Positions 1 through 64,000 of a stretch of DNA of 64,000 nucleotides are shown piece by piece. A program made the position numbers and the translations under genes. Position 1 is the first letter of the stretch. Every line of letters starts with the position of its first letter. The stretch covers positions 41,292,001-41,356,000 of the forward strand of contig OX597826.1 in assembly GCA_951406725.2 (NCBI GenBank), written 5' to 3'. The notes below the pieces were generated by a model that was not told the DNA's origin, did no database searches, and worked only from the letters and a program-made list of their open reading frames with translations. The stretch comes from Octopus vulgaris (lineage: Eukaryota).

Positions 1-230
1 TAAATCAGTATAATTATGCCACAATTCTCTATAATAGTGATAATACATTAAACATTTATTACATTTAATTAAAATGCATTAAAAATATAAATTTTGTTGC
101 CCACATAAGGGATCATATTGAACAATGTCCGACTCAATAAAGAAAAATTTTGCTTTTAATTTATAGTATGAATGTATGTGTTTATATATGTCTGTAAATA
201 AACATATATATGTATATATAAGATACTTAC

Positions 231-290
231 TAAAAAAGCAGCAGAAACACCAACAGTTTGATTCTTATCATTATTAGAATTAGAAAATTT
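231..290 (-). CDS. GTF2H1: TFIIH p62 coding exon 4; gene continues beyond the window's left edge
   Basis: KFSNSNNDKNQTVGVSAAFL matches the conserved p62 'Q.VG.SAAFL' motif. tttcag acceptor, gtaagt donor, 60 nt, phase 0/0. Confidence 0.9.
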
Positions 291-480
291 CTGAAAAAGA
301 ATTTCAAAATAGAAAAATATTGTAGTAAAAAGTCGTCCATTCCAAAAGGTTTTACTATAAACTCTCACAGAAATCATAAACAACTTCTTGTTTACTCAAA
401 ACATATTTTATTGAACGTTAAATTCAACTTTCGTAGTCTGCTTTAGAAGCATTATCCTGCGTTTGAGAATAAATTTCCTT

Positions 481-2600
481 ATCATCATCATTTAGCGTCC
501 GTTTTCCATGCTAGCATGGGTTGGACGGTTCAACTGGGGTCTGTGAAGCTGGAAGGCTTCGTCAGGCCCAGTTAGATCTGGCAGTGTTTCTACGGCTGGA
601 TGCCCTTCCTAACGCCAACCACTCCGTGAGTGTAGTGGGTGTTTTTTACGTGCCACCTGCACAGGTGCCAGACAGAGCTGGCAAACGGCCACGAACGGAT
701 GGTACTTTTACGTGCCACCGACATGGGGCCAGACAGAGCTGGCAAACGGCCACGAACGGATGGTGCTTTTACGTGCCACCGACACGGGGCCAGACAAAGC
801 TGGCAAACGGCCACGAACGGACGGTGCTTTTACGTGTCACCGGCACGGGGGCCAGCCGAGGCTGGCAACGGACACGAACGTGTGGTGCTTTTATGAGCCA
901 CCGACACAGGGCCAGACAGAGCTGGCAAACGGCCACGAACGGACGGTGCTTTTACGTGTCACCGGCACGGGGGCCAGCCGAGGCTGGCAACGGACACGAA
1001 CGGATGGTGCTTTTACGTGCCACCGACACGGGGCCAGACAGAGCTGGCAAACAGCCACGAACGGACGGTGCTTTTACGTGTCACCGGCACGGGGGCCAGG
1101 CGAGGCTGGCAACAGACACGAACGGATGGTGCTTTTACGTGCCATTGACACGGGGGCCAGACAGAGCTGGCAAACGGCCACGAACGGATGGTGCTTTTAC
1201 GTGTCACCGGCACGGGGGCCAGGCGAGGCTGGCAACAGACACGAACGGATGGTGCTTTTACGTGCCATTGACACGGGGGCCAGACAGAGCTGGCAAACGG
1301 CCACGAACGGATGGTGCTTTTACGTGTCACCAGCACGGGCCAGGCGAGGCTGGCAATGGACACGAACGGATGGTGCTTTTACGTGCCACCGACATGGGGG
1401 CCAGACAGAGCTGGCAAACGGCCACGAGCGAATGGTGCTTTTACGTATCACCGACACGGGTGCCAGATGAGGCTGGCAGCGGACACGAACGGATGGTTCA
1501 CTTAACCCCTGCTTTCTGATATATAATTTGATTTTGATTGTTCTCACTGGTCTTGCCAGGTCTTCTGACGCACAGCATACTTCCATAGGTCTCGGTCTCT
1601 GGTCATTTCCTTGGTGAGACCTAGAGTTCGAAGGTCGTGCTTCACCACCTCGACCCAAGTTTTCCTGGGTCTACCTCTTCCACAGGTCCCCTCAACTGCC
1701 AGGGTGTGGCACTTTTTCACACACCTATCTTCATCCATTCTCACCACATGACCATACCAGCGCAATCGTCTCTCTTGCACACAACATCTGATGCCTCTTG
1801 GGTCCAACTTTTCTCTCAAGGTACTTACACTCTGTCGACTATGAACACTGACATTACACATCCAATGGAGCATACTAGCTTCATTTCTTGCGAGCTTACG
1901 CAAATCCTCAGCAGTCACAGCCCAAGTTTCACTACCATGTAGCATGGCTGTATGTACACATGCATCATACAGTCTGCCTTTTACTTTGAGCGAGAGGCCT
2001 TTTGTCACCAGCAGGGGTAAGAGCTCTCTAAACTTTGCCCAGGCTATTCTTACTCTAGCAGTTACACTTTCAGCACACCCGTCCCCGCTACTGACTTGGT
2101 CACCTAGGTAGCGGAAGCTATCAACTACTTCTAGTTTTTCTCCCTGAAACATGATAGAAGTTGGTCTCTGCATATTTTCAGAGTTTATTGCTCCTGAGCA
2201 TCTACCACAGATAAAAACTATTTTCCTAGTTAGTCTTCCTTTGACATTACTACATCTCTTATGTGTCCATAGCTTACATTTGGTGCATCTTATAGAGTTT
2301 CTACCTACGCCTTTTCTACAGATCGAGCAAGGCCATCTACCTGAAGGCGTTTGTGATTGGTCTACCTTCCTACTTATTAGGACTTTGGTTTTGGCTAGGT
2401 TGATTCTAAGGCCCTTCGATTCTAAACCTTGCTTCCACACCTGGAACTTCTCCTCCAGTTCTGATAGAGACTCAGCAATTAGAGCAAGGTCATCAGCATA
2501 GAGGAGCTCCCAGGGGCATCCAGTCTTGAATTCCTCCGTTATTGCCTGGAGGACTATGATAAATAGGAGGGGACTGAGGACTGAACCTTGGTGGACCCCA
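481..2600 (-). mobile_element. Young 5'-truncated RTE-clade LINE (RT C-half, 3'UTR, (GAT)n tail)
   Basis: Open frame 2599->1544: GVHQGSVLSPLLF...LLYADD...NLAKTKV...FRYLGD...RLRWYGHVVRM...GRGRPRKTW. 3'UTR carries the GGAAGGGCATCC motif and a trinucleotide tail. Confidence 0.92.
636..1497. repeat. GC-rich minisatellite (~59-60 bp unit, ~14-15 copies) inside the RTE 3'UTR
   Basis: Recurrent GGTGCTTTTACGTG(C/T)CACCG(A/G)CACGGGGGCCAG...CTGGCAA...CACGAACGGA. Two variants alternate. Confidence 0.93.
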
Positions 2601-2708
2601 TTAAAGAGGCAGTAAAACTAAAAAGTAATGAAGGCCCACATAAAAACACCAATATTTCTTCAACATTGCTGTTGCCTCATAAATAGCAAATATTTTACTG
2701 TTTGGTAT

Positions 2709-3491
2709 CTCTATATATATAAACAGCAAAATGTCTGTGTGTGTGTCCTTTATACAAATCCACAATTTTTCAGTTAGAGGGCTTTCACTTTCTATGGTCA
2801 TTCAAAACTATCCAAGGGTGGTCGTGCACATCTTTACATTTCCCCAGCCACCCCACAAAGCCATTAAAAAAGCAATAGAAGTGACTTTTTTGTCAATTTT
2901 CTATCCAAAACCTTATCAAAATACCCGAAATTTGATACACCAATTGAATGCCAGCTAGCTGTATGTGATTGGTTAGAGATTTGGACAGTACTCGCGTGTA
3001 TGCGTGCACGCATGCAGCTGTATATGCATGCACTAGCACTATGACCTGGCGTTGTTGGGTCATAGTGCTAGTTAATACTACTTCAGTTGTTCTATTTTTT
3101 AACAAGCTTACTGGCTTTTAGTGACACCAGTACCTGTTAGGACTCTGTATTTCGATGTATATCACTAGCACAGAAGCTACAGCTATTTCCATTGGTCAGA
3201 TGCCTACCATTGACAAAGCCAAAAGTGGCAGAAATCATGTGACCTGGTAGCCCCAACAGCAGAAGAAGCATTGACTGTCTGCTGCTGCCAATAGCTATGA
3301 TGTGCTTCTATACATCAAAAAAACCATATGAGAGTTTTTTTCTCTTGGTAAATATTGCAGTATTTGTATGTTCTAATGCAACATCTACTTTTAAGTGGTG
3401 ACTATTTTACTTTTTGGTACCAATATTTCTTTTGTCGTTTTATATATATATTCTATAATTATAAATATAATTATAATTAGGGGTCAGCTAA
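2709..3491 (+). mobile_element. Probable non-autonomous Helitron-like element
   Basis: Starts TCTATATATATAAA...TGTCTGTGTGTG and ends GGGTCAGCTAA (CTAG-like). No TIR or TSD seen. Confidence 0.45.
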
Positions 3492-3609
3492 TTATAATTA
3501 TGCTTATAATTATAGAATATTTGTATAATTTTACCTAAAAGATTTATTTTAACGTACCAATCTACTTGGTAAAATTATTAATTAATTAAGTTTACCCTTT
3601 TATTATTAT

Positions 3610-3611
<2 letters not shown>

Positions 3612-3677
<66 letters not shown>
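3612..3677. repeat. Compound (AT)n(AG)n microsatellite abutting a GTF2H1 donor
   Basis: Read directly. Confidence 0.95.
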
Positions 3678-3682
<5 letters not shown>

Positions 3683-3683
<1 letters not shown>

Positions 3684-3779
3684 GCTGAATGGTTAGCCCA
3701 GAATTCTTCAGCAGACATCAGCTGGCTAACAACAAGATCTTTGTAGAGCTGAAAGAGTTTTGGATCTTCCTGCAAAAGC
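3683..3779 (-). CDS. GTF2H1: TFIIH p62 coding exon 3 (BSD1 domain)
   Basis: [32 protein letters not shown]. ttcag acceptor, gtaagt donor, phase 2/0. Confidence 0.95.
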
Positions 3780-4289
3780 CTGAAAATTAAAAGATAAAAA
3801 AGAAATAATACCCTCTTTACAGGAAAAAAAATATATATATAAAAGCAACAATACAGCAAAAACAGAGCTTGCAAATTCAGAAATTCTAGTTCAGTACCTC
3901 ACAAGAACAGAGTTCAAATCTCACCAGGCCTGATTTTATTACAGATTCTTAGTGGTGAGTGTGTGTATAATACCAGTAATATTCTGAGATCAAATGTATT
4001 GGTCTGAAAACTGTAGATTAGAAAAAAATTAAAGTTAAGGGTGTGAGTTTCATTAAGGGTGTGAGAACACACTTCACGTATTCTGTCACCTTGCACCATA
4101 TCTACCCATCTCTAAGAAACTATAAGACTGTTATTATGCATAGTGAAAGAAAAAACAAAAGATGTTACAAGGTCTATTCATTTAACTACTATGCTCCTTC
4201 TCTCCCACCTCCCTTCAAAGAAATCGCCAATAATTGTTTATTTAATTCAACAAATTACAACATCATCGTTAATAGTTGTGTAGACTCAC

Positions 4290-4491
4290 TTATTTTTCTC
4301 CTCCAACTCACTGTTAACCTTCTGTCGAAACTGTGGTAATAATTGCTGGAGAAGTTCCTTAATAGCATCTCTGTCCCTGATTTGCGCTTCACGACCCTGC
4401 GAATGGTTGAAGTGGAACGTGTTGGCTGTGCCATCGTGCATCAAAATCTGTAGCTGAACTTTCTCTTTAGAACCAGGGGAAATTTTTTGTA
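4290..4491 (-). CDS. GTF2H1: TFIIH p62 coding exon 2
   Basis: (V)QKISPGSKEKVQLQILMHDGTANTFHF...RDAIKELLQQLLPQFRQKVNSELEEKN(K). ctcag acceptor, gtgagt donor, phases 1/2 fit neighbours. Confidence 0.95.
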
Positions 4492-6382
4492 CTGAGAAAC
4501 CACAAAACAAAATAAATTTAGATTAAAATAAAATCATAAAGAAACTCTAAATATACTAAATATATTCTTTACTATAACAAATCCCACCACCAATTGCCTA
4601 AAATTGTATACCTCCTTCACTAATTGGTCAACCAGAAAAATACTTTAGAAACAAGTGTAAAGACCTAACATATTCTTTTTTTGTTTTACTGCTTTCTTTA
4701 AGAATTCCAACAACCAAGTTTACAGACAATTAACCTCACTAGAATATCACCATCATTTTATGTCTATCTTCCATGCTGGCATGGATTGCATAAATTTATA
4801 TTTACACAAAACTTTAGTCAATTCCATCTCCAATCACTGTCAAGCTAGGTTTGAACTTGGAACCTACATTTCTGAATGAAGACAGTAATGTCCTTTATCT
4901 ACCAAGCCTAGTTTAGACAATTGTACACTAGAATGAAAAATCCAGGTACAGAACACTAGAATATCCTCCAGTATTGAACTCGGAAAAGTACAGGATAACA
5001 GGAAAAAAAAAAACTCTTAAAATATTGCTGCTGAAGTTAGAATTTAAATGTGCTTTTATATTTTTATTTTTATTTAAAATACTCAAGAAGCTATCATTTT
5101 CAATTTTAGTGAAAAGACCAATTGCTTGCAAGATTACACTTTAAAAATTTTATATTGTATATGAGACATAAGCCTAAAAACCATCTTCTATCTTTTACTG
5201 AAGCCTGGTACTTATTCTATCGATTACTTTTGCTGAATGGCTAAATTATGGGGACAAACAAACCAACAGCTGTTGTCAAGTGAAGGTGGGAGGAACACAA
5301 ACATGTACACACATACATATGTGACATGTACACACATACATATGTTTCAAATTCATTTGAAAGACATTCATCACAGCATGAAGCTTGAGTAGAAGACACT
5401 TGCCCAAGGTACTACATGGTGGGACTGAACATCTGGTTGCAAAGTGAGCTTCTTAACAACACAGCCATGTCTACAGCTAAGCTAAAAATGTTTAGAAAGA
5501 GCAATAAAAATTTCCTAAAATACAAAAAAAAAAACCGACACCTTGTTGAAAAGATTTCTTTTTTACAATGTCTGCAAGACCAACAGGAGAACATAAGAAA
5601 CATTGCAGTGGCTGTTGCTGGTTAAGCCAAGTGAAATCATAATTATGGCCATCGCAGGTGTCATGTAAAAGGTACCCATGCTGGTGGCATGTAAAAAGCA
5701 CTCATTACACTCTGGAGTGGTTGGTGTTAAGAAGGGCAACCAGCCATAGAAACCATGACAAATCAAACTGGAACCTGATGCAGCTCTCTGGCTTACCAGT
5801 TCCAGTCAAACCATCTAATCCATGCCAGCATGGAAAATGGATGTTAAATGATGATGATGATTATAATAAGCATGTGGTTAACTGGCTTAAAATATCAAAA
5901 TGGCCACTTGTGTGCAATAGGTCTACACAACCGGAACTGACTTGGGCATTACATGGTTTTTTTATGGACACTTTTAGTATCATTACCATATTTCTGTTGA
6001 AATATATTTTCCTTCCAATTAATTTCAGAAATAATGGAGAATATAGTAAAATAATATCATGATTATTAAGATGTTTAGAACATAAATTAACAAGAAATTT
6101 AAATGGGAAATTGTAATTTAGATCTACTTTAGAAGTCTGTACCATAAAACCAAGGGCAATCTTGGGCAGTTTGGTATCAAAAAGGGTAAACTAAACATCC
6201 CTGTTGATATAGCACCTTGAACATCTCAAATTTTGTGTAATTGCTATTTTTTGTGACTAAGAAGAAACCACATGGTTTTAGGTTCAGTCCCATTGTGTGG
6301 AAACTTTGGACTAGTGTTTTCTGTTATAGCCTTAGATTGACCAATGCCTTTGTGAGTGAATTTGGTGGACAGAAACTGTATG

Positions 6383-6606
6383 AAGGTGGCAAGCTAGCAG
6401 AAACGGTAGCACTCCGGGCAAAATGCTTAGTGGTATTTCATCTGCCCTAACATTCTGAGTTCAAATTCCGCCGAGGTCGACTTTACCTTTCATCCTTTTG
6501 GGGGTTGATACACAAAGTATCAGGTATGCACTGAGGTCGATATAATCGACTTAATCCCTTTGTCTGTCCCCTCTGTGTGTAGCCCCTGGTGGGCAATAAA
6601 GAAATA
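6383..6606 (+). mobile_element. tRNA-derived SINE nested in another SINE (host ~6255-6885)
   Basis: B-box-like GAGTTCAAATTCC. 12-bp TSD AGAAACTGTATG at 6371-6382 and 6607-6618. Confidence 0.85.
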
Positions 6607-7143
6607 AGAAACTGTATGGAAGCTTCTCAATTATGCATGCACATATTTGTGTGTGTGTCTGTGCATGTATGCATGCATGTCTCTCTGTGCCTTGGTTTTC
6701 TCCTTCCACATACATTCACTGCTTGTTAAGTAGTGTTGGTTTGTCTACACCCTTCATAACTTAGGGGTTCAGCAAAATAGCCCAACAGAATAATTACCAA
6801 ACTTGGAAAAATAAAGTACTGGGGTTGAATTGTCCAATTAAAACATTTCAAAGCCACAGTCCAATGACTGAAACAAGTAAAAGATATTTAACATTATAAG
6901 TAATATCAATGATGAAGTGTAAAAGCAATTTCAAGTAATCTAAATTTTAATTCTCTCACATTCCTATATTAGGCATTCATCTATTAATGGTATTAGAGAA
7001 ATAAATTTCTTAAATACTGTTAAATGTTGTCACATGATGATAACTTGTAGTTATGACTACAATTAAATTGTGAAATCCATTTTCTCTAAACTTAACAATT
7101 GACAAGAAGGTAAAATTAAGAATAATGTCATGCTTTCTCTCAC

Positions 7144-7297
7144 CTTTAATGTCTGAGTATGGATGGCTTATACTAAAGGAATTTTTGTGCACTTGCATCC
7201 AGGCGAGTCGCTCCCCCATCAAATAAAGTGAACCATCCATCTTCTTATGGCGAACATGGTTTATGATCAACAGAACCTCTTCTGAAGTCTTAGCCAT
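7144..7297 (-). CDS. GTF2H1: TFIIH subunit p62, first coding exon (PH domain N-half)
   Basis: MAKTSEEVLLIINHVRHKKMDGSLYLMGERLAW...YSDIK resembles the vertebrate p62 N-terminus ([33 protein letters not shown]). Donor G|gtgaga, 154 nt, phase 1. Acceptor ttcag lies 22 nt upstream of the ATG (exon starts 7319). Confidence 0.95.
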
Positions 7298-9369
7298 ACC
7301 GCCTTATCTTGATTGTCATCTGAAGGTAAAGAAATATGTTTGATATGAAATATAACTTATATATTACATGAAATATAACCAATACACTTGATATGAAATA
7401 TAACACATACACACACATCATGCTGGCATGGGTCAGATGGTTTAAGAGGATCTGATGGGCCCTAGAAGTACACTCTGTTCTAGTATCTATTTGGCATGGT
7501 TCCTATGGCGGGATGCCCTTCTTAATACCAACCACTTGACAGTAGTATGTACTATATGCTTTTTTTGTGCTACCAGCACTAGCAAGGTTGTCATACATAT
7601 AGCTTTCAAGATTATGAACCTCAAGCAGCTTTCTAAGTGAAACTTCTTTATACAGCTATCCTCATCCATATGCATCACATGCCTATATCAGTGCAGCCTT
7701 CTTTCTTGCACACTACATCTGATTCCTCTTATACCTAGTTCATTATATATATAGTTACATTACACTTAGGGCTGGCTTTTTTCTGCCAATTAAACACATG
7801 CATTAGTGTGTGTGTTTAATTGGCAAAAGAAAAAATACTATTCCTAAGTATAACAATATCTTTTTCAATACATGTTTTCATATCAAGAATCTTGCAAAAC
7901 AAATACATAAACATTATCTATCTATCTACTGATCACATGAAATATACATTTTACATCAACACACGCTTGGTGTGAAATATATTTAATTTTTGACAATACA
8001 AAGAAAAAGAAATGTGTTTTGTAAAGGTGAAAATCTACATGTGCATCTGTAGTTGCTACTGGGGGTCATTGCATAAAATTGAAGTACATAAAACATTTTG
8101 CAATTTATAGGATGGAGGAGCCAATGCAGTTTCTTGCGTGTCATTCAATGTGTTAAAAATAGCAGCTGAATCTACTTCAAATCATGGCATACCATTTTAA
8201 AATGAAGGCTGTTCAATGATATAATCCTAGATACACTACTCCTGAAAACAAGATCAAATATTCACAAGTGGAATCCTCTGATCTGCTCAATCAGGTCTGA
8301 CCCAAGGCTAAATAATAGCACTTAGAATGGATCATAAAAAATTATTAAATAAGTTTCTTTAGGTTTTGAGTTCAAATCTTGTGAAGGTGGGCACTAACTT
8401 TCATCTTTCCGAGGTCAATAGTTTGAGATTGATATAAGTGTGTGCGTGTGTGTGTGTATGTAGAGAACTTGATGTCTAATTGTGGAGGGAACATGTCAAA
8501 GGGGTAGACTCAGGAATAGTGATGAGAAAGGATCTTCAGACACATCTTACACAGGGGATGACAGGAGACCAAGACTCCTGGTGGTTTGCTGTGCTTGAGG
8601 AGACATGTCAAGTTAAGTAAAAGTGTGGCTGTCCTTGCATACAGGCATGTCTCCAGCTGAGCATTCTTAATCTTGCAGGCTTGTAGGTGCTGGGGCCATG
8701 CGAAAAGTGCCTGTACCAGTCCTGTGTAAAAGCACCCAGGACACACTGCAAAGTGGTTGGTGTTAGTAAGGGCATCCAGCTGTAGAAACCATGCCAAAAC
8801 AGGCATGAAGCCTGGGCAGCTCTTCAGCTGACCAGCTCCTGTCAAACTATCCAACCCATGTCAGCACAGAAAACGGACATTAACTGATGATGATGATGGT
8901 GATATACACACACTTGATATAACTGAGTATATATATAGCCTTGATGATGGTGTCCAGGAGGGGCCTAATCCAGTGACTAAAACCAGTAAAGGACTTCAAG
9001 AGATCTGCAACTGGAGCAGATATTAGCAAACTGATCAAGATATTTGCAATAAATGAGCCCTTAAGGAAGATATGCACTCACTCTAACACATTAACTTGCA
9101 AAAATCATAAAATAATTAAATAAATTTAATTATGAAAATTATAATTATTTCCTGGCAGAATCAGTAGAGTATAGGACAAAATGGTTCCTGGTATTAGTTC
9201 TGGCTTTTACCTTCTGAGTTTAAATCCTACCAAAGCCAAATGCCTTTCATACTTCTGGGGCTGACAAGGTACTAAACATGAAGGGAAGGGGTATGATAAG
9301 AGTAACACTGGAACTGGTATAATCAACTGTTGTTCCTCCCTCCTATACTCACTAATCTGAGTCTAATAC

Positions 9370-11950
9370 CAGTCAGAAATTTACAGGAAGTTTCTTCAGG
9401 ACAACCAGCTGAGGGTAATGGTGCAAATCTGTGGCTGGTACAAAGTTCTAGTCAAACCAAGAGTGATGCGTTGGTGGCACAGTGAGGTAGACAGAGCCAC
9501 AAATGCAAAGAGACAGGAACAGAAAAACTGGAAAAATGTAGCAAGTGGAGAATGATATCAGACAGCCAGAAGCAAGGCAACAGGTCTACCTAGGAAATGG
9601 AGAAGCAGAAAGTAAGAGGTTTACCTATGCTCTACAATGTGAGAATCAGAAGAAAGAGGAAGATGCCTTAGAGAGAAGAAATTACAGAACTATCAAATTA
9701 CTAGACTAGGACATGAAAGTAGCTCAAATAATTAGGAAGAGAATTAGACTAGATGAAATGCAGTTTGATTTTGTGCCTGGGAAAAGTACTACTAATGCCC
9801 TTTTTGTAGTAAGACAACTTCAAAAGAAGTATTTAATCAAAAGCAAGCCATTGTATTTGGCATTTGTTGACTAGGAGAAACTTTTGACAGAGTCCCTCGC
9901 TTTGTGATATGGTGGTCTCTGAGAAAGTTAGGGATAGATGAATGACTGGTGAAAGCCACACAAATGACAGACAGGGGCTGCTCTCAATAAGGTGAGTGTT
10001 AGCAATGAACTATATGTACAGGTTTGATTCTCAGTCCCTCTCCTCTATTTATCATAGTCCTCTAGGTGATAAGACAGGAATTTAAAACTAGGATGAAATG
10101 TAGTTTGGCTTCATCCCAGGGAGAAATACCGATGCTAAAAATAAACCATTATATTTCGCATTTGTTGATCCAGAGAAAACCTTCGATAGAGTACCCCACT
10201 CAGTGGGCTCTGAGGAGGCTAGAGAAAGCTGTACAAGCCACATACAGAGATGCTGTTGGTAAGGTGAGAGTTAATCATGAGAACAGTGAAGAATTTGGTG
10301 TACAGGTAAGGGTTCATCAAGGCTCAGTCCTCAGTCACCTCCTTTTCATCATTGTCCTCCAGACCATAACAGGAATTAGACTTGCAGCCCCTGGGAACTA
10401 CTATATGCTGATAATCTTACCCTCATAGCAGATTCCATATCAAAGCTAGAAAAGAAATTCCAGGTGTGGAAGCAAAACTTGGAGTTTAACGGTAACTTAG
10501 CAAAGACTAAGGTCTTAGTAAGCAAGAAATCCTCTTCATGTAGGTGCTCGATTTGTAGGAAAAGTGTAGGCAGGAACTCCATAAGGTGTACCCAACGTAA
10601 GCTATGGACATACAAGAGGTGCAATGGAATAATAGGAAGATTGTCAGAGAAAGTAGTGTTTATATGTGGAAGATGTACAGGATCCATAAAAATCACAGAT
10701 ACTTGGGAAATTGATTCTCTTAAATGCCCTGGTGGCTCATTAGAGATAGTAGATAATTTCTGCTACTTAGAGGACCAAATCAGTAATAGGGGAGGATGTA
10801 TAGAGAGTGTGATAGAATAAGAAAAGGATGGAGAAAATTCAGAGTGCTTTTACCTCTGTTAGCTACAAAAGGTTTCTCTCTTCGAGTGAAAGGAAGACTG
10901 TATGATGCATGTATACGGACAGCAATTCTACATAGTCGTGATACAAGGGCCCCGAATGCAGAGGACATGTGAAGGTTAGAAAGGAATGAGGATAGTATGT
11001 CCCACTAGATGTGCAATGTAAGTGTACATGTTCAACAGAGTGCTAGTGTATTGAGAGAGAAGTTAGGTATAAGAGGAATTGGTTGCTGTGTGCAAGAGAG
11101 AAGACTGCGCTGGTTTGGTCATATGATGCAAATAGATGTTGACAGGTCTATGAAGATCTGCTATGAAGTACTGAAGGACGACTTCAGGGTGATGAACCTT
11201 TCAGACAAGATGACAAAGGACAGAGATACCTGGCACCTCGCTATACTCAAGAAGACCCATGCAACATAGCGGAAGTGTTAAGGCCACTCCCCCTGGTGAA
11301 GAAGATTGGCCTGCAAGAGTCCTGTGCCAATGCCATGTAAAAAGCAGTTGTGCTGGTACCACATAGAAGCACTCATGTGGTGCCATATAAAAGCATCCAG
11401 CACACTCCGTAAAGTGTTAGGAAGGGCATCCAGCTTTAGAAACCACGCCAAATCAAACTGAAATCTGATGCAGCTCCCCAGCTTGCCAGCTCTGGTCAAA
11501 CCGTCCAACCCATGCCAGCATGGACAACAGATGTTAAATGATGATGATGATGATGATGATGCCCCTGGGAAGTACTATATGCAAATGATTTCATTTTTCT
11601 AATGGAATCTGTAATAGAATTAGAACAGAAATTCCAAGTGTTGATGCAAAACTGGGAATCAAAGGGCCTTAAAAGTTAAAGACCAAAGTTCTACTAAGCA
11701 GGAAAACAAACAGGACTACTCTCTTCTGGAAATAGCCCTCCTTGACATGGGAGAAAGGTGTAGGCAGAAATTCCATATGGTGTACCCAGTGCAAGCTATA
11801 AAAGCACAAGAGGTGCAATGGAATCGCAGGAAGGTTAATGGAGAAAGCAGACTTTGTCATCAGCATTATTGTTTATTGCATGAGCAATAAACAATAAGAA
11901 CAAATGAAAAATGAATTTTCTCAAAAGCCCCAAAGGTTCCATAGAGGCAG
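9370..11950 (+). mobile_element. Cluster of degraded RTE LINE fragments (RT segments repeated, 3'UTR ending ~11560)
   Basis: Stop- and frameshift-interrupted matches to the 481-2600 family (EMQFDFVPGKSTT, VHQGSVLS, YADN, CSICRKSVGRNSIRC, RRLRWFGH). Confidence 0.85.
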
Positions 11951-13009
11951 CAGATTCAAGAACCCCTTTGGTCATGAATGACCATGGAACTGCACCTAGA
12001 AAGTTACCCTCAAAGGCACAAGCTTGAGCAAGGTTGTTTATGGAAGAGCAACAGTCACCCATGCATACCAGCCTCTCCTCTCCACGTCAGTGATGTTATC
12101 CAAGGGAAAGGAAAAGGCTGATACAGCTTGGTGCCAGTGAAGTTACAACTCATTTCCATAGCTGAGTGAAGTGGAGCAGTGTGAAATAAAGTGTCTTGTT
12201 CAAGAACACAACATGCAGCTCTCCTGCTTGCTAGCTCTGGTCAAACTGTCCAACCCATTCCGACATGGAAAATGGACATTAAACTGATGATGACGACATA
12301 TATATATGTGTAAGTGTATACACACATGCACTGATGAGGTTCAGTAGACTGAAATCACATGAAATGGGAGTTCTAGCACCCATAAGAGATTATTCTTATA
12401 TTACAATTTACATACACACACATATACATGTATGTGTGTGTGTGTATATATATATATATCATCATTATCATCGGATAATGTTCACCCTCCATGTTGGCAT
12501 AGATTGGGCACTCTCTGTCTTTCTATACACACACAGAGAAAAAGTTAAATACAAATACTTATCTGTATGTTCAATGTTAGTGAGCATGGAGAACAAAGTA
12601 CAAATGTGCAGAGAGAAAAAATGGGAATACATTTCTGCCTCTTTCCAGATGGAAAAGTCCTGCATTTACTTCTTCAGCAAAGGACTTAGTATTGTCCTTC
12701 TATCATACTTTCATTTCCCTCATTACCATACTCCACTTAGTTGAGGGATCTTGTCTTGCAGGTACACGGCGATATCACCAGTGTTGGTGCCACAACCCCC
12801 ACCCCTAAAGTAAAACATTCAACACACTCTAAAGTGGTTGGTGTTAGGAAAAATATCCAGCTATAGAAACCATGCCAAAGCAGACTTTGGAGCTCAGTGC
12901 AGCCCTCTTTGTCAGTTCATGTTGATCCCACCAACACATGCCAGCAAAGAAAAAAATGACATTCAATGATGATGATATAAGCATACATATATACAAATAT
13001 ATATATATA

Positions 13010-13402
13010 TATCATCATCATCATCATTTAATGTCTGCTTTCCATGCTAGCATGGGTTGGACGATTTGACTGAGGTCTGGCGAACCGGACTCCAATCTGA
13101 TCTGGCAGAGTTTCTACAGCTGGATGCCCTTCCTAACACCAACCACCCCGAGAGTGTAGTGGGTGCTTTTACGTGCCACCGGCACGAGGGCCAGTTTGGT
13201 GGTACTGGCAACGGCCACGCCCAAATGGTGCTTTTTACATGCCACCTGCACAGGAGCCAGTCCAGCGGCACTGGCGACGACCTTGTTCGAATATTTCACA
13301 TGCCACCAGCACAAGTGCTGGTAAGGCGACGCGGTAACGATCACAATTGAATGGTGTGCTTAACGTGCCATCGGCACAGAGGCCAGCTTGTTGCTCTGGC
13401 AA
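13010..13402 (-). mobile_element. RTE 3'UTR fragment with ~4 diverged minisatellite units
   Basis: (CAT)n end, TTCCATGCTAGCATGGGTTGGAC, GGATGCCCTTCC. Confidence 0.85.
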
Positions 13403-13747
13403 CACACACACACACATATATATATATATATGTTGTTGTCTAGGGAGAATCATCATGCAAATATAATTAACACTCTGGTTCAATTCCACTCATTTATTAA
13501 ATATCCGTTATTTTTTGTTTTTTTGCAACCTTCTTAGTGACTACTGATAGTCATTGAGAAGGTTGCAAAAAAGCAACAAAAAAGCTTTGACAAAAACCAA
13601 AAAAAAATGGATATTTAATAAATGAATGGAACTGAACAAGTGTGTGTGTATTAATTATATTGGCATGATGACTCTCCTAGATACAACAAAATTTGTTTCA
13701 ACACATGAATTCACATAAAGCATATTGCAAACCAGATACAAAAGTGA

Positions 13748-13800
<53 letters not shown>

Positions 13801-13804
<4 letters not shown>

Positions 13805-14185
13805 TCATCATCATCATCGTTTAACGTCCATTCTCCATGCTAGCATGGGTTGGACGGTTTGACCGGGGATCTGGGAAGCCAGGAGGCTGCACCAGGCTCC
13901 GGTCTTATCTGGCAATGTTTCTACAGCTGGATGCCCTTCCTAAGGCCAACCACTCCGTGAGTGTAGCGGGTGCTTTTTACGTGCCACATGCACTGGAGCC
14001 AGGTGAGGCTGGCATTGGCCATGGTCGGATTGGTGCATTTTACGTGCCACCTGCACGGAAGCCAGTCGAGGTGGCACTGGCTTCGGCCATGATTCGGATG
14101 GTGCTTTTTATGTGCCATCGACACGAAAGCCAGTCGAGTCGGCGCTGGCAGCGGCCACGATTCGGATAGTGCTTTTTACGTATCT
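13801..14185 (-). mobile_element. RTE 3'UTR fragment with ~4 minisatellite units
   Basis: Same diagnostic motifs. Further copies near 5640-5860(+), 7415-7740(-), 8470-8900(+), 12740-12975(+), 23378-23551(+), 25008-25500(-), 42535-42910(-), 43251-43392(-). Confidence 0.85.
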
Positions 14186-15569
14186 CCACATATATATATG
14201 TGATTAAACAGAGTCCAAAGAAGCTAGTGTTAGTCTGATTCAGCAAGACATTCAGTAAACTTGATGGAATGAGTACAGTGAACTTGTTGTGGGGAAGGGA
14301 AATGCAATGTTTCAGACAGAGTCATCTTCAGGGAAAATTTAAAAGAGATATTAAGAGACTGTAAAGTTGAGAGACAATAGTTTTACATCCTCTAAGAGGA
14401 TGTAAAACTATTGTCCCTCAAATTTTCCTTGAAAGGCCGTCTGAAACATTGGATTTTTCACTCCCCATGGCAAGTTCACTGTACACTTTTTATAGATTTT
14501 TCTATCTGTTTGTCTCTATATTTATATATGTGCACACACACACATCATCATCATCATAGCAGACATAAATATTTATCACACATGCTCTATCATTTTTATG
14601 TCTGTTTTCCATGCTAGCATAAGTTGGATAGTTTAACAGGATCTATGGGACAGGAACAATGTCTTTTTCCAGTATCTCAGCTTTTGAATGGTTCCTATAG
14701 CTGGAAGTGTACTGGGCGATTTTTAATTAATTTTTTTTTTATCACAGCACCAGTACAAGTGAAGTCACCTTGTAGCACGTGACTGAAGAGCCCCCCCCCC
14801 CAGGTGAGGATAGGAAATAGGGTGAGTGATTTATGTAACTTAAAGTCTGACAGAGGGGCAGGGACAAGTTTATTGTAGAGAGGGAGGACCCTGGCTGGCT
14901 CTCATTTTACATGTGGATGGCTGTGGCTGGAATGGCGCCAGAAAGAGAGAGGAATATGATCAAGGTACCATCAACGTAACATGTACAAGGTGAATAGAAT
15001 GAAGTGGGGAGCAGAAGAATCAGTGAAGATAGGTAAGGTTGCAAGAGGGGGTGGGGTGGGAAGTGAGAGGCGGATAGAAACATGAAGTAGGTGGTCAGAT
15101 GTACATAGGAGCGAAGTTTACCGTTTAAATAGAGAACAAGGGTGAATGGGCGGAGGGGGTCGATGGTAAACATGAATGGGGCGCAACGTAAAAACGACAG
15201 GTGGAAGTCACTTGTTCAGAGAAGAGGGAGCAGTGACTGTCAGTACTGAAATGGTGATATGATATATGGTTTGTATCTATATATATGCATGCAGCTCTCT
15301 CTCTACATATATACGCACACATACACACACGCGTATATATATATATATATAAATACATACATACATACACACACACACGTGTATATATATATGTATATAT
15401 ATATATATATATACATACACACACACATATTTAGCCACATATACATATTTATGCACATATACACATATATGAGATGAGTTTGTGCCAATTTATTGCAGTT
15501 TATTAAAAACGAAAAAGTTTCAAAACAAAGAAAATTTAAAAAGAATAAATTTAATTTTTAAAAAGAAAT

Positions 15570-16060
15570 CATTAATTTAATTGCGGAAGTCCATCCGCCA
15601 CTGGAAAACTACACATGTGAGTTTGTTTGTAAAAATTCTAAATACATTATATCGATATTTTTTAATAAAATTATAGAAACGCTAAAACCGCATACTTACA
15701 ACATTTCAAGAAATAAACTGTAGAAAGCTATTGACTGGATATAGGAAGAAAATCAACCTAATCCAGTTAGGAGAATCAACCAAAATTGAAAATCTATCAA
15801 AGCAGCAATTGCTGGTTGCCGTGTTGCACAGATCTGAGTGACGGGTTTGAGACGATAAAAGAGCATTAGACAGCAAAAGCTTGTAGCAACCATTACTAAG
15901 CCGTTCCTTCGTAGTACGGAAATGTAAGTGGTTTGTCAAGAAAAATTGCTATCACATAAACTAACGATTTGTTTTGTAGCAATGATTTCCAAAAAAAAAA
16001 AAGTATTAATAAAAATAAATTTAATTAGGTTCGAAGTTGTAATCGCTGCGGCTGCAAAAC
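15570..16060. promoter_or_regulatory. Putative bidirectional promoter with non-coding first exons of GTF2H1 and UCKL1
   Basis: Unique sequence that retains CpG, lying between divergent genes. Outward-facing GTAAGT donors at 15694-15699 (-) and 15924-15929 (+). ETS-like CGGAAGT (~15584) and CGGAAAT (~15917). Confidence 0.5.
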
Positions 16061-17874
16061 ATTTTCGATATTATTTATATTTTAGTGAAAGGAATTAAAG
16101 CCGCTACCGGTGTAATTTAGTAAAATGTTTATCTTGAAAATATATGCTAAGAAATTATTACATAAGTTATAAGTTTGATATGTGTAAGGTGCGAAACTGC
16201 AAGTCTTTCAGTCACTTATGTATCTTTGCTGCTGATAAGTAAAGATACATAAGTTGTGCATTTATAACTGGTATCAATTAATGGATATTCCTTAGCAGCT
16301 CTACTTCCTCTATCGCATTTTTCTCACACGTGCTCTCTGGAAGCTTTTTCGCTTTACTTTCAAGTTTTTCTTTTTTATTTTCACTTATTTAGTAACAATA
16401 AATCCTAGTACGGTTCTGTCAATTTCCATTTTATGAACACCACTTGACGATCTGATTCGCAAGCTCAAAGCCAGAAATATTTTGGTAAAGAGGAGAAGTC
16501 ATTTCCATCAAACTAAAGCCATACACTGGAAACAATGTTATCGATTGTTTTTGAGGAATAATAATAATAATAATAACTGTTATCATAGCTAAATATAAAC
16601 ATTATAACTCAAATTTTTAGATGATATTAATTACAGAATTACCATTCCTCCGCTTCTTACTCGCCTTCAATAATAACGAAAATATGAACATGCAGTTTCA
16701 TTTATTATTAGAAATAGAGAGAATCCAGATTAAAGTCTTAATATTTTAACTAATATCTAATATATATTACTTTGAATAAACTTGTTAAATATTCTTCGAA
16801 TATTAGATTGGAATCGCTGATGTAAAATTCATATTAGCAACGAACCGGCATTTCTTGATGGTCCTATCAATAAAAGGCAGACATAAATTGGAAAGTAAAA
16901 CGCTTATTTTAAATTAGGCACAAAGCCAGTTTTTATTGGAGAAGGAATGTGTTCAATGACTTGTATTGTCGAATCTCGGCTGGATTTGAACTCAGAAAGT
17001 AGCAGGATGAATCGAAATAGTGAGGCATTTATTCCAGCATTTGTACTTTTGTTTGTCAATTCCGTAACTATTAAATTTCCTCCCTTGAATTACACTAGTT
17101 TCTCTCTGGCCTCACACCGAAGACTATAATGTCTGATGTGGTTTTTTTTATAAAGATATTTGGGTGTGATATGAGACTATATGACTGCTATTTCTAGCAG
17201 ACTGAGCGATCGCAGACATAGATTATCCTTTTATGTTCCTATGTAAACACCCCAATGTCGACCTTGCTTTTCAAACCAGTCTTAAACTGCAAGCCTTGTC
17301 TTTAATCAAAGCAATTAACAAGTGAATGCTGGAGTGCAGGTGGTCAGCTTTAAGCACGACCACTTCTCAGCGACTGAAGCCGTTTTCCTTCACTTTCGCT
17401 GAAAAGAATGAACATCACGCTCTCATTTATTCTGTTCTGTAATATAACAGTCCTTGACTGTAGAGAGAAAGATCTAATAATTAGTTTTCCCCCTTTAACC
17501 ATTCTACATTATAAAAATTTCTTCTTAAACTTTTTCAGTTATCCGCCTCCACTAATTTAAGAGATGACACTTCTACAGGAACTGGCTAGTTTGTACAGAT
17601 AAATAAATAAATAAATTAATTAATAATTTTAGAAGAAATTAAACTTTGAGATACTAATGGAGCTGTACCACAATTGCTTTCTCTATATGCTGAATAAGAG
17701 CACTGAATATTATTTTTTTTTATCTAATCATTAAATTTCGCTGTAAAAGATATCATTGTAATTATAAATATTTTTTAATTTTTAAAGTGTAAATATTTAA
17801 CAAATTTTTACTTTATGTGAAATTTACAATGCTTGTATTTATTACACTTAAGTGCGGGACTACACATTTCGATC

Positions 17875-17921
17875 ATGGAGGAAGACCACGCATACGACAC
17901 GCTTAGCTCTGGCTCTGAGAG
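17875..17921 (+). CDS. UCKL1: UCKL1 probable first coding exon (MEEDHAYDTLSSGSE-S)
   Basis: atcATGG context. Ends AG|gtaaaa in phase 2, matching the phase of the acceptor at 20671. The N-terminus is poorly conserved, so support is structural. Confidence 0.7.
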
Positions 17922-18371
17922 GTAAAACTACTCGTATCTTTTGACCAATATCAACATAGGTTACACATTAAGCACGTATATACACAAATGTGTGTGTATA
18001 TATATACATTTTCCCTCTCCATATTTTGATGAGGTTTTAGGCCAACAGATTTAAGGTTTAACGATGCACCGTAAGGCCCGAACCCTTATGGACTAGAAAC
18101 CCAGGGTAACCACATAAACCGGTCTCTCCCATTATAATGTTAACTGCTCTACATCTTAGAGTGTGCTTTTTCTCCAGATTTATTTTTTTCTACAAACGAT
18201 ATATGTATGTGTATATATATATATAAACAACTATATATATATATATAGGAGGAGAGTTCACGAAAAAAACAAAGGACGAAGACAGGTGGTGTAGAAAACA
18301 AACAGATGTATTAGTATAACGCTCAGGAATAGAAAAAAGTCTTTTACGTTTCCAGCCTACGCTCTTCTACA

Positions 18372-18432
<61 letters not shown>

Positions 18433-18435
<3 letters not shown>

Positions 18436-18678
18436 GAAAAAAGGTGTTCAGAATGCTGGATGGTTGTAAAAATATATATTTATTTACATATCACATATTA
18501 TTTCTTCATATTAGCGCTTTCAACTACTCCTGTAGTTTCATCAGAAAGATTTTCAGAAAATGTCTCTGATGAAACTACAGGAGTAGTTGAAAGCGCTAAT
18601 ATGAAGAAATAATATGTGATATGTAAATAAATATATATTTTTACAGCCATCCAGCATTCTGAACACTTTTTTTCTTTC
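18433..18678. repeat. Near-perfect long inverted repeat (~113-bp arms) containing a hammerhead core; probable inverted Penelope-like terminal repeat
   Basis: Arms are reverse complements with few mismatches and are flanked by (TA)n. CTGATGA-AACTAC/AGGA/GTAGTT-GAAA at 18566-18592. Confidence 0.8.
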
Positions 18679-18715
18679 ATATGTATTAAATCTGTACATC
18701 ACCCCCAATACTTCT

Positions 18716-18772
<57 letters not shown>

Positions 18773-19924
18773 TCTATTAGATTTACACTACGTTAACGAA
18801 ACCGTTGCAAAATGAGTAAGCTAAGATAAGGTAAATTTGCTACTTCAGTTCTCCGATGTCAATATCCACCCTTAGACAGTAGAAAGATCAGAAGTGCAAA
18901 ACAATTTTAAATATCTTGGTGAAATGAAAGAGGATCTGGGAAAAAATGACGATATGAAATTAACGAAACTCGATTAAATAAAAAAAACCCAACATGAAAT
19001 ATTCTCCATAGCTTCTTCACAATCTACTGGAGTCTCTCTCCGTCATATATTTACACACCATTCAGTTAAAGAGAAAAAAAATATTGAAATTAATCATTAC
19101 TCTTTTACCCCATTTCAGACATTTTTTTGAAACTTGAAAATTATCAAAAAATTGACTTGGAATCCAACAGAGAAAAGAATATTGATTATTAAACAGCAAA
19201 AATTACCCAGGTATTTTATTTAGCACCCACAATTACAATCGGATCAAAGTTGAGGGAAAATTTCTTAAAAAAAAAAAAGACTACCTGTCACCTGAATATG
19301 TTCTTGGACTCTCTCAACAACAACATCTATGCTGACCAATTTTTACTCTTAAAGATGATGCAATAATACTAAAATGATGATGCAATGTAATTATTTCAAA
19401 TGAGAAAACGCGAAATCCGAAATTACTCATTTTACCCCTCCGTATATATATATATATATATGTAATGGGCTTTTAGTTTACGTCTATCCATACACAAGGC
19501 TTTGGTCGGCTGGAAGTTGTAGTAGAAGTTATTTTCCCAAGGTGTCATGTAGTATGACTGAATCCAGAGCCATGTGGATGGGAAGCAAACTTATTACACA
19601 GCCACACCCCTAGTTATGAGGATATTTTTAAATGAAATATTTTACAAATACACTTCAGATGATGTAGATTCCTATTATATATGAAAATTTCTTTTCTGTA
19701 AGTGGAGCGAGGAGTTTTGGAAATTAAGCACGAGTCAGCTTTGTTTCCTCATAACTTTCAGAAAAAATGGTTATTGTTTTATGGAATTTTCTATAAATAC
19801 CTTTCAGAGTGTGTAAATTGCAATTATATTGTTATTCAATATGATATAAAATAATTGAGCACACACACAAACAGAGGCATATTGCAATTTTTTGTTAAAT
19901 TTCTAGTTTCATTTTGTAGGTATA

Positions 19925-20240
19925 CTCTTTTTACTCGTTTCAGTCATTTGACTATGGCCATGCTGGAACAACACCTTTAGTTGAACAAATCGACCCCAGG
20001 ACTTATTCTTTGTAAACCTAGTACTAACTCTATCGGAATCTTCTGGCTGAACTGATAAGTTATGGGGATGTAAATATACCAACATCGGTTGTCAAGCGAT
20101 GGTTGGGGAGACAAACACAGATACACAAATACATACATACATACATATACATATGACAGGCTTCTTACTGTTTCTGTCTACCAAATACACTCACAAGGCT
20201 TTGGTCTGCCTGAGGCTATAGTAAAAGACACTTGTCCAGA
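19925..20240 (-). mobile_element. SINE (family of 57498-57884), partial
   Basis: Reverse complement of the TGACTGAAAC tail and body. Related copies near 5190-5470, 24760-24985, 35800-36190. Confidence 0.75.
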
Positions 20241-20671
20241 ACTGTACAAGCTCTCTTTCCCTTGGCAAGGCAAACAAATCTTTTCAACTTTGCATCATCT
20301 TTACTCAAATTGCCAACAATTTTACAGAGTGCAGAAGCCCCATTGAAGTCACCTTGTCACTTGCATGATTAAAGAGCTTCCATCATTGAAAGGAAGACTA
20401 TAAGAGTGAGTGAGAGAGTGTGTGTACATAATATTAGAAGATCAGATATTGATGAGAGAGAGCGACATAAGACCTGGTTATTGAATAAATCATAGTATAT
20501 AACTGTGGCTTATTTTATAAAATGATATCTAGAGGAAGGAAAGTCAATGTTGTTTTTGGTAATCTTCAATTCTAGAACTGAGTTATTGAATTATATAATT
20601 CAGTAAAGCAAACTTTCTATCAGTTATTGATCTCCAATTCATTTTTCACATCTCACCCTTTAATATTGCAG

Positions 20672-20907
20672 TGGTATGATGGATGACTCAGATATTGCCA
20701 ATCCAGAACCTGACGCAGTGACCTATACGCAATCTCCATCCAAAGTTCCAAAGAGCCCAGCAAGGACTCTCTCCAAACGTGTGCGTACAGTAAGTACGTC
20801 TTCAACCAGTGACCGAGTGGTACAGACAGCGACTCGTACACTTTACACTGCTGGTCGACCACCATGGTATAACTCACAAGGACAACTGAAAGAAGCATTT
20901 GTTATTG
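20672..20907 (+). CDS. UCKL1: UCKL1 coding exon 2
   Basis: ...RTLYTAGRPPWYNSQGQLKEAFVI(G), the UCKL1-specific TAGRPPWY motif. ttgcag/gtaagt. Confidence 0.95.
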
Positions 20908-20967
20908 GTAAGTTTCTTTTCTGTTTCATGTTATAGATTTGCTATTTTTTCTTTAGTATTTGAGGGT

Positions 20968-21180
20968 ATATGAAGGGCTGCTGAAAAGTTTGTGGCTTTT
21001 GGTAAAAGAAAATACAGGAGGATCAGTAAATTATGATTTTATTCAACATATTCCCCTCTCAGATTCACACACTTATTATAACGGTTCTTCAGTTTTCCTA
21101 ATCCCTGTAAAAGAACTCAGAAGGTTGGGCTTCCAACCAGGCCTTCTATGATACCCTTAAAGCCCAGAACTTTTCACTAT
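20968..21180. mobile_element. Mariner-derived MITE remnant
   Basis: TA-TGAAGGGCTGCTGAAAAGTTTGTGGCTTT and partial inverted AAAGCCCAGAACTTTTCA. Confidence 0.55.
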
Positions 21181-23217
21181 ATGTGTAGCAGTTTATTAAT
21201 TTCCTTAAATAACATAACTTTTGGTTGGTGTCAAAACAAGTATTTGTTTCAACCTCCAGAAATACTGTGTACAGGATTCAAATTTATAGAAATGTGCTGT
21301 GTTGCAGAGTTGTTTAAGCCATGGCAGCTATGAAAAGTAGATGTGAAACCAATAATGATGATAAACAGCTTTTTAAAACATTTTTTTTCTGTTTGGAAAA
21401 GATGTTGTTGCAAACAATATTACTATTTAATTTGTTAAAAAATTTAGTGAGTTTGATGGAAAATTCAAGTAAGCATAAATGAAACTGAGTGGTCATGGAT
21501 AGAATGTCCCTGACCATATGACTGCTCTGCTAGGGCTAAGCTTGTAGCTAAACTATATTATCTCTTAACATCTTGGAAATTTTCTGAGTGGAAAACCCAA
21601 CAGATCAGATAATAGGAACAATAGTGTAAAGGGTTAGAGTTTTCTCCCTTTCATCCTTCCCTGTAAATGAATGTCGGTGAGATTATATGTATTTCAGAAA
21701 TGGTTGAACAATATAGTCCCTTGTGGTATTGTGTGGTGCAAGAAGTTAAGTTACTGTGAAATTTCCATTGTGCAGTGTTCCATAACAATCTTCTAACATT
21801 CACTAATTCTGTTTGATATCTGGCAGTTTACCATTTTACCATTTACTTCAAATAAAGCACGGATTTATTGTCAGTGAACAGGTCGCAGTCTTATAGCGAC
21901 GAAAATATTTTGACAAATTAAACTTAAATGTTGAAGTGAATCGAACGGCTTTTGTGTGTCTCTTAAATAGCTTACAAACACCTTCCACGCTGCAATTGTT
22001 TTCGTTCCAGCACACGATCTCAGATCAAATCACTTGCTATGCAAGTACATCTCCGTAATTCAAATAAAGAAAATTAATAAACAGTGAGAAAAATACCTTG
22101 AGTGTTGTCATGTTTCTTCATTACTTTCAGTCTTAACCCTTTTGACACCAACCTACCTTAGGTCATCCCTGGTTCTATGACACACATTTCTTGCTTTATA
22201 GTGATCTAAATTAAAACCTTCCCCTAAAATTCTGTTAATTTACGTTCCAAACACCAGGTAAATAATGACAAAATGATTTTATTCAATTCTTCATTATTTT
22301 CTAAATTAATTGAAACAAAGGCCAAAGTATTTCAATAGAAATAAGGTAACAAAAGATTAAAGGAATCATCTTTGCTTTATGTTTTCACTGTTTTGTTTCC
22401 ATTTCTTCTGATAGTCTTTGTGAGATTTTTCTTTTTTACCACTCCTGTGCCAAAACTTGACAAATGGAGCTTATTTGCTAATTCTATTTTATGACCTGTA
22501 CTGCCACTGGTTTTATTTTTATCAGGAAATAAAAATAGTAATTGTTTTCAGTTTGGTTAATTAAAATAAACAGTATGTCTTATTTAGTTTGGTTGAATAG
22601 TTGATTCCTCTTGATTGCAGACTCTTTATATTCTCAGAGTAAAATGACAATCCTTTGTTATTTACCATACACAGCTAAACTTCTGTTAATACAAGTTATT
22701 GAATTAACAAATGTTAGCGTTAGTAATATGGCACAAGAGAATTCAAAGAAACAATCTTCAGTGTTGCAACAGTGTGGCTACTATTAATAATGCTTTCTGC
22801 TATAGGCATATGACCGGAAATTTTGTTGGGGGAGTGAGTCAATCACTTCGATCCCAGTGCTCACCTGGTACCTATTTCATCGACCCCGAAAGGATGAAAC
22901 GTCCACCTTCACAGAATTTGAACTCAGAATGTAAAGATGGACAAATTGTTGCTAAGCATTTTGTCTGGCATGCTAACAATTCTGCCAGCTAAGTTCAGTT
23001 GTGAGCTGCAAGGTTTATGGTTAGTATTGTGGGCTCAGACTTTGGTGGGTTGATTTTGCCGTTTAATTCCTTTAGGAGGGGGTCAATTGAACATTTACTA
23101 GGCTTGGTTCACTCAGCTTATCGCCCTTTTACCAATATGACATATAATGTGGACTCACACATATAGTTTTATTGTCACACACACACACACACTTAAAGAT
23201 ATTTGTATCTCTTTCAG

Positions 23218-23324
23218 GGTTGTGTGGTGGTAGTGCTTGTGGAAAAACTACTGTTGCTAATAAAATCATTGAAGCATTGAAAGTTCCATGGGTCAGCGTG
23301 CTTAGCATGGATTCATTCTATAAG
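23218..23324 (+). CDS. UCKL1: UCKL1 exon 3 (kinase P-loop)
   Basis: [36 protein letters not shown]. ttcag/gtatac. Confidence 0.95.
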
Positions 23325-25669
23325 GTATACCTTTTGAACACTTTTTCTCAGAAAGTTATCTCTCCCCTCAATTTCACGTAAAAAGCACCCACTACCCTCT
23401 CGGAGTGGTTGGCGTTAGGAAGGGCATCCAGCCATAGAAACATTGCCAAATCAGACTGGGCTTGATGCAGCCTTCTGGCTTCCCAGACCCCAGTTGAACC
23501 GTCCAACCCATGCTAGCATGGAAAGCGGATGCTAAACGATGATGATGATGATTACATTTCATATTTAAATTCACCTTGCTCTTTATAGTCTTAAATTATT
23601 TACCCCTGCTTACTCCACCAACAGATATAAGAACAGATACAAACAATGAGGCAAATTTTGGGCAGTTTGACTTGCTAGAAATAGTAGGCAAACCTTCCTC
23701 ATATTGTATTTTTCAAAAAGATAACCCTGATGTATATCATCACCATCATTCAATGTCCTCCTTCCATGCTGGCTTCTGTCAAATGGTTTGACAGTAATTA
23801 GCAATTCAGAAGACTGTACCAAGCTCTATTGTGTTTTTTGGCATGGTTTCTATGACTGGATGCCCTTTCTAATGTCAACCACTTTACAGAATGTACTGGG
23901 TGGTTTTTATGTGGTACCAGCAGCAGTGAGGTCACCAAGAAATTACAAGACAAGGTCCCCTCAACTGAGTGGAGAGTAGTATTGAGGGAGGTGGGTTAGT
24001 ATCTGGTGATGAGGTTAAGAGAAGGACAAAAATAGGTATCTTGCAGTAGAGCAGATACATTGCTGTCATACGTGTATATATATATTTAAGAAGCAAAAGT
24101 GATTAATAAATCTTGGTACATATCTAGAAAGCACTCAGTGTTGAACAAACTTGGTTAATTACATCAAACCAATGTCAATAAATTCAAGTAGGCACCATCA
24201 AGATTTCATAACTCTACCACAGAGATGTTTAAACAGAATGGGTAACCTTTTAAAATCATTATCCTGCTTTAATGAGAGGAGAAAAAGTAACAGCCATGAC
24301 TTGTAAGACTGGGGAGAAGAAATTCTTCTCAAACTGAAGACCTGGCCTAAATGCTTTTGTGATAGACAGAATGGACTCTACTAAAAGCACCCTGGGTGGT
24401 GTTAAACAGAATAATAGATTAAATCTACCATTCATGAGTTTCACAGATTAAATCTGTCATCCACAGAACTCAAGAATGTTTTTCTAGCAACTTTTGTAAC
24501 TATTCTGTGATATTACTTCAAAGGTTTAGTTTGGTGATAAAAGAAACTTTGAACTATTCTGCTCTGGTCCATTTCTGATGAACTAGTTTCTATTATTGTT
24601 GTTATTTTGACTTAGTGACATGGTCGTAGGGTTTCTTCCTGGTTATGTATGGTTCCATATGCTTCAGTTCCAATGCCAAATTGTTTCCATGTTTATTTTA
24701 CAATTCTAGACTTTTTTGGAAGATATGGAATATTCATTAAACTTTAATATCATAGTTATCTTTTATCTTGTTTCACTCATTTTGACTGTGGCCATGCTAG
24801 GGCACCTCCTTGACAAGTTTTTTTTAGTTGAACAAATCAACTCCTCAACTTATTGTTTTTTTAAACCTAGTACTTATTCTATCAGTCTCTTTTTCCAGAC
24901 CACTAAGTTACAGGGATGTAAACACACCAACACCAGTTATCAAGCTGTGTGTGTGGGACAAACACAGATGCAAAGACACACATAGATATATATACATACA
25001 TATATCACTGTCATCATTTAGCATCCGTTTTGCATGCTGGCATGGGTGAGATGGTTTGATTGGAAACTAGTAAGTCGGAGAGCTGCATGAGGATCCAGTC
25101 TGTTTTGTCTTGGTTTCTGTGGCTGGGTGTCCTTCCTGATGCCAACCACTCCACAGAGTGTACTGGGTGCCTTTTTTGTGTTACTAGCATGGGTGCCTTT
25201 TTACATGTTACCTGCATTGGCCACAATTACAATTTCATTTAACTTGACTTGTCTTCTGAAGCACAGCAAATTGCCAAAAGTCTCAATCACTGGTCATTGC
25301 TTCTGTGAGACTCAATATCCAAAGATCATATTTCAACAACTCCTCCTACATCCACCTGGGCCTACCTCTTCCACAGGTTCTTTCCATGGTTAGAGATTGG
25401 CACTTCTTTACACATCTGTCCTTGTCCATATGCATCACATGGCCATACTAGTACAGCCTTCTCTCTTGCACACTACATCTGATGCCTGCTATACTCAATT
25501 TTATATGATAGTGTGAGTGTCTTGAGATATATACACACACATATGTATATATATGTATTGATTTTATTGACATTGTCAAGATTTGATTAAAATGGGGAAT
25601 GGTCATCTTCAAAGGTTTTAAAGGGTTAATTAATTTATTTACATATTTAAACGTTTATTTCCATTAAAG

Positions 25670-25840
25670 GTTTTAAATGAAGAAGAAATTGCCCTGGCTG
25701 CCAACAATGAATACAATTTTGACCATCCTGATGCCTTTGACTTCGATTTACTTTTCCAAACATTGAAGAGGTTAAAGAAAGGCAAAATAGTTGAGGTTCC
25801 AGTTTACAACTTCACCACTCATGCCAGAGAAAAACAAACA
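25670..25840 (+). CDS. UCKL1: UCKL1 exon 4
   Basis: [57 protein letters not shown]. aag/gtgagt, 171 nt. Confidence 0.95.
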
Positions 25841-26501
25841 GTGAGTTGAGAAATAGTTTTCTGTTATATTCATCATTACCAATGATTCATACAATGCTTC
25901 CACATCTGGGACTGTGTTGTGATTATACATACAGATGTCCTAAACCAGTATTGTGCAAAAAAAAAAAAATCTGACAAATTTGTCTGAAGTCTTAAGCCAC
26001 CACATTGCAAACTCTGAGCCATAGGAAGGCTGTCTCCTCAGTTCACTTTTTCTACTATTATTACTACTACTACAATGGTCTCTACTTCTTGGAACTGAAT
26101 AGTCTCGTACCAGCTCCACTCAATCCCTAAATCTTGTGCCATCTCCACTCAAATACTCCTTACTCACTTCTCTTTCTTATCACCCATGTTATGTCTCCCT
26201 CACTAACCCCTACACTATTCTATATACCCAGTCCTTATTCTCTACAGCATCAGTCCTCTGGAATTCCCTCTCTATCCAACTGCTGTGGCTCTTCATGAGG
26301 ACCTACTATGTCACTCCTAACAGTCTCAAACCTGCTTAGGCCATGAACACAATCATTTCCTTTAAAACAAACCATTAAAAAAATCCCATCATCTTGTATT
26401 TGGAAAATGGAGTCCCTTTTTATTAAGTTACATATATGAAGTTTAGATATGATCTTAAGAATAATGATGATTATTTTTTTTGTGTTTTTCTCTTTTTATA
26501 G

Positions 26502-26573
26502 AAAACTCTGTATGGTGCCAATGTAGTGGTGTTTGAAGGGATCATGGCGTTTGTAAATAAGAAAATTCGGGAT
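26502..26573 (+). CDS. UCKL1: UCKL1 exon 5
   Basis: KTLYGANVVVFEGIMAFVNKKIRD. tag/gtaagt. Confidence 0.95.
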
Positions 26574-27005
26574 GTAAGTTTTTTAATTAATTTTTTTCTC
26601 CAATGGCATACATTGTTACTGTGTAATTGTGACATTGTATTAAATATTGTTCTTGATGTGAAAGTTGAAATTTTTTCCACAGAATTTCTTCTGCACTGTT
26701 TGTTTAAAAATTCTTTTAAATTATTAAAAAAATTTTCCAGATTTTTTTTTTGTATTCTGTCTTGCTTTAACTATTTTATGTCTAAATTTCTTAAATGACT
26801 TCCATCAGCCAATCTCTTTATTTAGTGTATGATGTAAACACTTGTTCCTTAACTCAGTACTGTCGCTTTACTACAAATTCCTCTACTTCACTTCTAGAAC
26901 TTCTTTTTACAGAATTTGGACTCCCTTCCCATCCCTGAAAGTTATTAATTTGTGCCTCTGTGGGATAAGTTTAACATGGCTGATCTTTTTATTGAATTTT
27001 TACAG

Positions 27006-27195
27006 ATACTGGACATGAAAATATTTGTAGATACTGATTCTGATGAATGTCTTGCCAGACGCCTAAGAAGGGATATAGCTGAACGAGGACGCGATCTTCA
27101 TGGCATTCTGAAGATGTACAACAAATTTGTGAAACCTTCCTTTGATTATTACATCGCTCCAACCATGAGTTATGCTGACATTATTGTTCCACATG
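27006..27195 (+). CDS. UCKL1: UCKL1 exon 6
   Basis: [30 protein letters not shown]...[24 protein letters not shown](G). cag/gtaaac. Confidence 0.95.
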
Positions 27196-27941
27196 GTAAA
27201 CTATTTAATAGTCTCTTCTGTTACATCAACAAGACAACCTTTGGATGGCCATTGTTGGAATGCTTTTGGTCATAAGCCTTCTTCATTGGGCCAGTCTTGA
27301 GTTAAACAATAACTACCATTATAGAACTGTTTATTTGTTGATATATCTTGAATGTTTTAGGTAAAGGTAACTGTTTCAATAGATGTTTACAATCTCATTT
27401 ATTTCTATGTAACTATAGGAGTGGATTTTGCAATGGAGGTTCAAATCCCAGACGAGCTATTGCATTTCACTTTCATTAATTTTTAGGACTTCCAATTCCC
27501 AACCAGAGTCAATGGCCATTTTCATCTCAGATCTAGGGGCCTCCATTAGTCAGAGTTGGCCATGCATCTCTATGCACAAGATTCATTTTTTTTTTACTTT
27601 TTAAAGAGTATTAGTTTCCTTTGTATGCAGGTCTCTCCTTTTTGTGCCACCAGCAATGTCAAGGCTGGTACAGCTTGGTACCAGTGTCATCAGAGGTGTA
27701 ACTGGTAGAACACAGAACAAATTTATGGTCTCATCCAACACTGTAACAGTTCTGTTAAGCCACTGCCTTGGAATGGTACTTTTTCTTTTATTGACCTAGG
27801 AAGGATGGAAAGCAAATTTGGCTTTGGTGGAATTTGAACTCACTGCACTGAGCATTGGAACAAATATCACAAGGCATTCTACCCAATGCTCTAATAACTC
27901 TGCCTGTCCACATTTTTAGATGACATAATGCCTGCTGGTGT

Positions 27942-28166
27942 TTAATCCTTTTGATACTAACCTCGGCTGAAACTGCCTCTTGCTCTGTAGTACAAATGTT
28001 TTCAAAAGTTCTGAGTTCGAATCTGCCACCAACCCTTGTTCACAATTTATGTTCCTAACACTAGCTTAATGATAACTAAGTTATTTTACTAAATTCTTTG
28101 TTATATTTAAAATTAATTGAAAGAAACACAGAGCATCTCAACAAAAGTATGGTAACAAAAGGGTTA
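27942..28166. mobile_element. TTAA-flanked MITE (piggyBac-like ends)
   Basis: TTAA-TCCTTTTGATAC...GGTAACAAAAGGG-TTAA. Related elements near 22133-22360, 30105-30316, 34076-34301, 34398-34872. Confidence 0.6.
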
Positions 28167-28994
28167 AGTTTGACATCCTTATAGATATGGTGCCTTTAGG
28201 CTTCCATAGGAGTTCATCATTCAATAACTTACTGAAGACTTTACTGGGTCACCTCAACACGCTGTTGATGTATATGAGGCTCAGTGGATTATATAAATGT
28301 TAATACTCAACTGGTCCTTATTTTATAGACCCCCACAGAAGGATAAAAGACAAAATAGACCTCACTGGGTTTTGAACTCTGAATGTCAATATCCTGGACT
28401 GGATCATTTTATACCTGTAAGGATTGTCATTAGTTTGTAATTTTTGAGTTCACATCCTGGGATGGGTTTGGAGAAAGGGATGTTAACATATGTTGAATCA
28501 CTCGCTACATTGCAATAAATTCTACAGCAGTGCTGCTACACTCCTGTCTGTCACATTATTACTTCATAAGGTGACCTAGAAGTAAATCAACAATTATAAA
28601 TGCATTTTGTTTGAACCTCTGGTTGGCATATAACACACATAGTACATAATCTGTAATAATCAAGTTTTTATTTCAATGAATAATAATAATTTCTACAAGT
28701 ATTTTGTCTGGTGTGCTGATAATTCCACCAGCTCACTGCCTTAATAATAATAATAATCCTTTCTACTGTAGGCACAAGGCCTGTAATTTAGGGAATGAAG
28801 ATAGTCAATTACATTGACCCCAGTGTTCCACTGGTACTTATTCTATCGACCCTGAAAGGATGAAAGGCAAAGTCGACTTTGGCAGAATTTGAACTTGGAA
28901 TGTAAGGATGGACGACATGCTACTAACCATTTTGCCCAGCATGCTAATGATTCTGCCAGCTCGCCGCTTTGCTACTACTACTATTACTAATGTT

Positions 28995-29032
<38 letters not shown>

Positions 29033-29460
29033 CACACACATCGCACTGTATCACTGTATTGACCAGACTGTTGGATGTTATACACCATTGGCTACAATAT
29101 GCTTACCAATTCTTTCTTGAGTGTGCCATTCTTTTCCATCTTGGTTCAACTTGTTGAACTAAATTGTCTTCTCATCATTGTGGAGGCCTTCCGAGTGGCC
29201 TTTTCTGATCTCTTGGATACCACTCAGAAACAGCATGGGTCCACCTGTTGTCTGTGAACCTTAAATAAAATTTGTTCCCACTCAAAACAACTTTTACCAT
29301 AAATTTGACTCTACATTTTGTACTGAGTCCCACCATCAGTAAATATGCAATTGGTATTCTTAAATTTATTTTAAAATAACTTTAAATGAATATTTACACA
29401 CACACACACACACATGTATTCTTATTTTAACACTCTTTCATCATCAACATCATCTTTCAG

Positions 29461-29522
29461 GTGGTCAGAATAGTGTTGCCATTAATCTGATTGTTCTTCA
29501 TGTCCATAAAGAATTACAGAAG
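29461..29522 (+). CDS. UCKL1: UCKL1 exon 7
   Basis: (G)GQNSVAINLIVLHVHKELQK. ttcag/gtaaag. Confidence 0.93.
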
Positions 29523-30869
29523 GTAAAGTCCTTTAATAAAGTCTTTGTTATTTGGTAAAGCTTGATGTCATGTCGTTATAGAAGTAATTACATTTATGGC
29601 AGGAGTTGGGTAGGAGTGGTGGCTCATATCATGAACAGTTTTAGTTCCATAGTAGCTGGCAATATGGATAGTAAATTATGTATGGTGTTATGGTGTGTGG
29701 AATGAATTATATGTGAATGTGTGCATAGAAGCAGCATGGTGGTCTCAGGTTCAATCCTACTGTATAGCATCTTGTGTAAGTGTATTTTATCATAGCCTTG
29801 GATTGACCCAAGCCTTGTGAATATAACTGGGTGGATGGAAACTGTAGAAGCCTGAAGGGGTTCAGCTTTGTTACTCTGCTACTGTAATGTTAAATCAAGG
29901 AGTTGGTTATTTATTTGCTCAAATAACTGAATAATGTTGAATATAGTGGAGATATGAATGGATTTCAGCTGACTTTCTATGATACTCACTCTCTGAGACT
30001 GGAATACTATAGCAGTTGGTAATTTAATAAATACAGTGATGCTAGGGTAGAATAACAGAGAGAGAAAGGGCCAAGATAGGAAAGTGGTAAGGTGAAACTA
30101 ACCATAACCTTTTAGCATTTAAACCGTCCATATCCAGCCCAAATATTTTACCTGTTCAATGGTCAAGCCTCTCACACCTACCCTACTATGTCATTCTAAA
30201 AACATACAATTACATTTTTCAAATCTTGGAACTACAAGACAGTGCTCGATTACTTCAAAACAACGTGAATATATAAGTGCTGAATTTGACAGAATAATAT
30301 GAATGCTAAAGGATTAAGTTTGTTAAATAGATAAGTGAATTTGTCCAAAGTGGAAACTGAAAAATTTACTTTTCCATGCTTGCTTGGACTGGATGGAGTT
30401 TATTAAGATAGTTTTTAGGGCTGGATATTCTTCCTGTCACCAACCCTCACCTTGTTTCCAAGCATGATAATATTTCTCCATGGCCCCACATGTTTTCACA
30501 AAAGATGGAAAATGAATGACACTACATGCATAATGGTGATGCACATTTACAACTATTGTGTAATGGGAAAACACACACAGACATATATATATATATATAT
30601 ATATATGACTTGCGGCTTTTTTACCATCTACCAAGTTTATTCACAAGGCTTTGGTTGGACCAATGTTGCAGAAGACATTTGCCAAAGTGTCACTCAGTGA
30701 AACTGAACGTGTAATTGGGAAAGGAACATTTTAGCCACACAGCTCAGCCTGCACCTTAACAGTTGTATAAGCAGCACCACCTCATAAGCAAACAATGAAT
30801 GAATATAAAATCATTTTACTAATCACTGTGTTTTATCCCTTCTCCTTTACTTTTCCCCCTAACTTGCAG

Positions 30870-30988
30870 CATGGGTTTAAACTGAGGTCAAAGTTAGCAA
30901 CTTCAGCTATGGCAGGTCAACCAATGCCAGACAATCTTCATGTTCTGGAAATGTCACCTCAAGTCCAAGGTCTTCATACATTTATTAG
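30870..30988 (+). CDS. UCKL1: UCKL1 exon 8 (linker and start of UPRT-like domain)
   Basis: HGFKLRSKLATSAMAGQPMPDNLHVLEMSPQVQGLHTFI(R). tgcag/gtaaga. Confidence 0.93.
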
Positions 30989-31973
30989 GTAAGACGGCTT
31001 TCATTGCTTCTGCCTTCAGCCTTCTTGATTTTCTGCTTCTATTTTGATTTTATGTCACTTCTTTACTCAACTGCCAACTTCCATATGCATTACACACATA
31101 CACAAAGCAGGTGTGTATATTAGTATATTTGCAATCAGTGTAAATACAAAAATATTAGCATGCATATTTGTTTTCTGTCATCATTGAACATCCATGTTCC
31201 ACACATATGTGTGTGTTTGTATATGTGTAATATATGAATGTGTGGGTGTGTATGTATGTTTATATATATATATATATGGGTCCAACCCATGCTAGCATGG
31301 AGAACGGACGTTAAACGACGATGATATATATATATATATATATATACACACTACTAATATAGGGTGAAGTTTTTTTACAGAAAAAATTTCATCAAAAAGT
31401 GGCTGCATATTAAAATACCTTTAAAGGTTAAAATTATAAACAACTTATAAACAAGGGCAAAAGAAAATTATTTCTATGCCAATATGCTGATAACAGACTT
31501 TTAAATTGTCAATTTCCACATATTATATACCCACTACAGAAATACGTTGTTCTGAAATCAGGAAGCTAGTCACGCATACTAAATTGGTAGCTCAATACCT
31601 TGTTACTCTAGTAACCTCTTGTTACAGGTATGATAGAACAAAAGCATAAACAGGTAGTCACCAAGTATCAAATCAATTTATGACATAATTTAGATAATGT
31701 ATTGAAGAGAAATGCAAATATGTATAAAAAAAATTGCATACAGTAGGAACCCAGAAAGAATCCAGTATGTGAAAAGTTTGTAATAGTTCAGCTGTAGATA
31801 AGTACACTCCAGGATGAAGTAGAAAGGAAGGAAAAGAATTGTGTATGTAGTACTTTACAGCTGTTTCTAGAATAGTTGCATGTTTGCTACAGTTCCGTGT
31901 ATATTGTCTGCAACACCAAATGGTTAAGTGCAACTTATCTCATCATCATCAGAAGACTGACTATTGTAGCATA

Positions 31974-32032
<59 letters not shown>

Positions 32033-32446
32033 CAGTGTATTTTTACTTTGTTAACAATTAACACGGAAAAAATAAATAAATAAAAAAATATTTGATTACA
32101 CCTGCGTTAACTCCATTTTTTTATTCATATATATATATATATATCTTTTATTGAAAGTTAATGCTTATCAAGTACAACTCCCCATCTCTTCCTCTAGATA
32201 ATAGAGTAGATAAGGTATTGCTCAACTTATTTTAGAATCAGGAATTCAGATCTCTTGCAGCTAGGTTGTTATGTTTCATATCAGGACATTTTATTCTAAA
32301 TGACTTCTGTTAACCTAGCTGTCCATTGATCAAGAAAGGTCAAGTAGTAATTAACTATTTGTTGCATGGAATGCTAAATATTTTTTCTTCTCTATCAGTT
32401 GTATTAGTCTAAAGTTTTCTACTTCATCTCATTCTCTTTGCATTAG

Positions 32447-32540
32447 GAACTGCTACACACCCAGGAGTGAGTTCATCTTCTATTCCAAACGGTTGCTAAG
32501 AATGCTTTTTGAGCTTGCCTTATCCATGTTGCCTTTTAGG
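32447..32540 (+). CDS. UCKL1: UCKL1 exon 9
   Basis: NCYTPRSEFIFYSKRLLRMLFELALSMLPFR. ttag/gtaagt. Confidence 0.94.
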
Positions 32541-34570
32541 GTAAGTTTACTTGCTTGTCTCTAGGTGTGTCTTCATATATATGTACATGTCTACACCACA
32601 CACACACATACATATATAAGTGACTAATTGACAGACGTGTTGGCTAGATTGCTTTTCAATAATCATTGCAGCTTTCTCTGTCCTGAGTTCAAACCTTGCC
32701 AAGTTCACCTTTGCCTTTCATCGTTTTGGAGTTAGTAAATGAAATAGCAACCCTATTCTTGATTGATCCTCCCTTTTACTTTCACTCTTGCTTTCTATCC
32801 CTCTATCTTTCTCTTTGAAGAAATCTTCTGTGGTCTGACCTAGAGAGGGATGGGATTCATCAGAACTAAAAATATTCAAGACCTGCTGTGTCATGATGAT
32901 ATTTCCATATATACTATCTACTATATAAATGTGAGTGTATGTGTACATATATGTTGGTAAGGCTCTGAAATGGTGCGTCTTTGAGAAAAACAGATTTGAT
33001 TTTCAAAATCTGTGTCGCAATAGGAAGATTTTTGGTAATTAGTAATAAAAAAAATTTATTTGCTACAAGAAATAGCTCAACTTTTAGATCACTAAATCTA
33101 CCACTCTCTATCTGTCTTTATCAGGCTCTTCTCTTTAATGCCTTACTCTGTATATTTAGCATACTCTTTATCACTCTGTATATCTCTCATACATGCTGCT
33201 CCCCCTTCTCTCTCTTCCTCTTCATATGACATGTAGTTCAATGTCAACAGCATCTGTCTCTATGTAAATTATTTGCCATGTAAAAAAGTGCCACCTAAAA
33301 TGCACCCAATACAATTTGTAGAATGGTTGGCATTTGGAAGGGCATCCAACCACATAAACCAAACCAAAACAGACTATGGAACCTGGTATGGCTTCTGGCC
33401 TTGGCAGTTCTTGTCATGCTGTCTAACCCATGCCAGCATGGAAAATGGACGTTAAATGTTGATGTATTACTTTCTGCTTGGCTACAACCTAAGCATTCAC
33501 AGTTCTGGCCTGTGATTTGTAGCAGGTCATCTCAAAGAAACACTAGTTATTCTCTGTTATAAATCTCTGCCTGTCTTTCTTTCTCTTTAACCTACATACA
33601 GCTGAGGGTTCTTTCAATTTCTAGACCTTCCTCTGTCTAGCTCCTACACCATTGTTACTAACCACCTCACTATGTCGAGTGGTGCATTTGGCACTTGTAC
33701 ATTTTCCCACCTCTGTCCACATTTAAACCTCAAATTCTTTTACTATAATCATTTCACCTTTTTATTGAGAGCTCAGCAGACAGCAGCCACTCATATACAC
33801 ACACACACACACAGACAATCTGTCTGTCTGTATATCTCTTTCTCTCTCTCTCTCTCTCACACACACAGATATTCACCCCCTCTTCCTTCATGCATAGAGG
33901 TGTATGTGGTTGATGTTAATAGCATACTGAATGAAAGTTAATAAACATTTACTGCTGTCACCCAGTATGCTAGGAACAGCAGTTACATTCCCACTATTGT
34001 GGCTCAACATGTTGCACAAAATAACTACAGCCCCTTTCTGCCAGTATGCTTAATGCTGCTTGAACTGGTAATCTTTTAACCCTTTAGTTTTCAGGTTACT
34101 CTGTCAAATGTAAAGCTTATTTATTCACATTTTCACTTAATCATGCATTATCACATAGCTTCAAGAGTTTGATGATGTGATTGTTTATTTTTAGAGTGAC
34201 ATTGTAGGATAGGTATGAGAAGCTGGATCTGGTCAGTTTGAACATTAAAACAGGTAGAATATTTTGGCTGGATATGGCCAGTTTAAATACTAAAGCATTA
34301 ATCGTGTTTATTTGACCATTTTCCATCTACCATATGTTAGAGGGGTTTGCAAGAATTCCTTTTTATGATTCAATTTAATTTGTGTATCCTTTAATACTTA
34401 ATCCTTCAACATTTAAACTGGCTGTAACCAGCTCAAATATACAACCTGTTTTATGTTCAAGATGCTCAAATCTGACCCCTTGCACCTATTTTACAATGCC
34501 ATTCTGAAAATATACAATCACATCATTGAAATCTTGATGCTATGAGATAATACCTAATTACTTGAAAACT

Positions 34571-34803
34571 AAGGCGGCAAGCTGGCAGAAACGTTACCAC
34601 GCCAGGCGAAATGCTTAGCAGTATTTCGTCTGCTGCTACGTTCTGAGTTCAAATTCCGCCAAGGTCGACTTTGCTTTTCATCCTTTCTGGGTCGATAAAT
34701 TAAGTACCAGTTACGCACTGGGGTTGATATAATCGACTTAACCCCTTTGTCTGTCCTTGTTTGTCCCCTCTGTGTTTAGCCCCTTGTGGGTAGTAACGAA
34801 ATA
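34571..34803 (+). mobile_element. Full-length young tRNA-derived SINE inserted in a TTAA MITE
   Basis: Head AAGGCGGCAAGCTGGCAGAA, B-box GAGTTCAAATTCC. 15-bp TSD AATTACTTGAAAACT at 34556-34570 and 34804-34818. Confidence 0.9.
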
Positions 34804-35676
34804 AATTACTTGAAAACTGTGTGAATAAAGAAGCATTCCATTTTGTAGAGTAATTTGAATGCTAAAGAGTTCTAATCTGCTCAGCTTCTACTCATATATT
34901 GGCCAATGTCTTTGATGTTCAGCTTGTGTTTTCCAATGTATTTCTATTGAGTCATTTTCAGGAGTAAACATGGCATGTCCTGTAGTATGCACCTCTACAC
35001 TTCCTTTGATTTTAATATCCTCGTCATTTTGTATCTGCTCTTCATACTGGCATGGGCATAATAGATTCTTACACTCTGAGTTGGTTCCTATTTGGAGTTA
35101 TTGCTTGCTATTGGGGTTGGCGGATCATGCTTCACATGTGTATTATTACAGCTGGATGCCCTTCTAATCAGCAACCCCTTTAGAGTATTCTGGGTGCATT
35201 TTATTGTGGCACCAACACTAGAGAAGCTGTCTTGTCCTTGATAAAACTAAAGAGTTCCCTCAATTCTGTGGTGCCACCTATTGATTGCAAACCCCTTTAT
35301 AGTCAATTTTTGGTGCATTGAATCATGACACCAGCATTAGTGGGGTTGCCTTATAACACACAAAGCTAGTGAGTCTTTGCTACCCTTTAATAAATCATTG
35401 CTGCTGAATCAAAATATGAGATCTGTTAGTTTACTGGAAAGGATTGCTTGTGTAAATCCCTTATGTTTTGGGCCAGAGATTGTTATAACTTTGAAAATTC
35501 TCAGTATGTGCACTATGATCTCTGTCCCTCCTTCTTCATGGCAGACAGTTTATCTTATTGTTTGTCGTTATTGTTTTGATTGTTGTCACTTCTTATTCTT
35601 TGAATTTGATTTCTTATGATTACAAATTATTGCTCCTGAGTATAATTTATTTTGATATCTTCCATATTTATTTCAG

Positions 35677-35739
35677 ACGATAACTGTTGAAACTGCTCAG
35701 AGCATTCTTTATGAAGGCAAAAGACTCGACACAAAAAAG
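35677..35739 (+). CDS. UCKL1: UCKL1 exon 10
   Basis: TITVETAQSILYEGKRLDTKK. ttcag/gtacct, 63 nt. Confidence 0.88.
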
Positions 35740-36256
35740 GTACCTCACTAACACTTTAGATTTTTATTCAGAAAATATAAGTTTGATTTAAATACTTACT
35801 TTACTTGCTTCAGACTGTGGCCACTCTGGAGCACTGCTTTGAAGAAGTTTTAGTCAAAGGAATCAACTTCAGTACTTATGTTTTTGAGATTGGTACTTAT
35901 TCTATCAGTCTCTTTTGCTGAACCACTAAGTTATGGGGACATAAATGCACTAACACTAGTTGTCAAGTGGTGATGATGGTGGTGGGGCAAACACACCCAA
36001 ACAAACACACACACACAAACACACACACATGATGGGCTTCTTTCAGTTTCTGTCTACCAAATCCACTCACATGGCTTTGGTTGGCACAAGTAGAAGACAT
36101 AGTAGAAGACATGCCCAAGGTGTCACTCTGTGGGACTGAATCTGGAATCATGTGGTTGGGAAGCAAGCTTCTTACTACACAGCCATGCCTGTGTCTAATA
36201 ATAAGCTTTACTGAATAGACAAAAAAATCGATGTGTTTATTTGTAATACATATAAT

Positions 36257-36507
36257 TGTGCCAGTGGCATGTAAAAAGCACCATCCGACTGTGGCCGTTT
36301 GCCAGCCCCGTCTGTCACCTGTGCCGGTGGCACGTAAAAAGCACCCACTACACTCACGGAGTGGTTGGCGTTAGGAAGGGCATCCAGCTGTAGAAACATT
36401 GCCAGATCAGACTGAGCCTGGTGCAGCCTTCTGGCTTCCCAGACCCCAGTTGAACCGTCCAACCCATGCTAGCATGGAAAGTGGATGCTAAATGATGATG
36501 ATGATGA
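36257..36507 (+). mobile_element. Young RTE 3'UTR fragment
   Basis: GGTGGCACGTAAAAAGCACC units, GTTAGGAAGGGCATCCAG, (GAT)n tail. Confidence 0.87.
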
Positions 36508-37380
36508 AATATATAAAATATGTAGCTGAAGGTTAGAACTCTGTTGCATAGTTTTGTTTCTCATATGAAGCCATGGTGAAGGAGTATGGCCTAGTAGTTA
36601 GAATGTTGAGCTTGATAAACATGGGTTCCATTCCTGAACTGCATGCTGCATTGTGTCATTGAGCAAGGTACTCCATTCTATATTGCTTCAGTGTACTGAG
36701 CTGGATTACCACTTGAGTGCTGGTGTCATTTAAATCATTTGGTCATTATCCTTCATTTCTTCTTAAACTATAAATGGATATAGTCGGATATAAAGTTGAT
36801 TGCACAAGACCTTTTAGGGATGAGTGTGTGTGAAGATATTAATTAATAAGTTAATTTGTATCCATTGAATCTCTCCGTTTTCAAACTTTTTATACCTTTA
36901 AAACGTTTGGATATATAATTTGACGAAGCAGAGGTAAAATCAATGTCTTCACAAGATGTACTTCTTATTTCTTCCTCCCCAAAACGCAAGATTCAAAAAC
37001 GCCATCTGACGTCATCAATAAACTAATCCAACGTGTCCATCATTTAAACACAGGTGTGTTAATGTCTATCACAGCAACAAAATTTATATATATATATATA
37101 TTTCTGCACATGCACCTATACATACAAACACATGTATATAAATACACACACAATATCGACAAATACAGGCAATATTAATTACTATACAGCATATTCTTGG
37201 TTTATTAAAATGATTTCCACCTCCAGAGGATGTCATAATTATTTCCAAATGGTAGTTATTTCCTCTTCTCAAATGGATCCAGTTTTTATTATTATTATAC
37301 CGTATTTGTAGTTCAAATATATGCCACTGGCTGTTATGAGTTATTTCCCTTTGCTCAGTTTTCTCTTCACCCCAACAGTT

Positions 37381-37630
37381 TGCATTTCCAGTGATTTCAA
37401 CACTATGTTTGTCTTGATAATATTGAAGGCCTTTCTGTAGTCAACAAAAGTGATCTTCAGAGGAAGCTTGTGTTTGTTTGCTCATTTAATGAGTTTTGTT
37501 AGAGTGAATATGTGATCTATTGCACTGTAGTTCTAGCGGAAACTTGCTTGCTCTCACTGCTGCTGGTCATCAAGATGTTTTGATAGTCTGGTGACTATGG
37601 CCTTTGTAAACAGCTTATAGAGATGAGGTA
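37381..37630 (-). mobile_element. Old RTE-type RT fragment (different subfamily)
   Basis: HLYKLFTKAIVTRL...EQASFR*NYSAIDHIFTL...FVDYRKAFN. Confidence 0.75.
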
Positions 37631-37765
37631 AGAACATAGAACAAAGATTTTCCACAGCTCTTCACCTCCACAACTTAACATCTCTGTTGTGATACCATTC
37701 TCATTCTATTCTTTTTTTTTTTATGAAAGTTCACTCATGTACTGTGATGTTGGTTATATTTGTAG

Positions 37766-37915
<150 letters not shown>

Positions 37916-38089
37916 TAAATTAAACCTCACATAGTCTGTTGTATATTTGGTCATTTTCAATTATTCACAGGTGATTCTTATTTGAACTACCAGCATTTTG
38001 ACTTCTCACATGTGACTGTATTTCTCTCCCTCACACATACAACCATATTTAAATGAATGTCTGTCTGTTTGTCCTGCTATTGTTTAGGG

Positions 38090-38614
38090 CAGGGGTAGGG
38101 AAACCCTCCACCCACAGGTGCAATTGCGCTTGTGAGCCCATTTTATTGCGCCCACAAGCTGGTATACTTGTATGTACAAAATATAGTAAACTTGTCAATT
38201 ATAAAATTTATACAATACTCATATACCTCTTTGCAACATAGATCGTGTTTCCACTCTCACTTAAAATGGTTAGACTTGAACAGAAAATCGTCCGGTAATT
38301 GTCATTTGAATAGAAATTTTGTTATCACTATAAAACACATATTGCTAGGTTTCTACCACCTCCTTGAGACCCAACTACACTCTAGCTGAAAAATATTGAA
38401 TATCTCATAAGTAATATAAAAATCCTAAATTCAGTGGTGGTGTTAATGAAGATGTTACCTGTTAATTTAATGTTTTAAACTTATCTTTATTAATGTATAT
38501 CGAATTATACCTTATACAAGATTTACACTGATATAAGAGAACTTGTATCTGCTTGTGGACCTGTCTATTTTGAAAATTTTTGCCCGCTGCACTAAAAAGT
38601 TTCCCCCACTCCTG
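38090..38614. mobile_element. hAT (Charlie-like) MITE
   Basis: Imperfect TIRs CAGGGGTAGGGAAAC / GTTTCCCCCACTCCTG. Exact 8-bp TSD GTTTAGGG at 38082-38089 and 38615-38622. Confidence 0.85.
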
Positions 38615-38981
38615 GTTTAGGGAGATAACTTAATGAAGAGGATCTGCTTGATTCTTTGACCAGTTAGAAATTGCAGCCAAATCTTCAAATTACACTATAT
38701 GATGAAGGAACCTCTACATAGTTACTACATCTACAAATAGCACTAAATTTTCCTTACATCACATCGATGTTCTAATAAGAAGGAAGGAGATGCTGAATAA
38801 TGTAATCTGGGGTAAGACTGTTCCTAGAAAAAACCAAGTAAGTTATCATTGCTGGAACCTTTTTATTCATAGGGCTCTTCAGTTATTTGGGTTGACCTGG
38901 GGTTAAACAAGAAGTCTGCCTTTGACATTGTAGTCCCTGCTATGATTGTTGGTCTTTTCGACAACTTAGTATTGGTTGTGT

Positions 38982-39507
38982 TCATCATCATCATCGTTTA
39001 GCGTCTGCTTTCCATGCTAGCATGGGTTGGACAGTTCAACTGGGGTCTGAGAAGCCAGAAGGCTGCACCAGGCCCAGTCTGATCTGGCAATGTTTCTATG
39101 GCTGGATGCCCTTCCTAACGCCAACCACTCCGTGAGTGTAGTGGGTGCTTTTTACGTGCCACCGGCACACGGCCACGATCGGATGGTGCTTTTTACGTGC
39201 CACCGGCACACGGCCACGATCGGATGGTGCTTTTTACATGCCACCGGCACGAGGCCAGTCGGGGCGGCGCTGGCAACGGCCACGTTTGGATGGTTCTCTT
39301 ACATGCCACCGGCATCACAGCTGCAATTTCCATTGATGTTAATCGATTTCGATTCTCACTTGCCTCAACAGGTCTTCACAAGTAGAGTTTTGTGTCCCAA
39401 GAAGGAAAGGTATGCATAAGTGGACTGGCTACATCCCGTGTAGAGGCCATGGGTTATGGTTTCACTTGTCCTGCCGGGTCTTCTCACGCCCAGCATACTT
39501 CCTGCCG
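38982..39507 (-). mobile_element. Young RTE-type 3' fragment ending ~60 nt before the exon 12 acceptor
   Basis: (CAT)n end, conserved 3'UTR, tandem 43-bp units at ~39145-39250. Confidence 0.85.
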
Positions 39508-39564
39508 GAAGTTGTTGTCCACTTACCATTGTTTATATTCTGTATTTTTTTGTTTCTTATTCAG

Positions 39565-39730
39565 CTCCATTACCAACGTCTGCCTCGAGACATCCAAGAC
39601 TGCCACGTCATGTTAATGGATGCCACTGTTGCAACCGGTGCTGCTGCTATGATGGCCATCCGAGTGTTGTTGGATCATGATGTCCCAGAAGAAAACATAA
39701 CACTGCTGTCTCTGTTGATGGCTGTTTCAG
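39565..39730 (+). CDS. UCKL1: UCKL1 exon 12 (PRPP-binding-like loop)
   Basis: [55 protein letters not shown](G). ttcag/gtgagt. Confidence 0.95.
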
Positions 39731-39987
39731 GTGAGTTGCATCAAAAGATCAGTGCTTGTGCTTACTATTAACATTCCAGCTGTACCAGCACACAACACTA
39801 TCCTTATCCTCTCCTTTCAACATACCCAGTGCCCAGCCACCCAGAAATTAGGTGCTACTATTTGGGTCTAATTTGTTGCTCAGCTATTTCAGAAACTACT
39901 GTAAGGATGTCCTAATTAAGTTTTATGGATAATTACTAATGTAGAATGGGGAAAAAAGAAGACATTTTTTCCATCCTTCTAATACCT

Positions 39988-40219
39988 ATTTCTTTACTAC
40001 CCACAAGGGGCTAAACACAGAGAGGACTAACAAGGACAGACAAACGGATTAAGTCGATCATATTGACCCCAGTGTGTAACTGGTACTTATTTAATTGACC
40101 TCGAAGGGATGAAAGGCAAAGTCGACCTCGGCGGAATTTGAACTCAGAACGTAACGGCAGACGAAATACCGCTAAGCATTTCGCCCGGCGTGCTAACGTT
40201 TCTGACAGCTTGCTGCCTT
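39988..40219 (-). mobile_element. Full-length tRNA-derived SINE
   Basis: Reverse complement of the 34571 family. Flanking direct repeat CCTTCTAATACCT at 39975 and 40216. Confidence 0.88.
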
Positions 40220-41952
40220 CTAATACCTTTAAAGTTTAGTTCCTTTAGAAAGTTAATTGTTGCTAAGTAAATGGCTCATCTATTAGTCAGCAAGTCATAT
40301 TCTGGGTGAGCTACAGAAAATGAAATGCGTTACACCAAAATGAAATGCTATAGAAATAAACTCTCTCTCACACACTTAGCTATACAATTTTTTTGAGGCC
40401 TTGGCAGCTATAGTAGCAGGCAGAAGTGTTAATATAATAGATAGTAACAAGGTGCTGAACTGGCAGAATCACTACCACGCCAGGCAAAATGCTTGGCAGC
40501 ACATTTTGTCTGTCTTTACATTTTCAGTTGAAATTCTGCTGAGGTTGCTTTTCATCTTTTCAGGGTTGATAAAAATAAGTACCAGTTGAACACTGGGCTT
40601 GATGTAATTGACTTATCCCTTGCCTCGAAATTGCTGGCCTTGTGCCAAAATTTGAAATCAGCATAATAGATAGTAACAAGTATTTCAGTGTAAAGTACAT
40701 TGTAACACTGACACCCTATCTAGAGAAAAGTTTTCTCTGATCTTCATTTGAAAACATTTTGGTTAATGTCATACATAATATTTCTGATTAAATAATAGAA
40801 TGTAAATGAACATAATTGTATCTATTAGTGCTGGAAGTGCTGGGGTGGAGGCGTTAACTGTGATGTTTTAGCAATATTAAGGGCAGGAAATTGGGTCGAA
40901 CATTGTAGTCTTTGTTCTGGCTATTCATGTTCTGAGTTCAAATCCTGTTTAGGTCAGCTTTGACTTACATCCTGTCAAAGCTGATAAAATAAAATACTGG
41001 TCAGGTGCTGGTGTATTTAACTCTAATATTTTAGTTATATTAAATGTGAAAATGTCTGTTTTCTGAGTTCAAATCCCACTGGTGTCAACTTTGCTTTTCA
41101 TCATTTTGAGATTAATAAATAAAGTGCCAGTCCAAGATAGTGGCTGAGTGGAGCAGGTAAATCATCAAATGAAATGGCTTATGGTACCTATTTCAACCCT
41201 GTGCATTCTATGTTCATGTCCTATTTCTTGTCAGTGTGCAGAGTGGGACATTTCCACTTCTATGAGGTGACTCTGACAGATAGTTCCACATTTCTCAGAA
41301 TGTGACGGTTAGTAGTGGGAAAAATAATGGAGCCATAGTTTCTTTGGTTTGATTGGAAGTTCAGCTGCTACCACGAGCACCACCTTAGCTGGTTAGTTCC
41401 AGTTATATATTTAATAGTGTGTTTGCTAACTTTAAATCTTAATAGTATATTGGTAATGATGGGATTGGCTCCCTTATCAAGATATTTAAAATGATAGTAA
41501 AACCTGAGGGAGCTAGCAATGCTCTTTCTTGGCAAAAAAAATAATGCAAATAATTCAGACATCGAAATAAATTTGATGCCATGATAAATTCTGCTCTTTG
41601 CATAATATTTATTCCAGGGTTGAATTAGTTGCAATCCATATGTGTGTGTGTGTCATTCTGTATCCTTCATCATCATCATTGTTTAACATCTGCCTTCCAT
41701 GCTGGCATGGGTTGGGTGGTTTGACAGTAGCCAGCCAGCTAGAAGACTACACCAGGCCACTGTGTCTGTTTTGACATGGCTTTTATAGCTGGATGCCCTT
41801 CCTAACACCAGCTACGCCATAGAGTGGACTGAGTGCTTTTTACGTTGTAGCAACACTGGATAAGGTCAGTTTTGACAGGGTTTTTACAGCTGGATGCCCT
41901 GCCACATGCCAACCACTTCACAGTGTGGACTGGATGCTTTTTCTAATCCTGT

Positions 41953-41988
<36 letters not shown>

Positions 41989-42973
41989 ATACAAAAAATA
42001 GGACAAGAACACAACAGGCGACAACAAAACATCCAGGCAGTTAGATGATACAAAAAGGGACAAGAAAAATCAAGGATGGCTCATTCAGAGTTTTCTTTCA
42101 TCAGTCAAGTTCCAGATTATCTTTGCAGTTTTGGCTGGTCATACTCGAAACTGCTCCAATCTGGCCAGCTCCAAGGAAAATTTAAGCTAAGAGCACTAGA
42201 TTCCCTGGAAGAAAGCAGTGAATGTATATGAAAACAAGGATGGAAAAAAACAGAGAAATGGTACACAAATACAAATGCAAACAACAGGTGTCTTTTAACT
42301 AAGGAGGAATTAAAATTAAGCTGGTGTGTGTGTGAAAGTGAAGCCTTATGGCAGGGACATAAGAGATGACAGGCACAGGGTGGAATATAGATGTTGCATG
42401 GATGGTAGTTGAACCATGAAAGGTTGGGCTTGGCTGAACACTGGTCACATGGAAGGAGGGGAGAGAGGTAGAGGCAGAGGGATGAGAAAAAAAGAAAAGA
42501 GACAGAGTGAAGTGAAAGAGGAGGGAAATATGTATGTCTGTTTTCCATGCTGGCATGGGTTGGAGCTTTTAACCAGTGCTGGCAAGCAGAATTGCACCAG
42601 GCTCCAGTCAGATTTTTCCTTGGTTTTTATGGCTGGATGCCCTTTCTAATGCCAACCACTTTACTGTGTGTACTGGATGCTTCTAATATGACACTAGCAC
42701 GAGTGATTTTTGCATGGCACTGGCTCATGGCTCTTGCAGACCAATTCTCTTCATCAGGAGGAGTGACATTAACATTTCTGCTGTGGATGATTGGTCTTCT
42801 TGAGTACCGTAAAGCACCAGATATCTCATTCCTTTGTCATCTCCTCCATAAGGTTGTCCTGTACTTCATCCCATGTCTTCATGGGTATCCCTCTTCCACA
42901 AGTTCCATCAATATAGAGTGAGATATATATATGGAAATTCTATATCCTTCAGTTTTCTAATTCTCTATTACAG

Positions 42974-43072
42974 GTGTTCATTCCATTGCATATGCATTCC
43001 CCAAGGTGAAAATAGTGACAACAGCTGTTGATAAAGAAGTTAATGAAAAGTTTCACATATTACCAGGTCTTG
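42974..43072 (+). CDS. UCKL1: UCKL1 exon 13
   Basis: (G)[32 protein letters not shown](G). cag/gtaagt. Confidence 0.95.
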
Positions 43073-44792
43073 GTAAGTTGAAGTATTGATAAAATTGATT
43101 GTTCTCATAGGTTTCTACATGTACGTGTGTTTGTGGAGTGCTCAGTCACTTGCACATTAATTTCATGAGCAGTCCCTCACGTTGATCAGATTAACTGGAA
43201 CCCTTGTCATAACCAACAGAGTGCCTGTTACATGTCTTTGTCACTTTTCTATCATCATCATCGTTTAGCGTCCGCTTTCCATGCTAGCATGGGTTGGACG
43301 GTTTAACTGGGGTCTGGGAAGCCAGAATGCTGCACCAGGCCCAGTCTGATCTGGCAATGTTTCTACGGCTGGATGCCCTTCCTAACGCCAATATATTGGT
43401 GTTAGGAAGGGCCAATATAGGAATATATATATTCCTATATTATGTACTAAACTTGATGGAGTTGCAGAGCTGCATCACTTGGTCTCATATAGTCTGTGAG
43501 AAACATAGTCTGATAGAAAAAAATTATAGTTGTAAGTTTTACATCTCTCTCAATGTCATGCTGTCAAGTTACGTTCTATCTTAACATTTTAATATGTTTT
43601 GGTCAGTTTTCCCCAAAAATGATCTATACTACATAGAGGAGCAGATGGCATATTTGAAATAAGAAAAACATTGAGTGGAACCAGTGACAACTCATAATGT
43701 GGTGAATTTGAGCATCTATGCAGCCAGTTTATTTACAAGAAATTGCAGCCAAATCACCTCAAATCACACTCTACAGTCTTAAATTGAAAGATACACTATA
43801 TCTGAAAAAAAGAGAGGACGGTCCTGGCTTGGACATTTTTGATTATGGTTCTTTTCAATCTGATCTGACCTGAAGTTAAAGAGCTCATAATGAAAGTAGT
43901 TTGTGTTTGCTGTAGAAATGTCACAATGCCAGAAGGTTATCATAAACATTAATCATAGATCAGTTTAGTATCTTAATACTATTAACCTTACAGCAAGTCA
44001 TATTGTCGAATCTATGGTAATTGATTATAGTCAGAGCATAAAAGAATATCAAACTTTTAGAGATTTTTGTTAGAAAGTTAGGGAATATGACACGGTCCAT
44101 CATTAATCTACTTCATCTTTATTTACACAATTTTATCAGAGTTATCCTTCTTAAAATTTTAAACACTTCTAACGGGAAATTTTGCCCATTAATTGTATGG
44201 GTAATCACTAATTGAAGTTTTTCTGCTCATTGCGTTAAACGTAAGGTCCTACATTGTAACGGCACCATCTATTTCTGATATTGTCTCATAGCATAATTTT
44301 AAGGGAGGTATAGGTACCGAGAAACCCATTTCGAGCAAAGACAGCCTCTACACAGTAATAGCAGCCAAATCTCTCTCAAATTACACTCTACAGCCTATAA
44401 AAAAACGGACACTATCAGGCTGATCTTGGGCTAAACAAAGGTATGTTTATGACTGGTAGGATTTAGTTCATAATAGTATACATTTGGAAATCTCTGTGAA
44501 TCAGACTACCGCATAAAGAACTGCAGTTACTCTAGATGGACACTACTAGAACGCTGTTTATTATAGGTTTGCATATTCAATGTTGACTACATTAGCTTGT
44601 CTTTTTGTGTAAACAATATAAGGGACATAACTCAAATTATTTAATTTCTGAGTAGTTTCCCTTGGTTTAATCCCCTGTCCTCGTTTTCGTTTTGCACTAT
44701 TAAAGCTCGGACAATTTTGGTTATAGATTGAATGGAGAGGGTAATACTGCCTTCTAGTAAATTCTTTGAAAGTTGGGTGAGAGTAGAAAAAA

Positions 44793-45221
44793 GGTTATAT
44801 TTTCGGTTTGAACAGCAGTTTTTTAAAATAATTTCCACGTAACTAAACACTTTTAAACTTCGTATACTGGTAGAATGTGTTTATAAAACATCTTTTTCTC
44901 TTGGCTTTATTGAGAAAATTCTATAGTTTGTAAGATATTTGTTGTTTTTTTTCTTCAATTTCTGCAATTTCAACCAATCAATTACGTCTATTGAGGTGAA
45001 AACATTCTGTGCCGTATGAATATGTCCCTCGTTTAAGAAACAGATTGGGTTTATTTAAATTTCTGAAGAAAAAAGATACCCTTCCCCCCCACTCCTAACC
45101 CTAACTAACCCTAACCCTAAAACAGATTGAAATGCAATAGATCGATACTAGGGTCATAATTATGGGTGACAATTTCATATGACACTGCTAGAAAAAACTG
45201 CCGTTCAAACTGAAAAGATCC
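44793..45221. mobile_element. MITE (same family as 58805-59169) with internal (CCCTAA)n
   Basis: TIR TTTTCGGTTTGAACAGCAGTTTT / AAAACTGCCGTTCAAACTGAAAAGATCC. Body closely matches the second copy. Confidence 0.85.
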
Positions 45222-45689
45222 AGCCCCTGTTCTGAGCATGACCCTGTTATAATAGGACAACCGTTGAAAGAGGGGCACCTGCCCTCATGGTCTGGGTGAT
45301 CCAGGTTATGTGACATTTTACACATGTGTAGACATATCCAAATACGTACATACGTGCATACATACATGATGGCTGACTCCTCGTATCTGAGAAAGACCAT
45401 CACTGACCATTGCCCATGCAAAATGTTAGCAATCCCTATGCATGAGGTTATTGCACCCACAGTTTGCTTCACCTGTGTTTGCATCTGCAGCTGGTACCCT
45501 CTTACTTGACCAGGCATCGGAAATTCACCTCACTGGCAATTGCGCAGCCTAAAATTTTACGTCCAATAATGCATGCACAACACCTCACAAACCCTTTCCA
45601 CTTTATTGACATGATCTAGAGACAAGCCAGGGCAAGATACTCAGTGCCAGGTCACAGGCTTAGGAGTGTGACAGCACCATGATCTCAAA

Positions 45690-46930
45690 TGCAAGCAAAC
45701 AAATCCCCAATGACTGGCGTAGTAGCACCATAGCCAACTGCTATAAAAGTAAAGGTAATGCCTTAGATAGAAATAATTATAGAGGTATCAAATTGTTGGA
45801 TCAGGTGATGAAAGTTGCAGGGAGAGTCATAGCCCAACTAATTAGGGAGAGAGTTTGTCTAGATGAGATGCAGTTTGGTTTTGTGCCAGGTAGAAGCACC
45901 ATTGATGCTATATTTCTGGTAAAGCAACCGCAGGAGTAATACCTAGCCAAAGATAAACATCTGTACTTGGCTTTTGTTGATTTGGAGAAAGCTTTTGACA
46001 GAGTCCCCTGATCCCTTATCTGGTGGTCAATGCAGAAACTAGGAATAGACAAGTGATTGGTGAGAGCTGTACAAGCTTTGTACAGGGACACTCTCAGTAA
46101 AGTGAGGATGGGCAATGAGTACAGCAAAGAATTCAGGGTATAAGTAGGGGTTCCCCAAGGATCGGTGCTCAGACCCCCTTGTTCATCATAGTCTTCCAGG
46201 CAATAACAGAAGAATTCAAGACAAGATGCCCCTAGGAGCTCCTTTATGCTGATGATCTTGCTCTTATAGCTGAATCACTACCTGAACTGGAGAAGTTCCA
46301 GGGAAGGAAGCAAGGTCTAGAATCAAAGGGCCTTAAAGTTAACCTAGCAAAAACCAAAGTTATAGTAAGTAGGAAAGCAGACAAATCACAAATCCCTTCA
46401 GGTAGATGATCCTGCTCAATCTGTAGAAAAGGTGTAGATAGAAGCTCTATAAGATGCACCTAGTGTAAGCTTTGGACACCTAAAAGCTGCTACATCAGAG
46501 GAAGGTTAATAGGTAAACAAACTTTTGTGTGTGGAAGATGCACTGGTACAGTAAGCACTGGAAATGCACAGGGAATAAACTCCATCAACTACCAGTGGGG
46601 CAAGCTAGAGGTAGTAGGTGACCAAGTTAGTAGTGGAGGTGGAAGCTCCTAGAGTGTAGCTGTGTAAATAAGATTAGGCTTTCTCAGAGTGAAAGACAAA
46701 TTGTTTGATGCCTGTGTGCAAACAGCTATGATGCATAGCAGTGAAATATGAGCTGTGTTAGCCGAGGATATGCGTAGGCTTGAAAGAAATGAAACCAGTA
46801 TACTTCACTAGATGTGCAATGTCAGTGTGCATGTTTGACAGAGAGTAAGCATCTTGAGAGAAAAGTTAGACATAAGCGGAATCAGATGTGTGCAAGAGAG
46901 ACAACTACGCTGGTATGGTCATGTGATGTG
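45690..46930 (+). mobile_element. Degraded RTE LINE RT region
   Basis: IPNDWRSSTIANCYKSKGNALDRNNYRGIKLL...EMQFGFVPGRSTIDAIF...FVDLEKAFDRVP...LYADD, with many stops. Confidence 0.9.
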
Positions 46931-47346
46931 TATGTATGTGAACCCTCTTCACCAGGGAAGCTTAGTCAGGGTGCTGGTTTAGTCATTGATGACCTGACCC
47001 TAAGATAGTTGTACTGGATTCCTTGTTACTAGTAGCACTCATGAGAGACTGAACTCACGTGATCTGACAATACATGCATACCTACATACATACATACATA
47101 CACACATTTAAATGTATCATTCCTCATCATTTAATGCCCATTTTCCATGCTTGCATGAGTTGAACGTGTATATTTGTATGCATATATACATATATATAAT
47201 TATGTATGTATCACCTTGTATATTTGTATCCATATATACATATAGAATACATATATCTATATTCACATCCAACTGAAATTCCATTGTTGATGATAATCAT
47301 AACTTTTTTTCCTAGGCCTTTTATTTATTTATTTTTATATTTCTAG

Positions 47347-47402
47347 GTAATTTTGGTGACCGATATTTTGGTACCAGCAGTTCAGCTATGGTTGCTGGTT
47401 AA
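47347..47402 (+). CDS. UCKL1: UCKL1 last coding exon
   Basis: (G)NFGDRYFGTSSSAMVAG*, TAA at 47400-47402. Summed exons give 1605 nt = 534 aa + stop. Confidence 0.95.
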
Positions 47403-47644
47403 TCTACGATTATAACTTGAAAAAAATAATTTGGATGGTAGTATATTTTCGCTGGTGCTACATTTTGGTTGGTACCATGCTTTGGTGCAATGCAAATCCT
47501 TCACCGGATTTTCTATTTTCCATAAGAATTTGACAGTTTATGTTATTGTGTCAAGAAAAATTATACTATATAGAACTGCATGATGCATGTCAAAAGAACA
47601 GAATGATTATGTAACGTATGTGTGGGTGTGCATTGTAATATGCA

Positions 47645-47675
<31 letters not shown>

Positions 47676-47805
47676 AATATGAATGTGTGTGTGTTCACTT
47701 GACCAGTGTAACAAACTGTTACTATCTTGCTTCTCGCACAAAGACTGTACATATTTGCCAGGGTTTAAGAGCTATTCTTCAAAATAACCTATTACTGGAA
47801 ATTGA

Positions 47806-47811
47806 AATAAA
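47806..47811 (+). terminator. First candidate poly(A) signal after the UCKL1 stop
   Basis: AATAAA ~400 nt after the stop. The AT-rich context makes it weak, and the UTR may be longer. Confidence 0.25.
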
Positions 47812-49589
47812 TGTCAATGCTATGTTATTTAGGGCACTACTGTAAAACCAAAAGTCTATTTGTCATCAAGATGGCAAGTATATTAAGACCTGTTTCTGAC
47901 TTCTGACCCATTCCTCAGTTTTGTATCTTAAAAAAATATCCATTTTCTTTATAATTAAAAACTTATACAGGTAATATATACATAAATATATATAAAATTT
48001 TACACAGTACAGCTGTAAATTATAAACTAAAGAATGTTTATTGCTCTGAAATTTAGTCAAAGCCAATTCTGTTTTGTTTATGTACTTCTAATGCTTCCAA
48101 GAAAGGCATAAATGTTACACAATCTCTTTCTATCTCCTCTAAATGTGTAGCCCTTTGACCAAAATAAGAAGTTGTCCAGTTTTGGATTGTTTGTAAATGT
48201 TTTTGTGAGAAGAAAGATTTTGTTTTGATCATCAACTATTAAATTATATACATTTAATATACTGGAAATTATATGTACATAATGAATAGGGAATTATCCA
48301 CAGCTAATATATATATGGAATTGTATACAGGTAATATATAAGGGAATTTATATACATGTCATATGTAGTATGTTATGCAAGCATCATTTATATGTTGAGA
48401 GAGTTCATGCAATTGTATGTTCTGTCACAAAAATGTTATTGGAGGTGAGTGATCACAGTGAAACTTTTGTTCATCTCAGGGGAGCAGAGAACCTCTTTTT
48501 TATTGACTTCAATTTGAGGCATATTGTATTGTAGCAAAATAACAAATGTATTTCCTTAAAGCTCTCCTTATTTGCTGTTGTTGCATTAGAGATTTTGTCG
48601 ATTGTTAGTGTTGTTAGTTGCTGTTCTGATAGCAGTTACGGGATTCCTGACATTTTACATTTTTACAATAGTTGGAAGTCAGTTCAACATTGCAAGGCAA
48701 TACTAGTTCAGGATGTCTGTGAGTTCTTTCAATTCCATCATCTTTCAGTTAATCTTCAGACAGTATTTCCATTATCTGTATTTCTATACTGTTAACATTG
48801 AACAACAACTTGAGTTGTTCTGAAGGGGTTTGGGAAGTAAATTCCAAAAAGGGAGATGTTTGTTTAATTCAAGACTTCCTGCTTTTTTTCTCTTTTGAGT
48901 TCAGCATTGTTTGTGCTACCTCTAATTAGCCAATGAGTTGTGGATAAGTTCTGCAACTGACAATCATCATCATAGTTACCACTTTATGTCCAATTTTCCA
49001 TACTGGCATGGGTTAGAGAAGTGTAGCTGTGTTTTGTAGCTGGAGACCCTTCTTTGCGCCAACTCTTGTAGTCATTCTATATTCCGGGGCATATTGTACA
49101 ACTGAGATGCACCGTTACAATTAAACTCATACTGCTCGGGATATTCTTATTCTATCAGTGTATAAATATTTCATATATTTTGAGCATTAATTTATTAATT
49201 TGCCTTCTTGGTTGTGAGTCACGTCCTTATGTAATAACTTCATTGTCCCACATTAAACAATGTATGTGTGTATACACACATGTACACACACATGATGGCT
49301 ATCCACTCATGATCAAAGAAGATCATCATTGACCATTGAGAAAACTGTGCACTCAGACAGAATTTTACTTTACATATGCAGCTTTGCTGGCGACTAATGA
49401 TTCCAGTTCTTGATAGACATATATACCTGTGATCATGTTCAGGTTTTTGTCATGAAATTGGAATACAAAACTTCCCCCATTCTCCTCACCTTAGTTCAGC
49501 ATGCATAGTATGTGTTTGTTAAAAAATTTCTACTCTTTCCTCCACTCATTTCCTCTGTTGGTGGCAATGATAAACATTACTTGCCTAAT

Positions 49590-50365
49590 TGACCTCCCTA
49601 TATTTTACATGCCTTCAATGAGGACTTTATACAATCCTTAAACCATAGGCTTGGTTTCTGCTGGGAGTGTTTTCCACAAACGAGTTCACCTATAGTATTT
49701 GCTTAGAAATCCTCTGATCACTCATTTGAACAAAGTGTCCAGTCCAGTGTAATTGGTGCCTGAGCACCATCATCTCGATGTTCAGGCTGTCAACACCCCT
49801 GAAGAGCTCTGTCTTTGGAGACCACCTGAACCAGCCAATGTTAATAATGTGTCTCAGACATCTCTGATGGAAGCATTCAAGGATCCTTACATGATACCTG
49901 TAAAGGGTTTGTGTCTCACAAGAGTAGTGATGTCAGTACACATTCATGATACACAACAACTATTGTTTGGCTTGTAATTCTATGTTGGTACCAAACACGA
50001 GACTCAAGAGCCCTGAAGGAATCAGTTGCCTTCTGAAACTTTAAAGATATTTCATCATCCAAGGAGCAATAATGTCTGAGTGTGCTGTATGTACACTTGT
50101 CTACCACTTTCAGTATTGTTCCTTCAACGAAGATAAATGGTCTCACATATGACTTTTCTGGTGCAGGTTGGAACATTATGACAGTCTTGTCTGAGGTAAT
50201 ACTGAATCCAAATGCCTTTCAAGATGCAGAAATATGATCTATGAGAATTTGCATATCTTTAGCTGTATGGGCAACTAATTTGCAATCATCTGCATAAAGG
50301 TCATGAATAAAAGACTGAAAACCTTTCAAGTAGGCAGTAAATTGATGCAAGTTGAAGAGATGATT
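49590..50365 (-). mobile_element. Old BovB-like RTE fragment
   Basis: DLYADDCKLVAHT...KTVIMFQPAP...LDDEISL...FRALESRVW. Confidence 0.75.
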
Positions 50366-52269
50366 AGAAATTCAGTCTCTCACATATAACTTAGAGGAGC
50401 AATCCACAGCAAAAGTATGAGTGAGAGTAGCAGCAAAATATATAGGAAAAGAGAGTTGGGGCAAATATATATATAGTAAAGAGTCTTGTTGAAGAGATTT
50501 TTCCCCATGTGGTGAGTTGTAAGAAAAATTATAACAAAAGAAGGAAAATGCACACAATTTATATATTTTTTATATATCTTATAAAGTAGAATATTTATAT
50601 AGTCTACTAGTTTCATGTTTTGTTAATCACAACTGGGAAATTGGTGAAAACATTGCAAATTCATAGTATCTTAAGACGTTTTTAGTTCATGTTGTTTTCA
50701 TGAGAGTCCTTGTAAATGAACCACCATGTAAGGAAGGTAATTGGTGATTGTTAATTATTCAAGACAGGGGAGGTAATTGCACTTTTTGCAGCGTACACTT
50801 TTGGGAGGTTAAATTTACAGTGATTATATTATGAAGTTAAAAATTGATGAGTTGAAATAATGAAATAAAATATATACAAAGTTGGTTATGCGTTTATGAA
50901 TTAAAATATTCACGAAATCCAGAATTGGTTATATGTTGATATTCAGGTGTGGTTTGTATTTTTTAATAAATATATTCTCTTTATTTACCATATTTTGTGG
51001 CATATTAGATGCACCAGCATATAGGACACACCTTAAAATTAACATGGAAAATGTAATTATATGTAAGAGGAATTTATGGCTTTTTTCCATAGGATGAATG
51101 GACACATGCAGTGTCACAATAGGGGACAATGTCCACATAAGCAGTTAGCCAGTGCAAGGGTTAGTCTAAGTAGGACTTAGGACAAACAGCCAAAATAAGG
51201 GTTAGTGACATGCTTAGTGGTGTGGTCTGAACAGTTTATATTGTTTGCTACCCAAAACAAAAATTGTACAGCGACTGGTTACTGCTTAATTCACACCTGT
51301 ATACCTTGGAAAAGTACAAGGTATTATGTAAGTTTTCCTATGGCTTCACTGATTTATCATGGCATCAGTTTTGTGAAACATTTAAAATATTTCAGAATAC
51401 CCTAGTACGCCCCGTGCCCTCAGTGCTTGGCCCAAGGCTGACTTTGTCGTAGTGCATGTCATTTACTCACTAAACCATATCTTTTATTACTGTTAAGTTC
51501 CTTTACGTTGTCTCTTCTCATGTATTTTAAAAGGTTTGGTACACATTTTTTGGCCTTACCCTCAATGAAGATGAATAAAATTACGGTTAGGGGAATTTTG
51601 TAGGGCCTGCTTCAGCGATAGGCCTGAGACTGAGTTCAGTCCATGTCTGCTGTGAAACCTTATATTTAAGGTTATTTGTGTACCAGAACATCAGTGAACA
51701 CAGATTATGGTATCTGTACTGTATTATTGGGAAGAGTGCCAGGATGCAACAACGAATTGTTTTGAATGTTTGATTGTGAGCCATACCTTTACTGTCTGTC
51801 AATGTCTTGACTCTGATATGGCCGTGACCTCAGCTTCATTGTTCATTACTTTATTTTCTGATATTTACCATACCACTTTCATAATTTTTTTTATCTATTT
51901 TTTTTTTATATTGTTAACTTTCTTCATTACTGCCACTATTTGTAAAATGAAAACCTTCCTGGTTGTGTTTCTACTGCAAGTGTTTGCAATGAATGCCAGG
52001 TAATGCTATGGCCAAAGCCTCATCTGCACAGTTCATTATTTTTTGCACTGATATTTATCAAACATCTTTTATCAGTGTTTGTTGTATTTTAATTATTTTT
52101 ATATTAACATTCTTTGCTATTGCTACTTTATTTGTAAGAAGTCGTCTTATCAAAACCTGCCAGTACATAATAACCAAAATATTAAGATACAATAAACTCA
52201 TTAGTAACTTTTGACCCCACTTCAAAATCCTAAAAGGTTATGATTGCTGTCATTCTCATTCAGTTCCTG

Positions 52270-53696
52270 GCTGTCATTTTCCTCAAGTTCCTGGAATTCA
52301 TCAGCTTCCTTGCATTCCTCAGAGGAGTTGTTGTTTTCAGAATCAGATGTGTCATTATTGTTATATAAAAAAAATCATCTTCAGTGCCATCTAGGGTTCT
52401 GCTGATACCACATTTTTTGAAATCGTTTATAATTATTTCAGTGTTTTACTGCTTCCTGTGAATTTTTCACCCACTGGGCTACCTGAAAAAATGTTGGCTT
52501 CTTCATACAGCATGCTGGTGTCAGTTCATGTTGCAGGACCTGCATCCAGTTATCCCACTCCTCTCTCATGTGTCCCTTGAAAGACTTGTTTATCAAGGGG
52601 TTGTAATTGGAAAGTCAATCCACCAGGTATGACAGCTAGTTCTGTGTTGAAGTTCTTTGCCCTCCTTACTGTACTCTCAGTTGCATGTGCATGAAATTGG
52701 TCCCAAACTAGAAGGGATGGTGTTTTGCATAAAGTACCAGGGCGCCTTGACCGTACTTTTTCTAACAATAACTTTATGCCATTTTCGTCCATCCACCCCT
52801 TAGGGTGGATGTGAAGAACAACTCCTGTTGGAAAATGGTCCTTTGAAAGTGATTTTCTTTTAAATATTAAAAGTGGTAGTAGTTTCGTGCCATCTGCGCA
52901 ACATGCCAATATTATGGTGTGTTGTATTTTTCATGTCCTGTTTTAATAGTAACTGTTTTACTACCTTTATAGTCCTGTTTGAGGGAATATCAAATATCAG
53001 TAGCACCTTGTCCATATTTGCAATATGACACAGTTCGTAGTTACTGTGTTGTCTTGCATGTATCACAGGACAGTGAAATTCCAGTATCTTGTTTCCATAT
53101 TCTTCTGGCATTTTCTGCACTATCCTTGTTTTCACACACAACACCAATTCGTTTCTTTTCATGAAACGAAAACACCGGCTTGCACAGCTACTGAAATCAT
53201 AATCACCTCTTGCAGCTGCCGTAACTTCAGCTTGAAAAATTATGGCTTTGGTTGACACAACTATACCTTTGTTCTGGTTATCTGTAACCCAGGTTTTCAA
53301 CTCATTTTCAAGCTCAGGTCATTTGCATTTGGTTTCCACAGGTCATGGCTTCCATTTTTCAGCCTGTTGTTGTTCATCCTCCTATTTTCTCTATATCCGT
53401 ACCATTTTATCCATTGGACGTGGTCCAAAATGTCTAGCAGCCACTCTGTTACTGTGTTTCTTGGCATATGCTATCACTTGCAATTTGTAGCCAATAGTTT
53501 ATCTATGCCTTTTCTTGTGACTACATTCTATTAGGGTATTGATAATTTGAAAATTTAAAAAAGTGAATATTAGTAACATAAAGTGGGGGGCAAAAGGTAT
53601 TGTTATACACTATTACCATACAGTAATCTAGAAATATGTTTGTTCACTTCACTGAATGATAATATTTGCCCCATTATATGTTACTGATATTTACGG
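52270..53696 (-). pseudogene. Decayed pogo-family (POGK-like) DDE transposase: Brinker-type DBD, HTH_CENPB, DDE_1
   Basis: YKLQVIAYAKKHSNRVAARHFG; PELENELKTWV; IANMDK; ACCADGTKLLPLLIFKRK; KGWMDE; LLVWDQFHAH; IPGGLTFQLQPLD; FKKCGIS..LDGTEDD. Multiple stops and frameshifts. TA-CCGTAAAT terminus at 53696. Confidence 0.9.
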
Positions 53697-55569
53697 TAAT
53701 TCTGATTGAACAGATAGGGAATAGCAATGTGCTCCCCCAAGGAGGTCCTTGTTCAAAGTGGTGATATTGTCAGCTTTGGCTGGCTGCTCACTGCAACTGC
53801 GCATATACTTTGTCAGTGCCAGACTCAGTCGGTACTACCAAAACAAAGAATGTCCATGAGATGGTTACAACGGAGAGACAATTGTTCTGTTTTGTTTGTG
53901 TTTGATAGAATTGAAGTGTTTTGTGCTTCATTGAAGATTTGTTATATTTATACGATATTGTTACTTGTTGAACAGGAAATATAGCAATGGTTACTGGTTG
54001 AAAATCTATAAACACCTATGATAATGAGTGGTTTGCCTCTCCACAGCCAGTAGTTTGATGAATTATCACAGTCACTTATGGAACATTCCATATTTAACCT
54101 ATTATGGCATTCTGGTAGTTTCAGAATTTATCATCAGTTTGTATGGCTTTGGCTAAGCATTTCATGGAAGAAATACCTTCAGAAGTTGAACTCACAACTT
54201 TAGTTTTATCAAGGTCGCATTAGATATTGATGTTATTCACATTGCTAATTAGAGCTGCTGAGCTCTGTTCCTTTAAGCAATGCATGCATCTGCAGAAGTT
54301 TCCAGATATTTCAAAGTAATTACTGATATTAAATAACAGTTGTTTAACAAAATATGGCAATACTTTCAGTTCTGAAACTGAATTTCTCCGAGAAGCCAGA
54401 ACAAAAACTTGTTTATTTATACCACATATCATACTGAAAGCACTCATACTCCATTAGTAACCATCCTTACCCTCTTTGTCTGTTTTGGTATATATATATA
54501 TATATTTTGAGTACATAATGTCATTTCCTCTAAGTTATAATGTTCTCTCGAAGTAATGGTTTCATTCTATAGAGTAATTTTATTTCTTTTGAAATAACAC
54601 TCAGTAAATTTTTTGACTCTCTACTTGGTTATTGTCTGCTTGTATATGTCACTATTTTCATTCTCTTTAAGCTGTTCTTTTATTTTCCCATTTCTTAAAT
54701 CCATTTGCAGTTTACTCATTGCTGAATGCTAACCTCTCAGTCCTCTATTCGTAATGTGACTATAGCATAAGCAAGTAAATAAGAACCAAGAAGGTACAAA
54801 TTTATGTCTTTTACTTATACCCATTGTCCTGAGATTTGGTAAGAAATCTTGATATTCACCCCAAACTTTGACTTGGTAAGGCCATGACAGTAGAAGTGCT
54901 TCTTTGATCAGAAGAATTTGGTTCCAAATTAGTTACCAATTTTGATGATAATGTTTCCTCTGTAGCAAATTAACTAATAATTCTATTATTTAGATTATGA
55001 ATTAGTTTACTATATTCAATAATAAACAGCCTAATTATAATAGTGAACAACTAAGATCTTCTCATTGTGCTAGGTTAGTCCATACAGTCAGTGATTTGCA
55101 AAGTAATTGAATAGTTAAAGGACATCGATATTATGTTTAAAACATTCCTAAGTAACATGTTTACAGCAACTATAAACATTTTTTGGTGAATAACTTATTT
55201 AACACTTTGAAGTAAGTGACTGCATAACTGAGTAATGATGAATCCAAGGAAGGATTTGGGTAATAATTTCAAACTAATACATATTTGAATGAATTAGATA
55301 CTAGACTGCTAAAATAAATATATAGCAACAACAATATCAGTTATAATTCTTGTATTGCTACTTCTATTATTATATAATAGAAATATCCATTAATCTTGTG
55401 AGACCGTGGTTCTGTGCTTGGAAAGTCTTGCTTTGGTCTCATTGGCAGAGCGCTATCTGCTGTGACTATATACATCATTGTGTATATAGTCTTGGCTGCA
55501 GTGACTGCACTTGAAGGTGCATTCTGCTAGTCTTGTTTTGGTGTTGTGTTTTTCCATCAAATTTGCTTT

Positions 55570-55900
55570 TCTTCATTAGTAAACTTCAACCTCAACCTCT
55601 CCTCTGCCCTTTTTAAACTTGTGTCCAATTCCATCTCTAGTAGGAATCATCACCAGCAATGTCCTTCCACTTTTCATTATTTGTGGAAAGAGATTTCATG
55701 TGACTCTTGCAGACATCTTTGAAACAAAGACGTTGTCTTTGTATTCTCATACCAGAAGCCAGTTCACCGTACAAAAAGGTCTCTTGGGATCTTTCTTTCG
55801 GATATCTGTTGTATCTGGCCCAACCAGTGGAGGTGTCCTTGTTTTGGTAGGATGAGGTGGCTGAGCATCTGCCAGAATTTCATTGGTAACTCAGTTTGTC
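55570..55900 (-). mobile_element. Old RTE C-terminal fragment
   Basis: LHWLGQI...LYGELASG...RLCFKDVCK (frameshifted). Confidence 0.6.
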
Positions 55901-57497
55901 CTTGTGATGTTTAGAATTCATCTTGGGCTGTGTAGACTGTCACTCCAGTCTGCAATAGATGTCCTTTGTGCTTTGTGTCTTTTGTAGGCACAGTCTGCTT
56001 GGTTCCTCTTGCTAGATTCCACCTTGCTCTCTAGTCTTGTCTAAACCTTTTTCCTGTCAGAAAAGGGTACAATCAGTCCTGTAGGTTCCTGTTTCCTTTT
56101 GTAGTGATGCAATGTTCACTTGAAGTTTTAGCAGTTTGTGGTTAATCACTGCAGTCTTTTGTATATCATTTGTCTTCAGGAGATTATCTCATAGTATTTA
56201 CATTCTAACCTGGATGATGGTTTCTTCTTTTGCCTTCATGTCATGCATGTTGCAGGCAGGTTCTATTTCTAAACTCCATGCATTCAGTGAGGCAGGTGGA
56301 CTGGTAGGACAGCACCTAATTGGTTGGGATTTGTCCAACTTACTTCCATTTGTTATAGAATGAAGGGCATGAAAAAACATATTTTGCTATAATATGGGAC
56401 CATAATTTTCACAAAAAATGTTTAAGAAATAAGAGCATCTAGTCATTAATTTAAATAGTCATATTGTTTCTTTTCAAATTTATATTATTGCGAACAGAGT
56501 AAAAAAAATGTAAAATTTGCATTTACATTTAGAGGTCTTGTTGGTTGTCCTTCCTGGCAATGGGAAGCACAAAAAAAAAAATAATAAATGCTGAAGTTGT
56601 TTGGTCTGAAGCATTGGCAGATCTCTTGAGACTAGCTTCTCATTCTTTTCCTTTTTTTTTTTTTACTTTTGCTATGATCACATTGTGGCATTCAAAATTT
56701 CAAATATCACTTATAATTGTTGTGGCTGCAGGCTGGTAATTAATTGCTACAAATGAATTAGAAATAAACCAGAAATGCCAACAGAATGTAAATCTGTTTT
56801 GTAACTGTGAGTTTGACATGGTTTTTATAACAATTATAACCAAAACAATACAATATTTTTCAACTGATTTCACCCAGATCAATATTTTCTGTTGATTATT
56901 ATTGGAAAAAATAAGTCATTATTGCAAAATAATTATTTAATTTCAAAAGTTCCTTTTCATATCAAGCAAATTTACAAAATAATGACATTGTTTGTCCCTT
57001 TCAGCTTCCACGACAAAAGGTTGAGTGAGCAATGGCTTCTGTTGTCTCCTTCCCCACATCAGTTCTCAATTCAGGTGTCCTTTGCCCTTTCTGGTGCTCA
57101 CAAAATGTCCCTTCTGCCAAAAGACTGATCTTCTCTTCATCTACTTGAGTTCTGCATCCACTTTCCATGCTGGCACTTTTTGGCACAATTGCTGTGGTCT
57201 AAGCGACCTCCCAAACATTAGCTACTTGCATTTGTCTTTTGAGTTTGTTTCTACAGCTGAATGATCTTCCTAATGCCAACCTCTTTCTAGAGTATACTGG
57301 TAGAAACTATTATTATTGTGTGTCTTGCAAGGTTATTTTTTGTGGCAGTGAAGGGGTGGGGGTGGGAGGTGTTGTATGTAAAGCTGTGAACCATGGTATG
57401 ATTTGTATGTTTGTTTTGTTCAGGTTAGTTTATTTTTCTCATATTATGTAATTCACTATTATTGGGGGGTCTTTCTGTTTTATAATAATTATTATCA

Positions 57498-57884
57498 GGA
57501 GTGGCTGTGTGGTAAGTAGCTTGTTTACCAACCACATGGTTCCGGGTTCAGTCCCACTGCGTGGCACCTTGGGCAAGTGTCTTCTACTATAGCCTTGGGC
57601 CGACCAAAGCCTTGTGAGTGGATTTGGTAGACGGAAACTGAAAGAAGCCCGTCATATATATGTATATATATATATATGCGTGTGTGTGTTTGTCCCCCTA
57701 GCATTGCTTGACAACTGATGCTGGTGTGTTTATGTCCCCGTTACTTAGCCGTTTGGCAAAAGAGACCGATAGAATAAGTACTGGACTTACAAAAGAATAA
57801 GTCCCGAGTCGAGTTGTTCGATTAAAGGCGGTGCTCCAGCATGGCCGCAGTCAAATGACTGAAACAAGTAAAAGAGTAAAGAGT
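57498..57884 (+). mobile_element. Full-length young tRNA-derived SINE with CORE-like segment and internal microsatellite
   Basis: A-box-like GTGGCTGTGTGG, B-box-like GGTTCAGTCCC, CCTTGGGCAAGT, (TA)(TG) tract, tail TGACTGAAACAAGTAAAAGAGTAAAGAG. Confidence 0.88.
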
Positions 57885-58804
57885 ATTAATCATACTTAAT
57901 ATTAATTATTATCATTAAAGTGTCGGACAAAATACCTTGCAGTATTTGTTCTGATTCTTTATATTTCAGAGTTCAAATCCTGCCAAGGTGAACATTGCTT
58001 TTCATTCTTTCAGGCTCTATAAAATAATACCAGTTATTTACTGGGGTCAATTTAATCAACTAACCTCACTCTCTCTCTCCAAATTTCTGGCTTTGTACCT
58101 ATGTTAGAAACGATTTTTTTTATAGCTGTTATTGGGAAATCATTTTATAATCAAGTCCCCCTCACTGCCTACACCATTCCTCCAAATAACCAAATTCTTA
58201 CCTGCTTCTTACTTGTTAAGAAACTTTTAAAATCCAAAATTCTTTTGTCTGTTTTCCTTTGTCGTGACAGACTAGCTTTTTCTACACTCAGACATATAGT
58301 GCTCTCTCTCTCTCTCTCCAATGTAATACATTACATAGCTGTCTCTCTACTAATCAGTAGATGTCTGTCTCTCTTTCTTCTTCTCTGTCTGTTTGTCTTT
58401 CTCTGTTTCTCAAATCAACAACTTGTGTATAAATCCACTGATATTGTCTTTTCATTTATACTTGTTATTATATAAGACAATATAAATTGTTTATTTTATC
58501 TATGGCCATTGAAAATTTGAAAAAATAAATGTTTATAAATCCTATCTTTAGAATATTTGTGTTTAACTTCTTTTAAAACAGTCTGTATGACTGTTAAGTG
58601 TTGCTTTTTGTCACAGATTAGCTCTAATCTTACAGATTACAGAGAGCTGTAATCAAAAATATTCCAACCAAAACCAACCTGTCTTTCAAGAGTCTATTGG
58701 ACTAAATTATCTCATAGATCTTGATTGAGCAACTGGAATTTCTCCTTACATTTTGTTTTTTTTTATCAACCAGGTAATGTAGAAAAGTTTTGTAGCCAAT
58801 GTTG

Positions 58805-59169
58805 GGATCTTTTCAGTTTGAACGGCAGTTTTTAACATAATTTCTAGGTAACTAAAAAATGTTAAACTTCGTATACTGGTAGAATGTGTTTATAAAACAT
58901 CTTTTTCTCTTGGCTTTATTGAGAAAATTCTATAGCTTGTAAGATATTTTTTTTTTTTCTTCAATTTCTGCAATTTCAACCAATCATGTCCATTGAGGTA
59001 AAAAACATTCTGTGCCGTATGAATATGTCCCTCATTTAAGAAACAGATTGCCCTAACCCTAACCCTAAAATAGATTGAAATGCAATAGATCGATAATAGG
59101 GTCATAATTATGGGTGACAATTTCATATGACACTGCTAGAAAAAACTGCCGTTCAAACCGAAAAGATCC
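58805..59169. mobile_element. Merlin-like MITE with telomere-type repeats
   Basis: ~28-bp TIR GGATCTTTTCAGTTTGAACGGCAGTTTT. 8-bp TSD CAATGTTG (58797-58804, 59170-59177). GG termini. (CCCTAA)3 at ~59051. Confidence 0.85.
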
Positions 59170-59852
59170 CAATGTTGTGTATCATCATCATCATCATCAT
59201 CATCATCACCATCATTATTATCATTTCTATATCATCACCATAATTTTCGTCATCATTGTCATCATCATTGACAGCTACAAAGGCTTAAGGAGACACAGTG
59301 TGGCTCCAAAATGAAGTATTTCAGCAAAGGTTGTTCTGGATAAGATTTCATTGGATAAAATGCCTTTTTTACCAAGTCGCATAAGCACATTGAATACAGT
59401 CGTATGCCAGAAATAGCAGTCGAACTGCAGAAATAGCAGTTGAACCGCAGAAGTATCAGTCGAACATCCTAACATGTTAAATAGAGAAGGCTGCATAGTA
59501 AATAGGAATGAGATGGTGACAGCCAGAAATAAATGTGATTATGTGTCAGTCCTTTGATTACAGCTGATCTGGAAGTTAATAAATATAGACTCTATATTTC
59601 TAGTGATTCTACTACAAGAAACAATAAAAAAGGAGAAAATAATAGTAATATTATATAAACGTTTGGAAAAGCCTTTCAGCAATGCTGAGTAAGAAGTTGA
59701 TAAAATATTGAGGTGATGTCAATAAATGAAAACAGAGAAACAATATTGCATTACTTTACATAGGCTAGATAATGATGCAATAATATTTCGGGAAATATTC
59801 CTCTTTTCAAATAGAAGAAAGAAAATAGAGTTTGCAGAAATATGTATGTATG

Positions 59853-60023
59853 AAATTAGTGTACATTTAAACTTAAGAGAGGCATCCTTTAACAGGCAGC
59901 CTTATTTTTCATTCCCTTCGAAATTGCTCTTAAATGTGGTTTTGGTAGTTTTGACTGCTTCTTCTAGCGTGTAAGGCTGCCTGTTAAAGGTCGCCTCTCT
60001 TGTGTTTAAATGTACACTAATTT
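59853..60023. repeat. Inverted repeat with 52-bp arms (fold-back MITE-like)
   Basis: 59853-59904 is the reverse complement of 59972-60023 with about 4 mismatches. Confidence 0.85.
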
Positions 60024-60136
60024 TATATGGAGAATATGTTGTCTTTTGACTTTTTATACATGCTAGGCCAATGGTAGTGAAATTTCTAAAAAAAACCCAA
60101 AAAAACTCGCTACCCTGTATATTTTACGTATATGTA

Positions 60137-60170
<34 letters not shown>

Positions 60171-60232
60171 AATGTATATATATATATGTGTGTGTGTGTA
60201 TATATATAAATATATGTATGTATGTATATATA

Positions 60233-60264
<32 letters not shown>

Positions 60265-61159
60265 CAGACACACACATATACATACATGGCACAAATAAAA
60301 CGGCTAAGGACACGCTTGTTAAATAATTTATAAGCCGTAAAAATCATTGAACTAATGTACCATTATAGTGTGTGTGTGAGTGAGTGACACACGCACGTAT
60401 GTATGTATGTATAGACACATCTCTTTCTGTACATCTATATATAATACATGTACACATTCTACTCAATGCTTTTGTTCAGTATCTGTATGTAAGATATGGT
60501 CGGTGGAAATTGTGTGTGTGTGCATGTAGCATGCGCGTGCTCGACGTGTGTCTGTCGACTGGTTGTCTTTTGTCTGTCGTCTGCCGTCCTCCATTTCTTG
60601 TAATGTCGGCGGACTGGTAGAGACGAGTGAAGTGAAATAGTGATGGCCAGGAAGTCAGTGATTAACTGTCGGCAATGATTCGGCTGGAATGGCGGTTAAT
60701 TGCTCTCCAATAGTATTTGGTTGCATGCTTAATAAACAGGAAACGGCGGTGGTTTTCACGAGGAGCAATAGGAGATGGCTGACTGAGTTGATGTTGATGG
60801 GGGTGAAGGTGGTGGTTTAGTATGATGGTAATGCACTGGTGACGATGGTGGTGACAAGGTTTTAGAAATTATTTATTGAAATATTTCGCGCAAATGGTGG
60901 AAAATAGCGCCGTTGGTCACAGATTTCCGACGGGCAACTCAATCGCTCCTTAAATTTCTGACGGCCAGAGTGACAAGGGAGTCAACAATTACTTCAAGGA
61001 ATTTCATTTGTAAAGTATCGCTTTTTAGGGCCGATATCCATCAGTCACACACACACACACACACACTGAGTGTAATGTAAAAGTCGGTACAACTATTTTT
61101 TGTTAATTGTCAAAAGTCATTCAAATTACACATGTTGGTGACTTAGCTCTTCTGCCATA

Positions 61160-61540
61160 CAAAAAGTTACTGCTCAACTCTGTCTCCATTACAAGTGATG
61201 CATCTGCTCCATCGTTAAACCCAACTCTTGAGAATTCTCTTTGAAAAAAATAAATAAATAAAATAAAATGTTGCAGTCAGTTCTTTACGGTCTGTGTCAT
61301 TAAGTCGTTGTCCCTTAAGACTGCTCTTCATTAGACCGAACAGGTGAAAATCGACGGCTTCCAGATTCAGTAATACGGTGGATGGGAAACTCATTGATCA
61401 GCTCAATTTGCCGATTACCTGATTTGTTGCCAAATATGTGTCTCGCACAATGCCATAGTGACTGTGGATCATGTCAGATTTTTGTTTGGTCTGTTCCTTC
61501 TAACGGATTCGCTCAATTTTCAACTCGCTATTCATAATAC
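61160..61540 (-). mobile_element. Decayed mariner transposase 3' part
   Basis: HPPY..L...DFHLFGLMKSSLKGQR and RWSRCITCNGD, resembling the mariner YSPDLAP.D motif and C-terminus. Confidence 0.65.
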
Positions 61541-62589
61541 AATAACGTTCTAGAAAATTTAAAGAAAATGACGTCCTTGTCGTCTACCCAAGCAAAAAAA
61601 AAAAAACAAAAGCAAAAAAAAAAAAAACAAACAAAAAAAAACAGTCACCATGGCTTTTTGTGCTGATTGCTGGGTCTTGAACTTCTTAGGCGTTAAAAAG
61701 ATGAGCAACAGTAGCATTGTGTGTGTATGATGGGTGTTATCCGCCTGTGCGGCGATTTTATGGGGGAAACACTTTCAGATCTGCTGTATAGCGGCAGCAA
61801 ACTCAAGGCTGCCCCAGTCGGTTCATAACCTAGCTATGCTACTGAAGATTGTTGTTGTTATTTAACTCTTAGTTGGCTCTGATCCAGCAGACCATTAAGC
61901 GCATGCGTGATCGTGTATGAAGAAATTCGCCTCGCAGTTATGTGGTTTTAGGATCGCTTCCACTGCGTGACACCTTAGATACGAGTCCTCTATTTTGCTC
62001 ACACCTACCCGAAAGACTAATAAATGAAATTTGGACGAGGGTACTCTGGCCATTCTAAGGCGGCAGACATGATATGCTTGGCAGACGTAATTCCACCATC
62101 TGACTCCACCCCTCCACTTTCCAACAGTAATTGTCTTTAGGGAAGTCCCTTTTGTTGCTAACGCTGAGGACTAAGCCTTCGAATCATGGGAACTTTCATT
62201 CCTCTAATAAACCCATCAAAAATAAAGACATTCCAGTCGTGACCATCTCGTCTTTGTTTTTAGATTCATCCTTCCCTTCAAATATGTTGCTCGTTTGTAT
62301 TTTACCAATGACATGAAAAATGTTGCTTCCAGTACGATTTGAACTTAGAGCGTTAACGAACGTAGCTAAATGCTATCGCCACGTACATTTCATCTGACAT
62401 TGTATCGTTGCTGCCACGCCATAACTCAAAATATTGAATACAAGACTAACAACAGCAACATACGCCCAGATAACATACAAGTGATATACAAAATACACCC
62501 AAGAACAGCCGATAAGTGAGACATCATATCTAGTTGTAGGGTTAATATTTTGAGAGAGAAAATTTAAACAAACAAGGAATACAATCTTT

Positions 62590-63156
62590 TCTACTCTAGG
62601 CACATGGTCCGAAAATTTTTGCGGGAGGGGCTAGTCGATTAGATCGACCCCAGTACGCAACTGGTATTTAATTTATCGACCCCGAAAGGATGAAAGGCAA
62701 AGTCGACCTCGGCGGAATTTGAACTCAGAACATAAAGACAGACAAAACATCGTTACAAACGAGGAATATATATTTCTTTACTGCCCACAAGGGGCTAAAC
62801 ATAGAGGGGACAAACAAAGAGATTAAGTTGATTACATCGACCCCAGTATACAACTGGTACTTTATATATCGACCCCGAAAGGATGAAAGGCAAAGTCGAC
62901 CTCGGCGGAATTTGAACTCAGAACATAAAGACAGACAAAACATCGTTACAAACGAGGAATATATATTTCTTTACTGCCCACAAGGGGCTAAACATAGAGG
63001 GGACAAACAAAGAGATTAAGTTGATTACATCGACCCCAGTATACAACTGGTACTTTATATATCGACCCCGAAAGGATGAAAGGCAAAGTCGACCTCGGCG
63101 GAATTTGAACTCAGAACGTAAAGGCAGACGAAACATCGTTACAAACGAGGAATATA
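62590..63156 (-). repeat. Three tandem 5'-truncated SINE copies, 193-bp period
   Basis: TCGACCCCAGTA recurs at 62644, 62837 and 63030. Confidence 0.92.
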
Positions 63157-63461
63157 ATGTGAATAAAATGTGAATACACCTGCCCTCGTGATAGTTACTG
63201 ATATTGTAACATTGGCAACACGTGTTCTGATATTAGTGAACGTTTGTCATTGTATCTTTGAAGTGGTCTTACCAGGCGTACGTTTCTTAAGCGTAAAAGA
63301 AAAGAAAGATCTCGTGTATGTTTATATGTGTATGTCTGTTGTGTTGTGTTGAGTGTGAGTGTGTGTGTGTTTGTGTGTCTAGTGTTTCGTTAGTTGTTTA
63401 GTTCTGTATTCATGTACTTCTGCGAGCAAGTCGTAACAAACTTACATTCCTATTTATTAAT

Positions 63462-63477
63462 TCACACACACGCACAC

Positions 63478-63559
<82 letters not shown>

Positions 63560-63585
63560 AGACACACAGACACACACGCGCGCGC

Positions 63586-63671
<86 letters not shown>

Positions 63672-63728
63672 GCTCGAACCTACGGACGCACACACGCACC
63701 TACGGACGTACTTACGCACGCGCGCGCG
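63462..63728. repeat. Long (CA)n/(CG)n microsatellite
   Basis: Read directly. The alternating purine-pyrimidine tract is Z-DNA prone. Confidence 0.95.
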
Positions 63729-64000
63729 TCTGGAGAGAGAAAGAGTTTCTAAACCCCCCCCAAAAAAAAGTTATGAATACTCGAAGCAGCAGCTGCTGCA
63801 GTACATATGGCCATTTGCATCTGCTTCTTTGCGGGGTAGTCTTATGTACACAAGTGTCTGATAAATACTTTGTTCAGATGAGGTTTAATTAAAACTCTTA
63901 ACCCCTCTTGTACTTCTGACAACCACAACAGTTCTCCCCTCCCATTAGTAACCTACTGCCTGTTCACCACTCTTCATACAGCAATGTGTTGATTTAACGA

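Follow-up and report, generated by a model that had tools for sequence, protein, structure and literature searches.

Two truncated Penelope-like element ends with a hammerhead motif, probably joined head to head in one insertion, in a UCKL1 intron of Octopus vulgaris

The Locus in UCKL1

The window, the whole stretch of 64,000 nucleotides from Octopus vulgaris that was analysed, contains UCKL1 on the forward strand. The first coding exon was translated to MEEDHAYDTLSSGSE, and the N-terminus of Argonauta UCKL1 (P0001; the Argonauta match showed 71% identity) has exactly this sequence; the downstream exons matched the uridine kinase and UPRTase families. The hairpin had been assigned to a UCKL1 intron in an earlier note on this DNA, and it was indeed found in the first coding intron, which runs from GT at 17922 to AG at 20671; the donor is 510 nt away from it and the acceptor about 1950 nt. 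Positions within the repeat are numbered relative to the predicted cut after CUA (18598), 0 being the first base past the cut. The features are as follows.

17875..17921, +, UCKL1 first coding exon
18374..18432, no strand, left (TA)n target tract (sequence and inverted-repeat search)
18433..18547, −, left arm, a pLTR stump with its 5′ start at −36, a short 3′ end (about +82) and no tail
18512..18544, −, left-arm hammerhead core, stem II and AGCGCU palindrome, antisense to UCKL1
18548..18564, no strand, 17-nt junction filler, read directly from the sequence; its minus strand opens with a slightly altered version of the GACATTTCTGA at which the element itself starts
18565..18680, +, right arm, a pLTR stump that begins 5′ at −34 and is counted here as far as the short end; it departs from the family majority at 2 places
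18566..18598, +, minimal type I hammerhead (CUGAUGA, 6-bp stem II, GAAA, palindromic AGCGCU), predicted cut after 18598
18681..18718, +, 38-nt "tail", right arm only, which continues into ORF1 in the full element
18719..18767, no strand, right (TA)n target tract (sequence and inverted-repeat search)

The motif lies where the note had placed it, with CTGATGA at 18566–72, stem II (AACTAC/AGGA/GTAGTT) at 18573–88, GAAA at 18589–92 and GCGCTA at 18593–98, and it is also encoded on the minus strand of the left arm (18544–18518). The inverted arms were confirmed at 131 nt and 95% complementarity, some TA and loop bases being counted in. The hairpin RNA was predicted to fold with −190.6 kcal/mol (z = −34.7), and none of 200 shuffles folded equally well. 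Because the right arm bears a tail that is missing on the left arm, the element was found to end at 18718, beyond the limit previously given. The target-site duplication is unreadable at this insertion, since both ends sit in (TA)n.

The Hammerhead Motif and Its Predicted Masking

The hammerhead core CUGANGA..GAAA..UH was present, and the core, stem II and the AGCGCU palindrome were intact in both window arms. Core bases were 89–100% kept across the arms of the family, and a general hammerhead core pattern gave 223 matches, with none for the control. Homologues were found to keep the core together with a covarying stem II, which was 68% paired over 17 loci with many two-sided changes. Covariation of the whole structure was 0.413 versus 0.190 (0 of 500 shuffles) at these 17 loci, two of the window's family and 15 of related families, all single decayed copies picked by the core pattern and not by the stem. 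In the predicted dimer fold, AGCGCU pairs between two molecules (−20.7 kcal/mol). Core, family link, covariation and dimer fold thus agree with the earlier identification of a minimal type I hammerhead with a palindromic stem III from a Penelope-like terminal repeat. An Rfam search (E ≤ 10) gave no hammerhead match; its 41 matches were all under the gathering scores and mostly to miRNA hairpin models, and an identity as a miRNA precursor was rejected at a best score of 56.6 bits against a gathering threshold of 95. Dimer cleavage is reportedly the subject of Lunse et al. 2017.

Minimal type I hammerheads of metazoan Penelope-like elements (PLEs), as described in the accessible text of PMC4209133, likewise have a CUGANGA core, a long stem II, a stem I that is short and weak, and a small palindromic stem III. 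In contrast to these, stem II here closes with A-U and not with the usual G10.1-C11.1 pair after an unpaired base; in the same text this pair is a common but not a defining hammerhead trait. Dual hammerhead motifs on opposite strands, 100–700 bp apart, are described there for Schistosoma.

Stem I is imperfect, as had been noticed, with two Watson-Crick and two G-U pairs in the right arm of the window and two plus one in the left. The family-type stem I, which is stronger than that of the window, has four of five positions paired and a U-U mismatch. Across the 17 loci stem I was 48% paired, and it appeared in no minimum-energy fold.

In the UCKL1 pre-mRNA the antisense arm is transcribed first, and the ribozyme is therefore predicted to be locked in a duplex of about 113 bp. 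This agrees with the proposal that it is paired with its own antisense copy, the predicted probability of stem II in the full hairpin being 0.0. Such minimal motifs are described, in the part of PMC4209133 at hand, as having low activity and as acting only as dimers. Being masked, weak in stem I and of this low-activity type, the window copy is very likely silent according to these models. The idea of a purposeful self-masked ribozyme was not supported, as the same geometry recurs in 45 pairs as a by-product of insertion.

The Repeat Family and Its Parent Element

The arm was shown to be multicopy, with 158 matches to an exact 23-mer (control 0) and at least 61 matches in a search with one arm (40 of 283 candidates scored). 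From 193 distinct arms collected, 177 were kept at ≥82% mid-arm identity and 16 below this value were dropped. The median divergence from the majority base was 3.6% (152 arms), and the window arms had two changes each.

Some arms extend upstream into a common UTR, and a search with this UTR gave 47 matches. The genome-wide arm search proposed earlier did reveal a link to RT and GIY-YIG frames: the order RT, GIY-YIG, about 1.2 kb of UTR and arm was found at seven places at least. No parent ORFs were seen within 1.5 kb of the first 30 loci among the matches listed. A nearly full copy, L135 (G000:C10, about 117390460–117396634, minus strand), reads arm, tail, ORF1, RT, EN, UTR and arm, with the pLTR present as a direct repeat flanking the ORF. 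All frames seen in the same family were broken; L126 contains a GIY-YIG domain over the Pfam cut-off, and L093 contains RT motifs and RVT_1 below the cut-off. In the related L239 two frames of 557 and 775 aa are intact, and RVT_1 and GIY-YIG both exceed the cut-off in the second one. Taken together, the window hairpin is almost certainly a pair of PLE stumps, that is, two 5′-truncated 3′ ends (pLTRs).

The linker that joins RT to EN follows CX4CxxC (CGDKSCGTC in L128, CGDKSCRRC in L126), and a CPNC..H..H pattern was read in EN by eye. A CX2-5CxxC linker between RT and EN and a CCHH in EN are traits of Neptune and Nematis according to the available text of PMC8557442. The linker alone fits either group; from linker and TA targeting together we lean towards a Neptune-like parent.

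The youngest intact PLE family detected (L081–L092, e.g., G000:C16:20838796), with many intact 781-aa frames containing RT and GIY-YIG, was rejected as the parent, as its UTR is different and its RT about 45% identical. A core pattern search found no canonical hammerhead near these frames. In several elements (L239:3498–3585, L135, L086, L240) the ORF1 and RT frames overlap, with a −1 phase shift, at a TTTTTTA site. This site is kept in three PLE families and likely reflects ribosomal frameshifting, judging from the frames. An optional ORF1 of this kind is named in the Figure 1 legend of PMC8557442, as far as the accessible text goes. Four arms (L101, L102 and L104 on G000:C29, and L107 on C25) are broken at one common place by a tRNA-like repeat of about 310 nt, and were therefore copied after that insertion.

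Ends of the Arms and Head-to-Head Pairs

The 3′ ends of the 177 arms fell into two classes, at +82 in 93 arms and at +120 in 81; two of the remaining arms continue into the body and one ends elsewhere. Most short or long arms (161/174) terminate in a TA/CA repeat. Ninety arms form head-to-head pairs, and the other 87 are solo or joined to UTR and ORF. In 44 of the 45 pairs, a count that includes two pairs duplicating each other, one long end is combined with one short end, where about half would be expected. This rule constrains the enzyme's handling of the two target strands. Either arm of a pair can be the more truncated one.

The spacing at the junction between paired arms ranges from −7 to +190 nt, and at many junctions (gap −7 to 0) the two arms share a short palindrome. 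There is therefore no single spreading hairpin, and with only one hairpin found copied whole, the earlier suggestion of a small fold-back element family was not upheld. No tandem arrays were seen among the arms collected. Paired arms have 24 non-majority bases in common, compared to a mean of 10.8 and a maximum of 29 in 500 draws of random arms, and this excess is as readily explained by one template as by a fold-back copy. In one pair the filler is 186 nt of host DNA (L058:1236–1423), which matches a sequence on C9 without arms (L273, G000:C9:95047912–95048097) and is also present in probable RNA contigs.

The 5′ ends were studied in 100 arms picked regardless of their 5′ end (those listed among the 158 exact 23-mer matches, C1–C13). 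Thirty-two start at −40 to −32, corresponding to 3.6 starts per position versus 0.61 downstream and 0.10 upstream, and both window arms (−36 and −34) fall into this class. A TATAAATA box starts 33–37 nt ahead of C3 in all five copies checked, about 31 nt before the A at −37, and TATAAAA is found at a like distance in three related families. From these positions we infer that the pile-up reflects run-off at a TATA-driven transcript start; it could also arise from RT stalling at the ribozyme or from pairing with the partner arm. Whether cap copying had left an additional G at the 5′ junctions was judged by eye, but the partner arm confounded the reading and the idea was dropped.

Signs of Ribozyme Cutting in the Parent Element

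A search with the start of the body gave six same-family matches among 23, which represent five insertions. One begins inside the body, L236 holds only part of the tail, and the remaining three have the cut site as their start. In L135 the start falls at 0 to +4 (TA ambiguity), L234 reads 11 nt, 0–465 and 0–82 with one junction occurring twice, and in L235 both arms show a 291-to-0 junction. Searching with a pattern for starts at 0 yielded 13 matches, of which five were true starts in four insertions (one ambiguous) and eight were point changes, compared to four matches and one true start for a control pattern at +5; the test was chosen after L135 had been seen, and the numbers are small. Against cutting, most arms hold an uncut ribozyme, and related families (L237–L240) keep the motif upstream of the body. 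A general 5′-end spike at the cut site looked significant in the pooled arms (6/177) but was rejected, because only 2 of the 100 arms in the unbiased subset start at 0; the signal is restricted to body-carrying insertions.

These starts suggest that the ribozyme of the parent element likely cuts, as a dimer or with the help of protein. A circular template and a repeated template jump would explain the repeated junction equally well. For PLE hammerheads in general, the accessible part of PMC4209133 describes in vivo evidence as absent and puts forward circular templates, and the RNA-seq of the Anolis Poseidon element PAc showed no RNA ends at the cut site according to the portion of PMC11167929 at hand; in contrast to PAc, three insertions here start there. 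Insertions with cut-site starts and repeated junctions make the role of the PLE hammerhead testable.

Probable A-to-I Editing of Sister Hairpins

The suggestion that the hairpin is an ADAR substrate was supported for sister hairpins, in which clustered A>G changes were found in probable RNA contigs of two studies, but not for the window copy itself, as no contig in four runs spanned its junction (18540–18560). In run X1, whose kind was guessed, a sister arm differed at 24 places, of which 13 were A>G and seven T>C besides others; in run X5 from another study, likewise of guessed kind and with contig depths of 2–4, 18 of 20 differing places were A>G. The corresponding values were 2/4 in run X4 and 0/2 in run X15, which we took to be DNA given its size and depth. 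An X1 contig of depth 27 had 20 changes in 138 nt, and its flank matched only the C20 locus L016 among 273 loci. The host belongs to an animal group known for heavy A-to-I editing. Head-to-head stumps create long intronic duplexes, and judging from these changes such hairpins are likely heavily edited. The window duplex of about 113 bp is, as modelled, a likely ADAR substrate in the UCKL1 pre-mRNA.

A genomic hairpin on C7 (L046) carries six A>G in one arm and, in its partner, eight T>C; read on a single strand, all of them are A>G. These 14 changes are confined to the arms, and no other of the 177 arms has more than four. Compared to its twin on C8, it differs at one place in the 186-nt loop, only in a TA tract in the right flank and by about 5% in the left flank. 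A 5′ G was present at 0 of the 14 changed sites versus 10 of 76 A sites, counts too few to test; the trend is in the direction of ADAR, which tends to disfavour a 5′ G next to the edited A. Four of these T>C changes were also found in an X15 contig at depth 51, which makes an assembly artefact unlikely. One edited copy seems to have become fixed in DNA, to judge from the pattern of changes.

Proposed Formation of the Pair

The layout, the tail and the minimal hammerhead are already in print. Insertion units of EN+ PLEs, in the available text of PMC8557442 and PMC3846280, have the same head-to-head inverted 5′-truncated pLTR, one-sided tail (30–40 bp there, 38 nt here), microsatellite target and putative TATA in the pLTR; here, by contrast, both partners are only 115–155 nt without an ORF, and the long/short split was counted. 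PAc, as described in the accessible part of PMC11167929, likewise has a hammerhead close to where pLTR and ORF meet, a tail delimited by two 3′ ends and an AT-rich target, and the short end lies about 112 nt past the AUG of CUGAUGA here and 111–118 nt from the start codon there. Unlike in PAc, the element here has a Cys-rich linker (Neptune or Nematis type) and a separate ORF1, and the frame opened by the core AUG meets a stop after five codons. Animal non-LTR retrozymes, in the portion of bioRxiv 10.64898/2026.07.22.740005 at hand, share the type I hammerhead, the PLE pLTR origin and the non-coding nature, but consist of head-to-tail tandem units and not of an inverted pair; identity with them was rejected, as no head-to-tail tandem hammerhead units were found at the arm loci. 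A search of mainly openly accessible main texts gave no report of this PLE family, of genomic PLE copies that begin at the cut site or of retro-copies bearing edits.

Our main reading, with a probability of roughly 0.8, is that two 5′-truncated PLE 3′ ends, placed head to head in a (TA)n tract and likely joined during a single insertion event, make up the hairpin, and that the hammerhead is likely an inactive passenger here. The element's enzyme would nick both strands of the TA tract, and each nick would prime reverse transcription inside the pLTR RNA, one at +82 and the other at +120 from the cut site. Both cDNAs would run off the RNA 5′ end, likely at the TATA-driven start 0–7 nt ahead of CUGAUGA, and would then be joined by microhomology or filler. 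For the anole element in vitro, the part of PMC11167929 at hand describes two RT start sites that bound the tail, with both strands nicked and extended. We moderately favour such two-strand priming as the source of the pair. A wider account, to which we give slightly less than even odds, would add that the hammerhead cuts in vivo after CUA, that the cut RNA serves as template as a circle or by template jump, that every insertion draws on a long and a short RT start, each on its own strand, and that the stump hairpins are hyper-edited by ADAR and edited hairpin RNA is written back.

Alternatively, one arm of the same element may have been copied from the other by self-priming or fold-back synthesis, as put forward on an antisense template in the accessible text of PMC3846280, with endonuclease trimming of one end as the source of the one-sided tail (PMC8557442, available part). 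The many junctions that overlap in a short palindrome, the unusual junction common to both L235 arms and the excess of variants common to pair partners would fit such copying. We nevertheless consider it rather unlikely, as the more truncated arm can be either one, filler reaches 190 nt and is in one case host DNA also found on C9, and both ends match the two RT start sites of the anole system (PMC11167929, as far as available); in addition, the L058 arms differ at both common subfamily sites (+8 and +67), which in this single case suggests two templates. A non-autonomous MITE-like or retrozyme-like fold-back element that spreads as a whole hairpin is extremely improbable, even with 90 of the 177 arms in head-to-head pairs and one hairpin present twice, on C8 and C7: junctions and 5′ starts vary among the pairs, the ends are asymmetric, and the remaining arms stand alone or attached to UTR and ORF, with no tandem arrays seen. 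Fold-back DNA elements such as MITEs have symmetric terminal inverted repeats and an interior common to their copies, and the arm family has neither (45 pairs compared).

A switch adopted by the host, in which the masked intronic ribozyme or the edited duplex would control UCKL1 splicing or level, could draw on the position of the element in the sense strand of the intron and on the hyper-edited look of the sister hairpins. It is very unlikely, since the window copy is young (each arm is two changes away from the majority), both arms have a damaged stem I, no second sense ribozyme adjoins for a dimer, and the insertion lies 510 nt away from the splice donor and about 1950 nt away from the acceptor. 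The window locus is best regarded as an ordinary dead insertion of two PLE ends, and nothing points to a function for the host.

Related Motifs and Other Features in the Window

A second repeat stump (18243–18373, minus strand), of which seven other copies were present among the loci collected, adjoins the TA tract on the left; GAGC-GTAG-GCT(C/G)-GAAAC is read first in it and CTGAG further on. In related families whose frames are intact (L218–L220, L239, L240), the core is non-canonical, TTGATTTGA..GAAAGCGCTA or GCAAGCGCTA, and is kept upstream of the body. The CTGATGAG..GAAA pattern at 12331–12364 had a single copy among the loci collected and is probably a chance match (13 matches in the window versus 4.1 expected). 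Fragments of non-LTR RT frames were found at 1544–2617 (minus strand), 10066–11269 and 45664–46274, which we take by eye to be RTE-like, and 52550–53318 may represent a remnant of a pogo-like transposase.
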